Made by a program: the position numbers and the translations under genes | In this document: positions 1 through 64,000 of the stretch, piece by piece | Position numbering within the stretch: the first letter of the stretch is position 1 | Layout of the letters: every line of letters starts with the position of its first letter | The notes under the pieces: generated by a model | Told to the model about the DNA's origin: nothing | Databases searched by the model: none | The model's input: only the letters and a program-made list of their open reading frames with translations | DNA from: an uncultured Bacteroidia bacterium | Lineage (GTDB): Bacteria > Bacteroidota > Bacteroidia > Bacteroidales > Prolixibacteraceae | Assembly (NCBI GenBank): GCA_903923905.1 | Contig: CAIXZH010000004.1 | Span: forward strand, 69,074-133,073 | Length of the DNA: 64,000 bases | Direction of reading: 5' to 3'

Positions 1-104
1 CAGCAATAGGGGTTGCCCCGTTCTGGCTTACCAATATGATCAATTATAGTCTTGCCCCGATTGTAGAGAAACTTTCTGCCATTCAGATAACCAGTTTATT
101 TTAA
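1..104 (+). CDS. 3' end of an upstream membrane-protein gene, probably NADH-quinone oxidoreductase subunit M (partial)
   Basis: Open frame from the window edge (codons from nt 3) ending with TAA at 102-104. Hydrophobic tail AIGVAPFWLTNMINYSLAPIVEKLSAIQITSLF. Lies 32 nt upstream of nuoN, the slot nuoM normally occupies. Confidence 0.4.
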   Translation, partial: AIGVAPFWLTNMINYSLAPIVEKLSAIQITSLF

Positions 105-136
105 TTGAATTATTCAGTTTAATAAGATATCATTCT

Positions 137-1564
137 ATGAACTTTAGCGATATTCTGACCATGAGACACGAACTGATGCTCACCTTGCTGGCATTGGTAG
201 TCCTGATCATCGACCTTAATCTTCACAATAGGGATAAGCATTACATTATTCCAATAACACTTTCACTGTTTTTCATTCATACGGTGGTGGGTTTTCTCCC
301 TGCAGAGAAGAGTGTTCTTTTCGGCGGGATGTACCAAACCAAACCGCTGTTGGTGATGATGAAAAACATCCTGAATGTCGGGGTTTTAATCATTCTTTTG
401 CAGTCGGTAACCTGGTTGAAGAAAGAGGAAAACCGCGAGAAAATCAGTGAATACTTCATCCTTCTTTTCTCTACCCTGATCGGGATGTACTTTATGATCT
501 CTTCAGGTGATTTTCTGATGTTTTACCTTGGTCTTGAATTAGCTACTATTCCAATTGCCGCCTTGGCTGCCTATACCCATCACAATACGAAATCGGCCGA
601 AGCGGGGATTAAGTTGCTGCTTACCTCAGCCCTTTCTTCGGGTATTCTTCTCTTTGGGATATCCCTGATTTACGGCTCCACCGGATCTATCTATTTTGAT
701 ACAGTGACTAACCTCTATCAGAATTCACCAATGCAGGTGCTGGCCTTTATCTTTTTCTTCAGTGGAATGGCCTTCAAACTTTCGCTGGTTCCTTTCCATC
801 TCTGGACAGCTGACGTTTATGAAGGTGCTCCGATTAATGTAACTTCTTATTTATCTGTCATATCGAAAGGAGCCGCTGCTTTTATTCTGATAATTGTGAT
901 GTTTACGGTTTTCAATAAGATTGCCCCGATTTATAACCATATCCTTTATCTGATCGCAGTTCTGACCATGACCATTGGTAACCTTTTTGCGTTACGGCAG
1001 AAAAATATGAAGAGGTTCCTGGCTTTCTCATCGATTGCACAGGCAGGGTTTATCCTTCTCGGTATCCTTGGAGGCAATGTGCTGGGAATGACTTCCGTGA
1101 TTTATTTCGTGCTCGTTTATATATTCTCCAATCTTGGCGCATTCGGGGTAGTTTCAGCCATTTCGACCGTTACCGGAAAAGAGTCTATGGATGATTATGA
1201 CGGACTTTATGCCACAAACCCCAAACTGAGTTTGCTGATGATGCTTGCCCTTTTCTCACTGGCAGGTATACCTCCGGTCGCCGGATTCTTTGGTAAGTTC
1301 TTCCTTTTTGCTTCTGCGGCATCTGCTGGTTATTACTGGCTGGTTTTTATCGCAGTTTTGAATGCAACCATCTCACTTTATTACTATTTATTGGTGGTGA
1401 AGGCGATGTTTATTAATAAGAATGAAACTCCATTGGCCTATTTTAAAAGCGATTTGGCTACCCGGACAGGATTGGTATTAGCCGGTCTCGGTATCTTTAT
1501 CCTCGGATTCTGGAGCCAGATTTACGAGGTGATTAACAATCTGAGTTTCGGTCTTATTCACTAA
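137..1564 (+). CDS. nuoN: NADH-quinone oxidoreductase subunit N
   Basis: 475-aa polytopic membrane protein with NuoN/ND2-type blocks (LGLELATIP, KLSLVPFHLWTADVYEGAP, FLAFSSIAQAGF, LAGIPPVAGFFGKF). Confidence 0.9.
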   Translation: MNFSDILTMRHELMLTLLALVVLIIDLNLHNRDKHYIIPITLSLFFIHTVVGFLPAEKSVLFGGMYQTKPLLVMMKNILNVGVLIILLQSVTWLKKEENREKISEYFILLFSTLIGMYFMISSGDFLMFYLGLELATIPIAALAAYTHHNTKSAEAGIKLLLTSALSSGILLFGISLIYGSTGSIYFDTVTNLYQNSPMQVLAFIFFFSGMAFKLSLVPFHLWTADVYEGAPINVTSYLSVISKGAAAFILIIVMFTVFNKIAPIYNHILYLIAVLTMTIGNLFALRQKNMKRFLAFSSIAQAGFILLGILGGNVLGMTSVIYFVLVYIFSNLGAFGVVSAISTVTGKESMDDYDGLYATNPKLSLLMMLALFSLAGIPPVAGFFGKFFLFASAASAGYYWLVFIAVLNATISLYYYLLVVKAMFINKNETPLAYFKSDLATRTGLVLAGLGIFILGFWSQIYEVINNLSFGLIH

Positions 1565-1616
1565 ACTGCTTTTAGGGCATTTGCAGGAATGCTTCCGGCA
1601 GGGATCAGACTTCGAA

Positions 1617-1967
1617 ATGTACACGCATAAAAAACAAAACATCATGACACTGAAAGCTAAACATATCGTTGAGGAGATAAAAGGAGTACGTTGCACCATC
1701 ATCGAAAAAGGGGCAACTGCCGTACGTGTTGAATTCCTGAAAAACCTCCTTGAATTCAATAAATTTGAAGTAATCGTTGCTGATGAACCCCTTGTTGAAG
1801 GATCGCTTGCACTTTTCACCATTGGCACGACCAACCTGGTTTTCAATCCGGTAATTGCCGTTTACGAGCTCTCTCTGAAGACTCCGGCGGGACAAAAGGT
1901 TTCACCCGCATATTGGAATCAGGATTCTACTGAATGTGTAGATGAATACTGGGAATTTGCAAAATAG
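1617..1967 (+). CDS. hypothetical protein (start uncertain: 1581, 1617 or 1644)
   Basis: ORF-track frame 1581..1967. First ATG is at 1617 (MYTHKK). No recognisable motif. The 3' end overlaps the convergent gene by 41 nt. Confidence 0.45.
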   Translation: MYTHKKQNIMTLKAKHIVEEIKGVRCTIIEKGATAVRVEFLKNLLEFNKFEVIVADEPLVEGSLALFTIGTTNLVFNPVIAVYELSLKTPAGQKVSPAYWNQDSTECVDEYWEFAK

Positions 1968-2844
1968 ACTGATTTTCAATTTTCTTCCTGATTTTTTCCA
2001 TCAGGAGCAGCACCGTTATTTCGTGCTCAAGACTAAATCCGGGACTTTTCTTTTCGGTGATATTCCGGATGAAATCACTGATCTGTTCAATAAGTGGATC
2101 CATGGGTATCTCCTTTTCAATTTTACCTGTACTCTTATCCGGTATATGCCTGATCCTGTTTTGTATAAAATCAAAAATTGTCACCTCACCGCCGGTGTGA
2201 ATGGATAAAAAATGACTCTGCTCCTGTTCACTGAAGACCATCCTGAGGGTGGCGACGGAACCGTTTTTAAAATTCAGGTCGACATTGATGAAATCCGGTT
2301 CCAGTGAAGCGAGTAATCCACACAATACATCCACCTTTTGAACCGAAGAGCCGGCTGCCCTTAGAATCATCAATAAATTATCATTCAGTAATTTATCTAT
2401 CTGCTCTGGCTTTGACGGGGATGTCTGTGAGACCTCAATGAACATGGCATCATTTGATTCAACTTTTATCTTTTCATGAAAAGGGTGAAAAAGAAAGTCA
2501 TTTTGAATCCGGATATAGGTGTTTCCTTCATCAGCCAAATGGACTAATTGTTTTCGCTCTTCTTCGGTAAGGCTTAACTGGTCCGATAAAAAAAGATGGC
2601 AACCGTTACGGATTGCAAACGACAAATACTCCAGGGTGCAAAATTGGGGGTCGACGACTATCAACAGATCACAGATCAATGGAATTAATTCCGGAGAGGA
2701 ATAAATCAGCGAACGATCAAATGAAGGATGCCGGCGCTTTCCAGAGAAGAAAATTCCATCCCATTCCACCCCCTGGATCGTTCGCAGGGAATTAAACGTG
2801 AACATTTTTGTATCGCCAGGAAGTATGATCGCAGTGCTTAACAT
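1927..2844 (-). CDS. Gfo/Idh/MocA-like protein with degenerate N-terminal nucleotide-binding motif
   Basis: 305 aa. The segment SSPELIPLICDLLIVVDPQFCTLEYLSFAIRNGCHLFLSDQLSLTEEERKQLVHLADEGNTYIRIQNDFLFHP follows the Gfo/Idh/MocA pattern (DAVIIATP...H...AL.AGKHVL.EKP..L...E...L). No GxGxxG at the N-terminus. A -7 box lies 7 nt upstream of the ATG. Confidence 0.6.
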   Translation of the reverse strand: MLSTAIILPGDTKMFTFNSLRTIQGVEWDGIFFSGKRRHPSFDRSLIYSSPELIPLICDLLIVVDPQFCTLEYLSFAIRNGCHLFLSDQLSLTEEERKQLVHLADEGNTYIRIQNDFLFHPFHEKIKVESNDAMFIEVSQTSPSKPEQIDKLLNDNLLMILRAAGSSVQKVDVLCGLLASLEPDFINVDLNFKNGSVATLRMVFSEQEQSHFLSIHTGGEVTIFDFIQNRIRHIPDKSTGKIEKEIPMDPLIEQISDFIRNITEKKSPGFSLEHEITVLLLMEKIRKKIENQSILQIPSIHLHIQ

Positions 2845-2851
2845 CTTGAAA

Positions 2852-2859
2852 CAAATGTA
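2852..2859 (-). promoter_or_regulatory. Bacteroidota -7 promoter box (TAcaTTTG on minus strand)
   Basis: Plus-strand caaatgta at 2852-2859 reads TACATTTG on the minus strand, 7 nt upstream of the ATG at 2844. Confidence 0.4.
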
Positions 2860-3051
2860 CTTTTATACTAAACTGTTTAGCTGTTTACCTCAAGGTTTTT
2901 ATCAACCGTCAAATGTTGACAAAGCTCAATTTTATGATAATTTTGTGCATCACCGGACCTATGGCAGGGTTACTCGTTGACTTTGCACTGCGGCAGGAGA
3001 AATGGCCAATAAAAATTGAACATTATTAATTGATAATTATTTAAACGACAG

Positions 3052-3705
3052 ATGGCACAAATAGAAGATTCCTTTATGCATCAGGGAATGCGTCGGAAAC
3101 TGGTGGAAGAGATCCGACTGAAGGGGATAACCGATGAGAAAGTTCTCGACGCTATTGGTTCAATTCCACGACATCTGTTTATGGATAGTACTTTTGTTCA
3201 GTTTGCCTATGTCGATAAAGCATTTCCAATAGCGGTCGGTCAAACCATTTCACAGCCGTATACAGTCGCTTTTCAAACACAATCATTACAAATTAAGAAA
3301 TTCGAACGGGTACTGGAGGTTGGAACTGGTTCGGGATACCAGGCTGCCATCCTGTGTCGCATGGGAGCTTCTGTTTATACCATCGAAAGGCAGAAAGCCT
3401 TATATGAATTTGCAAGCAATCTTCTGCCAACTTTAGGTTACCGTCCCCATTTTTTTTATGGAGATGGCTATCTTGGCCTCCCTACCTATGGTCCGTTTGA
3501 TAAAATTATAGTAACTGCAGGGGCAGCCTTAGTCCCTGAACCATTGAAACAGCAACTTAAAATTGGCGGGATCCTGGTAATCCCGGTCGGAAATAACAAG
3601 TTGCAGATTATGAAAATCATCACACGAACCGGTGAACACGAATATACGGAGGAGGATAGGGGGGGATTTGTTTTTGTCCCACTATTGGCAGGTCTATCCG
3701 ATTGA
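3052..3705 (+). CDS. pcm: protein-L-isoaspartate O-methyltransferase
   Basis: 217 aa. SAM motif VLEVGTGSGYQAAIL, plus QTISQPYTVA and the PLLAG C-terminal region typical of Pcm. Confidence 0.9.
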   Translation: MAQIEDSFMHQGMRRKLVEEIRLKGITDEKVLDAIGSIPRHLFMDSTFVQFAYVDKAFPIAVGQTISQPYTVAFQTQSLQIKKFERVLEVGTGSGYQAAILCRMGASVYTIERQKALYEFASNLLPTLGYRPHFFYGDGYLGLPTYGPFDKIIVTAGAALVPEPLKQQLKIGGILVIPVGNNKLQIMKIITRTGEHEYTEEDRGGFVFVPLLAGLSD

Positions 3706-3710
3706 TCCAA

Positions 3711-4697
3711 ATGACCATGCTTCAACCTAACCGGGAACATCCGAAAGAAAAGTTAAGCCTCCATCCACGGAACAGGCACAGAGAGCGTTATGATTTTAAG
3801 TTGTTGATTGATAGTTGCCCTGAATTAGCTCCACATGTCAGGATGAATCCCTACAGTGACGAATCGATTAATTTTTTTGATCCGGAAGCGGTGAAGGCGC
3901 TCAACAAAGCATTGTTAAAGTACTATTATAACGTTCAATATTGGGATATTCCTCCGGGTTATTTGTGCCCTCCCATCCCCGGAAGAGCCGACTATATCCA
4001 TCATATCGCAGATTTGTTGGGTGGCTGTAATCGGGAGAAGATTCCGTCTGGGATTCAAATCAAATGTCTGGATGTAGGAGCAGGGGCCAATTGTGTTTAT
4101 CCCATTATCGGAAATAAGGAGTACGGTTGGTCATTTGTAGGTTCAGAAATTGATCCGGTTGCACTGGAAGCAGCACAAAGGATTATCAATTTGAATTCCA
4201 ATTTAACGGACAAGGTAGCGCTGAGACTCCAGGATAATTCCAAGTATATATTTGAAGGTATTATTGAACAGAACGAACGTTTTGATTTATCGGTCTGCAA
4301 TCCCCCTTTCCATGCATCATCTGCCGAAGCGCAATCGGGGACAATGCGTAAATTGAAAAATCTGTCAGGCAGGAAGATCAATAATCCGGTACTGAACTTT
4401 GGTGGTCAGCAAAATGAACTTTGGTGTGAAGGGGGTGAAGTGAGGTTTGTAGGGGATATGATTCGCGAAAGCCAAAGATTTTCAGCCTCTTGTCTGTGGT
4501 TTTCCACGCTGGTCTCAAGAGAATCCAATCTTAAAAATTGCTACGAGGCTTTAAGAAAGGTGGGGGTAGCCGAAGTTAAAACCATTCCGATGGGCCAAGG
4601 GAGCAAAATCAGCCGGATTGTGGCATGGACGTTTCTTAATAAAGATGAAAAGGAAAGATGGGTTAAAGAGAGGTGGGAACCGAAACTTAAGGTATAA
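3711..4697 (+). CDS. rlmF: 23S rRNA (adenine1618-N6)-methyltransferase RlmF
   Basis: LHPRNRHRERYDF, AVKALNKALLKYYY, WDIPPGYLCPPIPGRADYIHHIADLL and NPPFH closely parallel E. coli RlmF. The ORF-track start at 3702 is TTG and overlaps the pcm stop; the first ATG is at 3711. Confidence 0.88.
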   Translation: MTMLQPNREHPKEKLSLHPRNRHRERYDFKLLIDSCPELAPHVRMNPYSDESINFFDPEAVKALNKALLKYYYNVQYWDIPPGYLCPPIPGRADYIHHIADLLGGCNREKIPSGIQIKCLDVGAGANCVYPIIGNKEYGWSFVGSEIDPVALEAAQRIINLNSNLTDKVALRLQDNSKYIFEGIIEQNERFDLSVCNPPFHASSAEAQSGTMRKLKNLSGRKINNPVLNFGGQQNELWCEGGEVRFVGDMIRESQRFSASCLWFSTLVSRESNLKNCYEALRKVGVAEVKTIPMGQGSKISRIVAWTFLNKDEKERWVKERWEPKLKV

Positions 4698-5089
4698 AAG
4701 GTAATTTGTAATTTCGCGTAGGGAAAATCTGTCAGTAGGAAAAGGGGTAAACAACCATTGTATTGTCCCGGACAAAAGAACCTCATATTCTCAATTTTTC
4801 TACCGACCTTAAGTTCCAGACGGAACCTGAAAATAAAATTTTAGAGATTTTAAGTTTCACGATGAAAATAACCATTGAAACCTCAAAATTCTACTCCGGT
4901 TTTCTCACTTTAAACTGCAAAATCGGATGAAAAAACTGTGGTGCCGGACAAAAAATGGCCGACTTTCTCCTTAAAAGCTTCGGTGGCGAAAAAATTAAGT
5001 TTGACTTTCTGTATAATCACTGCGGTGTCCATGTAAATTACTTCGATATCCAAATAAGTTTTATGTAAATTGCAGCAAAATTCGTTAAA

Positions 5090-7993
5090 ATGGCACTTAA
5101 CTTTCGGTGTTTTATCAATTACGTTGAAAAGCACATTAATGGAGACGAAAAAGGGGAGGCTCAAATATTCCTGGACCACTTTTTTCAGGCTTTGGGATAT
5201 TTGGATGGATTAAAAGGTGCAGGGGCTGATTGTGAATTCCGCATGAGGGACGAGAAAGGTTCTACCAAATTTGCCGACCTGGTCTGGAAACCCATCGTCC
5301 TGATTGAAATGAAAAAACGGGGGGCAGATTTGACCATACATTACCAGCAAGCCTTTGACTACTGGGTAAAATTGGTCCCCAACCGACCCCAATATGTAAT
5401 CCTCTGCAATTTTGACGAATTCTGGATTTACGATTTAAATAAACGGGTTTATGAACCTCTCGAAAAGATCAAAACCGTTCAGTTAGTTGATCGTCAGGAC
5501 GCTTTTGGGTTTTTACTTCCAAAACCCCAGACCCCGATTTTTAATTACAACCAGGAAGATGCAACTGAGAAGGCGGCCTATTACATTTCGCACGTTTACC
5601 GCTCTTTATTAGGAAGGAGGATTACACCCGACATAGCCTTAAAATATTGCCTGCAAATGGTTCTGACCATGTTTGCAGAAGATACCGGATTATTGCCTGA
5701 CCATATCTTTACCCGGATTATCAAGGAATTGTTGAAGGAACCCGGTGGCGCGGGAGATAAGATTTCCAAATCGTATGACCTCATCAGCGGGCTTTTTAAT
5801 GCCATGAATACCCAGGGCATTACTGACGGTGGCCGATTTGAAGGTGTCGAATATTTTAACGGAGGACTGTTCGATAAAATATTTCCGCTGGAACTTACCA
5901 GTCACGAAATCACCCTGATTGACATGGCTGCATCTTTTAACTGGTGCCATGTGAATCCCGCAATCTTTGGTTCCATTTTTGAATTTGCACTCGACAGTAA
6001 AGAGCGGCACAAACTCGGCGCCCATTATACTCATGAATTGGATATTAAAAAAATAGTCGTCCCGGTGATCGTACAACCCTGGACCGATAAAATTGAGGCT
6101 GCCCAAACACTCGAAAATTATTTCAGCCTGCTCACCGAATTATCAAATTTTAAGGTGCTTGACCCAGCCTGCGGAAGCGGGAATTTCTTGTTTGTGGCCT
6201 TCAAGGAGATGAAAATCCTTGAAAAGCGTTTGCTTTCCGAAATGCGCGAAAAGTTTAATAAACCTGCCGATGCAAAGTTGGTTATTCCCTTCCTGATCAA
6301 TTATAAATACGTGGCTACCAATCAGTTTTATGGTCTCGATATTAAACCTTTTGCTGTTGAACTCGCTAAAGTGACTTTAATGATTGCCAAGGAGCTCACC
6401 TGGCTCGGCGCCAGGGAAGATCACGACAATAAATACAAACCTCTGCCGCTCGATAACCTCGACAATAACATTCTTTGCGAAGATGCCTTATTAAATCCCG
6501 ACGGCTCACAACGCCAGTGGCCCGAAGCCGATGCAATCATTGGCAATCCACCCTACCAGAGCAAAAACAAGATGCAGCAAGAGTTCGGCGTTGAATACAT
6601 CGAGAATTTGCATAAGGCCTACCCCGAAATTCCGGGCCGGGCAGACTTTTGCGTATATTGGTTTTACAAAGCACACCAAAATTTAAAACCAAATCATTTC
6701 GCCGGGTTGGTTGGCACAAACACGATACGTCAGAACTATAGCCGTGAAGGGAGCCTCGATTATATCGTAAAAAATGGGGGGACCATTATCAACGCTGTTT
6801 CGTCCGAAAAATGGATGGGTGAAGCGGCCGTATTTGTTTCTATCGTTTGTTGGACCAAAGGCCAATTTACCAAAGAGAAAACATTGTATTATTACGACAA
6901 CCACAGTCAATTATTCAGCGCTGTGATGCCAATTATCAGCAGTAGTCTCAGTTTAAAATCAGATGTCACATTGGCAAAGACTTTGCGATGTAATAAAGAA
7001 CCCAAAAAGGTATTTCAGGGACAGACCCATGGGCATATTGGATTTTTACTTTCGGCTTCAAAAGCTAAAACAATATTAAGGGAAAATCCCGGATATTCAG
7101 AGGTCCTTAAACCATTTTTGATTGGAGATGAACTCGTCTCAAATATTAAGGCCCAACCCGAACGATTTGTTATTGATTTTACGTACAAGGATATCCATCA
7201 GGCTTCAACCTATACCGAGCTATTTAAAAAGATAGAAAAAGAAGTTCTTCCAGAAAGAGAGAAGCGAGCAAAAGAACAGGAGAGTGAAAACAAGAAAGCA
7301 TTTGAGGTAAATCAAAACTCTAAAGGAAACAAACATCATTTGAATTTTTACAATAAATGGTGGCAATTAAGTTATGGCCGAGATGAAATGTTGAATTCAA
7401 TTTCACAATTAACCAGATATATTGCATGTGCCAGGGTAACTCAGAGGCCTATATTTGAATTTATATCTTCAAAGATTCATCCCAATGATAAAGTCATATG
7501 TTTTGCCTTCGAAGATGATTATTCATTTGGCATTATTCAATCGGGTATTCATTGGCTTTGGTTTACTGAGAAATGTACGACATTGGCTGAAACGCCCAAT
7601 TATAATTCGGCAGCGATTTGGGACACCTTTCCCTGGCCGCAAGACCCATCAGAGAAGCAGATCATGACTATTGCAAAGGCGTCGAAAGCATTGCGTGATG
7701 AGCGTAACCAGGTTATGAATGAGAATAAACAGAGTTTGCGCGATATTTACCGGCTGCTTGAGAGGCCGGGGAAAAACAGCATCCGCGATTTGCAGCAGGC
7801 GCTCGATAAGGCTATTCTGGAGGCTTATGGGTTCGATGGCTCATCCGATTTACTGGCTCAATTGCTGGAACTTAATCTTCAGGTGTCCGAAAAAGAAGCG
7901 AAACGGGAGGTGGTTCAGTCTCCCGGGTTGCCGGTTTGGTTTAAGGATCGGGAACGGGTTGTTTCGGAGGATTGTGTGAAATTTTTGGGATAA
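5090..7993 (+). CDS. MmeI-family Type IIL restriction-modification enzyme (fused endonuclease / N6-adenine DNA methyltransferase / target-recognition domain)
   Basis: 967 aa. N-terminal PD-(D/E)xK-like FADLVWKPIVLIEMKKRG (D63, E73, K75; nt 5276-5314) matches MmeI FVDLFWPGILLIEMKSRG. AIFGSIFEFALDSKERHKLGAHYT matches MmeI AIFGSLFQSIMDAKKRRNLGAHYT. SAM motif I DPACGSGNF at nt 6161, motif IV NPPY at nt 6545, and WDTFPWP in the C-terminal part. Confidence 0.85.
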   Translation: MALNFRCFINYVEKHINGDEKGEAQIFLDHFFQALGYLDGLKGAGADCEFRMRDEKGSTKFADLVWKPIVLIEMKKRGADLTIHYQQAFDYWVKLVPNRPQYVILCNFDEFWIYDLNKRVYEPLEKIKTVQLVDRQDAFGFLLPKPQTPIFNYNQEDATEKAAYYISHVYRSLLGRRITPDIALKYCLQMVLTMFAEDTGLLPDHIFTRIIKELLKEPGGAGDKISKSYDLISGLFNAMNTQGITDGGRFEGVEYFNGGLFDKIFPLELTSHEITLIDMAASFNWCHVNPAIFGSIFEFALDSKERHKLGAHYTHELDIKKIVVPVIVQPWTDKIEAAQTLENYFSLLTELSNFKVLDPACGSGNFLFVAFKEMKILEKRLLSEMREKFNKPADAKLVIPFLINYKYVATNQFYGLDIKPFAVELAKVTLMIAKELTWLGAREDHDNKYKPLPLDNLDNNILCEDALLNPDGSQRQWPEADAIIGNPPYQSKNKMQQEFGVEYIENLHKAYPEIPGRADFCVYWFYKAHQNLKPNHFAGLVGTNTIRQNYSREGSLDYIVKNGGTIINAVSSEKWMGEAAVFVSIVCWTKGQFTKEKTLYYYDNHSQLFSAVMPIISSSLSLKSDVTLAKTLRCNKEPKKVFQGQTHGHIGFLLSASKAKTILRENPGYSEVLKPFLIGDELVSNIKAQPERFVIDFTYKDIHQASTYTELFKKIEKEVLPEREKRAKEQESENKKAFEVNQNSKGNKHHLNFYNKWWQLSYGRDEMLNSISQLTRYIACARVTQRPIFEFISSKIHPNDKVICFAFEDDYSFGIIQSGIHWLWFTEKCTTLAETPNYNSAAIWDTFPWPQDPSEKQIMTIAKASKALRDERNQVMNENKQSLRDIYRLLERPGKNSIRDLQQALDKAILEAYGFDGSSDLLAQLLELNLQVSEKEAKREVVQSPGLPVWFKDRERVVSEDCVKFLG

Positions 7994-8070
7994 TGAAGCT
8001 GACCTGGATCCTGAAATCCTTTATCAGGATAGTGTCAGGATTAATGATTAATGAGAATTCATATTTTCTC

Positions 8071-8078
8071 TATCTTTG
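8071..8078 (+). promoter_or_regulatory. -7 promoter box TATCTTTG
   Basis: Exact TAnnTTTG match, 14 nt upstream of the ATG at 8093. Supports 8093 rather than 8051 as the start. Confidence 0.45.
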
Positions 8079-8092
8079 TCAAAAAAAGTCAT

Positions 8093-8332
8093 ATGCATAC
8101 TTTTAGGTTAAACGTAAACGAAAAGGTTTATGACAAGTTTTTGAGGCTTCTTGGTAAATTCAACAAAGATGAGATAGAAATCATCGCAGAGACTTCTGAT
8201 TTTACAAAGAATCAAAAGGATCTTGATCACGAATTAAAGGAAATACTTAATGGTACTGCCCGTTTTATTGAGATGGATGAAGCTGAACAAAGGCTTGAAA
8301 ACGTGATAAGAAAGCATGAGAATCGTATATAA
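8093..8332 (+). CDS. putative type II antitoxin (partner of the downstream ParE/RelE toxin)
   Basis: 79-aa acidic helical protein (MHTFRLNVNEKVYDKFLRLLGKF...). Its stop overlaps the toxin start by 17 nt. Confidence 0.6.
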   Translation: MHTFRLNVNEKVYDKFLRLLGKFNKDEIEIIAETSDFTKNQKDLDHELKEILNGTARFIEMDEAEQRLENVIRKHENRI

Positions 8333-8600
8333 GGATACTTTCCTGATTCGATTAGAGGACCAAATAGAGTTTATTTCACTCGATAGCATTAAACGAGCCA
8401 GAAAGTTCAAATCTGATTTATTGAACAGGATAAAGGAAATCCCTTCGAATCCTTATCAATACCGAAAATCAATTTACTTCCAACAAGATGATATAAGAGA
8501 TTTGATTTTTAAAGGTTATACGATTGTCTTCCGGATAACCCAAATGAGAATTGAAGTATTTGGTTTCGTAAAATATCAAGAAGGACCATCCGATCAGTGA
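8316..8600 (+). CDS. type II toxin-antitoxin system RelE/ParE family toxin
   Basis: 94 aa. The pattern ...IEFISLDSIKRARKF...IPSNPYQYRKS...IRDLIFKGYTIVFRI...IEVFGFV is typical of ParE/RelE-fold toxins. Confidence 0.7.
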   Translation: MRIVYKDTFLIRLEDQIEFISLDSIKRARKFKSDLLNRIKEIPSNPYQYRKSIYFQQDDIRDLIFKGYTIVFRITQMRIEVFGFVKYQEGPSDQ

Positions 8601-8732
8601 AATTTTCCCGGATTGTAATTTTATCTTCGTTATGCCAAATAATATGGATTAAATGAACCGCAAGCTGAGAATTCATCTGTATGTAAATGCTTTTATTTCA
8701 ACTATTTATTGAATACAAACCTTCCATTTACT

Positions 8733-9368
8733 ATGTATATAAAAAAATTCACTTTTAATCCGGTAGAAGTAAATGCCATCGTGTTATGGGACGAAACGCT
8801 GGAATGTGTGATTATTGACCCCGCCTGTTTTTATCCGCATGAAGAGCAGGAACTTAAAAATTTCATAGATACCAACCATCTGAAACCGGTTCGGTTGCTC
8901 AATACCCACGGCCATTTTGACCATCTGATGGGAAACGGATTTGTCGAAAGAACATGGGGATTAAAGAGTGAAATCCATAAGGAGGATAACTTCCTGGTTG
9001 AATCGGCCTCGAGTCATGCCTCGATGTTCGGAATGCCCATGACCAACCCACCCTTACCCGGAAGCTACTTTGAAGATGGCGATCTGATTACCTTTGGAAA
9101 TTCAAGTTTAAAGGTCATTTTTGTCCCGGGGCACGCTCCGGGTGGCGTGGCATTCTATTCGGAAGCAGACAAATTCCTGATCGGCGGGGATATCCTTTTC
9201 TACGGATCTGTCGGGCGTACCGATTTACCGCGTGGCAATCATGAACAGCTGATCACCGGAATCAAGGAAAAACTCATGGTGCTTGATCCGAATGTGAAAG
9301 TTTATTGCGGGCACGGTCCGGAGACAACGATTGGAGCCGAAAAAAGAAATAATCCGTTTTTGAATTAA
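8733..9368 (+). CDS. MBL-fold metallo-hydrolase (glyoxalase II-like)
   Basis: HGHFDH metal motif, VPGHAPGG, GDILFYGSVGRTDLP. The ATG at 8733 is preferred over the TTG at 8709. Confidence 0.85.
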   Translation: MYIKKFTFNPVEVNAIVLWDETLECVIIDPACFYPHEEQELKNFIDTNHLKPVRLLNTHGHFDHLMGNGFVERTWGLKSEIHKEDNFLVESASSHASMFGMPMTNPPLPGSYFEDGDLITFGNSSLKVIFVPGHAPGGVAFYSEADKFLIGGDILFYGSVGRTDLPRGNHEQLITGIKEKLMVLDPNVKVYCGHGPETTIGAEKRNNPFLN

Positions 9369-9374
9369 AAAAAT

Positions 9375-9410
9375 GGCAGAAGGCAGAAGTTCAAAGGCAG
9401 AAGTCAGAAG
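9375..9410. repeat. four clustered copies of the heptamer (G/T)CAGAAG
   Basis: GGCAGAAG at 9375-9382, GCAGAAG at 9383-9389, GGCAGAAG at 9396-9403, TCAGAAG at 9404-9410. Located in the intergenic spacer after the MBL gene. Confidence 0.6.
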
Positions 9411-9530
9411 GGACAAGATTGGCTGGTCTCTTTGAAAATATTATGGATTTAGATAATCACCCAACAAAATCATATTTTAATCCTTTGAAAGGTATTAAAA
9501 TTGTGCATGAAAATATAAACAACAGATACT

Positions 9531-12395
9531 ATGGCTATAGATAAATTTGTGGGCCGCCACATCGGACCACGCGGGGAAGATATTCAGGAAATGCTTAAAG
9601 TGATTGGGGTACAATCACTTGATGAGCTAATCGATCAAACGGTTCCCTCCAATATCCGGCTCGAAAAACCATTGAATCTTCCCAATGGTTTGACCGAAAG
9701 GGAATATTACCGCAAGATTCTGAAACTTGCTAAAAAGAATAAAGTTTTCAATACCTATATCGGGATGGGGTGGTACGACACCATCACACCAGCAGTGATT
9801 CTACGTAATATCCTTGAAAACCCTGTCTGGTACACTTCATACACTCCATACCAGGCTGAGATATCCCAGGGAAGACTGGAAGCGTTGCTGAATTTTCAGA
9901 CAATGGTTTGTGAAATGACGGCTATGCCTCTGGCAAATGCCTCTTTATTGGATGAAGCTACTGCGGCAGCCGAGGCTATGCATATGATGTACGCGCTCCG
10001 GTCGAGGGCTCAGGAAAAAGCGGGAGCCAATGTCTGTTTCGTGGATGAACTGATCTGGCCCCATACCCTGGATGTCTTGATCACCAGGGCTGAACCGCTT
10101 GGAATTGAACTGAGAGTTGGAAACTTCAGGGAAGTGTTACCGGAAGAAAATTGGTTTGGAGCAATTTTGCAGTACCCTAATTCTAACGGAGAGATTGAAG
10201 ATTATGCCTCCTTTACAAAATCGGTTCAGGAAAAGAGTTGCAAAGTGTCAGTTGCTACTGATTTGCTGGCCCTTGCATTGTTGACCCCCCCGGGGGAGTG
10301 GGGTGCAGACATCGTCTTTGGTTCGTCACAACGTTTTGGTGTTTCGATGGGATACGGAGGACCGATCGCAGCGTTCTTTGCTACGCGTGATGAATATAAA
10401 CGGGATCTTCCCGGCCGGATTATAGGGATTTCGAAGGATGTGAACGGGAAAAATGCGCTGCGCATGGCGCTTCAGACCCGTGAACAACATATCAAACGGG
10501 AGAAAGCAACCTCCAATATTTGCACGGCACAGGCACTTCTGGCTACAATGGCCGGAATGTATGCGACTTACCATGGTCCCGAAGGGATCAGGGCCATCGC
10601 TGACCGGGTACATGGTATCGCCTCATTTTTGTCCGGGGAGATCACCAAGCTGGGATACCAGCAAGAGAATACAAATTTCTTCGATACGATCCGTATCGAT
10701 CTGCCGCGCCATGTCAAACGGGAAGATATCGAATGGCTTTCCCTCGATCTGGAGATGAATTTTCGCTATTTCTCAAACGGGCAGGTTGGATTAAGCATTG
10801 ACGAAACCACAAATATTGAGGATATCAACTGGATTCTGGAGGTATTTGCCAAGGCCGCCAACAAACCGGTTCCTGTAATTACTGCAATCCCTGAAAATAA
10901 TACCATTGATGGCCCATTTCTCCGTAAAACAGCGTACCTGAAACAGCATGTTTTCAGTAAATACCGCTCCGAGACTGAAATGGCACGCTACATCAAGCGG
11001 CTGGAGAAAAAGGATATTTCACTCGTTCATTCGATGATCTCCCTGGGATCTTGTACGATGAAACTGAATGCAGCAACGGAAATGTTACCGCTCAGCTGGA
11101 TTGAATTTAATGGAATTCATCCTTTTGTTCCAAAGAACCAGGCCATGGGTTATCATGAGCTCATGGAGGAATTACGCCGTGACCTGGCAGAAATCACCGG
11201 TTTTGCTGACATCTCACTGCAGCCCAATTCAGGAGCAGCCGGTGAATATGCAGGGCTACTGGTGATCAGGGAATATCATAAAAGCAGGGGAGAGGGACAC
11301 CGTAATGTCGCTTTGATCCCCTCCTCAGCCCATGGAACAAATCCTGCAAGTGCCGTAATGGCCGGGATGAAAGTGGTGGTCGTCCCATGTGACGAGCGGG
11401 GAAATATCGATGTAAATGAATTAAAGGTCAAAGCAGAAGAATTTAAGGATAATCTTTCATGCTTCATGGTGACCTATCCTTCCACGCATGGGGTATTTGA
11501 ATCGTCGATTACCGAAATGTGCAGCATTATTCATCGGTATGGCGGTCAGGTTTATATGGATGGTGCCAATATGAATGCCCAGGTTGGTCTGACCAATCCG
11601 AGCCGGATCGGTGCCGATGTTTGCCACCTTAATCTCCATAAAACATTTGCCATTCCCCATGGGGGTGGTGGTCCGGGAGTTGGCCCAATTTGTGTGGCAA
11701 AGCACCTGGTTGAATTTTTACCGGCCCATTCAGTAATGAATAACGGTCATGTTGGAATTCATGCCGTTTCGGGTGCACCCTGGGGAAGCGCTTCTGTCCT
11801 GACCATTACCTACGGGTATATCAAGATGCTGGGCGCTGACGGGCTCACGGATGCAACCAAAATTGCCATCTTGAATGCCAATTATATCGCAGCCCGGTTG
11901 AAAGACAATTATGGCATATTATATACCGGTGAGAATGGCAGGGTAGGCCATGAGATGATTTTGGAATGCAGGCATCTTAAGACTGCTTCCGGTATTTCGG
12001 AAACCGATATTTCAAAACGACTGATGGATTATGGGTTCCATGCCCCGACACTCTCATTCCCGGTTCACGGAACCCTGATGGTTGAACCAACCGAAAGTGA
12101 ATCGAAAGAAGAGCTGGATCGTTTTGTGGATACGATGAATGCAATTTTTGATGAGATCAAAGAGGTTGAAACAGGGGTTGCGGACAAGACTGATAATGTT
12201 TTGATGAATGCCCCGCATACGGCTGAAATGCTTACTGCCAACGAATGGACGCATTCCTATTCCCGCGAAAAGGCTGCTTTCCCGCTGGAGTGGCTTCGGG
12301 AGAATAAGTTCTGGGTTCCTGTTGGCCGCGTCGATAATGCCTGGGGTGACCGCAACCTGTTCTGTACCTGCGAGCCACTGGAAAGTTATAAATAA
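9531..12395 (+). CDS. gcvP: glycine dehydrogenase (aminomethyl-transferring), single-chain P protein
   Basis: 954 aa. FVGRHIGP, YTPYQAEISQGRLEALLNFQT, HLNLHKTFAIPHGGGGPG (PLP lysine region). Confidence 0.95.
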   Translation: MAIDKFVGRHIGPRGEDIQEMLKVIGVQSLDELIDQTVPSNIRLEKPLNLPNGLTEREYYRKILKLAKKNKVFNTYIGMGWYDTITPAVILRNILENPVWYTSYTPYQAEISQGRLEALLNFQTMVCEMTAMPLANASLLDEATAAAEAMHMMYALRSRAQEKAGANVCFVDELIWPHTLDVLITRAEPLGIELRVGNFREVLPEENWFGAILQYPNSNGEIEDYASFTKSVQEKSCKVSVATDLLALALLTPPGEWGADIVFGSSQRFGVSMGYGGPIAAFFATRDEYKRDLPGRIIGISKDVNGKNALRMALQTREQHIKREKATSNICTAQALLATMAGMYATYHGPEGIRAIADRVHGIASFLSGEITKLGYQQENTNFFDTIRIDLPRHVKREDIEWLSLDLEMNFRYFSNGQVGLSIDETTNIEDINWILEVFAKAANKPVPVITAIPENNTIDGPFLRKTAYLKQHVFSKYRSETEMARYIKRLEKKDISLVHSMISLGSCTMKLNAATEMLPLSWIEFNGIHPFVPKNQAMGYHELMEELRRDLAEITGFADISLQPNSGAAGEYAGLLVIREYHKSRGEGHRNVALIPSSAHGTNPASAVMAGMKVVVVPCDERGNIDVNELKVKAEEFKDNLSCFMVTYPSTHGVFESSITEMCSIIHRYGGQVYMDGANMNAQVGLTNPSRIGADVCHLNLHKTFAIPHGGGGPGVGPICVAKHLVEFLPAHSVMNNGHVGIHAVSGAPWGSASVLTITYGYIKMLGADGLTDATKIAILNANYIAARLKDNYGILYTGENGRVGHEMILECRHLKTASGISETDISKRLMDYGFHAPTLSFPVHGTLMVEPTESESKEELDRFVDTMNAIFDEIKEVETGVADKTDNVLMNAPHTAEMLTANEWTHSYSREKAAFPLEWLRENKFWVPVGRVDNAWGDRNLFCTCEPLESYK

Positions 12396-12609
12396 TTGTT
12401 AATGTCCTAACGGACAATGGTATTTCCTTGATTGGTTATTCTATTGAAATGGATGCCCTACGGGCAAAAAAGGTTTAAATGTAATTTTTAAACGGTTTCT
12501 AAATGTTCGATTTTGTGGTACTTTGTGTCTAGATGCCATTTGGTACTTTTATATTTCGATTTTTCGGAGAAGGATTCAACTTATAATTCAAATCCAATAT
12601 TTTGAAAAA

Positions 12610-13431
12610 ATGGTCATTTTCCCCAATGCCAAAATTAACCTGGGGCTGAATATCCTTCGAAAAAGGGGGGATGGCTACCATGAACTCGAAACCGTCTTTT
12701 ATCTGATAGGATTGAAGGATGGTCTGGAATTTATTGAAAATAAGCAAAATAAGATCAATTTTTCGAGTTCGGGTATTCCGCTGAACATTGATTTTGAAGA
12801 AAATATTGTAGTGAAGGCTTATCGTTTACTCGCTGCAGATTACCCGCTTCCCGGATTGGATATCCATTTGCACAAGGTGATCCCCTTTGGCGCCGGCCTG
12901 GGTGGAGGCTCTTCGGATGCCGCCTTTTTACTGAAAGGTCTTAACGAAAACTTCGGGCTGGGCTTAACAACGGAGCAGCTAAAGGGTTATGCTCACAAAT
13001 TAGGGGCCGACTGTTCCTTTTTCATCGAAAATAAGCCTGCGTTTGCTACCGGAATAGGGGAGAAGCTTCAGGAAATTGATTTGTCTTTAAATGGCTATTT
13101 CCTGGTTCTGGTAAAGCCTCCGGTTGGTGTTGGGACAAAGGTTGCCTACGCCGGAATCAAACCGGGAGCTCCCAAATGTGTGTTGTCTGAGGCTATCCAA
13201 ATGGCTCCTGAAAAATGGCAGGAGAATCTTGTAAACGATTTTGAAGCTTCTGTATTCCCGCTTTTCCCTGAAATTAATGAAATTAAATCAAAACTGCTCA
13301 GTCATGGTGCGGTTTATGCCGCCATGTCAGGCAGCGGATCGTCTGTTTTTGGGTTGTTTAAAACAGAACCCGATTTCATGAAAGGAATTTTTACTGAGGA
13401 CTATTTTATTTGGAAAGAGTGGATTTTGTGA
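12610..13431 (+). CDS. ispE: 4-(cytidine 5'-diphospho)-2-C-methyl-D-erythritol kinase
   Basis: NAKINLGLNILRKRGDGYHELETVF and the GHMP motif IPFGAGLGGGSSDAA. The ATG at 12610 gives the canonical N-terminus; the ORF-track start 12523 adds 29 unlikely residues. Confidence 0.9.
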   Translation: MVIFPNAKINLGLNILRKRGDGYHELETVFYLIGLKDGLEFIENKQNKINFSSSGIPLNIDFEENIVVKAYRLLAADYPLPGLDIHLHKVIPFGAGLGGGSSDAAFLLKGLNENFGLGLTTEQLKGYAHKLGADCSFFIENKPAFATGIGEKLQEIDLSLNGYFLVLVKPPVGVGTKVAYAGIKPGAPKCVLSEAIQMAPEKWQENLVNDFEASVFPLFPEINEIKSKLLSHGAVYAAMSGSGSSVFGLFKTEPDFMKGIFTEDYFIWKEWIL

Positions 13432-14152
13432 ACATCAAATATATCAATTGTATAATAAAGGACATTTATGATGTAGAAGTTATCAATCTTAATTTATACA
13501 GGTATATTCATCGTGATATTTCAATGTTGAAGCCTTGATCAAAAAAGGCCTGATATTACAATTCAAGTAAATTCAATTCATAAATTCGATGTTAGCAAGA
13601 TTGAACCTCAAACAGGCTCTTTTTTTAGCGCTAATATTTGTCTGTTGAATAATACTGATTCAACCATCTGTTTTTGGACAATGAACTGTTCCTGGCAACA
13701 AAATTGGATTTTCTCATCGGATATTTTGCATTTTTATTATCCGGATTGTACAAGAAATTTCCCTTTAATTAATAAAATGAATTAAAGAGATAAGATCATT
13801 ATTAACGCTGTTTTCCGTATCCTATGTCCCTTTGATCAAATCAAAGGCAAATCTTTTAAACTGGGCTTTATCCTTGTTAAAAAACAAGAAGTGAAATCAG
13901 TCTTTGATTTCGAGACGGTTTTGATAAACAAGTTTAAGATTAAAAATAATATAATTTGGAGCGAACCTTTTAAATTAGTTGAATAGAAAAGAATTTACTT
14001 ACCTGGAGTGTAGTGCCTACTCGATCCCGGTGGTGACAATAACACTTTACAAAACAGACACCTGCTATCAAGAGAAACTTTAATCTGATATTCTCCTTTC
14101 TTATTGGAAGCTAAAAAAATTCAGCCAAAGAAAAATATTGTCAAAAAATAAA

Positions 14153-14184
14153 TTTGGGAATAGTTGTCTAAACAGTTAACTTTG
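14153..14184 (+). promoter_or_regulatory. Bacteroidota promoter: -33 TTTG (14153-14156) and -7 TAACTTTG (14177-14184)
   Basis: 20-nt spacer between the two elements. The -7 box ends 4 nt before the ATG at 14189, implying a leaderless or near-leaderless mRNA. Confidence 0.5.
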
Positions 14185-14188
14185 TTCC

Positions 14189-14533
14189 ATGAACTTTGAG
14201 AGACAGGTGATCGCTTATAAGAACTATTTTCTCGACTTCTATGTGATGCAGACGGACAACGTTCAGGTAAAAATAGAGTGGACGCTAAATCTAATTCGTG
14301 TTACCCGACAAGTTCCGGAGAAATATTTCAGGCACCTGGAAGGGACTAAAGGACTTTATGAGATTAGAATTGAAGTAGGTAGCAACATTTATCGCATCTT
14401 TTCATTTTTTGACAAAGGGAATTTAGTGGTTCTTGGAAACGCTTTTCATAAGAAAACTCAAAAGACACCGAAAATGGAATTAGAAAAGGCAATTAAAATA
14501 ATGGAGGAATATCAGGATGAATACAAAGCGTAA
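14189..14533 (+). CDS. HigB-like RelE/ParE-superfamily toxin (Gp49/DUF891 type)
   Basis: 114 aa. GLYEIRIEVGSNIYRIFSFFDKGNLVVLGNAFHKKTQKTPKMELEKA is the typical Gp49-like signature. Toxin-first order, with a 17-nt overlap onto an XRE antitoxin. Confidence 0.8.
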   Translation: MNFERQVIAYKNYFLDFYVMQTDNVQVKIEWTLNLIRVTRQVPEKYFRHLEGTKGLYEIRIEVGSNIYRIFSFFDKGNLVVLGNAFHKKTQKTPKMELEKAIKIMEEYQDEYKA

Positions 14534-14819
14534 TATTACCACACTAGACCAGATTCTCGACAAAAAGTACGGGAAGAAAGGACAACCCAAACGTGAACAA
14601 TGGGAACAACAATTTGAATCTTTCCGTCTCGGAGTTTTACTTGAAGAGGCAAGGATTAAATTAGGTATGACACAAGAAGAACTGGCACAAAAATGTGGCA
14701 CCAATAAATCATACATTTCAAGGATTGAAAATAATTCATCGGACATTAGGCTGTCGACATTAATGAAAATTATTCAACAAGGACTTGGAGGCCATTTAAA
14801 ATTGACGCTGCAACTGTAA
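14517..14819 (+). CDS. XRE-family helix-turn-helix antitoxin (HigA-like)
   Basis: 100 aa. HTH segment LGMTQEELAQKCGTNKSYISRIENNSSDIRLSTLMKI. Confidence 0.85.
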   Translation: MNTKRNITTLDQILDKKYGKKGQPKREQWEQQFESFRLGVLLEEARIKLGMTQEELAQKCGTNKSYISRIENNSSDIRLSTLMKIIQQGLGGHLKLTLQL

Positions 14820-15012
14820 CTGAATAAGGTTCTTGACTGTAATAACAGCTACTCAAAATCGGGTTTCAGCACTTCGCTGACGGAAAATTGGCATTCGAAA
14901 AGCGGCATTGCGCAATTAGCTCATAGGTTAAATTGCCTTGCATGTGTAGCTTCGAAACGACATCCCAACCTAAGAAAATCAAATCTTCATATTTGACGGC
15001 GAACAAAATATT

Positions 15013-17265
15013 TTAGTAAATAATCACTTCATCTGCAAACAAAAATCCGTGCTGCCCATTTTTTGCAATTACCCTGATGTATCTCCCCTTTTCTCCCGCA
15101 AGATCAAATTTAAACTCTTTAAAAGTGAGCGCGGATTGTGTTAATGGAATGTCGTTATTGACCGTTTTCACCTTCCGGAAATCTTTCCCATCATCTGAAA
15201 GTGAGATCTCCACAAAATCGGGCATAAATACTCCCGGGCCGGTTTGCTGAATAAATGAGACCGCAAGTGTTTTCAATGCAAGGGGATTCTCCAGATCAAT
15301 GGTCACATCCATGTCATTGGTGTCAAAACCCTGCCACTGCCCGTCCCCGTAAGTGAGTGAGCCGCGGTAGCCATTGACCAGCGTTGCCTCTTTTTGGGCC
15401 GGATAACCTTTGCTGTAAGGCTGATTGTAAACCACTTTTTTCCCGATTGCCAGATGAAAATCGATATCCAGTCTGGTCGGTTTTCCTTTCATTTTCCCAT
15501 TTTCAAAGATTGCAGCACAAATCTTTGCCGGTCCTGTAGCCTCAAAACCTCCGTTGTATGATTGAGAAGATGTTGTTGGTTCAGACCCGTCTAAAGTATA
15601 ATAAATCTCCGGATTAAACTGCTCGCTTTTAAAGCTGACTTTTACCTTTTTTGCATCATAGTCAAATTTGGTTCCAATTTCCAGGCTATAGGCCGGCCGG
15701 CAATAGTTTACATTCAGCCGTTGCAGGAGCCGGTAATGTGATTGCAACCTGGTCCTGAAACTCTCAAAGTTGCGATCTTCCTTCTTTGACCAGGTCACCT
15801 CAGCCATGGCAAGCAACCGGGGATAGGTCATGTAATCCAGATGTTCGATCGTTGGAATAAATTCTGTCCAGATATTTGCCTGGGCTCCCATGATAAACTT
15901 GGCTTTTGATCCCTCAAGCTCAGCCGGAACAGGTTCATAGGAATAGACATTCTCAGTGGTCAGATATCCGCCAATGGCCAGCGGCTGGGTTGCAGGATCT
16001 GCCTGGTAATGGTCAAAATAGCAATAATTGCCCGGGGTCATAATCACCTCATGCCCCATTTTTGCAGCGGTTATGCCACCCTCTTCGCCGCGCCACGACA
16101 TGACCGTTGCAGCAGGGGCAAGGCCACCTTCGAGGATTTCATCCCATCCAAGAAGCTTTCTACCCTTTGACGATAAAAATTGTTCAATCCGGCGGACGCC
16201 ATAGCTTTGCAGTTCAGACTCATTTTTGAGTTGCTCATCCCGCATCCTTTTCTGGCATTTCGGGCACTTTTTCCAGGCACTCTGATCGGCCTCGTCGCCT
16301 CCGACATGGATATATTCCGAGGGAAAGATTGCCATCACTTCCGTGAGTACATTTTTCAGAAAAATAAAGGTAGAATCATTGCCCAGACAAAGTTCGCCGT
16401 TTACGAATGGCTTACCGGAGCAGGCAAGATTGGGATAAACCGCGAGTACCTCATCAGAATGTCCTGGCATCTCGATCTCCGGAATAACCGTAATTCCGCG
16501 TTGGGCAGCATAAGCGACAATTTCCCGGGCTTGTTCCTGGGTATAATAACCTCCATAAGCATTGGGATTCCCTTCATCGAGGTAATGGCGCGGGCTGTCC
16601 CACCACTCCTTCCACGTTTTATGAGTACGCCATGCCGTTTCGGAGGTCAGTTCGGGATATTTTTTGATTTCCAGCCGCCATCCGGGACCGTCGGTCAGAT
16701 GCCAGTGGAATTTATTCAGTTTGTACAAAGCCATCAGGTCGAGAAAACGTTTGATTGTAGGGACCGGAAAAAAGTTGCGGGATACATCCAGCATTACTCC
16801 GCGGTAGCCAAACCGTGGATGATCGGTAATCTCAGCACAGGGTACCTCCCCCGTTTTTGGCTGAAGCAGGATCAATTGCAAAAGGGACTCCATACCATTC
16901 AATGCCCCGGTGTGTGTTAAAGCCATTATGGTGATCTTTTCCGGGGTAATTACCAGGCGATACCCCGCACTGTCGGCCACGATTTCCTTACCGGCATGCA
17001 CAAAGTTAATCAGGGATGGGCCATTTGTTTCTGGCTTCAATCCAATTGCCTTAATATCAGCCTGTTTTGCAAAGAGGGTGGCTACTTCTGAAAACGCAGG
17101 GTCGCTCTTTATCCTGGTCACTTTTGTAATCCTGAAAACACCGGAATGTTCGGTTACCTGCGAGGGTTGTGGGACAATGGCAATTCTGCCTGAATTTTGG
17201 GCCATAGAAGGTACTGCAACAATTACCAAAAACCATATTGCTGCATAGTGTTTGATTGATATCAT
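15013..17265 (-). CDS. GH20 beta-N-acetylhexosaminidase with C-terminal discoidin-like domain
   Basis: RGVMLDVSRNFF, HWHLTDGPGWR, PEIEMPGHS, HVGGDE. Signal peptide starts at MISIKHYAAIWFLVIVAVPSMAQ. The ORF track extends to 17292. Confidence 0.88.
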   Translation of the reverse strand: MISIKHYAAIWFLVIVAVPSMAQNSGRIAIVPQPSQVTEHSGVFRITKVTRIKSDPAFSEVATLFAKQADIKAIGLKPETNGPSLINFVHAGKEIVADSAGYRLVITPEKITIMALTHTGALNGMESLLQLILLQPKTGEVPCAEITDHPRFGYRGVMLDVSRNFFPVPTIKRFLDLMALYKLNKFHWHLTDGPGWRLEIKKYPELTSETAWRTHKTWKEWWDSPRHYLDEGNPNAYGGYYTQEQAREIVAYAAQRGITVIPEIEMPGHSDEVLAVYPNLACSGKPFVNGELCLGNDSTFIFLKNVLTEVMAIFPSEYIHVGGDEADQSAWKKCPKCQKRMRDEQLKNESELQSYGVRRIEQFLSSKGRKLLGWDEILEGGLAPAATVMSWRGEEGGITAAKMGHEVIMTPGNYCYFDHYQADPATQPLAIGGYLTTENVYSYEPVPAELEGSKAKFIMGAQANIWTEFIPTIEHLDYMTYPRLLAMAEVTWSKKEDRNFESFRTRLQSHYRLLQRLNVNYCRPAYSLEIGTKFDYDAKKVKVSFKSEQFNPEIYYTLDGSEPTTSSQSYNGGFEATGPAKICAAIFENGKMKGKPTRLDIDFHLAIGKKVVYNQPYSKGYPAQKEATLVNGYRGSLTYGDGQWQGFDTNDMDVTIDLENPLALKTLAVSFIQQTGPGVFMPDFVEISLSDDGKDFRKVKTVNNDIPLTQSALTFKEFKFDLAGEKGRYIRVIAKNGQHGFLFADEVIIY

Positions 17266-17379
17266 AGTGGAAAAGATTTCAATTTTAAGCATACGAAGTT
17301 AGTCTATTTTTATTAATTTTAGCCTTAGTTTCAATCAGCCATGAAGTTCAATTTTAACCAAATATTTATAGCAGGAATT

Positions 17380-18294
17380 ATGAAAAAATTACAATCCAGA
17401 AGGAATTTTTTAAAAGTGTCGGCCACTGGTGCTTTAGGGGCAATGGTTCTTTCAGAATATGCATTTAAAGCGGCGCCGGTTGATCCCAAAACTTTCGGTA
17501 TTGGTCTTCAGTTGTATACCATCCGGGATGCGATGGCAAAAGATGTTCCCGGATCTTTGAAGAGGGTTTCTGATATCGGGTTCAAATACGTTGAACTGGC
17601 GAGCTATTCCAATGGGAAATTTTATGGATACGAACCGGAAGAGTTTAAGAAACTGGTAAACGACCTTGGTATGGAGGCCATCAGCAGTCACACCCAGGTT
17701 GAAGCATTGGGTATCACACTGGATAATGCCAAGAAAATGGCCGAGGACCATGCCAAACTCGGTGTTAAATATTGCGTACAACCCTGGGTCGTCGAAGAGG
17801 CCCGGACAACCATCGCCAGCTTTCAAAAAATGGCCGCAGACTGGAACAAGGTGGGTGGTATTATGAAACAACATGGAATCCAGTTTGGATACCACAACCA
17901 TAATTTTGAATTTGCCAAGGTAGAGGGTAAAACTCCTTACTATGATGTCTTTATGAAAGAACTGGACAAAGATCTGGTGACTATGGAGCTTGATCTTTTC
18001 TGGGCAACCAAGGCAGGACAAAACCCTGTTGAAATGTTCAAGAAATACCCGGGACGGTTCCAACTCTTCCATATGAAAGATATGTATACCAAGGAAGCTC
18101 CATTCTATGTTCCATCAACCAAGGATTTTGCACCTGTAGGGGCTGGTATTATCAATTTCAAGGAGATTCTGGCTGCCAAAAAAATTGCCGGGTTGAAATA
18201 TATGTTTGTTGAGCAGGACTGGACAAAAGATGGTAAACCGTTTGATTCTATTCAAACAAGTATCACTAACCTTACCACCAAGTTATTGCGTTAA
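17380..18294 (+). CDS. Tat-signal sugar phosphate isomerase/epimerase (xylose isomerase-like TIM barrel)
   Basis: Twin-arginine leader MKKLQSRRNFLKVSATGALGA. Typical family blocks GFKYVELA, FGYHNHNFEF, DLFW, LFHMKD. The ORF-track start 17341 is less likely. Confidence 0.85.
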   Translation: MKKLQSRRNFLKVSATGALGAMVLSEYAFKAAPVDPKTFGIGLQLYTIRDAMAKDVPGSLKRVSDIGFKYVELASYSNGKFYGYEPEEFKKLVNDLGMEAISSHTQVEALGITLDNAKKMAEDHAKLGVKYCVQPWVVEEARTTIASFQKMAADWNKVGGIMKQHGIQFGYHNHNFEFAKVEGKTPYYDVFMKELDKDLVTMELDLFWATKAGQNPVEMFKKYPGRFQLFHMKDMYTKEAPFYVPSTKDFAPVGAGIINFKEILAAKKIAGLKYMFVEQDWTKDGKPFDSIQTSITNLTTKLLR

Positions 18295-18315
18295 GACTAC
18301 TTTTTTAAATAGAAT

Positions 18316-18359
18316 AGAGGCTGTCTGGAAATTTTGATTTCCGGCAGCCTCTGTTTTTT
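18316..18359 (+). terminator. rho-independent terminator
   Basis: AGAGGCTGtcTGGAAA / TTTCCggCAGCCTCT hairpin followed by GTTTTTT, 22 nt after the stop at 18294. Confidence 0.75.
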
Positions 18360-18458
18360 GAAATGCAGGGATTCAGGATTCAATGATCTATCGGATCCGG
18401 GAAAAAAATATTTTCCTGGATTAGTAGGAAATATTGGGAATGTGTTGATTAAATTGTA

Positions 18459-18466
18459 TAGTTTTG
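18459..18466 (+). promoter_or_regulatory. -7 promoter box TAGTTTTG
   Basis: Exact TAnnTTTG match ending 4 nt before the ATG at 18471 (leaderless geometry). Confidence 0.4.
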
Positions 18467-18470
18467 TTCT

Positions 18471-18872
18471 ATGACCGATCAGAAGGGAGATACCGAAAAT
18501 TATTGGGGAACTGCCATAATCATAGTTCTCTTCTTCATCCTTATTTCATTTTTTCCCGGCAAAACACTCCACCAGACCTCCTGTTCCTATCAATATGCCT
18601 TAAAAACTGAGTTTAGTTTAAATCACTCCAAGGCTGTTGCAGCAGATGCAATCCCAATGCCTTCCATTCATAAAAGCTGTTTGTATATTATTTATAATGA
18701 GAATATTAATCTTTTCAGTGAGGCGATAAAGGTGATTGCTGACAACCGGAAAATTTGCCGGCAGTTTTCATGGCTTCAAAAATCTGAATTATTGATAAAA
18801 CTTTGTCTCCCCGACAGGTTTTGTTATCACCCTGTTTCAACAGACAATGAAGATTTACCGGTTTTAAGTTAA
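18471..18872 (+). CDS. hypothetical membrane-anchored protein
   Basis: 133 aa with one N-terminal TM segment (WGTAIIIVLFFILISFF) and several Cys. No recognisable family. Confidence 0.5.
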   Translation: MTDQKGDTENYWGTAIIIVLFFILISFFPGKTLHQTSCSYQYALKTEFSLNHSKAVAADAIPMPSIHKSCLYIIYNENINLFSEAIKVIADNRKICRQFSWLQKSELLIKLCLPDRFCYHPVSTDNEDLPVLS

Positions 18873-18958
18873 ATTCCCGTTTAATTTTAGTGGAATCAAT
18901 AATTTTCCTTCTTTTAAATCAAAAGGAGAACTGAATTATTAACTTAAAATTTTAAAAA

Positions 18959-19819
18959 ATGAAAACAATAATCTATTCAATAATCGCAATCTTCCTTTTC
19001 ACGACCCTTGCAACAGGTTTGACCGGCAAGTCAAATCCCAAAAATACTATACTGATTCAAGCTACAGACAAAGCAGGGTCGGCGGCTCAGCTTTCACAAT
19101 CTGCTCAGATTATTTCAGCCCGGTTAAAGGAATTCAGCCCGGAAGAGTTTACCATCTCCATGATTCCGGAGAAGAAACAAATTCAGGTAGCCGTTGGTCC
19201 GGACCTTGATTTAAAGGCGATCCGGAACCTGCTGACCGCAAAAGGTGCGTTGGCAGTTTATGAGACCTACGACAGGGCAAGCCTGACGGAACTTTTAAAA
19301 GGAGATACTCAGCTTTTCACCCTTTTAAATGTAGGTAATTCAATGGACTATGGAGCAAAGATCGGATGTGCTTCAGTTTCAGTGGATACCAAAGTAAAGG
19401 CGTATTTGAAGAGCCAGGGGCTGGATCAAAAATGTATATTTATCTGGGATTCCCAGTCCGGAGATTCGGATGAATGCCTTTATGTTCTCAAAATAAATGT
19501 GGGAAAAGGTCCGCTTCTGGTTAAATCAGAGATTGAAAATGTTCATAGCGGCCAAAGTAAATCCTCCAAAATCAATGATATAGAGATTCGGATCAAAGAA
19601 TCGGCTGTACATTTATGGGCTGATGCGACTGAACGGAATATTGGCCATGCCATTGCAATTGTTATGGATAATCATATTCTGGCAGCTCCTATTGTCCGTT
19701 CAGTAATCACCGGAGGGAGATGTGAAATTTCCGGAAATTTCACCCAAACGGAGGCGAAATCTATCGCTTCACTCGGGAATAATGGTGAACTGCCACTCAA
19801 TTTCAGAATTGTGAAGTAA
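18959..19819 (+). CDS. secreted protein resembling the periplasmic P1-head domain of SecD (no membrane domain)
   Basis: Signal peptide MKTIIYSIIAIFLFTTLATG. GALAVYETYD and IGHAIAIVMDNHILAAPIVRSVITGGRCEISGNFTQTEAKSIASLGNNGELPLNF parallel the SecD periplasmic-domain consensus (LAIVLDG.V.SAP.I...I.GG...ISGNFT..EA..LA..L..G.LP). Confidence 0.65.
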   Translation: MKTIIYSIIAIFLFTTLATGLTGKSNPKNTILIQATDKAGSAAQLSQSAQIISARLKEFSPEEFTISMIPEKKQIQVAVGPDLDLKAIRNLLTAKGALAVYETYDRASLTELLKGDTQLFTLLNVGNSMDYGAKIGCASVSVDTKVKAYLKSQGLDQKCIFIWDSQSGDSDECLYVLKINVGKGPLLVKSEIENVHSGQSKSSKINDIEIRIKESAVHLWADATERNIGHAIAIVMDNHILAAPIVRSVITGGRCEISGNFTQTEAKSIASLGNNGELPLNFRIVK

Positions 19820-19829
19820 TAATTATCAG

Positions 19830-19871
19830 GAGGCTGTCTCAAAAGTAAAAAAAGACTTTCGGGACAGCCTC
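19830..19871. terminator. hairpin between convergent genes (GAGGCTGTC ... GACAGCCTC)
   Basis: 9-bp outer stem with inner AAAGT/ACTTT pairing. No clear T-tract. Shares its arm sequence with the hairpin at 18316. Confidence 0.5.
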
Positions 19872-20003
19872 TGGTTTGAATACATTTAATCCCTGTTCTA
19901 CAAATATAAACGGTGCTCTGCCCCTTTACCGCATAAAGTCTGATATAAAAAGAGTTCTGTCGGGTTCGCGACGCAACGGAAGAACCTAACGGCAGTAATT
20001 TCA

Positions 20004-20040
20004 AAATAAGGGAAGAAAGAGGATTTTATCTTCCTTATTT
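20004..20040 (-). terminator. terminator hairpin overlapping the stop codon of the ThyA-fold gene
   Basis: AAATAAGGgAAGA (20004-20016) pairs with TCTTCCTTATTT (20029-20040): 12 bp plus one bulge. On the minus strand it is followed by TTTTGAAATT. Confidence 0.5.
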
Positions 20041-20931
20041 ATTTGAATGGCTCTTGTCGTATTTTTTGATTTTATTGGCTACCTGTTCTTCTGCCTGATC
20101 ATAGATTTCCCGGATAAAATCCTCATTAAAACTCATGGTCCGTTCCTCAAAACTAATTTCACCGAGCCTGTCGAAAAGCCGCTCCTTGGCTACTTTCAGA
20201 TCCTTTCCATAGATATGAAACGAATCGGCATGCCAGTTTAAACGTCCCAGCCTGACGGTTTTGCCCGTTTTTTCGGCTACACCTGCAGCGATCACCTCTT
20301 TGTTAAACTGAATGAATCCGAACATATTCATAAAGTTGGCTCCCCAGGCATCATTACTCCGGAAACGGATGTTGCAATTGAGCCAGTAAACACCCTGCTC
20401 GTCTTCAAGGATGCGGTACCACAACGATTGCAAACATGGGGGGTCATAACAATCGAGATCGATATTTGGCATCCAGGTAATCATCTGTGCCTGACGTGTG
20501 AAAGGCTGTTTCGACAGCTTATTGATAACCGATTGAATCTGATCAACCTTGAAAGGTCCAACCTCCTGTGATTTGTCATCAATCAACTCTTTCCAGACCC
20601 CGTAATGCTGTAATCTGCCATGATAGGTGTATTCCCACCGATTATCGTTTTCTATATTCAGGTTTTTGGTCCAGTGGTCTTTGACTCCCTTTAATTCCAT
20701 CACATATTCCTTCAGTTCCTCAATTCCTCCGGGGAAAGCCATATGGATCATCGGATCGGTTTCCGGCTCTTCAATCGTTATGTTCATGGTACAATCCATG
20801 CTTTCGGGGTCTTCAGGTTTGTCGTACTGGGTTTTAAACCGGGTCCCTTTTTGATATACGGCGAGGATGGCGGCTTCGTAAGCCTCGGCAAGAGTCTTTT
20901 CAGCAATAGCGATAACCGGAATGTTTTTCAT
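20035..20931 (-). CDS. thymidylate synthase (ThyA)-fold protein, divergent/archaeal-like
   Basis: 298 aa. VDQIQSVINKLSKQPFTRQAQMITW, catalytic-Cys block DPPCLQSLWY (C166), RFRSNDAWGANFMNMFG (equivalent to QRS.D...G.PFN) and ADSFHIYGKD (equivalent to GD.H.Y). Confidence 0.75.
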   Translation of the reverse strand: MKNIPVIAIAEKTLAEAYEAAILAVYQKGTRFKTQYDKPEDPESMDCTMNITIEEPETDPMIHMAFPGGIEELKEYVMELKGVKDHWTKNLNIENDNRWEYTYHGRLQHYGVWKELIDDKSQEVGPFKVDQIQSVINKLSKQPFTRQAQMITWMPNIDLDCYDPPCLQSLWYRILEDEQGVYWLNCNIRFRSNDAWGANFMNMFGFIQFNKEVIAAGVAEKTGKTVRLGRLNWHADSFHIYGKDLKVAKERLFDRLGEISFEERTMSFNEDFIREIYDQAEEQVANKIKKYDKSHSNK

Positions 20932-21034
20932 GTTAAGAAAGTTGATTAATAGTGATTTATATTGAAGTATTTACTGGTCCGCGGTTGACAAAGCTATTAA
21001 AATATGGGATTATTTAGGGTGATTTAGAGCATGT

Positions 21035-21814
21035 TTAAGGAATAAATTCTTTCCATATTGTTGCCATTATTTGAGGTTGAGTCACGAATAGAAATCGTTC
21101 CGGATCTTCCTCAAACTGTGAGTAGATTGCTTTTCCCGGTTCGATTCCAAATTGAGAGTATCGTTCAGGAGCCTTTAAAGTCAGTTCGCAATCAAGATAA
21201 TTCGGATTTTTAGACCATCCGGTTTCACCTTTTGCATTGATTATTGGAAACCAGGCAAGCCCTTTATGTCTGCGGACATCCTCATATTCAAATCCATACT
21301 CCCGGTCGCACCAGGCACCAAAAGTCAGGGGTTGGTCCGGGCCAGCACTGATGGTTGCATGTGCCCAGCCTGGTGGAACAATGACTACATCTCCCGGTTC
21401 GGCGAAAATGGCAAAGCACCTGCCCGGCTGGTCGCTGGCCGTTTCCTGCATGTAAATAATGGCTTTCCCCGACCAGATCTCATAAACTTCGGGTGTTGAC
21501 CACCCTGAATATGGAGAAATCCGGTGAATATGTCCCTGGCTGCGGACAGGTTCATCTCCCAAACGACCCGCGGCATAAGTTACCGCCCCATACAATAAGT
21601 GACATTGCGCTAACATGGGGAGGTGTTCCGATTTGCCAACATCCATGGCGATCGCATAGACCGGATCGGGTCCATGGCAATCCGGGTTGTGCAGGCTCTT
21701 ACGTATCGATTCGAGTGTCCGGTTATCAACTTCCGGTCCGAAAACACCGGGGCCATAGGTAAATCCCATTGGGTCTGCCGTTGGGTGGATATCAAAGCCG
21801 GGATAGAAGTTCAT
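21035..21814 (-). CDS. cupin-type glucose-6-phosphate isomerase family protein (long form)
   Basis: 259 aa. Cupin metal motifs SQGHIHRISPYSGWSTPEVYEIWSGKAIIYMQ and GDVVIVPPGWAH. Confidence 0.65.
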   Translation of the reverse strand: MNFYPGFDIHPTADPMGFTYGPGVFGPEVDNRTLESIRKSLHNPDCHGPDPVYAIAMDVGKSEHLPMLAQCHLLYGAVTYAAGRLGDEPVRSQGHIHRISPYSGWSTPEVYEIWSGKAIIYMQETASDQPGRCFAIFAEPGDVVIVPPGWAHATISAGPDQPLTFGAWCDREYGFEYEDVRRHKGLAWFPIINAKGETGWSKNPNYLDCELTLKAPERYSQFGIEPGKAIYSQFEEDPERFLFVTQPQIMATIWKEFIP

Positions 21815-21856
21815 ACTTCCTTAATTATCTAATAAATAATACTTTTACTCAATTTT

Positions 21857-22429
21857 TTATTTCTGATTTTTTCTTACATCAATCCTTGCCTGTGACATCC
21901 TTTCACGCAAACCACCTTCATTCAGAAATTCCTTTTCCAGTGTTTGAATCTGCCTTGAAAGTAAATAAGATGTAAGATTGATTAATCCAATCATCACATT
22001 GGCTGCCACTTCAGGATCTGTGCTTTCAATTCCTTTTTGATAGTCATGATAGTTGGCATCTTGCTTTATGAGTAATTTTGTTAGCGGGGCATAATATTTG
22101 TGATTTTTATCCCATTGTTTTAACTTCCTGACGCGTAAAAAATCTTTGTAATCGGCTAAAAGTTCTTCAAGCGAGGCGCGGGCAACATTAGTGAGTTTAA
22201 TTTCCATTTCTTTTGAAGTGCCCGAAGCCATGCTGCCTTCTATAATGTTTTGCTTTCCTGAGCGGGCAGCTTGTACCATTTGATCAATTGTACGATCGTA
22301 GGGCCGAAAATATTTCTTTGTAAAATAGTAAGTTCCATCATAAATGATTTCAGATTTTTGATAAGTTATCAATTTTTCGTACCCACCATGTTTGGGGATA
22401 AAACCGTCAGGGTTATATTGCTTATCCAT
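21857..22429 (-). CDS. four-helix-bundle protein (23S rRNA intervening-sequence protein family, with suffix domain)
   Basis: YQKSEIIYDGTYYFTKKYF...DRTIDQMVQAARSGKQNIIEGS...ARASLEELLADYKDFL is the family signature. The ATG at 22429 lies just downstream of a -7 box; the ORF-track start 22450 lies upstream of it. Confidence 0.8.
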   Translation of the reverse strand: MDKQYNPDGFIPKHGGYEKLITYQKSEIIYDGTYYFTKKYFRPYDRTIDQMVQAARSGKQNIIEGSMASGTSKEMEIKLTNVARASLEELLADYKDFLRVRKLKQWDKNHKYYAPLTKLLIKQDANYHDYQKGIESTDPEVAANVMIGLINLTSYLLSRQIQTLEKEFLNEGGLRERMSQARIDVRKNQK

Positions 22430-22435
22430 CTTGTT

Positions 22436-22443
22436 CAAATTTA
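22436..22443 (-). promoter_or_regulatory. -7 promoter box (TAAATTTG on minus strand)
   Basis: Plus-strand caaattta at 22436-22443, 6 nt upstream of the ATG at 22429. Confidence 0.4.
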
Positions 22444-22458
22444 CAATCAAACTTTTAG

Positions 22459-22514
22459 TTGGACAAATTTGACATGTCGGACAGATTAATTGTCAAAGAG
22501 TCAAATTTGTCCAA
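22459..22514. repeat. perfect 15-bp inverted repeat separated by 26 nt
   Basis: TTGGACAAATTTGAC (22459-22473) and GTCAAATTTGTCCAA (22500-22514). The spacer contains the palindrome GACATGTC. Confidence 0.85.
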
Positions 22515-22576
22515 AAGTTACGCAATTATGAGGTTATTATCAACTACATCATCCATTTTTAAGAACAAATAAACAA

Positions 22577-24355
22577 TCAAAACCTGACATATCCTTTTAA
22601 CGTTCCGCATTTCTGCCCTTCACCCGGTCCGAACGGTCGGATGGTGTATGCTCCAACCCTGGCGGGAACAATAAACACCTCGGCGTAATGGACCACAAAC
22701 GGTTCAAAATTATTTAATGGACTCTCCACGATTACCTCATCACCTTCGACCAGGCAAATCACCTGAACCCCGCCATTGGTATCATGGTCCACCTTTTGGG
22801 TGAACCAGTGACGGCGGGTTTCGATAAACTCACGTTCATGCAGTCCGGTACTCTCTTCAATCCAGCCGTCTCCCTGAGCAACTACCTGAATGTGATTTAC
22901 CAGATTTTCTTTGGTCCATTGCGTGGTCCGGTCCCATTGGATCACCTTTTTACCGTGTTCAATATTGATAGGCCGGGGTTTTCCATCCATTCCCAGCCTG
23001 CCCCAGTCCCACAGTTTGAACGTAAAAATATAGGGTGTTGCGCTGATCTCAAGAACCATGCTGCTTTTCCCTGAACAATGGATTGTTCCGGCTGGTATCA
23101 ACACATGATCGTGTTTTTTCATTGGCCACGTCTGCACATGTTTTTCGGCATCGAACGATTTTCCTCCTGCATGTGCTTCTTCGAGTTCAGTCATCAATGC
23201 TTCAGGGTTTACCCCCTCTTTCAGTCCAAGATAGACGATGGCGTCATCCCCGGTTTCCATCATGTAATAGCTCTCGTCCTGGGTATAATGCATCCCGAAT
23301 TTCTCCTGGATATATTCGGTTAGCGGATGGACCTGGAGACTCAGGTGACCCCCTTCCATGGTATCGAGGAAGTCAAACCGGATCGGAAACTCATCCCCAA
23401 ACCGACCGTGGACCGGGTCGCCAAGCAACTCACGCGGATGACGAAATACCATGTTAATTGAGGGTATCTCAATCACATCATCACCGAATTTAAGCAGAAG
23501 GCTGTTCTCCTCTGGAACGCAGTTGAAACACCAGGCATAGTTGGGAGCCGACGGGTCAAGATTACAAACCTCTTTCATCCACTGTCCGCCCCATGGCCCC
23601 GGATCAAAAAACGGCACCACACTGAAAGGCCGGTTAATGGCCAATTCCAAACCCTCTAAAATCGCTTTCCATTCAACAAGTTTGGGTTCATTGATTTTAT
23701 TGGTGTCGAGCAGGAAATCGATGCGGTCGAGTAAGGTTTTCTTGAGCCGGTCGCATGCGCGCCAGTCCACAAAGAAGCCCTGTTTGTAGAGTAACATCCA
23801 GTCGGCGATATCCCTGTTATTCACCCCGATATTATCCACCAGGTGTTTGCGCATCCTCAATTGGATCTCCCAACGGGCCATATCTGCGTAGACCAATAAA
23901 TCGGGTTTCGGACATAACAAGGATGCTCCATAGCCGTAAATCAAGATCACACCTTCTTCCATCCCTTCGATCTGTTTCTGAAACGTTTTGACTTTTTCAG
24001 GGTCGAAAAAAGCATCCATCGAGAGACGTGTCAGAAACCCAAAAATCCGGTCATTGGTAACGTCAGGGAAGGTCAGTTTTTTGATCTCCTCCTCAGACAG
24101 CATAAAATCTGAAGCATTAATAAAAACAGAGGGTTTAAGTCCGGCCTGAAGATTGGCAATCAGTTCTTCATGGATGACTCCCTGGTATGTTTCGACGATC
24201 ACGAACCTTTTCTTTTTCGGAATTTTATGGATTGCCAGGGATAATCTGGCGCAAATATCGCTCCACCCGTTTACCACCCGATATTGCTCATTTTTTACCT
24301 CAACAACCGGCAGGTTATTGAATTTTGAAGGGTTTTTTAAATAGCTTTTTGTCAT
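22577..24355 (-). CDS. class I mannose-6-phosphate isomerase domain protein with about 260-aa N-terminal extension
   Basis: 592 aa. Type I PMI zinc motifs GGHLSLQVHP and IPAGTIHCSG. No signal peptide. Confidence 0.7.
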   Translation of the reverse strand: MTKSYLKNPSKFNNLPVVEVKNEQYRVVNGWSDICARLSLAIHKIPKKKRFVIVETYQGVIHEELIANLQAGLKPSVFINASDFMLSEEEIKKLTFPDVTNDRIFGFLTRLSMDAFFDPEKVKTFQKQIEGMEEGVILIYGYGASLLCPKPDLLVYADMARWEIQLRMRKHLVDNIGVNNRDIADWMLLYKQGFFVDWRACDRLKKTLLDRIDFLLDTNKINEPKLVEWKAILEGLELAINRPFSVVPFFDPGPWGGQWMKEVCNLDPSAPNYAWCFNCVPEENSLLLKFGDDVIEIPSINMVFRHPRELLGDPVHGRFGDEFPIRFDFLDTMEGGHLSLQVHPLTEYIQEKFGMHYTQDESYYMMETGDDAIVYLGLKEGVNPEALMTELEEAHAGGKSFDAEKHVQTWPMKKHDHVLIPAGTIHCSGKSSMVLEISATPYIFTFKLWDWGRLGMDGKPRPINIEHGKKVIQWDRTTQWTKENLVNHIQVVAQGDGWIEESTGLHEREFIETRRHWFTQKVDHDTNGGVQVICLVEGDEVIVESPLNNFEPFVVHYAEVFIVPARVGAYTIRPFGPGEGQKCGTLKGYVRF

Positions 24356-24357
24356 TT

Positions 24358-26490
24358 TTATTCAATCTTTAAATCCCTGTAACTTTTTACAGATTCACCT
24401 TTATAATTTATTTCAGCTTGCATCTGGTAATTTCCCTTGACCAAAGGCATATTCATTTTAAATCCGACCACTTTTACCTCAAACTTATTAAGTATTATTT
24501 TTGTATTTTGAACCGAAAGGTTTTTTCCTTCACTAAATACTGACAATTTTACTGATCCTTTCCACTCTTCTTCGATATCGTTGAACACATGAACTGGGAT
24601 TGTAATTTCGCTGCCGGGTTTATACGATTTTTCCCACAATTCAATCATCAATCCAACCGGGTTGAATGCCGGTTTCACATAGTTCACAAAATGAGGCTCA
24701 TACGTCAGCATCCCAATATCGGTGAAATTGTCGCTGGTCTGCCCGCGGGGCTGTCCGGAACGTGAATATCCAAGACCACAAAAGTGCATGATCCCGGCGC
24801 ATTTGCGATAAGCCCTCCAGTATTCAGTGAGGATTGCCGTATTTTTGGCACAAGCCTCAAATTTCTGATCATTTGTAATGGCCTCGGGGAAAACTATCCG
24901 ATAGACCCGATCAGTCAGAGTTGTGGTAGTTCCATCTCTGTTAAGCCAAAGCCATGAGTATTCATTTACAATAACAGGATTATGATATCGTTCGCCGTTT
25001 GGCCTGGGATTAAATTCATTAGGGTCATTATTTGGCAGACGAATCGTTGAAAACAGTTCTTTTAAATAACCCCCTTCTGTTGGATTTTTTCCATCGAAGT
25101 ATCGAAAAAATAAATAAGGGTGTGCTTCAATAGCATCATTCTCACTAACCGGGGAAGCCCACCCATTATCCCATGGAAGATTTGACAAATCAAGTGAACG
25201 CACCAGCTTTATTGCTTTACCTGTAGTATCATTCACCGATTCATTTTGCCCATCCCACACCGCAATACACGGATGGTTCCATCGCTCACGAATCCAATTC
25301 CGGTATTCAGCAGCAAGCTGTTTGGAGGAAATTCTTCCCTGAAATTTTCCAAAGCCTCCCTTATCTCCTGTCCAGACCGGGAATTCGTCCTGAATCAGCA
25401 TTCCCAGGCTATCAGCAGTCTCGTACCATTTTTCAGGTGGAAATCCAATACAATAACGAATACTGTTCCAATTCATCTCCTTAAACCGGCTGTGTAATTT
25501 TGTGATCCATTTATTGTCCCATGGCAGACTCCCCCTTTGGGGATCTTCAAAAAACCGGAAAATACAGACATTGGTTCCCCTCAGGAAATAAGGTTTGTTG
25601 TTTAGTAAAAATAGTGCGCTATCCCGGCTGACTGTAAAGGTGCGCATTCCAAAACGTGTTTTTGAATAATCTCCTGAAGTAGTAAGCTCCAGGTTGTACA
25701 AGAATGGATGTTCAGGTGTCCATAATCTGCATCCCGACATATTAACAGTAAAATCTACTCGTTCGAGATTTGCCCCCGATTTATTTTGGGGGGACAAAGA
25801 TCCACGAGCAACAACTTTTCCAGAAACAGTTTCACGAATAATATACGAAACTTCTGTCTCTGCCGGGCCGGATTTGGTTACGATTTCTGCGATTACCCGT
25901 AGTCGCTCATTTATTACATCCGGTACAGTCTGTACATTCGAAATAAACGGATAACCCGAAATAATTAGTTTTACATCATCGTAGATCCCCGGGATATATT
26001 TTATTTTCTCGAAATCATTCCCGTTTACCACGGTATCGGGCAGGTTATTCCTGCATCCGACAGCAATGATCAGTTCATTCTCTTTACTCCCCGCATTGAG
26101 AAATGGTTTCAGCTCAAACAGTGACGGTGTGAAATTGTACAAATTCTCGCCAACCAGCTTTTTGTTTACAAAAACCCAGGTATGATAGGCTGATTTATTG
26201 ATCTTTAGTTGAACCACAGGAGAGGACAATTCTTTTATTGTAAAAGTGCGTTTGTACCAATACACCGAATTGTTATAGATTGAATCCTGACTGTCGATTT
26301 TTGGTCTCGACAGATCCACCAAGCCCGGAACTTCAACACAAGAGGTAAATTTGGAGGGGATGGCAGTCATTGAATCTGTTTTAGTGATTTCCCAGATACC
26401 ATTCAAACTGATGATCTGCCGGTGAATCACCTTTTCCATGCAACTACTTAAAAAGAATACGAATAAGAAAAATAGAATTATGTTTTTCAT
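24358..26490 (-). CDS. GH2-like (clan GH-A) glycoside hydrolase, lipoprotein
   Basis: Lipobox FLSSC. LNGIWE sugar-binding N-terminus, acid/base block AVWDGQNES, nucleophile block VNEYSWLW. Paralogous to 31437..33671. Confidence 0.75.
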   Translation of the reverse strand: MKNIILFFLFVFFLSSCMEKVIHRQIISLNGIWEITKTDSMTAIPSKFTSCVEVPGLVDLSRPKIDSQDSIYNNSVYWYKRTFTIKELSSPVVQLKINKSAYHTWVFVNKKLVGENLYNFTPSLFELKPFLNAGSKENELIIAVGCRNNLPDTVVNGNDFEKIKYIPGIYDDVKLIISGYPFISNVQTVPDVINERLRVIAEIVTKSGPAETEVSYIIRETVSGKVVARGSLSPQNKSGANLERVDFTVNMSGCRLWTPEHPFLYNLELTTSGDYSKTRFGMRTFTVSRDSALFLLNNKPYFLRGTNVCIFRFFEDPQRGSLPWDNKWITKLHSRFKEMNWNSIRYCIGFPPEKWYETADSLGMLIQDEFPVWTGDKGGFGKFQGRISSKQLAAEYRNWIRERWNHPCIAVWDGQNESVNDTTGKAIKLVRSLDLSNLPWDNGWASPVSENDAIEAHPYLFFRYFDGKNPTEGGYLKELFSTIRLPNNDPNEFNPRPNGERYHNPVIVNEYSWLWLNRDGTTTTLTDRVYRIVFPEAITNDQKFEACAKNTAILTEYWRAYRKCAGIMHFCGLGYSRSGQPRGQTSDNFTDIGMLTYEPHFVNYVKPAFNPVGLMIELWEKSYKPGSEITIPVHVFNDIEEEWKGSVKLSVFSEGKNLSVQNTKIILNKFEVKVVGFKMNMPLVKGNYQMQAEINYKGESVKSYRDLKIE

Positions 26491-26547
26491 AAAGATTGAT
26501 TCTAAGGTTAGGTTCTGAAATATGGAATTGCGCGATTAAATATATAC

Positions 26548-27876
26548 TTAAAATTTCTTACTGAGCTCAAATTCAAGTTCTTCCAGTGTTTTTCCTTTAG
26601 TTTCGGGAACAAATTGCCAGACATACAACGAGTTGGCCAGGCAGATCACGGCGAATATCAGAAAGGTGATCCCCCCGCTTAATTTCTGGAGCATGATTGG
26701 AAAGGTGACAGATACAATGGTGCAGGCGATCCAGAGGGTGACAATAGCCACGGACATCCCTTTGCTGCGAAGCCGGTTGGGGAATAATTCGGCAACGACC
26801 ACCCAGACTGCAGGTCCGAGTGAGGCGCTGAAAAAGGCGATATACCCCAGAATAAATACAAGCACCATAATGCCTGAGGTCTGCTTCATAAAATACAGGG
26901 CTGACAAACCCAGGAGCATGGTCATCATCCCAGCTGAGCCAAAGATCAACAATAATCTGCGGCCAAACCGATCGATCAGTGCCATCGCGATCAGGGTGAA
27001 AATCACATTTGTACACCCTATGGCGATGGTCTGAAGCAAAGCTGTTCCGTTGGAGTCACCCACACTGGCAAATATCTTGGGTGCATAATACATAATCGTG
27101 TTGATTCCTGTAATCTGCTGAAATACAGCCAGTATAATTCCAATGATCAGTAGCGGCCTTATTTTTGATTGTATTAAATCGCTGAAAACCGCCTCCTGAT
27201 GGATTTTCAATGTCTCTTCAATTTGGTGCAATTCACAACCGGCCAGCTCTTCTCCCGAGGTTTTGATTAAGATATTCAGCGCTTCCCTGCTGCGCATCCT
27301 GGCAACCAACCATCGCGGACTTTCTGGAACCAGAAACAAACTAAAAAAAAGCAGCACTGCCGGAGCTGCCATTACCAGCAACATCCATCGCCAATTGTTT
27401 ACACCCGTTCCAACAAGGAGGTAGTTACTGAAGAATGCGACCAGAATTCCGACAACAATGGCAAGTTGATTTAACGAAACCAATGAGCCCCGGTATTGAG
27501 CCGGTGCCAATTCTGCAATGTACATGGGAGAAAGGATTGAAGCCACACCAACTGCGAGTCCGCCCAGAATTCGTGCAATCAGAAAGTATAGGAGAGAATG
27601 GGCCGAGGCACTTCCTATTGCCGAGATAAAAAACAACAAGGCTGCAAACATGAGCACTTTTTTCCGTCCATAGTGATCCCCTGCTTTTCCGGCAAAAAAT
27701 ACGCCGCCAATGCAACCAAATAACAGGCTGCTCACAGTCCAGCCCAGGCCCGCTTCAGACAAACCAAAATAAGGCTGAATAAAATTGATGGTTCCTGAAA
27801 TTACAGCGGTATCGAAGCCGAACAGAAGTCCGCCCAATGCCGCAACGACAGATATCATGAGGACGTATCGATTCAT
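26548..27876 (-). CDS. MFS sugar porter (sugar:H+ symporter family)
   Basis: 442 aa, 12 TM. GFDTAVISG, GDHYGRKKVL, PESPRWL, PETKGKTLEELE. Confidence 0.9.
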   Translation of the reverse strand: MNRYVLMISVVAALGGLLFGFDTAVISGTINFIQPYFGLSEAGLGWTVSSLLFGCIGGVFFAGKAGDHYGRKKVLMFAALLFFISAIGSASAHSLLYFLIARILGGLAVGVASILSPMYIAELAPAQYRGSLVSLNQLAIVVGILVAFFSNYLLVGTGVNNWRWMLLVMAAPAVLLFFSLFLVPESPRWLVARMRSREALNILIKTSGEELAGCELHQIEETLKIHQEAVFSDLIQSKIRPLLIIGIILAVFQQITGINTIMYYAPKIFASVGDSNGTALLQTIAIGCTNVIFTLIAMALIDRFGRRLLLIFGSAGMMTMLLGLSALYFMKQTSGIMVLVFILGYIAFFSASLGPAVWVVVAELFPNRLRSKGMSVAIVTLWIACTIVSVTFPIMLQKLSGGITFLIFAVICLANSLYVWQFVPETKGKTLEELEFELSKKF

Positions 27877-27924
27877 TTTAGGTGGTTTAAGTATTGGTTA
27901 ATATTTTGCTTCCGGAATTCTCAT

Positions 27925-30798
27925 TTATTTTACCCTGATTATAGTGACCCCCCATGCCGGAAGTTCCGGATTTCCTGGTATTTCCTCCAGTTTTTCCTCT
28001 CCTGTATTGCTTTTCCAGACCTGTTGGATCGGATTCTTATTCGAAATAAGTTTGGTCCTTACACTTGAATCGGAAGAATTGAAAAGGGTAACCATCCATC
28101 CATCTCCGTCATCGCACGGCTTAAATGAGGTCACAAGAACCTGAGGTTGATCGGGATAGATTCCGGAAAAAACAGGAGTTTCCATGGAAGCCTGCTTAAT
28201 AAGTAAGGGCTGACTTAACCCTATGGCATATTTTGAATTCTCACTGGGCCTGAATTTCCTGTGAGGCCTCAGAGCATAGCGGAATGTTATTAATCCCTCC
28301 TGGTAAGCCCTGTAATTGGTCCCCCAATGATTGTTTATGGCCCATGAGAACAATATTTGGGTTGGTTCGATATGTTTTCTCCAGATGTCCGGATTGGTTT
28401 GTGATCCCAGCATCACCGCAGTGATTCCTCCCACCTCGAAGAGAGGTGCATCCAGGGTGACCAGCTCAATACCTGTGTTATTATTGGATACGTCGGCCCA
28501 CCTCCCTGCGGTCAGCCAGTTCTTGCAGGCACTTGGAATCTGGTCTTTTTCGGGTTGCATCACACCGTAAGGGACATCGATATTTATGTCGCCATGATTG
28601 ACCATGAACGGAAATGCAAAGTTTACACTCTCTTTTCCGCCCTTCTGTGCAAATTTCCAATCTCCTGGCTTAGGGTTTATTTCAGCCCGTTTTTTATCCA
28701 CAACGTTTACCAGTTCAACCTGGTCTTCTCCTGCAAAGACTCGCACTTCACGCAAAAGCTTGTTGCATCCCGAGGCTTCAGATTCGATAAGTAACGAAGC
28801 AACCAGCGGACCTTTCTCTTTTACCGTGATTTTAACCTGATCTGTTTTCCTGATATCGTTAATCTTATCCGATTCCAGAAATGCGTAATCATTTATTCCA
28901 TAACCCGAAGCACTATTCACCAGGTTAATGTCTTTTGCAGATACCGATTTTAAGGAAGAAATTGCACCTGTCCCAGGATCGATTGTGATTGAGATCAGTC
29001 CATTATCCATAGAGTTTTCCCCGATTTTTATATGCGCTGCAGAGAATGGTTTGCTGTCGGAAATGTGCAACCGCCTGGCTGAATAGGGGGGAAGAGATTT
29101 TACCAGGATGGCTAACTCTCTGGTCGATAACCGTTGCGATGGAATGAGCTTACCATCTGAACCGGTTACACAGTCACCAGCCTTTGATAATGAATCGGGG
29201 ATCATAACGACTTCAGACCGGCTCCAGGAGTTGGTGTTATAAATGTCGAGATCTGAACCCGGACCTTTTTTCTCATTCATTATCAGTCCCTTATCTAGCA
29301 AGTGATTTGACTGTCGGCCGGCATCAAGAACATATCCCTGTTTAATCGCCCACTGTTCTTTGGTCATCTTGTTTTCCGGATCGGTAACGCTGCACCAGGC
29401 TCCCCAGGTGTGTTCGGAGTAGAGGAGCACATTTTTCCAGGCTTCCTCAAATTCTGCGGCAGGATAACCTGCGGGATTTTTCATGGCCCAGATGGCTTCA
29501 GCCTGAGACAAGCGATCGGAATTAGCCCTGCTCATTCCGGTTTCGAGTGCCGAAGAACCGGCACCATCTTCCCAGTATGGGCTCCAATCCCCTTTGATCC
29601 GTTTCAACTGACTTCCAAATTTATGTTCAAATGCTTCGAACGCCTCACTTGTTGAGGAGATGATGAAGCGGGGATAGGTATACTTCGAATTCCAGTTGCT
29701 GATAAATTCACAAATCGCAGGATCGGGTTCGGCATTATCTCCATGACCGCTCCAACGCAGGTAGGCGATATCATAAGGATAATTTGTGGTGTTCAGCTGT
29801 GTGGCAAACTTATCGGCAAATTCAGTGGAGAGTTTACCGATCGTGTGAGACAGGGCATATCCCTTCAGGGGAACCCACACCAAAACTTTCTCCTGCCCGG
29901 ACGGTGAAACCCAATAAAATGGCTTATTTTCCCATTGAACCAGGATGTCACCGATCCGGTCGAAATAGTTGGGAGCCGTAGAAAAATATTTTATTCCGGC
30001 CTGTGCCATTGCGGTGACCGTCCCCCAGGTTTGCCCGGGAACATCACTGGTCATGGCAGAGGTAATGGGTACACCGGTCCTTTTGGCCAGCTCTGTGGAG
30101 AATTTAAACAACCTTGAAAGTTCCTCCGGACGGCACAATCCTGTTAACTCGTTAAGATACATTCCGTTTAATGCCACCTCACCACGGCTGACTGCATCCA
30201 GAAAATCCTTTCGTTGAGCCTCGTTCATACGGTTGAGATAAAGATCTGCGGCCCAGGCTACCTCCACATTCCATACAAACCTCGAACCCACGGGATACAG
30301 GGAAGTTCTTTTCGCAATTTCCATTCCTTTGACCAGGTTCTGAACCTGCTTATCCTGAACTACTGTCTGAATTTCGGTATACCCGATATCAGTATGGGAA
30401 TGAGGAAGAATATAGCATACCAGTTTTTTCACGGGTCTCAGGGTTATTTTCGCGTGATAGGGGGTCATCCCCCTGGATTCAATCGTTAATCCGGCGATTT
30501 TTATTTCAGTAACTGCTTTCACCGGAATTTCCAGACTATCAACACCCTTCTTAAACACAAAGGTGAACGGTTCATTGCCATCCACATGAACGATAACGAT
30601 GCATGAATCGGCTGAAAGGTTTGCTTTGATGAGGATCGGTTGAAATTCAACCTTGTTTTTTTCCAGAAGAAATGGCAAAGCCTTTATGCCCGTAATTTCA
30701 AGACCTGAACCCGTAGGTTGCTGAGCCATCGACGCGGAAATCATCAGGCATGTCACTAATAACAGGCTGAAAATTTGACGATTAAATCGGTTTTTCAT
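27925..30798 (-). CDS. GH38 alpha-mannosidase, secreted
   Basis: 957 aa with a signal peptide. The N-terminal catalytic motif ILPHSHTDIGYT and overall size fit Bacteroidota GH38. Confidence 0.75.
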   Translation of the reverse strand: MKNRFNRQIFSLLLVTCLMISASMAQQPTGSGLEITGIKALPFLLEKNKVEFQPILIKANLSADSCIVIVHVDGNEPFTFVFKKGVDSLEIPVKAVTEIKIAGLTIESRGMTPYHAKITLRPVKKLVCYILPHSHTDIGYTEIQTVVQDKQVQNLVKGMEIAKRTSLYPVGSRFVWNVEVAWAADLYLNRMNEAQRKDFLDAVSRGEVALNGMYLNELTGLCRPEELSRLFKFSTELAKRTGVPITSAMTSDVPGQTWGTVTAMAQAGIKYFSTAPNYFDRIGDILVQWENKPFYWVSPSGQEKVLVWVPLKGYALSHTIGKLSTEFADKFATQLNTTNYPYDIAYLRWSGHGDNAEPDPAICEFISNWNSKYTYPRFIISSTSEAFEAFEHKFGSQLKRIKGDWSPYWEDGAGSSALETGMSRANSDRLSQAEAIWAMKNPAGYPAAEFEEAWKNVLLYSEHTWGAWCSVTDPENKMTKEQWAIKQGYVLDAGRQSNHLLDKGLIMNEKKGPGSDLDIYNTNSWSRSEVVMIPDSLSKAGDCVTGSDGKLIPSQRLSTRELAILVKSLPPYSARRLHISDSKPFSAAHIKIGENSMDNGLISITIDPGTGAISSLKSVSAKDINLVNSASGYGINDYAFLESDKINDIRKTDQVKITVKEKGPLVASLLIESEASGCNKLLREVRVFAGEDQVELVNVVDKKRAEINPKPGDWKFAQKGGKESVNFAFPFMVNHGDINIDVPYGVMQPEKDQIPSACKNWLTAGRWADVSNNNTGIELVTLDAPLFEVGGITAVMLGSQTNPDIWRKHIEPTQILFSWAINNHWGTNYRAYQEGLITFRYALRPHRKFRPSENSKYAIGLSQPLLIKQASMETPVFSGIYPDQPQVLVTSFKPCDDGDGWMVTLFNSSDSSVRTKLISNKNPIQQVWKSNTGEEKLEEIPGNPELPAWGVTIIRVK

Positions 30799-30870
30799 TG
30801 AATTGTTATTTGGAATTGGGTTGTTTAATGGTGAATATTGTAAATAATTATTATTTGTTTTTGATTTTGT

Positions 30871-31440
30871 TTATTCAGACACCAACACCGGTTGCCCGTT
30901 AATTTCAATCAACCGTGCCGAAAAACCGTTCCCGGCAATTTCGTCATAATCGTGACCGGCATCTGAAGGCCAGCATGCGCCTACAACCAGGTTTTGATCA
31001 CCCGTATTGGCCAGACGGTGGGCAATATCTTGACCGATATAGTGGAGAGATCCCGGGTAAACCTCTTCTCCCCAAGTATTTCGGTCGCGATCCATGAGAA
31101 TTAGGACACCTTTCCCCTGAACACCCCAGTAAAATTCAGCACAGTCTGACTGCGCATGAAAATGCCCCTTGGTCATAAAATATTCCCGACCAACCTTTCC
31201 TGGCATGATTGTAGATACTCCAAAGAACAATCCTCCGGGAGTCCCTTCAGCGACCGGTTGCCACGACTGAACAGAGTACACTACCGTTTGGGAAGGAAAC
31301 TTTTTCACGGCCTCGTGATCCAAAAAGATGGGGGCAATTTCGTCCATTTGACGCTGCTGGAATTGAACTGCAGATCCTTTCATTTCAAAATTGGTCAGCC
31401 CAATTTCAACCGGTGATATGAATATTTTTAAATGTGTCAT
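30871..31440 (-). CDS. cupin-type (archaeal-type) phosphoglucose isomerase family protein
   Basis: 189 aa. YFMTKGHFHAQSDCAEFYWGVQGKGVLILM closely matches the Pyrococcus-type cPGI motif TKGHFHA....AE.Y....G.G. Its ATG overlaps the stop of the upstream GH2-like gene (ATGA). Confidence 0.75.
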   Translation of the reverse strand: MTHLKIFISPVEIGLTNFEMKGSAVQFQQRQMDEIAPIFLDHEAVKKFPSQTVVYSVQSWQPVAEGTPGGLFFGVSTIMPGKVGREYFMTKGHFHAQSDCAEFYWGVQGKGVLILMDRDRNTWGEEVYPGSLHYIGQDIAHRLANTGDQNLVVGACWPSDAGHDYDEIAGNGFSARLIEINGQPVLVSE

Positions 31441-33671
31441 TTACCTGCAGGGTTTAATTGATAAAAGGAATAATCCGTGGCCTTACCTATTTTCAGGAAC
31501 CTGCGGCTGATCACGGGATTACCGTTTTCAGGGGTAAATTCGGCGACAAGGATATAACCACCGCTCTGCGCCGGCATTAGGATTGAGACCGGGATGTCAG
31601 TTCTGACAAATGAATTAAGATTTACCGGGAAGTTTTGTTCTGCAAAACTTTTTCCTTCCTGATTAACCAGCCGGATTTTTACTGATCCGTTAACCGGCGC
31701 CGTTAGATTATTAATTCCAGTCAGGTTAAACAACAAGGTTGATCCCGGTTCGTGAGGCTGACTGTTTTTAAGGTACCGTTCGTCCGTGAGATTGATGTAG
31801 GTCGCGGCCGGTGCAAAGGCATGCCGGAACCAGTCGAGGGTGGGAGAGGGTTTCAGATCTTTGATATTTCCGATAAACCAGTCTCCGGTATATCCGTAAT
31901 TATTGGCAAGGTAACAGAAAGCCAGAACTCCTGCCGGATTAGGGTTGCTTCTGAGCCATTCGGTCTCCAGTTCCATCCAGTAAGCCTGAAATTCCCGGTT
32001 TTGGTCGGGGGTTGATTCTGAACCCAGATAATATTTATAGGTGAGTAGGGTCAGTTTGCTCGGTGTCCCGTTCCTCCATAGCCATACCCATCCGTATTCA
32101 TTGATGAGTTGAGGAACTCCGGCTCCGTCGATTCGCTGAATTACCTCAGGTTTGAAATTCAGGTTTCCCAGCGGATATGGATCTTTTTCAAAATTTGCAA
32201 ATGATTTCCAGGGCATTGGTCCCTGGTAGGGGTGAGGTTCATCCATGTCATCCTGAACCATATCTTCATTGGTCATATAACCTGCATCCCAGACACGTGT
32301 CGGATCGAGCTTTTTCAATTCGGGTATGAGGGTGTTGCCAATGAAATCATCTTTGTTTTCGTTGATGGCATCCCAGATTGCGATACTCGGGTGGTTGCCG
32401 TCGGACCAGACCCAGTCGGTATATTCCTTACGGATCTGATCGTCCCATCCGTGATTTTGCCAGTAAAGCCATTCGTTTTGGAACATCAGCCCGTATTCGT
32501 CGGCAAGATCGTACCAAAAATCTGGCGCTATGCCGACACAGATACGCATCATATTCCAGTTGAGCTTTTTAGGAAGATCAAATAAAAGTTTCTTCACCCA
32601 TTCATGATCCCAAACCAGGTTGCCACAGTCGGGATCTTCAAAGAATCGCTGGAGTGTAACATTGGTACCTCTGAGGATGATCTTTTCACCATTGAGATAA
32701 AAAAACTTTCCTTTCCGGGCAAAATCACGCATACCAAACTGTTTGGTGAGTTCATCTGAAATTCCTTCAGCGCTTTTTAATGTTGCTTTAACCAGGTAAA
32801 GAAAGGGTTTGTCGGGCGACCAACTGGTGAATTCCGGCATGGGAACTTCAAGCACTGCTTCTGTGAGATTATCCCTTTTGGCGATCAGCCGGCTGCTCTT
32901 GCGGGCAACTATCTTTCCGGATAATTTTTCAGCGATCGAAACATTCAGGGATACCGAATCACTCATCGCATCGCCGACGAATATCTGGGCAGGCCGAAGA
33001 TTCCGGAGTATTGCCTTGACTGTTATCATTCGGTTTGCAACCGATGGCAAAGCAATCAGGCGGTTAATTCTTACTTTCCCGGTGAACGAAATGAACACAT
33101 CATCCCAAATTCCGGGGAGATAATGCTCTTTTTCCTTATCGGTTCCTCCCGCTGCCTCACTGGGCAACCAAACCCTGTCGCCAACTTTGATCAGGATTTC
33201 GTTTTCGAATCCGAACTTAATCGCTTTTGTGATTGGAAAATCAATCGGGGTATAGCATGCCATAGAGGTACCCATATCAAATCCGTTTACATATACCTGG
33301 GTCACATACTGGCTTTTTTTGATGGTAATCATCGCTTCACCGGTTTCCAGATCCTTCGGAATATAAACAATCTTACGGTACCAGCTATACCGGGGGATGT
33401 AATCGATATCGTAAATGTTGTGCTGATCTTTGGCCACCACCTTATCGGGACGTTTGAAAAACTTGTCGTAATCTTCAATTTTAGGTGTTGCCAGATGGAC
33501 CAAACCTGGAACAGGAACCGTTCGTGTGAATTTTGCGGGTGGAAACGCACTGGTTGTCTGATCAAATTCCCACGTTCCGTTCAGGTTGATCGTGGTGCGA
33601 GGATCCTGCTGTCCAAAAGCCAAGTTTAAAGAGAAAAAAACAAACAAAAAGAGGATTGAAATTTTCATCAT
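31437..33671 (-). CDS. GH2-like (clan GH-A) glycoside hydrolase, secreted
   Basis: Signal peptide. LNGTWEF, AIWDAINEN, LINEYGWVWLW. Long colinear blocks shared with 24358..26490. Confidence 0.75.
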   Translation of the reverse strand: MMKISILFLFVFFSLNLAFGQQDPRTTINLNGTWEFDQTTSAFPPAKFTRTVPVPGLVHLATPKIEDYDKFFKRPDKVVAKDQHNIYDIDYIPRYSWYRKIVYIPKDLETGEAMITIKKSQYVTQVYVNGFDMGTSMACYTPIDFPITKAIKFGFENEILIKVGDRVWLPSEAAGGTDKEKEHYLPGIWDDVFISFTGKVRINRLIALPSVANRMITVKAILRNLRPAQIFVGDAMSDSVSLNVSIAEKLSGKIVARKSSRLIAKRDNLTEAVLEVPMPEFTSWSPDKPFLYLVKATLKSAEGISDELTKQFGMRDFARKGKFFYLNGEKIILRGTNVTLQRFFEDPDCGNLVWDHEWVKKLLFDLPKKLNWNMMRICVGIAPDFWYDLADEYGLMFQNEWLYWQNHGWDDQIRKEYTDWVWSDGNHPSIAIWDAINENKDDFIGNTLIPELKKLDPTRVWDAGYMTNEDMVQDDMDEPHPYQGPMPWKSFANFEKDPYPLGNLNFKPEVIQRIDGAGVPQLINEYGWVWLWRNGTPSKLTLLTYKYYLGSESTPDQNREFQAYWMELETEWLRSNPNPAGVLAFCYLANNYGYTGDWFIGNIKDLKPSPTLDWFRHAFAPAATYINLTDERYLKNSQPHEPGSTLLFNLTGINNLTAPVNGSVKIRLVNQEGKSFAEQNFPVNLNSFVRTDIPVSILMPAQSGGYILVAEFTPENGNPVISRRFLKIGKATDYSFYQLNPAGK

Positions 33672-33686
33672 CTAATTGATTAATTA

Positions 33687-35738
33687 TTATTTATGGGATA
33701 AATTAGAGGTTACAGGGAACATCGTAAGTCTGAATTTAGTGGTTCCATACGGGACTAAATCGATTTTAACAGGAGTCCCGTTTTCAATTGGTTTTTCAGG
33801 AAGAACTTTGTTTTCTGTGGGTATCCAGTTAAATTCCCGCGCCTTTACTTTTAGCTTTAAAGGGGAAGTAAGCGACCAGTTCCAGTGATCAGGCATTTTT
33901 GTTCGTTCAACCGTGATCAGTTGCTGTGCATCTTCCGGTTTTACATCCAATGCATAATTGAATTTTGCCCCTGATACCTCCTGATCCGGATTGATATCTG
34001 GAATTGGAAACGAAAACAGAATTGGTCCGTAATATACACAGGCATATGGGTTGCGGATTGTCGTATCTTTTGCCATTTTATGGTAATTGTCGAAATAGGA
34101 GATCTGAGGATAGGATGTTTCGTTGCCTTGAACTACCCGTGCGGTCATTGGTAAACCGATTTCAATCAGGTCATTTGCTTCCCATTTTTGAAAAAGTCTG
34201 ACAAAGCCATTCTCCTGTTTTACCATTTTCAGGGATTTTCCATTCACCTTTAGCGATGGATTGGCACACCATTCGGGAATACGCAGGTAGAGTGGAAACT
34301 CGGCAGATTCGGAAGGGATAACCGACATTTTGATCACTTCGTCGAATGGATAGTTGGTTTGGCAATTAATGGAAACTGAATTATTTTCGCCTACAACAGC
34401 TTTCACCTGACAAGGTCCGTACAATGTTGCAGCCAGACCATGATCGGCCGTAGCCATCCACATGTTCATCACAAAGTTGGGGAGAATCCGGCAATTATTG
34501 GCGACACAACACAATACAGAGTGGCCTAACCTGGTAAATTTAAAACAATCTTTTCCCGGGGAAGTTGGTTCCTCTCCTGGAAGTTGATTGTTGTAACGGT
34601 TCATGCTTTGGTAATAACACATGGTGGAGAAATCGCGTGCAACCGGTGCCGGCGCAGCATTAAAGAATATGTTTTCAATCTTATCCGAATATTTTTCTTC
34701 GCCGGTGATTTCCAAAAGCCGGTTAAACGTGTTGATGGCCGCCGAAATATCGCAGGTTTCAATATTACGTGTGGCTCCAATCCCGGCATGAAACTCCTCA
34801 CCCGAAGTGACACCTACCGGCAGAAGATTGGTGCTTTCGGCCCATTGAAGTGCCGTTAAAGTGGTACTTAGATCTTTTTGATCGCCTGAGAACTGGTAAA
34901 GCAGGGCTGGCACCCGGATATCTTCATAAAAAATTACATTATGACCAGGCTCCAATTTGCTGGCATTCCAGTTGGCTACAAGTGCCTGATATTGTTTCGT
35001 ATTTCCAAAGCTTTTGATATTCCGAAGAATTGCAGTATCTCCTGTGAGAAGGTATGTATCTGTCATGGGTTCGATATTTACTGATCCCGAGACTGCCCTG
35101 AAATGCTCAATCAGTTTTGGAAGCGAATAATTGCGGTAAACTTTTGTAAGTGCCTGCAGTACCCTCTCTTTACCAGATGCCTGATAATAGGCAACCAGCG
35201 CACGACCCATGTGGGAATGAGCCCAGCTGTTGAATTCAACCCAGCCTTGCGTGCTGTCGATCAGTGCTTTGGGAGGAAGCCAGTAGATGAAGGTTTGGCC
35301 ACCCCGCAAAACACCACCGACAACTGTATCAAGTCTGGCCGATGCCTTTTTGATTAAAGCCGAATCCTTAAGGATATATCCAAGCCTGATCGCTCCGTCG
35401 AGCCAGTAACTGCATTGCTCGAGCGGCCATCCGCCGCCGTTTGCCGTAGCTCCCCGGGCCTTGAAACCATAACCTTTCCAGGCCTCACCAAAGGTGGGTG
35501 AATACTCATCCAAATGACCGGTTATTCCGTAGGCAGCATCTTTTGCCCAGTCGAGGATCCACCCTTCCGGGGAAACAGCTCCGGGTTTAAGCGGAAAGAA
35601 GGCTGGTGAGATCCTTAGTCCGGAACTGTTTTTTACCATTGTGCCCGTGATATCGGGTGCCTGTTTGGAGGTACATGCCAGCAATGCCGTTGCTGTTATA
35701 AAAAGGAGTAGTGCCTGTCTGGCTATTTTCTTTTTCAT
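33687..35738 (-). CDS. GH127-like (DUF1680 / beta-L-arabinofuranosidase-type) glycoside hydrolase, lipoprotein
   Basis: Lipobox LLAC after MKKKIARQALLLFITATA. Six-hairpin N-terminal part and the Cys-rich block GHSVLCCVANNCRILPNF typical of DUF1680. The ORF-track start 35768 abuts the regulator stop, so 35738 is preferred. Confidence 0.7.
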   Translation of the reverse strand: MKKKIARQALLLFITATALLACTSKQAPDITGTMVKNSSGLRISPAFFPLKPGAVSPEGWILDWAKDAAYGITGHLDEYSPTFGEAWKGYGFKARGATANGGGWPLEQCSYWLDGAIRLGYILKDSALIKKASARLDTVVGGVLRGGQTFIYWLPPKALIDSTQGWVEFNSWAHSHMGRALVAYYQASGKERVLQALTKVYRNYSLPKLIEHFRAVSGSVNIEPMTDTYLLTGDTAILRNIKSFGNTKQYQALVANWNASKLEPGHNVIFYEDIRVPALLYQFSGDQKDLSTTLTALQWAESTNLLPVGVTSGEEFHAGIGATRNIETCDISAAINTFNRLLEITGEEKYSDKIENIFFNAAPAPVARDFSTMCYYQSMNRYNNQLPGEEPTSPGKDCFKFTRLGHSVLCCVANNCRILPNFVMNMWMATADHGLAATLYGPCQVKAVVGENNSVSINCQTNYPFDEVIKMSVIPSESAEFPLYLRIPEWCANPSLKVNGKSLKMVKQENGFVRLFQKWEANDLIEIGLPMTARVVQGNETSYPQISYFDNYHKMAKDTTIRNPYACVYYGPILFSFPIPDINPDQEVSGAKFNYALDVKPEDAQQLITVERTKMPDHWNWSLTSPLKLKVKAREFNWIPTENKVLPEKPIENGTPVKIDLVPYGTTKFRLTMFPVTSNLSHK

Positions 35739-35768
35739 AATTTCAGATATTATTTGATTATCAATCAC

Positions 35769-36782
35769 CTAAAATGAATTACGCAGATTCAGAAGAAACG
35801 GGTTGTCAATTTTTTCTTTTTTGCCATCCAGGATCATGGTTGCCATGCTCTTTCCCATCCGTGCAAAATCAGTAGATATGGTTGTTATCCCGGAGGCAAC
35901 GATCCCTTTTAAGGGAGCTTCATTATATGAGATAATTCCCATATCCTCTCCAAGGTGAAGTTGTTTCTCAATAGAATAACGAACAATAAATTCCAGATCA
36001 CGATCATCCACAACAATAAAGGCATCTCCCGGTTTTATATTGAATAACTGAAGGTCGCTGGTCACTTTAAAATCAATTGGCTGTTGTTTGCAAAAGTCGC
36101 GGATTCCGGTCATAATATCCCGGAAATGGGATTTCTGATGCCTGATGACCAACACAATCCGCATGTATTTCCCGACCAGGGTTGAATTTTGTTTCAGGAT
36201 ACGGTAGATATCCCGTTCAAAGTCCTGACAGACGTAAGGATAAATATCTTTATATTGCTTACGACCCTGATCCAGAATAAATACCTTGTTGTCTGGAAGT
36301 TTACGGATCAAAGGAATTGCATCGGGGTGGTCTACAGGCATAATCACAAATTCGGAGTAGTCGCCGATTGCCCCTTCGATAATGGTCTGGAACATCTTCA
36401 TATTATTATGATGAAAAAAGATCTGTTCGGTTCCATCCTTTCTCAGGGCCTCTTTAAACGAATCGTATAATTCCTCCTTGTAGGCAGTCAGCCGGTCGAA
36501 AACCAGCAGAACCTTGTGTTTATAGTCTGTATGCTCATTCTGAACAAAGTAGCCTTTCCCCACCTGGGAAGTGATAATCCCTTTGGATTTCAATTCATTA
36601 TATGCAGCTATTACGGTATCCTGCGACAACCTGTATTGTTGACAAAGGGAATTCAGGGAAGGGATTTTATCCCCTTTTCTGAGCTCTCCGAGTTTTATTT
36701 TTTGGTGAATCGCCTCAATGATCTGCCTGTATTTGGGAACCGAGGGATTCTCTTCAAACTGAATATCAAGAGCCTTCTTCAT
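35769..36782 (-). CDS. GntR-family HTH regulator with LacI/PBP1-type sugar-binding domain
   Basis: PKYRQIIEAIHQKIKLGELRKGDKIPSLNSLCQQYRLSQDTVIAAYNELKSKGII winged-helix region, plus a periplasmic-binding-protein-like C-terminal domain. Confidence 0.85.
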   Translation of the reverse strand: MKKALDIQFEENPSVPKYRQIIEAIHQKIKLGELRKGDKIPSLNSLCQQYRLSQDTVIAAYNELKSKGIITSQVGKGYFVQNEHTDYKHKVLLVFDRLTAYKEELYDSFKEALRKDGTEQIFFHHNNMKMFQTIIEGAIGDYSEFVIMPVDHPDAIPLIRKLPDNKVFILDQGRKQYKDIYPYVCQDFERDIYRILKQNSTLVGKYMRIVLVIRHQKSHFRDIMTGIRDFCKQQPIDFKVTSDLQLFNIKPGDAFIVVDDRDLEFIVRYSIEKQLHLGEDMGIISYNEAPLKGIVASGITTISTDFARMGKSMATMILDGKKEKIDNPFLLNLRNSF

Positions 36783-36796
36783 TTGTAAAACATCAG

Positions 36797-38095
36797 CTAT
36801 TTATTCTTTTCAGCCCAAACTCTTAACATCTGGATGGCTTTGGCCAGTGCGCCTGCCGAACCCTTAAATTGTGCTGATCCATTTGGCTTTCCATCAACGT
36901 AATACCATTCATAGAAACCCCTGTTTTTTATAACCAGACCGATCATTGGCCTGATTTCGTCATATGCCTCTTTTTCGAAGCCGTTTGCGTTAAGTTGCTG
37001 AATCATTCGGGCTCCAAACCAGGTCCAGTCTCCGCCATTTTGGTAAATATAGGGTTTCCCCATCCCTCCATGGAAGAACCCGTCAGGATAAACGGGATAT
37101 AAGGTCAGTCCGATGCTTGGGGCGCCCGATAAACGGACATTTTCAACCATTTGCCTGTTTGAGGCTTCAATTTCAGTTTTGCTGAGCAGCCCGGCCTCGA
37201 TGGCAATTGCAGTGCCACCATGATAAAAAACCTTAGACTCATCAAACCCGGCAGGGATAGGCGATTTGTCCAGATAAATATGGGGTATGAATTTTTGTTT
37301 TTGTTTATCCCATAAATATTTACGCGTATTTTCTGTAATGGTTGTGCGAAGAGTATTCCATTTTTCAGCCTGGGAAGCGTCTTTTGTCATCTTTGCCAGA
37401 TAATCAAGGGCGATGATAAACATTGCATTATCATAAACATCAATCGCAGGTGTAGTGGTTGAATCGATGTCTACCACGTTATCGGTGTTCGGCTGCACAT
37501 CCCCCCAATCGGCAGTCATGGCGCCCCAGAGCAATCCATATTTATTGCTGTAACGCTCTTTCATTAAGTAGTCCACCATCATCGCCATACGATCCAGCAC
37601 AGTTTTCCCCCCGACATTTTCTGAAAGAATCGTGATATCACCAGTGATCCGGACATACTTTCCGACAGTCTGCATCAGTGAAGTCTCCTGATCGGTTTCA
37701 ACCGTGTTTTTAAAGCCAACATGCGCTGTATCTAATGCCGAGCGGTATTGATTCGGATCCCCCCAATTAAAGTCCTTATTTAAAACATAGCCGTCAATTA
37801 TCTCATGGTTGGGTTGCTGAAGGGCGAAGAAAACCAGAATAGCTCCCCGGATATCTTTAGGATTTGCAGTTTCCAGGGCAATCTCGACGAAAGTGTTCAG
37901 ATCCCTTGCCCAAACCTGAGAATAGCCGCTCCCGGCATTAAATCCCTTTTTCAGGATATTCCGGGCCATTGTATCGACAATTGTCAAAGAAGAATCATTA
38001 AGAATTTGGTTTGCCAATACTTTTTTGGGATAATTATTCCAGGAGCAACTCATCCCGAAGCAGATCATCATAACGATAAGAATGGAATTTCGCAT
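36797..38095 (-). CDS. (alpha/alpha)6-barrel glycoside hydrolase-like lipoprotein; family not assignable by eye
   Basis: Lipobox GMSC. YSQVWARDLN resembles the W.RD motif of six-hairpin glycosidases (GH15/63/GDE_C-like). YQNGGDWTWFGARM. Confidence 0.55.
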   Translation of the reverse strand: MRNSILIVMMICFGMSCSWNNYPKKVLANQILNDSSLTIVDTMARNILKKGFNAGSGYSQVWARDLNTFVEIALETANPKDIRGAILVFFALQQPNHEIIDGYVLNKDFNWGDPNQYRSALDTAHVGFKNTVETDQETSLMQTVGKYVRITGDITILSENVGGKTVLDRMAMMVDYLMKERYSNKYGLLWGAMTADWGDVQPNTDNVVDIDSTTTPAIDVYDNAMFIIALDYLAKMTKDASQAEKWNTLRTTITENTRKYLWDKQKQKFIPHIYLDKSPIPAGFDESKVFYHGGTAIAIEAGLLSKTEIEASNRQMVENVRLSGAPSIGLTLYPVYPDGFFHGGMGKPYIYQNGGDWTWFGARMIQQLNANGFEKEAYDEIRPMIGLVIKNRGFYEWYYVDGKPNGSAQFKGSAGALAKAIQMLRVWAEKNK

Positions 38096-38345
38096 AAAGA
38101 AATTTTGGGTTAAACTAATTTTTAAAAGTTTAAAAAATATTAATCCTCTGGGTAGTACTATGCAAAATTAGTTAATATTTAGATCCATTATATCAGTGCA
38201 TTAAAATATATGAAAAACTATTATTTGCAATTTTGTGGTTGTGTGATTCCTCTCAAAGCTGCAAAGCCGCAAAGAGAAATAACTTAGCGGCTTTAGAAGT
38301 GAAAATGATTAGACTTTACGGAACTTTAATCTTCGCTGAAATTAT

Positions 38346-39704
38346 TTAAAGGCTCCAGCCATTTCTATATTGGTAATGAAGGAATTTGTCGGCTTCCGGG
38401 AGATTGGGGAAGCTGAATTTCTCAGGATCCCAGTTGAGAACCTGGGTACTCATTTTTTCCTTCAGTTCCTTGCGCAGAGCGATATTTCCCAGGAGGACGG
38501 TTTCTGTAAGTGGTCCGGCCCAGTCAAAGTTGGATCCTGCAGGTGCTCCCCCTTTGCAGGCATTTATCCACTCCTCCTCATGCCCTGGGGAGGAGGGGAG
38601 ATATGGTGCCGGAACTTTATAGGAATCACGTAATGATTTGGGAAGGATCTTGTCATCCAGAATTTTTCCTTTGTGACCCACATAAAGTGTACCGCCTGAT
38701 CCCATTTGCATCCCTTCATCAAGTTCGCGAATCCTCATTGGGCGCAATCCGCCGTCATACCAGGTCAAGGTAACAGGGGCCATATTTTTGCGCTTCGGGA
38801 ACTCATAACGGATCATTGAGCCGGAAGGATATGATTCTCCATTTACCAGTGTTGAGACCGCCTGAATGGAAGTTGGATATTTCAGTTTTAGAGCCCGAAA
38901 TATTGGATCGAGTGAATGGCAGCCGATATCACCCAACGATCCGGTTCCGAAATCCCACCAGCCTCTCCAACTAAAAGGGTGATAAGCAGAGCTATATGGA
39001 CGCATTGGTGCCGGTCCGATAAAAAGATCCCAATCGACTTCGGGTGGAACCGGAGGTGTATCAACAGGCCGGGCAACGCCCTGAGGCCAGTAGGTATCAA
39101 TAAATCCCCGGTTTGGTCGGTCGGTCCAAACATGAACTTCATGGATCTGACCAATTACACCGTCCCAGATCATCTCCCTGAGCCGGCGTGTTTGCTCACT
39201 CGCCTGCCCCTGGTTTCCCATCTGTGTGGCTACCTTATACTCCCGTGCAGCCTGTGTAAGAACTCTTGCTTCATGAACGGTATGGGTAAGAGGTTTCTGC
39301 GTAAAGGTGTGTTTTCCCCGCTTAATCGCCTCCAGACTAATTACCGCATGGGTATGATCAGGAGTTGCAATAACCACAGCATCAATGTCTTTCTGGCTAT
39401 CCAGCATCATCCGGTAATCTTTGTATTGTTTTGCCTTGGGATAAGTGGCAAAGACTTTTTGGGTGGGCTCCCTCCAGTCGATATCACACAATGCGACAAT
39501 ATTTTCGGTCTTACCGACACGGGACAGATTTCCCTTTCCCATTCCCGAAATGCCGATACCGGCAACATTCAGCTTGTCACTCGGGGCGATGTGCCCTAAT
39601 CCGGATACAGAATGCGCCGGAATAATCATAAATCCGGCAGATGCCACAGTGGAATTACCTATAAATTCTCTGCGGCTCAAAAGTTTCGAATTGCTGTTTT
39701 TCAT
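38346..39704 (-). CDS. Tat-signal Gfo/Idh/MocA family oxidoreductase
   Basis: Twin-arginine leader SRREFIGNSTVASAG, Rossmann LNVAGIGISGMG, DAVVIATPDHTHA, KHTFTQKPL. Confidence 0.85.
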   Translation of the reverse strand: MKNSNSKLLSRREFIGNSTVASAGFMIIPAHSVSGLGHIAPSDKLNVAGIGISGMGKGNLSRVGKTENIVALCDIDWREPTQKVFATYPKAKQYKDYRMMLDSQKDIDAVVIATPDHTHAVISLEAIKRGKHTFTQKPLTHTVHEARVLTQAAREYKVATQMGNQGQASEQTRRLREMIWDGVIGQIHEVHVWTDRPNRGFIDTYWPQGVARPVDTPPVPPEVDWDLFIGPAPMRPYSSAYHPFSWRGWWDFGTGSLGDIGCHSLDPIFRALKLKYPTSIQAVSTLVNGESYPSGSMIRYEFPKRKNMAPVTLTWYDGGLRPMRIRELDEGMQMGSGGTLYVGHKGKILDDKILPKSLRDSYKVPAPYLPSSPGHEEEWINACKGGAPAGSNFDWAGPLTETVLLGNIALRKELKEKMSTQVLNWDPEKFSFPNLPEADKFLHYQYRNGWSL

Positions 39705-39899
39705 AATTGTATCATTAAGGTTTGAAGTCCCGCTGGTGATCAGTACAACAAATATAAATAATTGATTCCATCTTTCTCAATTATACAATTTAATTCCTAA
39801 GGTCCTCAATATTGTCTGAACCTATTCAATGACATTGAATTTCCCATTCCTCCAGTTTCTCTATTATAAAAACTGACAGAGAATTATTTTTCATACATG

Positions 39900-39931
39900 T
39901 TTGGTAGTATAAATCAGATTGTTTACTTTTG
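39900..39931 (+). promoter_or_regulatory. Bacteroidota promoter: -33 TTTG (39900-39903) and -7 TACTTTTG (39924-39931) for rplU-rpmA
   Basis: 20-nt spacer. Leaves an approximately 75-nt leader before the rplU ATG. Confidence 0.55.
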
Positions 39932-40012
39932 CACTCCAATTGTTCGAGTTGGCTTTAAAAGAGGAGATGTCGGTTTCCCGCCAGCAGGACCAGAATAAAA
40001 TAAATTGTAAGA

Positions 40013-40324
40013 ATGTACGCAATTGTAGAAATCGCCGGACAACAGTTTAAGGTTGAAAAAGAAAGAAAGGTTTATGTTCACCGTCTTCCTCAGGATGAAG
40101 GTGCGGATGTAACGTTTGAAAAAGTTTTATTAATTGACAACGAGGGTGTTATCAGTATTGGTGCCCCGGTAGTTGAGGGTGCAAAAGTTACTGCAACAGT
40201 GCTTAAACATCTCAAAGGTGACAAAGTGATCGTCTTCAAGAAGAAACGTCGTAAAGGTTACAAAAAGAAAAACGGTCATCGTCAATACCTGACTCAGATT
40301 CAAATTACAGAAGTTTTAGCGTAA
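40013..40324 (+). CDS. rplU: 50S ribosomal protein L21
   Basis: [17 protein letters not shown]..., [21 protein letters not shown]. Confidence 0.95.
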
Positions 40325-40343
40325 ATTTTAAAAAAGATTATCC

Positions 40344-40610
40344 ATGGCACATAAAAAAGGAGCCGGTAGTTCGAAGAACGGCCGCGAATCTCAAAGCAAA
40401 CGCCTAGGCGTGAAAATTTATGGTGGACAGGCTGCTGTTGCTGGTAATATCCTTATTCGTCAGCGAGGAACGGCTCATCACCCGGGAGCAAATGTCGGTA
40501 TTGGCAGAGACCATACCCTTTTTGCATTGATCGACGGAACAGTTGAATTTCAGAAGAAAAGAAATGATAAATCATACGTTTCTGTTCTTCCATTCACTTC
40601 TGTAGAGTAA
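40344..40610 (+). CDS. rpmA: 50S ribosomal protein L27
   Basis: [47 protein letters not shown]. Confidence 0.95.
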
Positions 40611-40634
40611 ATCCCGATTTAAGAATACGGGTCT

Positions 40635-40679
40635 AATCTCCTGTTTTATTACTGTGGTAATGGAACAGGAGATTTTTTA
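40635..40679 (+). terminator. rho-independent terminator after rpmA
   Basis: AATCTCCTGTT / AACAGGAGATT stem followed by TTTTT. Confidence 0.8.
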
Positions 40680-40683
40680 TTTG

Positions 40684-40691
40684 TACTTTTG
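40684..40691 (+). promoter_or_regulatory. -7 promoter box TACTTTTG upstream of serS
   Basis: Exact TAnnTTTG match immediately after the rpmA terminator. Implies an approximately 175-nt serS leader. Confidence 0.4.
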
Positions 40692-40780
40692 TTTGCTGCA
40701 TGACGTTATTAAAAGTCAAATAACTGATAAGCAGGTTATTTTGGTCTCTGATAACTTTAAAAACAACAGGAACATCAGAA

Positions 40781-40813
40781 ACAAATAGAAATAGGATACA
40801 AATAGAAATAGGA
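40781..40813. repeat. tandem duplication of ACAAATAGAAATAGGA (17-nt period) in the serS leader
   Basis: Copies at 40781-40796 and 40798-40813 are identical. They sit in a purine-rich tract that continues to about 40860. Confidence 0.8.
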
Positions 40814-40870
40814 AATAAGTAGAAATATTCGGGAAGGGCCAACCTACAGAAATAATAGAAACATAAAGAC

Positions 40871-42148
40871 ATGTTAAATTTAAAATTCATACAGGACAAT
40901 CCTGAATTGGTCATTGAAAAACTGGCGGTCAAAAGATTTGATGCCCGTGCCATCGTTGAAAAGGTAATTGAACTCTATAAAAGACGGAATGAAGTTCAAA
41001 ACGAGGCTGAAGGCCAAAAGGCTGAGATGAACAGGATCTCCAGAGAGATTGGTCTATTGGTTAGAGAAGGGAAACTCACCCAAGTGAATGTAGCAAAAGA
41101 ACAAACCACACAACTCAAGGAACAAATTAAAAGTTTTGAAGGAGAGTTTGATAAGATCGAAGAAGAGCTTGCTCAACTTCAGGTTTTACTTCCTAATCTC
41201 CCGTCTCCATTGGTTCCGGCTGGGAAAGGTGCAGAAGATAATGAAATCGTTGCTACTGGTGGTGAAATGCCCAACCTTCCTGTGGGAGCCAAGCCTCATT
41301 GGGAGTTAGCCACACAATATAACCTGATTGATTTTGAGCTTGGAGTAAAAATAACAGGAGCCGGATTCCCTGTCTATAAAGGTTTTGGAGCCAGAATTCA
41401 ACGTGCCCTGATTAACTTCTTCCTGGATCAGGCTCGGGAACAGGGATATCTTGAAGTTCAACCCCCTTATTTGGTCAATGAAGCTTCCGGATTTGGTACA
41501 GGTCAGCTACCTGATAAGGAGGGACAGATGTACCATGATGCCACTGACAACCTATTCCTGATCCCAACCGCTGAGGTTCCGGTCACCAATATTTTCCGTG
41601 ATGTAATTGTGGAAGAAAAAGATCTGCCCATCAAAACGACTGCCTATTCGGCATGTTTTCGTCGTGAAGCAGGCTCTTACGGTAAAGATGTGCGCGGTTT
41701 GAACCGGCTGCATCAATTTGACAAGGTGGAGATCGTTCAGGTTGCTCATCCGGATAAATCTTATGACTCATTAACGGATATGGTTGCATATGTACAGACT
41801 CTGGTTGAAAAACTTGGTCTGCCATACCGGATATTAAGGTTATGTGGAGGTGATATGAGTTTTACCTCGGCTCTTACCTATGATTTTGAAGTATGGTCTG
41901 CTGCTCAGGAGCGTTGGCTGGAAGTATCATCAGTTTCCAATTTTGAGTCTTTCCAGGCCACCCGACTGAAACTTCGTTTTCGTGAGGAGGGACACTCAAA
42001 ACCAATTGTTGCCCATACCTTGAATGGCAGCGCTTTAGCATTACCCAGGATTGTTGCAGCGATTCTTGAAAATTATCAGACTACTGAGGGAATTCTAATT
42101 CCCAAGGTTCTTGTTCCCTACATGGGTGGATGCGAATTAATCAATTAA
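40871..42148 (+). CDS. serS: serine--tRNA ligase
   Basis: 425 aa. N-terminal coiled-coil arm, class II motifs FRREAGSYGKDVRGLNRLHQFDKVE and GSALALPR. Confidence 0.95.
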   Translation: MLNLKFIQDNPELVIEKLAVKRFDARAIVEKVIELYKRRNEVQNEAEGQKAEMNRISREIGLLVREGKLTQVNVAKEQTTQLKEQIKSFEGEFDKIEEELAQLQVLLPNLPSPLVPAGKGAEDNEIVATGGEMPNLPVGAKPHWELATQYNLIDFELGVKITGAGFPVYKGFGARIQRALINFFLDQAREQGYLEVQPPYLVNEASGFGTGQLPDKEGQMYHDATDNLFLIPTAEVPVTNIFRDVIVEEKDLPIKTTAYSACFRREAGSYGKDVRGLNRLHQFDKVEIVQVAHPDKSYDSLTDMVAYVQTLVEKLGLPYRILRLCGGDMSFTSALTYDFEVWSAAQERWLEVSSVSNFESFQATRLKLRFREEGHSKPIVAHTLNGSALALPRIVAAILENYQTTEGILIPKVLVPYMGGCELIN

Positions 42149-42223
42149 ATATGCACAATCCTTTTTCAGCTTGCATTTTTAATAACCCTTCTTTTTGAAA
42201 AATAGAATATTAAGTTAATTTCT

Positions 42224-44170
42224 ATGGATAAACAACATAGTGGCATTGCACAGGTCTCTTTTGCCGGTTTAGTAATCACCTTAGGTATTGTATTTGGGGA
42301 CCTTGGAACAAGTCCACTCTACACGATGAACGCAATCATCAATGCATCAACACTATATAATAGGGAGTTGATATTTGGTGCTTTATCTTGTATCTTCTGG
42401 ACTCTTACACTCCAAACAACTGTCAAATATGTTATTATTACGCTTCGGGCCGACAACCACGGGGAAGGGGGAATATTTGCGCTTTTTGCACTAATCCGGC
42501 GGAAAAATAACCTGATTGCCGTATTAACGATGATCGGAGGTAGTGCACTATTGGCTGATGGAGTTATAACCCCTTCGATTACTGTCACATCAGCAGTTGA
42601 GGGGCTGAAATTGTTTTATCCTCACATCCCTGTCGTACCTATTGTTCTTACTATTTTATCAGTGCTATTTTTCTTTCAGCAATTTGGCACAGGGTTTATG
42701 GGGAAAGCATTTGGTCCGGTGATGTTTATCTGGTTCTCAATGCTGGCTATGCTTGGACTGACTTTCCTGGTAAAAGATCCGGGAGTATTGGCAGCAATGA
42801 ATCCAATGTATGCGTTACAGTTTATTGCAAACTATCCCAATGCAGTGGTACTCCTGGGAGCTGTTTTTCTTGCCACTACAGGTGCAGAAGCCTTATATTC
42901 GGACCTTGGGCATTGTGGTATCCAAAACATTCGCATTTCCTGGGTATTTGTAAAAATCTCGTTACTTATTAACTATTTTGGTCAAGGAGCATACCTTCTG
43001 AATCATATGGATCATATGAACAGTGCCAATCCTTTTTTTGCAATTATGCCCCAATGGTTTCTTTTACCCGGAGTGGTAATTGCAACAGCAGCTTCCATCA
43101 TCGCCAGTCAGGCCTTAATAAGCGGATCATATACACTTATCAGTGAAGCAGTTTCCTTGAATATCTGGCCAAAGATCCGCATTAATTATCCTACAGACAT
43201 AAAGGGACAGGTTTATATTCCATTTGTAAACTGGTTTCTTTGGGTTGCATGTACCTTTGTGGTGATCTATTTTGGGGAATCATCTAAAATGGAAGCTGCC
43301 TATGGACTTTCAATTACAATAACAATGATCATGACTACTTCGCTGTTATCATATCATTTAAGAAATCGTAAAGTACCACTTGGTTATATTATCCTTTTAC
43401 TATTCGTCTTTTTATCGATTGAAGGGACCTTTTTATGGGCCAATCTGCATAAATTTGCCAATGGTGGTTGGTTAACCATTGCTTTGGCCTTTGTTTTCTT
43501 CATTGTGATGTATGGATGGTATTTCGGGCGGAAAATCAAAAATAAGTACATCAGCTTTGTGAATGTGAATAAAGATCCTGGAATTTTCAGGGAACTGAGC
43601 GCTGATACTTCTGTCCCGAAAATTGCTACAAACCTGATTTATATCACTAAGGCAAACCGACGTGATCAGATTGAATCTAAGATTATGTATTCAATCTTCA
43701 ACAAACATCCCAAAAGGGCTAACACCTATTGGTTTCTCCATATTGACAACCTTGAAACTCCCAATACTTTTGAATATGTTGTCCATCACATAATTCCCGG
43801 GGTGTTGATTAAAGTTGATTTCAGACTTGGATTTAAAATTGAACGAAAGATCAACCTCTATTTCAGAGAGGTAATCGAAGATCTTGTCAAAAGTAACGAA
43901 ATTAGTATGGTCAGTCAGTATGAATCGTTAAAAGCGCACAACATACCTGCGGATTGTCTTTATGTAAACCTTGATAGAATCTTAATAAGTGATTACAAAC
44001 TGCCACTTAATCAAAGCTTTATTATGGGTCTTCATAACTTCATCCGTAAGATAAGCATCAATGATGTGAAAGCCCTGGGGCTCGATTCATCCAACGTCAT
44101 TGAAGAAAAAGTGCCAATTGTTATTGAGCAGCAGCTTAAAAAGAGAATTCTGAGGGTTAATCTCCCTTGA
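42224..44170 (+). CDS. kup: KUP/HAK/KT family potassium transporter
   Basis: 648 aa. GIVFGDLGTSPLYT, GEGGIFAL, TGAEALYSDLGH. Confidence 0.9.
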   Translation: MDKQHSGIAQVSFAGLVITLGIVFGDLGTSPLYTMNAIINASTLYNRELIFGALSCIFWTLTLQTTVKYVIITLRADNHGEGGIFALFALIRRKNNLIAVLTMIGGSALLADGVITPSITVTSAVEGLKLFYPHIPVVPIVLTILSVLFFFQQFGTGFMGKAFGPVMFIWFSMLAMLGLTFLVKDPGVLAAMNPMYALQFIANYPNAVVLLGAVFLATTGAEALYSDLGHCGIQNIRISWVFVKISLLINYFGQGAYLLNHMDHMNSANPFFAIMPQWFLLPGVVIATAASIIASQALISGSYTLISEAVSLNIWPKIRINYPTDIKGQVYIPFVNWFLWVACTFVVIYFGESSKMEAAYGLSITITMIMTTSLLSYHLRNRKVPLGYIILLLFVFLSIEGTFLWANLHKFANGGWLTIALAFVFFIVMYGWYFGRKIKNKYISFVNVNKDPGIFRELSADTSVPKIATNLIYITKANRRDQIESKIMYSIFNKHPKRANTYWFLHIDNLETPNTFEYVVHHIIPGVLIKVDFRLGFKIERKINLYFREVIEDLVKSNEISMVSQYESLKAHNIPADCLYVNLDRILISDYKLPLNQSFIMGLHNFIRKISINDVKALGLDSSNVIEEKVPIVIEQQLKKRILRVNLP

Positions 44171-44308
44171 ATCATCTGAAAAATCAGAATAACCAAGCCG
44201 GTGTCTTTATCTGGCTCTCTTTTGGTAAAGCCTAATATCATAATACTTTACAAACAGGGATTCTGTGTTTTTAATTTTTATTGTTTTATATCAATACCAA
44301 TGGAAGGG

Positions 44309-45034
44309 ATGAAATATCGATTAATTATTATTTTCTTTGTTGTTTTGTCTTCATCCCTTTTTGGAAATAATAAAAAAGATATCTATAATGCTTATATCAA
44401 CAATGCCATGCCGGTTTGGAAGGGTATTATTGATCAATTAGAAAGTAAACCTGAAAAAAGCAATGATTTGTTGCTTGAATTAGTCAATTTCCAATACGGT
44501 TATATCGCCTGGTGTATTGGGAATAATCATAAAGATGAAGCCCTTGTTTATCTCAAAAATTCAGAGAATAACCTCAAATTGCTTGAAGAGAACAAATTTA
44601 AGATTTCAAAGATCTATGGATACAAATCAGCATTCTATGGTTTCCATATTAGTTTAAGCCTTTTTTCGGCGCCATTTCTCGGCCCTAAAAGCACTTCAGC
44701 TGCTAAACAGGCGATTAGTACTGATCCGGATGATTTTTTTGGTTATGTACAGCTAGGAAATGTCCATTTCCATGCACCCTCTCTTATGGGAGGATCTAAG
44801 TCTGAAGCTCTGAAAGACTATCTGAAAGCTAGGAAGTTGATGGAAAGTAAGGCACAGGAACTAAGTGATGACTGGAACTACCTGAGCCTGCTTGTCTCCA
44901 TTGCAAAAACCTATGAGCTGTTAAATGATACAACCAACGCGAGATTAGTTTATGAGGAAATCCTCAAATCCGAGCCTCAGTTTAAATGGGTCAGAGATGA
45001 ATTATATCCCAAGTTGATAAGGAAATTAAAATAA
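44309..45034 (+). CDS. hypothetical secreted helical-repeat (TPR-like) protein
   Basis: Signal peptide MKYRLIIIFFVVLSSSLFG; the rest is helical. Alternative ATG at 44300; the ORF-track start 44201 is unlikely. Confidence 0.55.
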   Translation: MKYRLIIIFFVVLSSSLFGNNKKDIYNAYINNAMPVWKGIIDQLESKPEKSNDLLLELVNFQYGYIAWCIGNNHKDEALVYLKNSENNLKLLEENKFKISKIYGYKSAFYGFHISLSLFSAPFLGPKSTSAAKQAISTDPDDFFGYVQLGNVHFHAPSLMGGSKSEALKDYLKARKLMESKAQELSDDWNYLSLLVSIAKTYELLNDTTNARLVYEEILKSEPQFKWVRDELYPKLIRKLK

Positions 45035-45221
45035 TAGAGGACGATGATATGATTCAACTGTTGATAGTCATACCAAACCATTAACCAGGGCTTTTCGACT
45101 ATCTGTTGCCATTGTGCCCCTGGTTCAATTGGAGTATTGGCAATCAAAAGGAGACAGGAAATGGTATGAATTTATATGTTACCCAATTTGGATTCTTTAT
45201 CCGGGACCAGTTTTTAGATGT

Positions 45222-45229
45222 TATCTTTG
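45222..45229 (+). promoter_or_regulatory. -7 promoter box TATCTTTG upstream of recX
   Basis: Exact TAnnTTTG match, 23 nt upstream of the ATG at 45253. Confidence 0.4.
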
Positions 45230-45252
45230 TTTGAATTTATTTGATTCATAGT

Positions 45253-45729
45253 ATGAAAGGTGGTCTCCAGTATCGGCAGGCGTTGACAAAAGCAATGGCA
45301 TTTTGCAGTCAATCTGAAAGGTGTCGTTTCGATGTGACTGCAAAACTAAAACAGTGGGAACTTTCAGATGAAGAGATTACCCGTGCGCTGAATTACCTGA
45401 TTGAAGAACGGTTTCTGGATGAAGTGCGATTCGTTCGTTTCTATGTTAATGATAAACTGCGCTTTAACAAATGGGGCAAAATCAAGTTGACCTATATGCT
45501 GCGGCAGAAACAAATTCCGGAAGAGCTGATCAGATCGGAACTAAACCAGATTGATGATGATATTTACCAAAAAACTCTTCTTGATTTGCTAAAGACGAAA
45601 CTTAAATCTGTCAAAGGTGAATCTGATTATGAGCGAACAGGGAAGCTGGCTGTTTTTGCTCAGGGACATGGGTTTGAAGCAGAACTGGCATATAAACTGG
45701 CAAGCCAAATAGTTGATAATGAAGAATAA
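45253..45729 (+). CDS. recX: regulatory protein RecX
   Basis: ALTKAMAFCSQSERCRFDVTAKLKQW, FLDEVRFVRFYVNDKLRFNKWGKIKL: the three-repeat RecX pattern. Confidence 0.8.
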   Translation: MKGGLQYRQALTKAMAFCSQSERCRFDVTAKLKQWELSDEEITRALNYLIEERFLDEVRFVRFYVNDKLRFNKWGKIKLTYMLRQKQIPEELIRSELNQIDDDIYQKTLLDLLKTKLKSVKGESDYERTGKLAVFAQGHGFEAELAYKLASQIVDNEE

Positions 45730-45825
45730 ACACAGAATAAAAAATGCAGAATGCAAATAGCAACGTGCAAAATAGCTATTATGATTAGTGATTCTTCCTT
45801 TTGAAAAGTATTTCCTAATTTTTAG

Positions 45826-45871
45826 ATTGCCTATTAGTCTATTTGCCTGATTGCCTAATTGACTAATTGCC
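45826..45871. repeat. four clustered TTGCC(T) motifs (ATTGCCTA-like)
   Basis: TTGCC at 45827, 45843, 45851 and 45867, in the intergenic spacer between recX and prfB. Confidence 0.5.
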
Positions 45872-45913
45872 GAAATACCTGATTTTCTCATTAGCACATT
45901 ACCCCTTTATTCC

Positions 45914-45921
45914 TAACTTTG
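45914..45921 (+). promoter_or_regulatory. -7 promoter box TAACTTTG upstream of prfB
   Basis: Exact TAnnTTTG match, 26 nt upstream of the ATG at 45948. Confidence 0.45.
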
Positions 45922-45947
45922 CATCTTAAATCTTAAAAAATTCTAAA

Positions 45948-47043
45948 ATGATCCTAAAGGACCAGCTTAAAGAGCTTGTTGAGCGCCGGGATGCGCTGAG
46001 GAGGTTTCTTTGACGTCGATAATAAATTAATCAGGCTCGAAGAAGAAGAACTTAAAACCCAGGATCCCGCTTTTTGGGAGAATCCAAAGGAGGCTGAGCG
46101 CCAGATGATGGTGATCCGCTCAATTAAGCAGTGGACTGACGGTTTTAAATCAGTCGATCAGGTAGTTGAAGATTTGCAGATCATGTTTGATTACAGTGAA
46201 GCTGGTGAAATTACCGAGGATGAACTTGAGGAGCATTTTATTGAAGCGAGGGGACTTACTGAAGACCTCGAAACTAAAAACATGCTCCGGCGCGAAGAGG
46301 ACAGGCTTGGCGCTGTTTTGAAAATTAACGCCGGTGCCGGTGGAACTGAGTCGAACGACTGGGCCGATATGCTTATGCGCATGTACCTCCGATGGGCCGA
46401 AAAGCATAAATATAAGGTTCGTGAAGCGAGTTTTGTCCCTGGTGAAGATGTAGGTGTAAAGAGCGTTACCATCGAGATTGAGGGTGAATTTGCGTATGGT
46501 TATCTTAAAAGCGAAAATGGGGTGCACAGGCTTGTACGCATCTCACCGTTCAACGCTCAGGGTAAAAGACAGACTTCTTTTACTTCAGTCTTTGTGGCAC
46601 CATTAGTAGATGATACCATTGTCATTGATGTAAATCCCGTAGATATTTCCTGGGATACCTTTCGTTCAGGCGGTGCGGGAGGACAGAATGTAAATAAAGT
46701 GGAGACTGGTGTACGGCTTAAACATGCACCTTCGGGTATCATCATCGAAAATACGGAGTCGCGATCACAGCTACAGAACAAAGAGAATGCTATCAGGTTG
46801 CTAAAATCACAACTTTATGCACTTGAGCTTCAGAGACGCCACGAAGCAACAACAAAAATTGAAGCCGGTAAGAAAAAAATAGAGTGGGGATCCCAGATCC
46901 GCTCTTATACCATGCAACCGTATAAACTGGTTAAAGATGTCCGGACCGGATTTGAATCCTCAAATGTACAGGGGGTAATGGATGGAGATATCGATGGGTT
47001 TATTAAGGCATTTTTAATGGAATTTTCTGAAGGTGAAAATTGA
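45948..47043 (+). CDS. prfB: peptide chain release factor 2, requiring programmed +1 ribosomal frameshift at 46008-46014
   Basis: Frame 0 reads [21 protein letters not shown] then TGA (46011-46013). Shifting +1 from GAC at 46012 reads [37 protein letters not shown]..., in frame with the ORF-track segment 46105..47043. SPF and GGQ ([15 protein letters not shown]) motifs are present. Confidence 0.92.
45999..46014 (+). promoter_or_regulatory. RF2 autoregulatory frameshift site: AGGAGG (internal SD-like) + CTT TGA C
   Basis: AGG AGG TTT CTT TGA C read directly. It is close to the canonical E. coli prfB shift cassette (slippery CUU U, stop UGA followed by C). Confidence 0.9.
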
Positions 47044-47075
47044 TTCAAAATGTCATTTCCATAATTTGATGATGT

Positions 47076-47107
47076 AGAGACGCACGATTGTGCGTCTCTG
47101 TTGTTTT
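47076..47107 (+). terminator. rho-independent terminator after prfB
   Basis: AGAGACGCAC-GATT-GTGCGTCTCT perfect 10-bp stem followed by GTTGTTTT. Confidence 0.85.
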
Positions 47108-47252
47108 GCGTCCATTTTCAGAAATACAATTCAAAACAATTATGGGGTAAAGTTGTTTTTAAGCAGGGATGGACAATTCAGTTAAATTTTCCATTTTTGT
47201 GTGCTAAACTGCAAATTAAAACTTAATTTTATATAAAACTAAATGACCCGGT

Positions 47253-49148
47253 ATGGAAAACATGAATGATGAGATGATTTATTACCCCTCGCAATCTGTA
47301 ATTGAACAGGCAAATATTAAAGAATATGATCAGTTGTATGCACGGTCAATTGAAAACCCGGAGGTTTTTTGGTCAGAACAGGCCGAACAACTCTCCTGGT
47401 ACCGCAAATGGGATAAGGTCCTTGATCGGAGTAATCCTCCTTTTTTTAAGTGGTTTGAAGGGGGAAAAACGAATATTGTACTCAATGCGATAGATCGTCA
47501 TCTTGAAAATGCAAATCGTAATAAGCTGGCTCTTATATGGGAGGGTGAGCCTGGTGATGTCCGAACCTTCTCTTATCATGCCTTAAACAGGGAAGTTTGT
47601 CAGTTTGCGAACATACTAAAAAGCATGGGAGCTAAAAGGGGAGAGGTAATCACCATCTATATGCCTCAGATACCTGAACAAATCATCGCTATGCTGGCTT
47701 GTTCAAAGATTGGAGCAGTTCATAGTGTTGTTTACGGAGGATTTAGTCATGAAGCATTGGCCGACCGGATTAATGATGCCAACAGCCGCATCGTGATAAC
47801 CGCAGATGGCGGTTACCGGCGAGGTAAAGTCGTAGAGCTGAAAAGCGTAGTGAACAAAGCAATGGAATTGTCTCCTACCATGGAAATCTGTATTACTGTA
47901 AAAAGAACGGGGGTAGAGGTCTATATGGAAAATGGCCGTGATTATTGGTTGCATGAATTATTGGCACTGCCTATTGCTTCCAATAAATGTGAAACGGAGC
48001 AGATGGACTCCTCTGAAATGCTGTTCCTTTTGTATACCTCAGGTTCTACAGGTAAGCCTAAAGCATTGGTTCATACCCATGGAGGCTTTAGCGTTTATAC
48101 CTCCACGACTCACCGGATGGTGTTCGATATTAAACCTGAAGACCGTTACTGGTGCGCTGCCGACCCGGGATGGATCACAGGACACAGCTATATAGTGTAT
48201 GGACCTTTATTGAACGGTGCCACCATAATGTTATACGAAGGTGCACCAAACTTCCCTTATCCTGACCGTTGGTGGAAAATGGTAGAGAAGTATGGCATCA
48301 ACATCCTTTATACCTCTCCAACAGCAATTCGTAGCTTAATGCGTTTTGGCGATTCATGGCCTAATCGAAATGATATCAGTTCATTGAGATTACTTGGTTC
48401 TGTTGGAGAACCGATAAGTCCGGAGGCCTGGAAATGGTATTACAAGGTGGTCGGTCGTGAAAAGTGTCCAATTATCGATACGTGGTGGCAGACTGAAACA
48501 GGTGGTTTTATGATCACCCCGCTCCCTATCACTCCGCTAAAACCAGGGTCTGCAACAAAACCATTCTTTGGAACCGTAATCGATGTCGTCGATGAACACG
48601 GTGAAAAGGTGAATATAGGCGAAGAGGGAACTTTAGTGATTAAAACTCCGTGGCCGGGAATGACTGCCGGAGTTTATCGTGATCCGCAACGGTTTATTGA
48701 TACTTATTGGACTAAATATGCAAAGCAAGGTTGGTATCTAACCGGGGATTCGGCCAAGATAGATCAGGATGGCTATTTCCGGATTATCGGGCGAACAGAT
48801 GATGTCATAAAGGTAAGTGGATACCGTTTGGGAACAGCAGAAATAGAAAGTGTTATGGCTAGTCATCCTGCTATTGCTGAAGCAGCTGCAATAGCACTTC
48901 CTCATGCGCTTAAAGGGAACTGTATCCATATTGTGGCAGTCCTGCGTTTGGGATATACGGCAAGTAAAGATCTTGAACATCAGATGATTCTGCATATGGT
49001 TGAGCATCTCGGGCCAATTGCAAGACCAGAAGAGATTACTTTTGCTGATCAACTGCCAAAAACCAGAAGTGGGAAAATAATGCGCAGGGTATTAAAAGCC
49101 AGAGCTTTGGGTTTACCTGAAGGAGACTTAAGCACACTTGAAGAGTAA
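47253..49148 (+). CDS. acs: acetate--CoA ligase (acetyl-CoA synthetase)
   Basis: 631 aa. FWSEQAEQLSWYRKW, AMP-binding YTSGSTGKPKALVHT, WWQTETGG, YLTGDSA, PKTRSGKIMRR. Confidence 0.92.
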   Translation: MENMNDEMIYYPSQSVIEQANIKEYDQLYARSIENPEVFWSEQAEQLSWYRKWDKVLDRSNPPFFKWFEGGKTNIVLNAIDRHLENANRNKLALIWEGEPGDVRTFSYHALNREVCQFANILKSMGAKRGEVITIYMPQIPEQIIAMLACSKIGAVHSVVYGGFSHEALADRINDANSRIVITADGGYRRGKVVELKSVVNKAMELSPTMEICITVKRTGVEVYMENGRDYWLHELLALPIASNKCETEQMDSSEMLFLLYTSGSTGKPKALVHTHGGFSVYTSTTHRMVFDIKPEDRYWCAADPGWITGHSYIVYGPLLNGATIMLYEGAPNFPYPDRWWKMVEKYGINILYTSPTAIRSLMRFGDSWPNRNDISSLRLLGSVGEPISPEAWKWYYKVVGREKCPIIDTWWQTETGGFMITPLPITPLKPGSATKPFFGTVIDVVDEHGEKVNIGEEGTLVIKTPWPGMTAGVYRDPQRFIDTYWTKYAKQGWYLTGDSAKIDQDGYFRIIGRTDDVIKVSGYRLGTAEIESVMASHPAIAEAAAIALPHALKGNCIHIVAVLRLGYTASKDLEHQMILHMVEHLGPIARPEEITFADQLPKTRSGKIMRRVLKARALGLPEGDLSTLEE

Positions 49149-49327
49149 GTTTTGGCTTCATTTGTTCATTCGATATGAATCTGAATATATTTGAATTTCA
49201 GGGGTTATTTACAGCACTTTAACCAGATTCCATTTTTTTGTCCCTTCAACCAGTTATAATAAAGGTATAATGCAATTTAAGTTAAAGGAAATATATTTAC
49301 GTAAATTAAATATATTTTGTAAAAACT

Positions 49328-49359
49328 TTTGTAAGTGTAAAAATAACGTGCTATATTTG
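49328..49359 (+). promoter_or_regulatory. Bacteroidota promoter: -33 TTTG (49328-49331) and -7 TATATTTG (49352-49359)
   Basis: 20-nt spacer, about 80 nt upstream of the bactofilin ATG at 49439. Confidence 0.5.
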
Positions 49360-49438
49360 ATCGTTTTTATAATCATTAATTTAATTTATTTTGAATAGGG
49401 GTATCTTTAACTCTATAATCCAAGATAGTGAGCCTGAC

Positions 49439-50818
49439 ATGAAAATACCAACTTTAATAAATTCTTCATCCAAGATAAACGGTGAGCTTATTTTCACAAC
49501 CGATGTTCGCATCGATGGGGAAGTTTTTGGGAAAGTAGAATCGGATAAAAGTGTGATTATTGGGGCTGAAGGATATGTTAAAGGTTTCCTTCGCGCTAAT
49601 GATCTCGTTGTATTCGGTAGGTTTGAGGGGAATATTATTGTTTCGGGACTTACAATTCTTCATGAGAGTGCTTCTGTTTTTGGAACCTTATATACCAAAG
49701 CATTAGAAGTTAAGGATGGCGCTACTATTACTGCATGTGTTGTTATGTATGATAAATTGGAAGCGATTGATGAAGCACAGATTTATCTTGCCGAAGAGAT
49801 GATTAAAGCTGAACCTGCCCGCAGGCAGGTTCTCACCGCTTCCCATGTCAAGATTTCATTTGATGATGCTCTTGATTCAACCAAAGCAGATGGGTTAAAA
49901 ATCGTTTCAGACCTGAAGGATTATCCAACACCCGAACCAGTGTCTAATGATTCAGGTGATGTTCTGTCAAAGATCAGGGAAAATAATGGTAGGGCTGAGG
50001 ATATGATAATTTACAAACAAAAAGCTGACCTTTTTGATATTGCGGAGAAGGTCAATGCTACTTCTCCATCGGAATCGCCTGTGGAAATTCTCCAGTCTGA
50101 GGATGATTTTTCAAAGGAAAAATTGTTTGAAGATGAAGCTTATGAGGCTGTTAACCAAGATGATCCTTTACAATTGACTTCTATTGAAGCCGCAGCAAAA
50201 CCTATCTTCTCAGATACAGTAACGGAAATCGAGGAAACAGATTCTCTCTGTCCGGTACCCTTTGACGAAGATGAAACGTTCATCCTTTTGACCTCAATGG
50301 ATGAGCCAGGGGAAGAACCCCAATCCGGAAAATCCACGGAGTCTTCTGTTCCAGAGATTGTTACTATTTCCGAAGTAGATCAGGGCCAAACACTTGAATT
50401 CGATTTTGAAGATAGTTATGTTGATAATGGAGAATTGGTTCTTTTCCCATTACCTAATCCGATTTCAATTGCCGGATGCCTGGGGGAGCCGGTAATGGAT
50501 GATTCCTCTATGTTCAGAAAGGGGAAGAAAAAACCGATAAGGTCGGAGAATACAATAATTACTCAGACCTCAAGAAAAAATAAAGGAGGACGTGGTATTT
50601 CAGGATTTGAAGAATTAAGGAATCTCCTGATCCCTGTAAAATATCAGCAGATGAAGCTGGCAGAAAAGAAGAATGATCAGGAGAAGATTAATGCTAAGAA
50701 AATTAAGGATAACGAGAATGAAGGGACCAGGTCTAAAGAGTCGGAAAAGAATGAATTATTTCTAAATAATGCGATTCGACATTTGCCTGATGATGACTAT
50801 TCTTCATTATTTAATTAA
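49439..50818 (+). CDS. bactofilin-domain protein with about 350-aa acidic low-complexity C-terminal extension
   Basis: Bactofilin beta-helix repeats INGELIFTTDVRIDGEVFGKVESDKSVIIGAEGYVKGFLRANDLVVFGRFEGNIIVSGLTILHESASVFGTLYTKALEVKDGATITACV (nt 49469-49744). The ATG at 49439 is preferred over the TTG at 49391. Confidence 0.78.
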   Translation: MKIPTLINSSSKINGELIFTTDVRIDGEVFGKVESDKSVIIGAEGYVKGFLRANDLVVFGRFEGNIIVSGLTILHESASVFGTLYTKALEVKDGATITACVVMYDKLEAIDEAQIYLAEEMIKAEPARRQVLTASHVKISFDDALDSTKADGLKIVSDLKDYPTPEPVSNDSGDVLSKIRENNGRAEDMIIYKQKADLFDIAEKVNATSPSESPVEILQSEDDFSKEKLFEDEAYEAVNQDDPLQLTSIEAAAKPIFSDTVTEIEETDSLCPVPFDEDETFILLTSMDEPGEEPQSGKSTESSVPEIVTISEVDQGQTLEFDFEDSYVDNGELVLFPLPNPISIAGCLGEPVMDDSSMFRKGKKKPIRSENTIITQTSRKNKGGRGISGFEELRNLLIPVKYQQMKLAEKKNDQEKINAKKIKDNENEGTRSKESEKNELFLNNAIRHLPDDDYSSLFN

Positions 50819-50877
50819 GTGTAATACAGAACAATATAAAAATAAGTTCCGTACCTAGAAACTATAATAAAAGAACT

Positions 50878-51924
50878 ATGAAACGATCGTATGTATTTCC
50901 GAGTGTTTATGAAGAAACAACTGTTGATTTTGCTAAAGTGGCAGCGAATTTTATTGAAGGAATGAAAATCAATAACTTTAATCAACGCAATTATTTAATT
51001 GGCAATATGGCATTAACAGAAGGTAGTGCCCCTCATAAATTTCTAAACAGTTCAGCTCAGGATCTTGATTATCAGTTAATGGCTCTTACAGCCTTAATTA
51101 TTGCTGCACAGGGTACGGACAATAAAATGGTAATTACCACAGGCTTTCCTTTTATCACGCATGCGATCTATAAAAAAGGAGCACGGGATTTCTATTTGGG
51201 AAAACACCAGGTTAGTTTCGATACAAGAACCTTTGGCGGAACAGGTGTTGAAAATATTAGCGTTAATGTTTCTGCATTTGATGTAATGACTGAGATTGAC
51301 GGTTGTATAAAAGCTATTCGTCAGGGTCATATGGAAGAAACTCAGAACTTCTTTATTGGCAGTCTTGGATTTGGTACTTTTGAACTGGCACTTTCAACTC
51401 CTTCCGGTATCATTCAACGAACAGCTCATAGCGAAAAGGGGATTAATTATGCCGTGAATATTTTGGAAAATGAGATTATAAAACAATATTATCTCAACAT
51501 GCTTACCGGTCAACAGATCGAGCGAGCTTTTCAGCGGGGCTTCTTTTTAATCAATCGCCGTAAAGTGGATGTTTTAGAGATTCGCAAGCGTGCCCTGACC
51601 AGCTATTATAATGAAGTCATTTCACCTGCAATGCGCAAGAAATTTTCTGATGAGGACTTTTCAAGAACGAATAAAATTTACCTTGTTGGGGGAGGTGCAA
51701 TGTATTCCGAATTAATTACTCTTTTCAAGGAAGAGTTTCAGGACATTCTTGAAGTTATTGTTTATCCGGAGCCTTATCTTTGTGCAAGTGAAGGTTATTG
51801 TTTAAATTCAGTAGCGATGGTTCCGGCAACCAATAGCCTGGAATTAAAAGAAAATATTACCTATGTTGGCATCGATTTAGGAAACTCAAACACCGTAGTG
51901 ACCATCTTTAATGAAACAGAATAA
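50878..51924 (+). CDS. ParM/StbA/Alp-like actin-fold (ASKHA) protein, apparently circularly permuted
   Basis: Phosphate-2-like FIGSLGFGTFEL (nt 51352-51387), adenosine loop IYLVGGGA (nt 51676-51699), and SYVFPSV and MVITTGFPF strands are in ParM order. The phosphate-1 hairpin ITYVGIDLGNSNTVVTIF sits at the extreme C-terminus (nt 51856-51921) rather than at the N-terminus. Confidence 0.7.
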   Translation: MKRSYVFPSVYEETTVDFAKVAANFIEGMKINNFNQRNYLIGNMALTEGSAPHKFLNSSAQDLDYQLMALTALIIAAQGTDNKMVITTGFPFITHAIYKKGARDFYLGKHQVSFDTRTFGGTGVENISVNVSAFDVMTEIDGCIKAIRQGHMEETQNFFIGSLGFGTFELALSTPSGIIQRTAHSEKGINYAVNILENEIIKQYYLNMLTGQQIERAFQRGFFLINRRKVDVLEIRKRALTSYYNEVISPAMRKKFSDEDFSRTNKIYLVGGGAMYSELITLFKEEFQDILEVIVYPEPYLCASEGYCLNSVAMVPATNSLELKENITYVGIDLGNSNTVVTIFNETE

Positions 51925-51955
51925 CTCTTATTCAGGAAGGATTGAATCTTAGTAA

Positions 51956-52002
51956 TTTAAATAAAAAGTTTATTGAAATTTTCAATAAACTTTTTATTTA
52001 AA
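51956..52002. terminator. 47-nt perfect AT-rich palindrome between convergent genes (bidirectional terminator candidate)
   Basis: TTTAAATAAAAAGTTTATTGAAA (51956-51978), centre t, then TTTCAATAAACTTTTTATTTAAA (51980-52002): exact reverse complements. Confidence 0.7.
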
Positions 52003-52017
52003 GACATTTCTGACTTA

Positions 52018-52701
52018 CTATTGTTTTACCGCCACTTTCTCGGTATAGCTCACAGCATATTCGATAACACACATATAATTATATGTTTTATGACTTCCGA
52101 ATGCTACCCCTACTCTTCTAAAACCTGGTTCGAAGATACTTTTTCGATGTCCGCGACTGGCAACGCCATCGTCAATAATCAGTGCCATTACGATTCTCCG
52201 GGCACTATTATTCCCATAGTCAATATTCTCAGAAGAAGATCCGCTCCATGTCCCATATCGGTTAATCCGGTCTGAAAAGGTGCTGCCGTCTCTTCCCAGG
52301 TGACCGGTTTCGGTGGTTGCCCCCTGCATTTTGACCATATCATTAGCCCCTTTACACATCCCTTTGGATACAGTTAATTTAGTCAGTGGTTTTTGATTCT
52401 TCAGAAATTTAATCGCTTCATTCACCGCGGACTTCCCTTCCCTGGTCACAAGAATAGTCTTCCCTGGTTCGTGCAATTCATTACCGACAAAATAGACAGA
52501 GTAAGAGGCAAGAAAATCGGCATACACTTTTGGCTGTGTCCTGGCCAGGTTAAGCTCATCAATGACCTCAAGTTCCAGGCCTGTTAAATAGGCAGGTTTA
52601 TCTTCCACATTGGGTGATTTATCCGGGCTATGAGGAGTGGTAAATGATGTTAATGCATTAAAAATTAATAGAATAGATAAATAGTTTCGCTTTATTTTCA
52701 T
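52018..52701 (-). CDS. CAP/SCP/PR1-like domain secreted protein
   Basis: Signal peptide. ELNLARTQPKVYA, GHLGRDGS, ENIDYG, IIDDGVASRGHRKSIF, typical of YkwD/CAP domain proteins. Confidence 0.8.
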   Translation of the reverse strand: MKIKRNYLSILLIFNALTSFTTPHSPDKSPNVEDKPAYLTGLELEVIDELNLARTQPKVYADFLASYSVYFVGNELHEPGKTILVTREGKSAVNEAIKFLKNQKPLTKLTVSKGMCKGANDMVKMQGATTETGHLGRDGSTFSDRINRYGTWSGSSSENIDYGNNSARRIVMALIIDDGVASRGHRKSIFEPGFRRVGVAFGSHKTYNYMCVIEYAVSYTEKVAVKQ

Positions 52702-52712
52702 CCATTTGGAAT

Positions 52713-54104
52713 TTAAAGATTTGTAATTGATTGTCTCAGATCACCCCGACTATAGGAAAAGTAAATCCCTGCCAGACATATCAGCCCCGAAATTGCAAAG
52801 GCAAGCCGAATACTGGTTACAAATAAGATGTTGTTTGCCTCTTTGAGTTGCGTTCCGCTGAAGAATAGTGAAAAAATGAGTGTTACGATCGTCATACTCA
52901 TCATTTGGCCTACAATCCGCATTGTAGCTGAGGTTCCGGAAGCAATACCCAACTGGCGCTTGTCAACCGAACTCATTATGGTATTCATATTTGGGGAGGA
53001 GAATAATCCGAATCCGGAACCCATGATAATTAGGATAATAACAATTACATATACAGGTGTTTGTATACCAATAAAAGTCAGCATGAATAGCCCGGTTGCG
53101 CTAATAAGCATTCCCGAAGTAGCTAATATGCGGGGCTCAATCCTGTCTGAGAATTTTCCTGCAAAGGGGGATAAAAGCGCCATCATCAAAGGTTGAGCAA
53201 TAAGTATTATACCAGCTTTCTGCGGTGAAAACCCCTGTACCTTCTGTAGATATAGACTCATCAGGAATACCAGTGAAAAGGTAGCGCTGTAATTAATCAG
53301 GGCTGCAAAATTTGAAAAAGCAAATAAACGGTTCTGCGAGAAAAGGGTGATATCAAAAATCGGGTGGTCCGACTTTTTACACTGGTGAACAAACAGAATA
53401 AAAAAGAATATTCCAGTGATGAGAAGTGGCCACCCAAAAGATTTATTCAGGTTTGAAGAACTGTATACAATTGCAAGAAGGCCTACAGAATAATAGATAA
53501 TCCCCTTATAATCAATCTTTGCCGGGGTTCGTGCATTTATGTCTGACTTTAATTTAAAAAACACCAGTATTAACGCCGAAATTGCCAGGGGGATACAGAA
53601 ATAGAAAATACTGCGCCATCCGAAGTGTTGCGTTAAGATTCCTCCGATAAACGGACCTGTTGATAATCCAAGGTAAACTGCTGCTACGTTAAGTCCAAGA
53701 ACTTTGCCCCGTTCAGCAGGCGGAAAGACGGACACCAGAATTGGCGAACCGGTGGTCGCCGTCATGGAGACACCTAATCCCTGAATTACCCTTATGAGAA
53801 TCAGTGTAGTCCCATTTGGAGCAATTCCGCACAGGATCGTCGAAAGGGTAAAAAGCAGGATACCTCCTTTAAATACTTCTTTCTGTCCAATGATATCTGC
53901 AAATTTACCAATCGGAAGGAGGAAAACTGCAGAAGCGAGCAGGTAGGAAATAACAATCCAGCTCAGCGCAACAGCGTCCAGATGAAACTCCTTCTCAATC
54001 GCAGGAAGGGCAATGTTCACACTTGATATCAGAAATGTTCCTAAAAATGATGTTAATACGGCAATTGTTAAAGCCGACCGTTGCCCGCTGGTCATTTGGT
54101 TCAT
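52713..54104 (-). CDS. MFS transporter, DHA2 (14-TMS drug:H+ antiporter) type
   Basis: 463 aa, about 14 TM segments. LPIGKFADIIGQKEVF motif-A-like loop. N-terminal region is EmrB/QacA-like. Confidence 0.8.
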   Translation of the reverse strand: MNQMTSGQRSALTIAVLTSFLGTFLISSVNIALPAIEKEFHLDAVALSWIVISYLLASAVFLLPIGKFADIIGQKEVFKGGILLFTLSTILCGIAPNGTTLILIRVIQGLGVSMTATTGSPILVSVFPPAERGKVLGLNVAAVYLGLSTGPFIGGILTQHFGWRSIFYFCIPLAISALILVFFKLKSDINARTPAKIDYKGIIYYSVGLLAIVYSSSNLNKSFGWPLLITGIFFFILFVHQCKKSDHPIFDITLFSQNRLFAFSNFAALINYSATFSLVFLMSLYLQKVQGFSPQKAGIILIAQPLMMALLSPFAGKFSDRIEPRILATSGMLISATGLFMLTFIGIQTPVYVIVIILIIMGSGFGLFSSPNMNTIMSSVDKRQLGIASGTSATMRIVGQMMSMTIVTLIFSLFFSGTQLKEANNILFVTSIRLAFAISGLICLAGIYFSYSRGDLRQSITNL

Positions 54105-54208
54105 GAAAAGTTGTTTTGATGATAGCCGGACAAAAATAACAAAAGCAATTTATTGTTATTTAATTTTAAATTAACATCTCTTTTAATGGGTATTAAAATT
54201 TAAACTTT

Positions 54209-54216
54209 TACCTTTG
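54209..54216 (+). promoter_or_regulatory. -7 promoter box TACCTTTG upstream of mutA
   Basis: Exact TAnnTTTG match, 31 nt upstream of the ATG at 54248. Confidence 0.45.
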
Positions 54217-54247
54217 CACTTCGATTTTATACAATAGCTATTTTGTT

Positions 54248-56158
54248 ATGAATGAGAATGATGTGAATTTATTTCAAGAATTTCCCGCCGTATCCACGGA
54301 AACCTGGGAATCTCAAATCCGCACTGATCTTAAGGGTAAAGATTACGACAAGACATTAATCTGGACTACTAATGAAGGGATTAAAGTGCGTCCGTATTAT
54401 CGGGACGAAAATTTAAGCGGGCTCGAATTCGTTGATACCTTGCCGGGGCAATTCCCCTATGTGCGGGGAAATCACAAAACCGGGAATAACTGGTTGGTCC
54501 GGCAGGAAATTGACGTGGCCGATTTAGCCGAAGCGAACCGGAAAGCTTTGGAGGTGCTTTCAAAAGGCGTCACCTCTCTTGGATTTGTTTTTAAGACCTG
54601 CCAGGAGATTAGTGTGGACGATCTAAAGGTTCTTTGCAAAGGAATTGACCTTGAAAAAACAGAGGTTAATTTTGTGATGACCTGCAAAAAGCCTCCTTTA
54701 GTCAAGAGTCTGATTGCATTTCTGAAAGCGCAAAAGGCTGATCCTTCCAAAGTGAAGGGCTCTGTCAACCTCGATCCTGTTGGAGTCTTTACGTTAAAAG
54801 GAAAATTCTGCTCAAGTGAATCGGAGGCATTTATCCGCGCGAAAGATGTTATTGAGTCGGCTGCAGATTATCCCGGAATTCAAATTATTGGTGTGAATGG
54901 CCGGAATTTTAATAATGCAGGGGCCTCTATCGTGCAGGAATTGGGCTTCTCCCTGGCAATGGGAGCAGAGTATCTGACACGTTTGACTGACCTTGGATTA
55001 GATGCAGGTAAGGTTGCGCCCAGGATCCGTTTTAACTTTGGAGTTGGGGGAAACTATTTCATGGAAATAGCTAAGCTTCGTTCTGCCAGGATGTTATGGG
55101 CAAAGATAGTTCAGGCTTATCAACCTAAATGCGAATGTGACAACAAAAGCAGTGAAGGGTATTGCCTCTGTGCAAGTAAAATGCATATACATTCTGAGAC
55201 ATCTGTCTGGAATAAAACAATATACGATTCCTATGTAAATCTGCTTCGCACACAGACTGAAGCAATGTCGGCTACCTTAGGCGGTACGGATTCATTGACT
55301 ATAAATCCGTTTGATGTGGTTTACGAACAGCCCACCGAAATTGCTGAACGGATTGCACGGAACCAGCAGGCAATCCTTAAGGAGGAGGCTCATTTTGATA
55401 AGATTGCAGATCCTTCTGCCGGCTCCTATTATATTGAATCATTGACAGCTGCCGTTGCCGAACAGGCCTGGAGAATTTTCCTCGAAATTCAGGAAAAGGG
55501 GGGATATATTTCGGCTTTCCGTGACGGATTGGTGCAGTCACAAGTGAACGAAATGGCAGCAAGGCGCACCAAAGCCGTAGCCACCCGACGCGATAATGTC
55601 CTTGGCGTTAATCAGTTTCCGAATTATTCAGAACAGATCAGTGGCGCTTTAAACAGCCAGCTGTTTGAAGCGGTCGATCAGACCTCTAAAGAAGCTGAAG
55701 TTGAGACTATTAAGTTATACCGTAGTGCCCGTCAACTGGAGGCTCTCAGGTATTCTACCGATCGTTTTTCCGCTGGCAATAAGCGACCAAAGGCATTCAT
55801 GCTTACCATCGGGGACCTTGTATTCAGCAAAGCCCGGGCACAGTTTTCCTCAAATTTCTTTGCCGTTGCCGGCTATGAAGTGGTTGACAATAATGCTTTT
55901 GAATCGGTTGAAGCTGGTGTCAAGGCAGCCCTGGAAGCTTCTGCAGATATTGTGGTAATCTGTAGTTCAGATGATGAATATACCGGATTTGCTCCTCAGG
56001 TTTACAGTCAATTGAAAGGCAAAGCAATCTTTGTAGTTGCCGGGGCTCCGGCTTGTACAGAGGAACTCAAAGCGATCGGAATTGAGAATTTCATTAATGT
56101 GAAGACCAATTTACTGGAATCACTGACTGGTTATAATAATAAACTTGGGATAAAATAG
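54248..56158 (+). CDS. mutA: methylmalonyl-CoA mutase small (beta) subunit
   Basis: 636 aa. Mutase-fold blocks ([39 protein letters not shown]) but no DxHxxG B12 loop. Located directly upstream of the large subunit. Confidence 0.85.
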
Positions 56159-56166
56159 GATCTGTT

Positions 56167-58323
56167 ATGAAACCTGATTTTAGAGAAATAAATATCACAA
56201 ATACCCCGAAACAGTGCTGTTCAGCAGCAGATTCGGGAAAGGAATGCGGAAGTGAAGAATTGTGGATGACCCCTGAATTAATTCTGGTCAAGAGTGTTTA
56301 TACCAAAGCGGATATCAAAGGTCTTGGACATCTCAATTATGCTGCTGGGATTGCACCATTTTTACGTGGACCTTACTCAACCATGTTCGTAACAAGACCC
56401 TGGACTATTCGTCAGTATGCCGGTTTTTCCACGGCAGAAGAGTCGAATGCATTCTACCGCCGCAATCTGGCTGCCGGACAGAAAGGGCTATCCGTTGCAT
56501 TTGACCTGGCCACCCATCGTGGATATGACTCGGATCATCCCCGTGTGGTAGGTGATGTTGGGAAAGCGGGTGTGGCTATTGATTCGATATTGGATATGAA
56601 AATCCTTTTTGACAATATTCCACTGAATAAAATGTCGGTTTCGATGACCATGAACGGGGCTGTTCTACCGGTCCTTGCCTTTTATATCGTAACTGCCCTG
56701 GAACAGGGCGCAAAACTTGAAGAGCTTGCAGGTACGATCCAGAACGATATTCTGAAAGAGTTCATGGTGCGTAATACCTATATCTATCCACCCGAATTCT
56801 CCATGAAGATCATCGCAGATATTTTTGAGTACACTTCGAAATATATGCCCAAATTTAACTCGATCTCAATTTCGGGTTATCACATGCAGGAAGCCGGAGC
56901 AACTGCTGATATTGAAATGGCATACACCCTGGCTGATGGTTTGGATTATATCCGGACAGGAATTAAAGCAGGGCTGACTGTCGATGCTTTTGCGCCCCGG
57001 TTATCTTTCTTCTGGGCTGTCGGGATGAACCATTTTATGGAGATTGCCAAGATGCGCGCAGCGCGTATGATCTGGGCAAAATTGGTCAAACAATTTAATC
57101 CCAAAAGTGCCAAGTCAATGGCATTAAGGACACACTCCCAAACCTCAGGCTGGTCACTGACCGAACAGGATCCTTACAACAATGTTGGTCGTACCTGTAT
57201 CGAAGCAATGGCGGCTGTTCTTGGGCATACCCAATCACTCCACACCAATGCACTTGATGAGGCGATTGCTCTTCCAACCGAGTTTTCAGCACGTATTGCC
57301 AGAAATACTCAGCTCTATATTCAACAGGAGACGGAAGTTTGCCGTTCTCTTGATCCTTGGGCCGGTTCTTACTACGTTGAGTCTTTAACCAACGACCTGG
57401 TCAAAAAAGCATGGGCCTTGATCGAAGAGGTTGAAGCTTTGGGCGGAATGTCAAAGGCTATTGAAACAGGAGTACCTAAAATGCGTATTGAAGAGGCAGC
57501 TGCCCGCACACAGGGACGTATTGATTCTGGAACACAGGCAATTATTGGCGTAAATAAATACCGGCTTGAAAAAGAGGATCCGATTGATATTCTGGATATC
57601 GATAATACGGCTGTTCGTCTTTCGCAGATTGAACGGTTGAATAAACTTCGGGCCGAACGCAATGAAGCCGAAGTGATAGAGGCTCTTGAAGCTATCACTA
57701 AATGTGCTGAGACTGGCGAAGGGAACTTGCTCGAACTGGCTATCATAGCTGCTCAAAAAAGAGCTTCTCTGGGTGAGATTTCCTCTGCCTGTGAGAAGAT
57801 TGCGGGACGTTATAAAGCAACCATTAGAACCATATCAGGCGTGTATTCATCAGAAGCTAAAAACGACAAAGATTTTGAACAGGCCATCGAGCTTGTCAAT
57901 AAGTTTGCTGAAAAGGAGGGACGTCAACCCCGGATTATGATTGCAAAGATGGGACAGGATGGTCATGACCGCGGCGCAAAAGTTGTGGCTACTGGTTATG
58001 CAGACCTTGGTTTTGATGTGGATATGGGTCCATTGTTCCAGACGCCCGCTGAAGCCGCCAAACAGGCTGTCGAAAACGATGTGCATGTATTGGGCGTCTC
58101 TTCACTAGCTGCCGGTCATAAGACCCTGATTCCATCCGTTATGGATGAATTGAAAAAGCTGGGACGTGAAGATATTATGGTAATTGCCGGAGGTGTAATC
58201 CCTGCCCAGGATTATCAGTTCCTTTATGACTCAGGCGTTGTGGCGATATTTGGTCCCGGGACCTCTGTTGCTGCTGCCGGCAGGAAGATCATGGAGATTC
58301 TGATTGCCGCACAGGAAGACTGA
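56167..58323 (+). CDS. mutB: methylmalonyl-CoA mutase large (alpha) subunit
   Basis: 718 aa. [34 protein letters not shown], and B12-binding [13 protein letters not shown]. Confidence 0.95.
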
Positions 58324-58346
58324 TAAATAACTCAATTCATAAAAAT

Positions 58347-58390
58347 AGTGACCGGCTGACTTTCAAATCATGAATAGTTGGCTGGTCACT
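58347..58390. terminator. hairpin between convergent mutB and lipoprotein genes
   Basis: AGTGACCGGC (58347-58356) pairs with GCTGGTCACT (58381-58390), including one G:U pair. The loop is long and no strong T-tract follows. Confidence 0.4.
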
Positions 58391-58401
58391 TTAATTTGGT
58401 C

Positions 58402-59199
58402 TTAAACTTTGATCTTTTTCTCCAGAACAGAAATCATCTTTTCTGCTTCACTTTTAGTTCTGAAGGCTTTTGAGAGTTCAAAGGATTCCTTAATCGCTTT
58501 CTTGTCGTAGTCCTCGAGCCACATGATGTAGGATATTTTCCCCTTGAAAACGGCTTTGAGCTTTTTGTCCCAATTAGCAGCAATCATGGCAATTACAAGA
58601 TCTGCCTGAGTCCCTTTGTAAGTGACCTTCTCCCAGTTAGTGCCTCCAAAATCATTGTGATGATTATTGATATTGTCCAACGGAACTGAGTCTGTTTTAA
58701 CTGTAAGGCCTTCTTTTTCAATTCGTAATGATGTATGATTCAGCCATTGTTCTCCGTAGTAATTGCTTGCAAGGGTCAGATCCCCTTTTTCATTCAGATA
58801 AACCTGGACAAAAGAGCGGGACCAGCTTTTGTCAAATACCTGACGATTTGGGATATAGACCGTATATTTTTCAAATTCCCCTTTTTCCGGCTTGAAATCC
58901 CGGATAAGTGTCAAAATGGCGGTTTTGGCTGAGGTAAGTTTTTCGCGTTGATATGATAATTGAAAGGTATAGATCCGGTTAGTGATCCGGATCGCCTTAT
59001 TGAGCTCTGAACCGGCTTCAGGATAGAGCTTTGGAACTGAATCAAGATGCAGTAAGCAATTCACGGTGTCACCTTTTGCCAGAAGCGACTCCGAAATTCG
59101 GATCTTTTTCGATGCAAGCTCACTCTGGGATGGTCCGCAGGCTGATAGTACTGTCTGGAAAATTACCAATCCTCCAATAACGGATAAATTGAATTTCAT
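58402..59199 (-). CDS. hypothetical lipoprotein
   Basis: 265 aa with lipobox VLSAC at residues 17-21. No recognisable family. Confidence 0.6.
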   Translation of the reverse strand: MKFNLSVIGGLVIFQTVLSACGPSQSELASKKIRISESLLAKGDTVNCLLHLDSVPKLYPEAGSELNKAIRITNRIYTFQLSYQREKLTSAKTAILTLIRDFKPEKGEFEKYTVYIPNRQVFDKSWSRSFVQVYLNEKGDLTLASNYYGEQWLNHTSLRIEKEGLTVKTDSVPLDNINNHHNDFGGTNWEKVTYKGTQADLVIAMIAANWDKKLKAVFKGKISYIMWLEDYDKKAIKESFELSKAFRTKSEAEKMISVLEKKIKV

Positions 59200-59609
59200 T
59201 TTTAATGGTTCTGAGTTATTAATATTAATCTGTAATAAATGTGTTCCTGCACGATCGGATTTTGAAGACTTCAGTTCTATTATATTTCTCCATGAACCGA
59301 GTCAGGTACACATTGCCCCTTCTAACTATTGAATTTCTGGGTAAAGATATAAAAAAACTGAATTTTGGGATAGTCTTTCCTGACAGGATTACCGACAATC
59401 ATTCATTGTCAGTGATTTATAGCGATTTAAAATTGTGCATTTTTTTTCAGAATGAACTTGCCATTCTAAGAAATAGTTCTTTTCTTTGCAACGCTAAAAT
59501 AAAATAGCATTCGGTGTTATTTTTCCAATTTAAAAAATTGAATTGGTAGCTGATTAAAAAAAATAGTATTACTTTTACGACCCCAAACAGTGGGGAAATA
59601 TAATCAGAT

Positions 59610-59681
59610 GGTCTGTTCATCTAAGGGTTAGGATTCAAGATTTTCATTCTTGCCATAGGGGTTCGAATCCCCTACAGACTA
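59610..59681 (+). tRNA. tRNA-Glu (anticodon UUC)
   Basis: Hand-folded cloverleaf. Acceptor GGTCTGT/ACAGACT (G1:U72). D stem ATCT/GGAT with AAGGGTTA loop. Anticodon stem CAAGA/TCTTG with loop TT-TTC-AT. 4-nt variable loop. T arm AGGGG-TTCGAAT-CCCCT. Discriminator A. No encoded CCA. Confidence 0.85.
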
Positions 59682-59711
59682 CAAAATTTTAGAACAAGAA
59701 ATTTTTTAAAA

Positions 59712-59963
59712 ATGGCAAATCATAAATCGGCTATTAAAAGGGCTAAGCAGAGCGAAGTACGTCGTCTGCACAACAAATATTATTCAAAAACAACCCGTAA
59801 TGCGGTTCGTTTACTTCGTGAAACAACTGAGAAAGCAGCGGCAGCTGAGCTCTTCCCAAAGGTAGCTACGATGTTGGATAAGCTTGCAAAGCAGAATGTT
59901 ATTCATAAAAACAAAGCTTCCAACCTGAAATCAAGCCTCGCATTACACGTTAACAGCCTGTAG
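59712..59963 (+). CDS. rpsT: 30S ribosomal protein S20
   Basis: [22 protein letters not shown]...; 83-aa basic helical protein. Confidence 0.92.
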
Positions 59964-59988
59964 TTTCTGGTCATAAAATATTCTCAGA

Positions 59989-60018
59989 AGCTCATCCTTA
60001 ATCGGGTGGGCTTTTTTT
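59989..60018 (+). terminator. rho-independent terminator after rpsT
   Basis: AGCTCATCC / GGGTGGGCT 9-bp stem (two G:U pairs), 6-nt loop, then TTTTTTT. Confidence 0.7.
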
Positions 60019-60080
60019 GTTATTCTCCTTTTTATTTGGTAAATTTGGTTGATGCCGCCATTTAATTAAACCCACTGATC

Positions 60081-60776
60081 ATGGAAGCATACCAACGAAA
60101 GCCGATTAAGGATTGGGCGCTTGAAGATCGTCCTCGCGAGAAACTTTTATACAGGGGAATAGGATCTCTGACCGATGCCGAGCTAATTGCAGTGCTGATC
60201 GGGTCAGGGAATAACGAGGAGACAGCTGTTGAGCTTTCACGACGCATTATGGAGAATGTGAAGAATAATCTGAATGAACTGGGTAAGCTGAATATTGAAA
60301 ATCTAAAATCGTTCAGAGGCATTGGAGATGCCAAAGCGATCTCTATCCTTGCAGCGATGGAGCTGGGCAGGCGCAGAAACCATTCTTCCGCTCTTGAGAT
60401 GAATAAAATTACGGGAAGTAACGATGTTGCCAGTTACTTACGACCGCTGATTGGGGATCTTCCTCATGAGGAATTCTGGGCTCTTTTTCTGAACCGGCAA
60501 AATAAGGTCATCGATTCGCGGCGGCTCAGTCAGGGTGGTATTACCGGAACAGTTATTGATGTCCGCCTGGTACTTCAAATGGCGCTCGAAAAACATGCCA
60601 CTTCTCTTATTTTTGCCCATAACCACCCATCCGGAAATCTGGAAGCAAGTGAGGCTGACCGCAAAATAACCAAACAATTAAAGGAGGCCGGCATGATTAT
60701 GGATATTCCTTTACTCGACCATCTGATCATTACCCAGGGTGGTTATTTTAGTTTTGCAGACGAAGGGTTGCTCTGA
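60081..60776 (+). CDS. radC: RadC-family JAB/MPN domain protein
   Basis: PREKLLYRGIGSLTDAELIAVLIGSG, HhH region, and JAMM motif IFAHNHPSGNLEASEAD. Confidence 0.9.
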   Translation: MEAYQRKPIKDWALEDRPREKLLYRGIGSLTDAELIAVLIGSGNNEETAVELSRRIMENVKNNLNELGKLNIENLKSFRGIGDAKAISILAAMELGRRRNHSSALEMNKITGSNDVASYLRPLIGDLPHEEFWALFLNRQNKVIDSRRLSQGGITGTVIDVRLVLQMALEKHATSLIFAHNHPSGNLEASEADRKITKQLKEAGMIMDIPLLDHLIITQGGYFSFADEGLL

Positions 60777-60982
60777 AATAGGTTTTCAATTTAAGACAAA
60801 ACGAATTTTACTTTATTCATAAAATCAGGATATCTGCTGAATATTGGTCGATTTTTGAACGTCTAAGTCCTTACAGATTATTTCATCCGGGGTAAACATT
60901 TCAAAAATAAGTAGGGATAATGACGTTTGTCATGCGCTATTGTCCAGACCGGACGTGCTTATTTTCATTTGAAGAATTATTA

Positions 60983-60990
60983 TATCTTTG
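60983..60990 (+). promoter_or_regulatory. -7 promoter box TATCTTTG upstream of the ECF sigma gene
   Basis: Exact TAnnTTTG match, 23 nt upstream of the ATG at 61014. Argues against the ORF-track start at 60927. Confidence 0.45.
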
Positions 60991-61013
60991 CTTGTCCAAA
61001 CACTACCTTCTCG

Positions 61014-61601
61014 ATGACTGAAGATGAAAAATATTTACTTGACAAAATAAGGAAAGGTGATGAAGCCGCCTTTAAGGTCATCTATAACAGGTATGTCCCC
61101 CGGCTTTATTATTTTGTATATGAATACATTCCGCACCATGACCTGGTTGAGAATATTGTTCAGGATGCTTTAATGGTTCTTTGGGACAAAAGATCAAAAT
61201 TGGAAGAAAATACAAATATCGGAGCTTATCTTTTTACCGTTGCAAAAAATAACTGCCTTTACAAACTCAGGGACCAACGCTACAGGCAGAAACTATTCGA
61301 ATCTGATATTGACGAACCTGAATTAAAAGCGAACCTCGATGCTTTAAGTGTACTTGACACATCCCTGATCACGATGACTGAGATAGAAAGGATTATTGAA
61401 ACCACACTCAATCAATTGCCTCCTCAGTGTAAGACTGTTTTCACCCTTAGCCGGTTTGAGGAGAAGAAAAATAAAGAAATAGCAGAGGAACTTGGGATTT
61501 CAGTGAAAGCCGTTGAAGGGCATATATCTAAAGCATTAAAACTTTTCCGAAATTCACTAAAGGATTACCTGCCGATCATGGCTTTTTTATTTATGCACTA
61601 A
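61014..61601 (+). CDS. ECF-type RNA polymerase sigma-70 factor (Bacteroidota expansion family)
   Basis: Region 2 FKVIYNRYVPRLYYFVYEYI..DLVENIVQDALMVLW and region 4 PPQCKTVFTLSRFEEKKNKEIAEELGISVKAVEGHISKAL. Confidence 0.88.
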   Translation: MTEDEKYLLDKIRKGDEAAFKVIYNRYVPRLYYFVYEYIPHHDLVENIVQDALMVLWDKRSKLEENTNIGAYLFTVAKNNCLYKLRDQRYRQKLFESDIDEPELKANLDALSVLDTSLITMTEIERIIETTLNQLPPQCKTVFTLSRFEEKKNKEIAEELGISVKAVEGHISKALKLFRNSLKDYLPIMAFLFMH

Positions 61602-61724
61602 TGATAGATTGTTTTATTGATTCTTAAGCCCTATAAGTGAACTTTTTGGTTTAAGTTTGACAGTTTGGATAACCCTTTTTCATTTTTATTCATTATTGTC
61701 CGGGAAATGGCAATCAGTCTTAAC

Positions 61725-61976
61725 AGATTCTTCGCTACACTTTGTTTCGCTCAGTATGACAATTATTTAGATATTAGGAGGTTGTCTAAAAAGGCAAAAA
61801 ATAAACCGCAATGGTCGCAGAGGAATTTCGCAAAGGCCGCAAAGATTACTAAATCAATAATCTAACATTGCGTTCCTTGCGCCTTCTTGGCGCACTTTGC
61901 GGTTAAAATGGACTTTTTAGACGCCCTGCTCTCCAGTACCATAACTTGTTGTCATTCTGAGCGTAGCGAAGAATCT
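61725..61976. mobile_element. about 250-bp imperfect palindromic (MITE-like) element between the sigma and anti-sigma genes
   Basis: Outer arms: AGATTCTTCGCTAC[10-nt insert]GCTCAGTATGACAA (61725-61762) against TTGTCATTCTGAGCGTAGCGAAGAATCT (61949-61976), 27/28 complementary. Nested arms: GTCTAAAAAG (61784-61793)/CTTTTTAGAC (61913-61922) and AACCGCAA (61804-61811)/TTGCGGTT (61897-61904). No credible ORF. Confidence 0.55.
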
Positions 61977-62068
61977 TTGGTTTTTCTCCGGACAGTAGTG
62001 ATTTTTATTACAATAATTTCAAATCGCAGCTAGGGTAGATGACTATTCGTGCTTTATTATTATGACTT

Positions 62069-63250
62069 ATGAAACATACAGACGACATATTACAAATTGT
62101 GACAGGCAACCTTAAAGGAAGTCTTAAGAGCGATCTTATAACACAGATAAATAAGGATGATGAGTCCAGGGAGGAATACCGGAAAATCAAAAATGCCTGG
62201 GCACTGGCCTCTTCGACAAAGGAAATGTCTGAATATCAGGTTGAAAATCTGTACCTCAATTTCAAAAAGCAGCTTGCACGGAAACAAAAAACCTATCAGT
62301 TATTTAGTAGCTCGATTTTAAAATATGCAGCAATCCTGATAATGGCTTTATCTATTGGCTCAATTGGCTTTTGGGGCTATTATCAGAGTCAGAAGTCGAA
62401 TGTTTATACTTCAATAATCGAATCAAATTTTAATGGTAAGTTACAACTTCACCTTTCCAACGGAACCAGTGTTGATCTCGAAAAGGATGACTCAAAAATT
62501 GCTCTTGGCAGCGATCAAAAGATTACGATTAATAACGAAAAAGTGATCGACTTAACTAAGGGCGGCCAGGCTGATAATTTACAAATGAACGAGCTGGTTG
62601 TCCCTTTCGGGAAGAAATCTCAATTGACTCTTGAAGATGGAACTAAAGTATGGTTAAATGCGGGTAGCAGGATGGAATTTCCCACCAAATTCAAAGGTGG
62701 CAAACGGGAAGTGTTTTTACAAGGTGAAGGTTATTTCGAGGTGGCTCATAATGATAAAGTTCCGTTTTATGTGAATGCCGGTGAGATTTCAATTAAAGTC
62801 CTTGGAACCCGGTTTGATATTTCTGCATACATTTCGGATAAACTAATAGACGTTATTCTTTTGGAAGGAAGTGTAGCAATCAGAGAACAAACAGCGTTCC
62901 CATTTATGAAGGACCAATCTATTTTAAAACCTAATCAAAAAGCGAGTTATAACCGAAATGATGGTTCTATTATTGTACAAGACGAACCTAATGTAGCTTT
63001 TGCAATTGCCTGGACAGAAGGGTGGTTTAAATTCCATCGGCAGAGTATCGACGAAGTGTTTGACAAATTGCATCGGTATTACAATGTAGAGTTTGAATAT
63101 AACTCAGAATTCCCGAAAGAAGATTTGATATCCGGGAAACTATATCTTAAAGATTCGTTTGAACAGGTTATGTTGACGATGGAAGTTGTCGCTAAATTAA
63201 AATACAGGATTAATGGCAATAAAATCTTTGTTGAGAGAAAAAATCAATAA
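62069..63250 (+). CDS. FecR-family anti-sigma factor / transmembrane sensor
   Basis: 393 aa. N-terminal anti-sigma region, single TM (ILKYAAILIMALSIGSIGFWGY), FecR domain blocks LEDGTKVWLNAGS, VFLQGEGYFEV and VLGTRFDI. Confidence 0.88.
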   Translation: MKHTDDILQIVTGNLKGSLKSDLITQINKDDESREEYRKIKNAWALASSTKEMSEYQVENLYLNFKKQLARKQKTYQLFSSSILKYAAILIMALSIGSIGFWGYYQSQKSNVYTSIIESNFNGKLQLHLSNGTSVDLEKDDSKIALGSDQKITINNEKVIDLTKGGQADNLQMNELVVPFGKKSQLTLEDGTKVWLNAGSRMEFPTKFKGGKREVFLQGEGYFEVAHNDKVPFYVNAGEISIKVLGTRFDISAYISDKLIDVILLEGSVAIREQTAFPFMKDQSILKPNQKASYNRNDGSIIVQDEPNVAFAIAWTEGWFKFHRQSIDEVFDKLHRYYNVEFEYNSEFPKEDLISGKLYLKDSFEQVMLTMEVVAKLKYRINGNKIFVERKNQ

Positions 63251-63446
63251 GTTGCCATAAAACATTGAATATCCTTAAGCTAGCCTTACGATTTTTAGTT
63301 GCCAAATAAATATTAACTAACTAATTTAAAACAGAACTGCCTATGAGAAATAAGTTCCTATTTCAAAGTAAAAAGCCGGGAAGTCGGCTAACCTCCCAGC
63401 TTTAGAATACTATTAAAACAATGTTTAATAAAAAACAAACAAATGT

Positions 63447-64000
63447 ATGAAAAAAAAACGTAATGTGATGTCCATATACAAATTGGACACAAATGAAATT
63501 TTATTAAAAATGAAATTGTTAACCTTGCTGATGTTTATTGCGTTTGTGTCTGCTTCGGCGAGTAGCTACTCACAGGCAACAAAATTCAATTTAAACCTCA
63601 AAGCTGTTACTATCGGTGATGTTTTCCAGAAAATCGAGGAGAAGAGCGAATTTGTGATAATTTTTAATGAGAAAACGCTTGATGTCAACCGGAAAGTCGA
63701 TGTGGAAGTAACTGATGAACCAGTCGAAAAAATTCTGGATCAGATATTTAACGGAGACAAGGATGCCTACCGGATTTTGGATAGCCAGATCGCCATTTAT
63801 CCGAATGAAATAAAGAAATCAACTTCCATTTTCAAGGTAGAATCAAATATTGAAGAGCAAAAGAAAGATCTTTCAGGCACTATTAAAGACAGCAAAGGGC
63901 TCCCCTTACCCGGAGTAAGCGTTGTAGTGAAAGGCACTACTACAGGCACGGCTACAGATTCTAATGGAAAGTTCAGAATAGCAGTTCCAACAGAAGCCAA
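63447..64000 (+). CDS. SusC/RagA-type TonB-dependent receptor with N-terminal STN signalling domain (5' partial; runs off the window)
   Basis: Not in the ORF track because it has no stop. Hand translation from the ATG at 63447: MKKKRNVMSIYKLDTNEILLKMKLLTLLMFIAFVSASASSYSQ, then STN-like FNLNLKAVTIGDVFQKIEEKSEFVIIFNEKTLDVNRKVDVEV, then the carboxypeptidase-regulatory-like LSGTIKDSKGLPLPGVSVVVKGTTTGTATDSNGKFRI. Confidence 0.8.
   Translation, partial: MKKKRNVMSIYKLDTNEILLKMKLLTLLMFIAFVSASASSYSQATKFNLNLKAVTIGDVFQKIEEKSEFVIIFNEKTLDVNRKVDVEVTDEPVEKILDQIFNGDKDAYRILDSQIAIYPNEIKKSTSIFKVESNIEEQKKDLSGTIKDSKGLPLPGVSVVVKGTTTGTATDSNGKFRIAVPTEA

Follow-up and report, generated by a model that had tools for sequence, protein, structure and literature searches.

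Can the nucleotide-binding hairpin that opens the actin fold come instead from the opposite end of the polypeptide chain? To our knowledge, the chain order of the actin/ASKHA superfamily, with phosphate-1 first, has been taken as fixed in members as different as sugar kinases and eukaryotic actin. The order of motifs reportedly laid down by Bork, Sander and Valencia in 1992 is phosphate-1, connect-1, phosphate-2, adenosine and connect-2. The question is raised by a gene in the genome of an uncultured Bacteroidia bacterium, found in a stretch of 64,000 nucleotides that is called the window here. A sequence-only reading had proposed that the 348-residue product of this gene is a plasmid-type (ParM/Alp) actin whose phosphate-1 hairpin lies at the C-terminus. 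The reading frame is present in the window, and the peptides quoted in that reading all occur at the residues assigned to them. The features of the gene and of the spacer that precedes it are as follows.

50819 to 50877, + strand: intergenic spacer of 59 nt between the stop of the upstream bactofilin gene and the actin start (frame and start-codon check)
50878 to 51924, + strand: gene for the ParM/Alp-type actin-fold protein, circularly permuted by sequence comparison, 348 aa plus stop
50881 to 50916, + strand: N-terminal strand, residues 2-13, KRSYVFPSVYEE, the probable β3 equivalent with the PS motif (alignment and model)
51127 to 51153, + strand: MVITTGFPF, residues 84-92, strand β4 and the next loop, subdomain IA (conservation)
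51283 to 51306, + strand: VMTEIDGC, residues 136-143, including E139 (alignment with relatives)
51352 to 51387, + strand: phosphate-2 loop, residues 159-170, FIGSLGFGTFEL, with the signature residues S162 and E169 (alignment with relatives)
51676 to 51699, + strand: adenosine motif IYLVGGGA, residues 267-274 (G271, G272, G273 and A274 invariant)
51772 to 51819, + strand: last helix of the canonical fold, residues 299-314 as modeled, including SEGYCL (304-309)
51820 to 51855, + strand: variable linker, residues 315-326, between the former C-terminus and the former N-terminus (no conserved columns; pLDDT below 50 at 318-322)
51856 to 51921, + strand: relocated β1-turn-β2 phosphate-1 hairpin, residues 327-348, ITYVGIDLGNSNTVVTIFNETE (conservation, hhalign, gain in ALP_N score, model)

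The phosphate-1, phosphate-2 and adenosine elements of the ASKHA superfamily are thus all present and conserved in this protein, but phosphate-1 (331-339) comes last, after the C-terminal helix. The placement of the hairpin at residues 327-348 (nt 51856-51921) is as the sequence-only reading had it. At the other end, the peptide SYVFPSV occupies residues 4-10, and residues 2-13 align to residues ~19-30 of non-permuted relatives, for example YLFPSIVGEA. Further along, G89 and P91 are invariant among the permuted proteins and nearly so among the non-permuted relatives. The latter end at the helix 299-314, being alignable only to query residue ~307-310. That reading had also held that the 59-nt spacer could not encode the missing hairpin, and this is borne out: the actin frame is shut by a TAA at 50812-50814, just before the bactofilin stop codon (50816-50818), and a scan of the spacer for ATG, GTG and TTG in the actin frame upstream of the ATG at 50878 found none. 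With the frame closed and no earlier start, an N-terminal hairpin cannot be encoded upstream.

The simplest objection is that the unusual order is an artefact of assembly, binning or gene calling, or a rearrangement private to the window, and the window, whose nearest loci are from lake MAGs, probably does come from a metagenome-assembled genome. That explanation is refuted by the recurrence of the layout in 79 independent loci, among them isolates and contigs of 3-8 Mb, and in 135 protein clusters; we consider its probability negligible. All 79 genome loci examined have the permuted order, and cultured isolates are among them: Odoribacter lunatus DSM 112344, Maribellus maritimus, Salinibacter altiplanensis, Belliella aquatica, Mongoliitalea lutea and Penaeicola halotolerans. 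The family is large, with hosts in the Bacteroidota plus Salinibacter/Salinivenus, and the same layout reappears in lineages so remote that identity is down to 18-25%. In every one of the 135 full-length family clusters, a G[ILMV]D[ILV]G motif lies at about residue 320-345, save in the N-terminally extended P0125, where it is at 434; the other matches to this pattern, in P0052 and P0133 only, are unrelated and due to chance. Non-permuted relatives have the motif at residues 4-39, mostly 4-15. Homologs close to the window protein are all permuted, none having an N-terminal hairpin.

Within the hairpin, G331, D333, G335, N336, N338 and T339 are invariant in 22 homologs down to 53% identity, as is the motif G-x-D-x-G-N-x-N-T in the same alignment, while the preceding linker varies in sequence. 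The length of this linker is nearly constant across the family, at 12-16 residues. These patterns bear on the possibility that the C-terminal segment lies outside the fold, the protein being an N-terminally truncated, nucleotide-blind pseudo-actin whose likeness to phosphate-1 is accidental. In favor of such a view, the hairpin-to-hairpin comparison is weak when taken alone: an alternative hhalign alignment places residues 328-342 on positions 4-18 of the non-permuted profile with P = 0.059 over 15 columns. It is hard to reconcile, however, with six phosphate-1 residues that are invariant family-wide next to a variable linker, with the recurrence of the layout in lineages at 18-25% identity, and with the de-permutation and truncation results described below. 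We regard it as very improbable.

The relationship to ParM and the ASKHA superfamily, which the sequence-only reading had recognized by motif, is confirmed by profile searches. The protein passes the threshold of Pfam ALP_N PF17989 (35.3 bits, cutoff 26.3) over profile positions 17-139 of 148, its C-terminal half matches Pfam MreB-like_C PF21522 (30.1 bits, cutoff 27.8), and it matches phrog_691, “partition protein”, with E = 3e-17, the match starting at position 26 of 329. Both the ALP_N and the phrog_691 matches begin past the hairpin part of the respective profile. Similarly, residues ~19-24 of the non-permuted relatives align to query residues 3-5, and the alignment stops near query residue 307. 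The family models did not identify the protein as an MreB (Pfam MreB_Mbl, 13.7 bits, cutoff 27; NCBIfam MreB, 12.9, cutoff 293), the similarity to these models being confined to the adenosine motif. Neither the protein nor the family profile found a significant sequence match in the PDB; the only hit, an insignificant one at the adenosine motif, also pairs the C-terminal hairpin of the query with target residues 2-18. PADLOC models of defense systems matched neither the actin nor its bactofilin neighbor. A practical consequence is that profiles dependent on sequence order will under-detect permuted actins, since every profile match found here is truncated.

If the hairpin truly belongs to the fold, restoring it to the N-terminus in silico should extend these truncated matches. 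In four proteins rearranged in this way and rescored against ALP_N, the scores rose from 35.3 to 45.2, 39.5 to 47.7, 33.5 to 41.9 and 31.0 to 41.3 bits, a gain of 8-10 bits in all four, and the start of the match moved to profile position 1. For the window protein, the 45.2 bits now cover profile positions 1-139. Relative to the core alone, grafting of the real hairpin onto the N-terminus added 11.3 bits, whereas control grafts of one reversed and two shuffled hairpins added 1.1 to 4.6 (totals of 35.0-38.5 bits). The gain is specific to the real hairpin sequence. Consistent with this, hhalign against the non-permuted profile scored 254 when the family was de-permuted (columns 3-340 against 5-339) and 244 when the core alone was used.

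An AlphaFold2 model of the permuted protein has the actin fold (pLDDT 81.6, pTM 0.85), the input alignment comprising 22 sequences and parts of subdomain IB being at pLDDT 59-70. The C-terminal 22 residues are not disordered in the model; the hairpin forms two strands, 327-334 and 338-345 (block pLDDT 84 and 79), and the N-terminal segment forms strands 2-8 and 10-13. When the hairpin was deleted, pTM fell from 0.85 to 0.76, the pLDDT of residues 1-26 dropped from 86/70/69 to 43/45/52, and strand 2-8 was lost; only residues 1-26 and 44-57 were destabilized. Such a loss of N-terminal confidence is expected if β2 pairs with β3. From this truncation control and the DSSP strand states, we infer that the two strands probably do so, and on the model the hairpin most probably returns, in cis, to the sheet of subdomain IA, beside the N-terminal strand. 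Mean-field direct-coupling analysis of 194 family sequences (effective number 65), aimed at contacts between hairpin and β3 that would not depend on AlphaFold2, returned gap and indel artefacts as its top couplings (columns 34, 318-327 and 348).

A Foldseek search with the model, a comparison that had been proposed together with the sequence-only reading, matched ParM-like actin structures. Ta0583 was best (E = 7.6e-14, TM 0.66-0.72), and further matches were to pCBH ParM, Alp7A, CorM, Dh-cParM1 and pSK41 ParM; all of those listed have E of ~8e-14 to 1e-10 and TM of 0.57-0.72. Ta0583, from Thermoplasma acidophilum (PDB 2fsj, 2fsk and 2fsn), also shares with the C-terminal half of our protein the match to PF21522; it differs in its canonical strand order, has ~15% identity, and lacks a bactofilin context.

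Judged by the sequence comparisons, then, the protein is a ParM/Alp-type actin-fold ATPase in which a genuine circular permutation has become fixed in evolution. The claim of the sequence-only reading is upheld by the conservation of the layout, the gain on de-permutation and the predicted structure; to that reading the present analysis adds a bactofilin partner, correlated changes in the active site and permuted relatives of plasmid type. Such a natural, conserved and widespread permutation indicates that the nucleotide-binding hairpin can indeed be contributed by the opposite terminus. The permuted chain would depart from the canonical one (β1-turn-β2, β3 and onward to a final helix that returns to subdomain IA) by starting at β3, proceeding to the canonical C-terminal helix and then, across a linker of 12-16 residues, to β1-turn-β2. 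Docked in cis, the hairpin would rebuild the nucleotide site. Most probably the protein would also be a nucleotide-dependent filament former, as are its ParM/Alp relatives, with the polymer of a neighboring bactofilin as scaffold or adaptor. This explanation as a whole, from fixed permutation and cis hairpin to bactofilin-scaffolded filament, is in our estimation quite probable.

A different use of the same hairpin can be imagined, in which β1-β2 is inserted into subdomain IA of a neighboring subunit, such that strand donation drives or locks polymerization. The tether is a flexible and variable linker with pLDDT below 50 at 318-322, and apart from the N-terminal strand the remainder of the fold is confidently predicted without the hairpin. 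The monomer model nonetheless places the hairpin confidently in cis, and the short, near-constant linker of 12-16 residues is consistent with a fixed intramolecular connection. Donation in trans is thus quite unlikely, and docking in cis remains our preferred reading.

The nucleotide site carries a signature of its own. Position 139, which we take to correspond to Q137 of actin and E148 of ParM, is E in 22/22 permuted family members and Q in 29/29 non-permuted relatives. Residue 162 is S in all 22 permuted members and D in 27/29 of the relatives, and residue 169 is E in 21/22 and D in 25/29, respectively. The permuted proteins thus have E/S/E where their nearest non-permuted relatives have Q/D/D, and across the compared sequences the three changes at the carboxylate sites (Q to E139, D to S162, D to E169) correlate with the permutation. 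The phosphate-2 loop had been described in the sequence-only reading as degenerate on account of an S in place of D and an F in place of G. The serine stands as a fixed signature of the family; the phenylalanine does not count as degeneracy, F or Y being normal at the second glycine position of this loop in the nearest non-permuted relatives. The phosphate-1 aspartate (D333), the phosphate-2 glycines and the adenosine GGGA are retained. The protein may bind and hydrolyze ATP, although replacement of the phosphate-2 aspartate by serine means that the handling of Mg-ATP could be altered or weak. The family constitutes a natural experiment on the coupling of hairpin, C-terminal helix and domain closure in actin-like ATPases.

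The permuted actin does not stand alone. Its upstream neighbor encodes a bactofilin, and the two genes appear to form a single unit.

49439 to 50818, + strand: bactofilin partner gene, PF04519 (start at ATG 49439 preferred)
50753 to 50815, + strand: C-terminal peptide of the bactofilin, ELFLNNAIRHLPDDDYSSLFN, the conserved end of its variable tail and a candidate actin-binding motif
51956 to 52002, no strand assigned: perfect 22-bp AT-rich stem-loop between the convergent actin and CAP-domain genes (folding energy)

As listed, the bactofilin reading frame runs from a TTG at 49391 (475 aa). Its orthologs begin MKIPTLINSS, which makes the ATG at 49439 the likelier start. Residues 21-115 match Pfam Bactofilin PF04519 (E = 7.7e-22; 77.8 bits, cutoff 27.9), a standard domain such as is found in BacA/BacB of Caulobacter, CcmA of Helicobacter and BacNOP of Myxococcus. 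The gene pair recurs. A bactofilin ORF lies on the same strand as the permuted actin, directly upstream in 37 loci and directly downstream in 13 others; the bactofilin-linked loci span 39-96% identity, and their remaining neighbors are unrelated. The partnership can be dispensed with: no bactofilin adjoins the gene in the Odoribacter clade or in a MAG clade of uncultured Bacteroidales (several from ruminant gut). The unit probably ends downstream of the actin: the 91-nt stretch 51920-52010, which contains the stem-loop, has a folding energy of -24.2 kcal/mol (z = -5.6), equaled by none of 200 shuffles. A scan for consensus terminators did not report the stem-loop at 51956 to 52002, because its stem is devoid of G-C pairs; it is likely the end of the bactofilin-actin transcription unit.

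The bactofilin itself offers a possible point of contact. Its C-terminal peptide comes after a tail of some 350 aa, the length and sequence of which differ among orthologs. In the window clade, tails range from 216 to 420 aa, and their last ~20 residues are conserved as FLNxAIxxLPxDD[YF]SSL[FY]. The bactofilins of other clades have short acidic/aromatic C-terminal peptides of their own, which differ between clades. Among bacterial actin homologs, FtsA is recruited by a short conserved peptide that ends a long variable linker on FtsZ, and the bactofilin tails resemble that arrangement, although we treat the likeness as a lead only. By analogy, we infer that the C-terminal peptide may bind the actin, and it could take the part that the C-terminus of ParR plays for ParM. 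The conserved pairing points to an uncharacterized two-polymer cytoskeletal system in the Bacteroidota. The known partners of bactofilins in the literature covered here are cell-wall enzymes and ParAB-associated proteins; a search for a ParM or actin-like partner found none in the literature covered, in which subscription journals were thinly represented. No description of a permuted actin was found under the same thin coverage, and the family is undescribed in the literature searched. The hosts include Odoribacter, a gut genus, as well as halophilic and marine species that can be cultured, in which the system could be tested.

FtsA is itself a precedent among bacterial actins for a non-canonical domain arrangement, but it relocates a whole subdomain, 1C, and its phosphate-1 stays N-terminal. 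Its chain is not permuted, and it has no sequence relationship with the present family beyond that of the superfamily. The BeeR family of Verrucomicrobiota, which forms three-stranded tubes, was also considered and rejected, being MamK-like and canonical with a disordered N-terminal extension.

The linkage to bactofilin admits another role for the actin. Bactofilin polymers need no nucleotide, and an actin-fold ATPase that does not itself polymerize might act as an enzyme or chaperone-like regulator that, for example, remodels or disassembles them. The tightness of the linkage would suit such a role, as would the E/S/E constellation, which implies a nucleotide chemistry unlike that of the ParM-like relatives. 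The adenosine region also weakly matches EutJ and a “CoA-substrate-specific enzyme activase” (PDB 7yyl), which are non-cytoskeletal ASKHA proteins. Against this, the nearest relatives by profile and fold (ParM, Alp7A, Alp12, CorM, MreB and Ta0583) are filament formers or close kin of these, and distant permuted relatives reside in parCMR-like loci, which work by polymerization. We judge a non-polymerizing ATPase unlikely, if less so than strand donation in trans, and continue to favor a filament former for which bactofilin would provide the scaffold.

How does such a protein relate to the segregation actins? With R1 ParM, pSK41 ParM, pCBH ParM, Alp7A, Alp12 and the chromosomal Dh-cParM1, the permuted model shares the two-domain actin fold, and with ParM/StbA/Alp proteins the permuted sequence shares the β3 PS, TGxP, phosphate-2 glycine and adenosine GGG motifs. 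It differs from them in its C-terminal rather than N-terminal hairpin, in having E/S/E against the Q/D/D of the nearest non-permuted proteins, and in that the window family is chromosomal, without centromere or ParR, and paired with bactofilin. One might still suppose that the window holds an ordinary ParM partition ATPase of a plasmid or prophage, stranded in the chromosome: databases name such proteins ParM/StbA, phrog_691 is matched, and distant permuted relatives occur in plasmid-like loci. The setting speaks strongly to the contrary. The gene is chromosomal, with its unit flanked by housekeeping genes (serS, kup, recX, prfB, acs and that for methylmalonyl-CoA mutase). No iteron array lies upstream of the bactofilin-actin unit, and no small ParR-type gene lies directly downstream of the actin, where the stem-loop and then the convergent CAP-domain gene are found. 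It thus has none of the three marks of a type II ParMRC system, namely parC iterons, a ParR gene and a mobile replicon. Plasmid and phage collections were searched by tblastn, the queries being the window protein and two distant permuted relatives. No member of the family turned up, and the matches were limited to four remote Yersinia ParM/StbA genes, which align to half the query at 25-26% identity. Together with vertical conservation alongside bactofilin across orders, these results make a stranded partition gene highly improbable.

The distant permuted relatives, a group of at least seven proteins in a profile search with seven of them, have a different setting, with the layout of a parC-parM-parR locus. 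At loci L082 and L083, 11-bp iteron arrays precede the actin gene; ORFs of 89-104 aa lie downstream, and one locus also carries TrfA, resolvase and BrnT/BrnA-like genes. A neighbor-joining tree contains a bipartition that unites all permuted lineages, recovered in 77 of 200 bootstraps, which gives weak support to a single origin. That permuted relatives with parC-like iterons occur on plasmids suggests how a segregation motor could have become a chromosomal cytoskeleton. It is conceivable, though on balance doubtful, that a family widespread in the Bacteroidota has domesticated a plasmid-type ParM motor as a chromosomal composite cytoskeleton, in which a permuted filament is coupled to a bactofilin polymer by the bactofilin peptide in place of ParR, and in which the hairpin is a tethered, detachable lid whose docking, in cis or on a neighboring subunit, gates the binding of nucleotide and the assembly of filaments. 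It would then be without precedent as a natural circular permutation of the actin fold and as an actin-bactofilin system. At the distant loci, one of the small downstream ORFs ends in EIDSFFSN, which resembles the DDYSSLFN of the bactofilin.

The window gene product is a ParM/Alp-type actin, judged by homology and predicted fold, in which the phosphate-1 hairpin (beta1-turn-beta2) comes last, out of the canonical ASKHA motif order. Translation of the ORF places every motif where the sequence-only reading had quoted it. The features at issue are:

50753-50815, + strand: end peptide of the upstream bactofilin; consensus in the window's clade, ...FLNxAIxxLPxDD[YF]SSL[FY]
50878-51924, + strand: actin gene, 348 residues
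51856-51921, + strand: C-terminal hairpin ITYVGIDLGNSNTVVTIFNETE, last 22 residues of the actin
51956-52002: perfect 22-bp stem-loop of A-T pairs only, found by folding, 3' of the actin gene and between it and a convergent CAP-domain gene

A spacer of 59 nt separates the stop codon of the upstream gene from the actin gene. A TAA at 50812-50814 interrupts the actin frame, which then has no start codon ahead of the ATG at 50878. Thus, an N-terminal hairpin cannot be encoded at this locus, and the spacer indeed has no coding capacity for it.

The proposed ParM/ASKHA relationship is borne out by profile matches. The protein exceeds the Pfam cutoffs for ALP_N (PF17989; 35.3 bits vs. 26.3) and MreB-like_C (PF21522; 30.1 bits vs. 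27.8). The ALP_N alignment pairs residues 3-133 with profile positions 17-139 of 148, leaving the hairpin section of the profile unmatched; the hairpin part is again unmatched in phrog_691, “partition protein” (residues 5-305 with positions 26-316 of 329, E = 3e-17). No family model for the protein was found in NCBIfam, and sequence and family-profile searches of the PDB detected no similarity to any solved structure. Public annotation calls the homologues “hypothetical” or “ParM/StbA family protein”.

The permuted layout is kept among these homologues. Searching 5.8 billion proteins gave 204; among the 120 listed, lengths are 343-387 aa (one 299-aa fragment excepted), and in nearly all the match spans 96-100% of the query. 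When 22 homologues are aligned, with identity down to 53%, the hairpin residues G331, D333, G335, N336, N338 and T339 are invariant, and no column is conserved in the linker ahead of them (about residues 311-326). When 1.84 billion cluster representatives were searched exhaustively with a profile, the matches fell into three groups. The first comprises 15 further full-length lineages, all matched end to end (E = 1e-142 to 1e-72). Past a large score gap come about ten very distant permuted proteins (e.g., clusters P0204, P0209, P0231, P0232, P0237, P0239 and P0244), whose chains likewise end in xxDxGN. The third group holds many canonical relatives, in which residues ~19-24 correspond to query residues 3-5 and the chain ends near query residue 307. 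In a motif scan, 135/135 full-length family clusters carried G[ILMV]D[ILV]G towards the C-terminus, at about residue 320-345 (434 in P0125, owing to an N-terminal extension); canonical relatives carried it at residues 4-39, mostly 4-15. Two of the 135 have an extra, unrelated chance match elsewhere in the chain; none of the proteins bore a hairpin at each end.

Some members carry additional sequence at the new termini. Acidic-rich tails of 25-40 residues follow the hairpin among P0077, P0087, P0113, P0120 and P0126, with ~190 extra Lys/Glu-rich residues in P0126, and P0125 has a 110-residue extension ahead of beta3. The new termini therefore tolerate extensions.

Restoring the canonical order in silico, by shifting the last ~24 residues to the N-terminus, improved the match to canonical proteins. 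In an hhalign comparison with a profile built from 23 canonical relatives, the family in de-permuted order gave a colinear alignment (columns 3-340 to 5-339) scoring 254, compared with 244 for the core alone; in native order, an alternative alignment paired residues 328-342 with template positions 4-18. ALP_N scores rose in all four family-spanning proteins (35.3 to 45.2, 39.5 to 47.7, 33.5 to 41.9 and 31.0 to 41.3 bits), and each match then began at profile position 1. With the window protein, scores were 33.9 bits for the core by itself, 35.9 with a reversed hairpin, and 35.0 and 38.5 with two shuffled hairpins. Because the reversed and shuffled controls reached only 35.0-38.5 bits, the gain is specific to the real hairpin sequence at the canonical position.

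Structure prediction agrees. An AlphaFold2 model from the 22-sequence alignment (mean pLDDT 81.6, pTM 0.85) has strands at 2-8 and 10-13, a last helix at 299-314 and a low-confidence linker at 318-322. The hairpin is modelled as two strands, 327-334 and 338-345 (block pLDDT 84 and 79). Foldseek against the PDB ranked Ta0583 first (E = 7.6e-14, TM 0.66-0.72), followed by pCBH ParM, Alp7A, CorM, Dh-cParM1, pSK41 ParM, Bacillus thuringiensis ParM, Alp12, MreB and R1 ParM. When the query was cut at residue 326 under the identical alignment, pTM fell to 0.76, pLDDT over residues 1-26 fell from 86/70/69 to 43/45/52 with loss of strand 2-8, and residues 44-57 dropped below 50; everything else in the model stayed as before. 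Actin-fold proteins have beta3 as an edge strand, paired with beta2 in the sheet of subdomain IA. If the hairpin inserts in cis, its removal should cost beta3 its partner, and the lost strand fits this; docking in cis is thus supported, indirectly and at the level of prediction. Taken with the conserved C-terminal hairpin and the hairpin-specific gain on de-permutation, the model and its truncation control uphold the reading of a circular permutation.

Segment 44-57 (nt 51007-51048, LTEGSAPHKFLNSS) has G49, P52, H53, K54 and N57 invariant in the 22-sequence alignment; P52 and N57 are invariant in the wider family too, yet unconserved among canonical relatives. Since deletion of the hairpin removes all model confidence here, the segment may be in contact with the nucleotide or with the hairpin in its new place.

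The active site differs systematically at three positions.

Active-site residues, permuted family (n = 22) against canonical relatives (n = 29)
Site equivalent to actin Q137 / ParM E148: permuted E139, 22/22; canonical Q, 29/29
First phosphate-2 residue: permuted S162, 22/22; canonical D, 27/29
Last phosphate-2 residue: permuted E169, 21/22; canonical D, 25/29

The E/S/E signature recurs in 6/9 distant permuted proteins. The phosphate-2 loop had been called degenerate for an S and an F; the S in place of D is a true departure, but F or Y is normal in canonical relatives. The family keeps the phosphate-1 Asp, the phosphate-2 glycines and the adenosine GGGA motif. From its sequence, nucleotide binding is likely, and the nucleotide chemistry may be different.

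Three distant permuted genes lie in plasmid-like surroundings. At locus L083 (3076-6360), P0232 is next to TrfA and resolvase genes and a BrnT/BrnA-like pair, with 22-bp iterons at 4390-4688, an 11-bp-periodic repeat array at 4867-4995 directly upstream and a 104-aa ORF downstream. At L082 (5670-7297), P0209 has dense 11-bp-periodic, ACTAGT-containing repeats 5' of the gene at 5670-5984 (11 overlapping 100-nt copies reported) and is followed by an 89-aa ORF. At L081 (2566-7364), P0239 lies after family B DNA polymerase and 5'-3' exonuclease genes and before a 91-aa ORF. Of these small downstream ORFs (89-104 aa), the two scanned had no Pfam match. R1 parC consists of 11-bp iterons, and the order repeat array-actin-small ORF matches the parC-parM-parR arrangement found in type II partition systems. 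A neighbour-joining tree of 300 core columns, hairpins left out, had a single branch with every permuted protein on the same side of it (bootstrap 77/200) and recovered the Bacteroidota family itself (165/200). A single origin of the permutation is plausible, not established.

The window has no parC-like repeat array; its lineage has exchanged the ParR/parC context for a bactofilin partner. The locus is chromosomal, with genes for seryl-tRNA synthetase, Kup, RecX, RF2, an MFS transporter, methylmalonyl-CoA mutase and, by its translation alone, an ORF taken as acetyl-CoA synthetase. Directly upstream of the actin gene, on the same strand, is a bactofilin gene (PF04519, E = 8e-22). The consensus terminator scan is blind to the downstream stem-loop because it requires G-C pairs, of which the stem has none.

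Scanning one genome per species revealed 79 loci with a permuted actin gene, in Prolixibacteraceae, Maribellus, Draconibacterium, Sunxiuqinia, Paludibacter, Lentimicrobiaceae, Odoribacter, Roseivirga, Penaeicola, Belliella, Mongoliitalea, Mucilaginibacter, Salinibacter and Salinivenus; the closest (96% identity) come from lake MAGs assigned to uncultured Bacteroidia and Prolixibacteraceae. Counting these, the window and L001, a same-strand bactofilin ORF lies directly upstream in 37 loci, window included, and directly downstream in 13 (Roseivirga, Penaeicola, Belliella, Mongoliitalea, Salinibacter, Salinivenus and others). None adjoins the gene in the Odoribacter clade or in a second clade, made up of MAGs from uncultured Bacteroidales, several of them of ruminant-gut origin. 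The remaining neighbours are unrelated from clade to clade. That the two genes stay adjacent in either order, over 39-96% identity, speaks for a functional pair.

The actin-linked bactofilins (L001-L077 and the window) have a standard bactofilin domain and then a tail of 35-420 residues (216-420 in the window's clade), ending in a short acidic/aromatic peptide conserved within clades. End peptides of other clades are:

IPDEMTHSMFRL
DDDSFFFKIFQNQ
SKISQIKSL
NSFLFNxLNK

Most downstream-type partners end in Trp. The ParR C-terminus binds ParM, and the FtsZ C-terminal peptide binds FtsA; the bactofilin tail and end peptide recall both. By this analogy, the peptide would bind the permuted actin, for which we also infer ATPase activity, polymerisation and a cellular role. 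The small ORF of L082 ends EIDSFFSN, resembling the bactofilin end peptides.

In full-text literature, with most subscription journals outside its reach, we found nothing relevant on a permuted actin-like, ParM, MreB or ASKHA protein, or on a bactofilin linked to a ParM/actin-like protein or to Bacteroidota. Publications on BeeR, genome-encoded ParM, the evolution of actin-superfamily polymers (a review) and a bactofilin survey mention neither the permuted topology nor the bactofilin-ParM pairing.

Three MAGs carry two separate bactofilin and permuted-actin modules on different contigs (L018/L020, L019/L025 and L032/L034), which suggests paralogous systems within one genome. The 2.8-kb contig of L011 (JAENWI010000220.1), labelled Peptostreptococcaceae, holds an 86%-identical copy; the label is probably a binning error, since every other close relative is from Bacteroidota. 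Elsewhere in the window, prfB (RF2) shows a classic programmed +1 frameshift site: within a short ORF, 45948-46014 (ATG at 45948), AGGAGG lies at 45999-46004 and CTT TGA C at 46008-46014, and the +1 frame runs on into a 312-aa ORF (46012-47043) whose PCRF match starts only at profile position 33.
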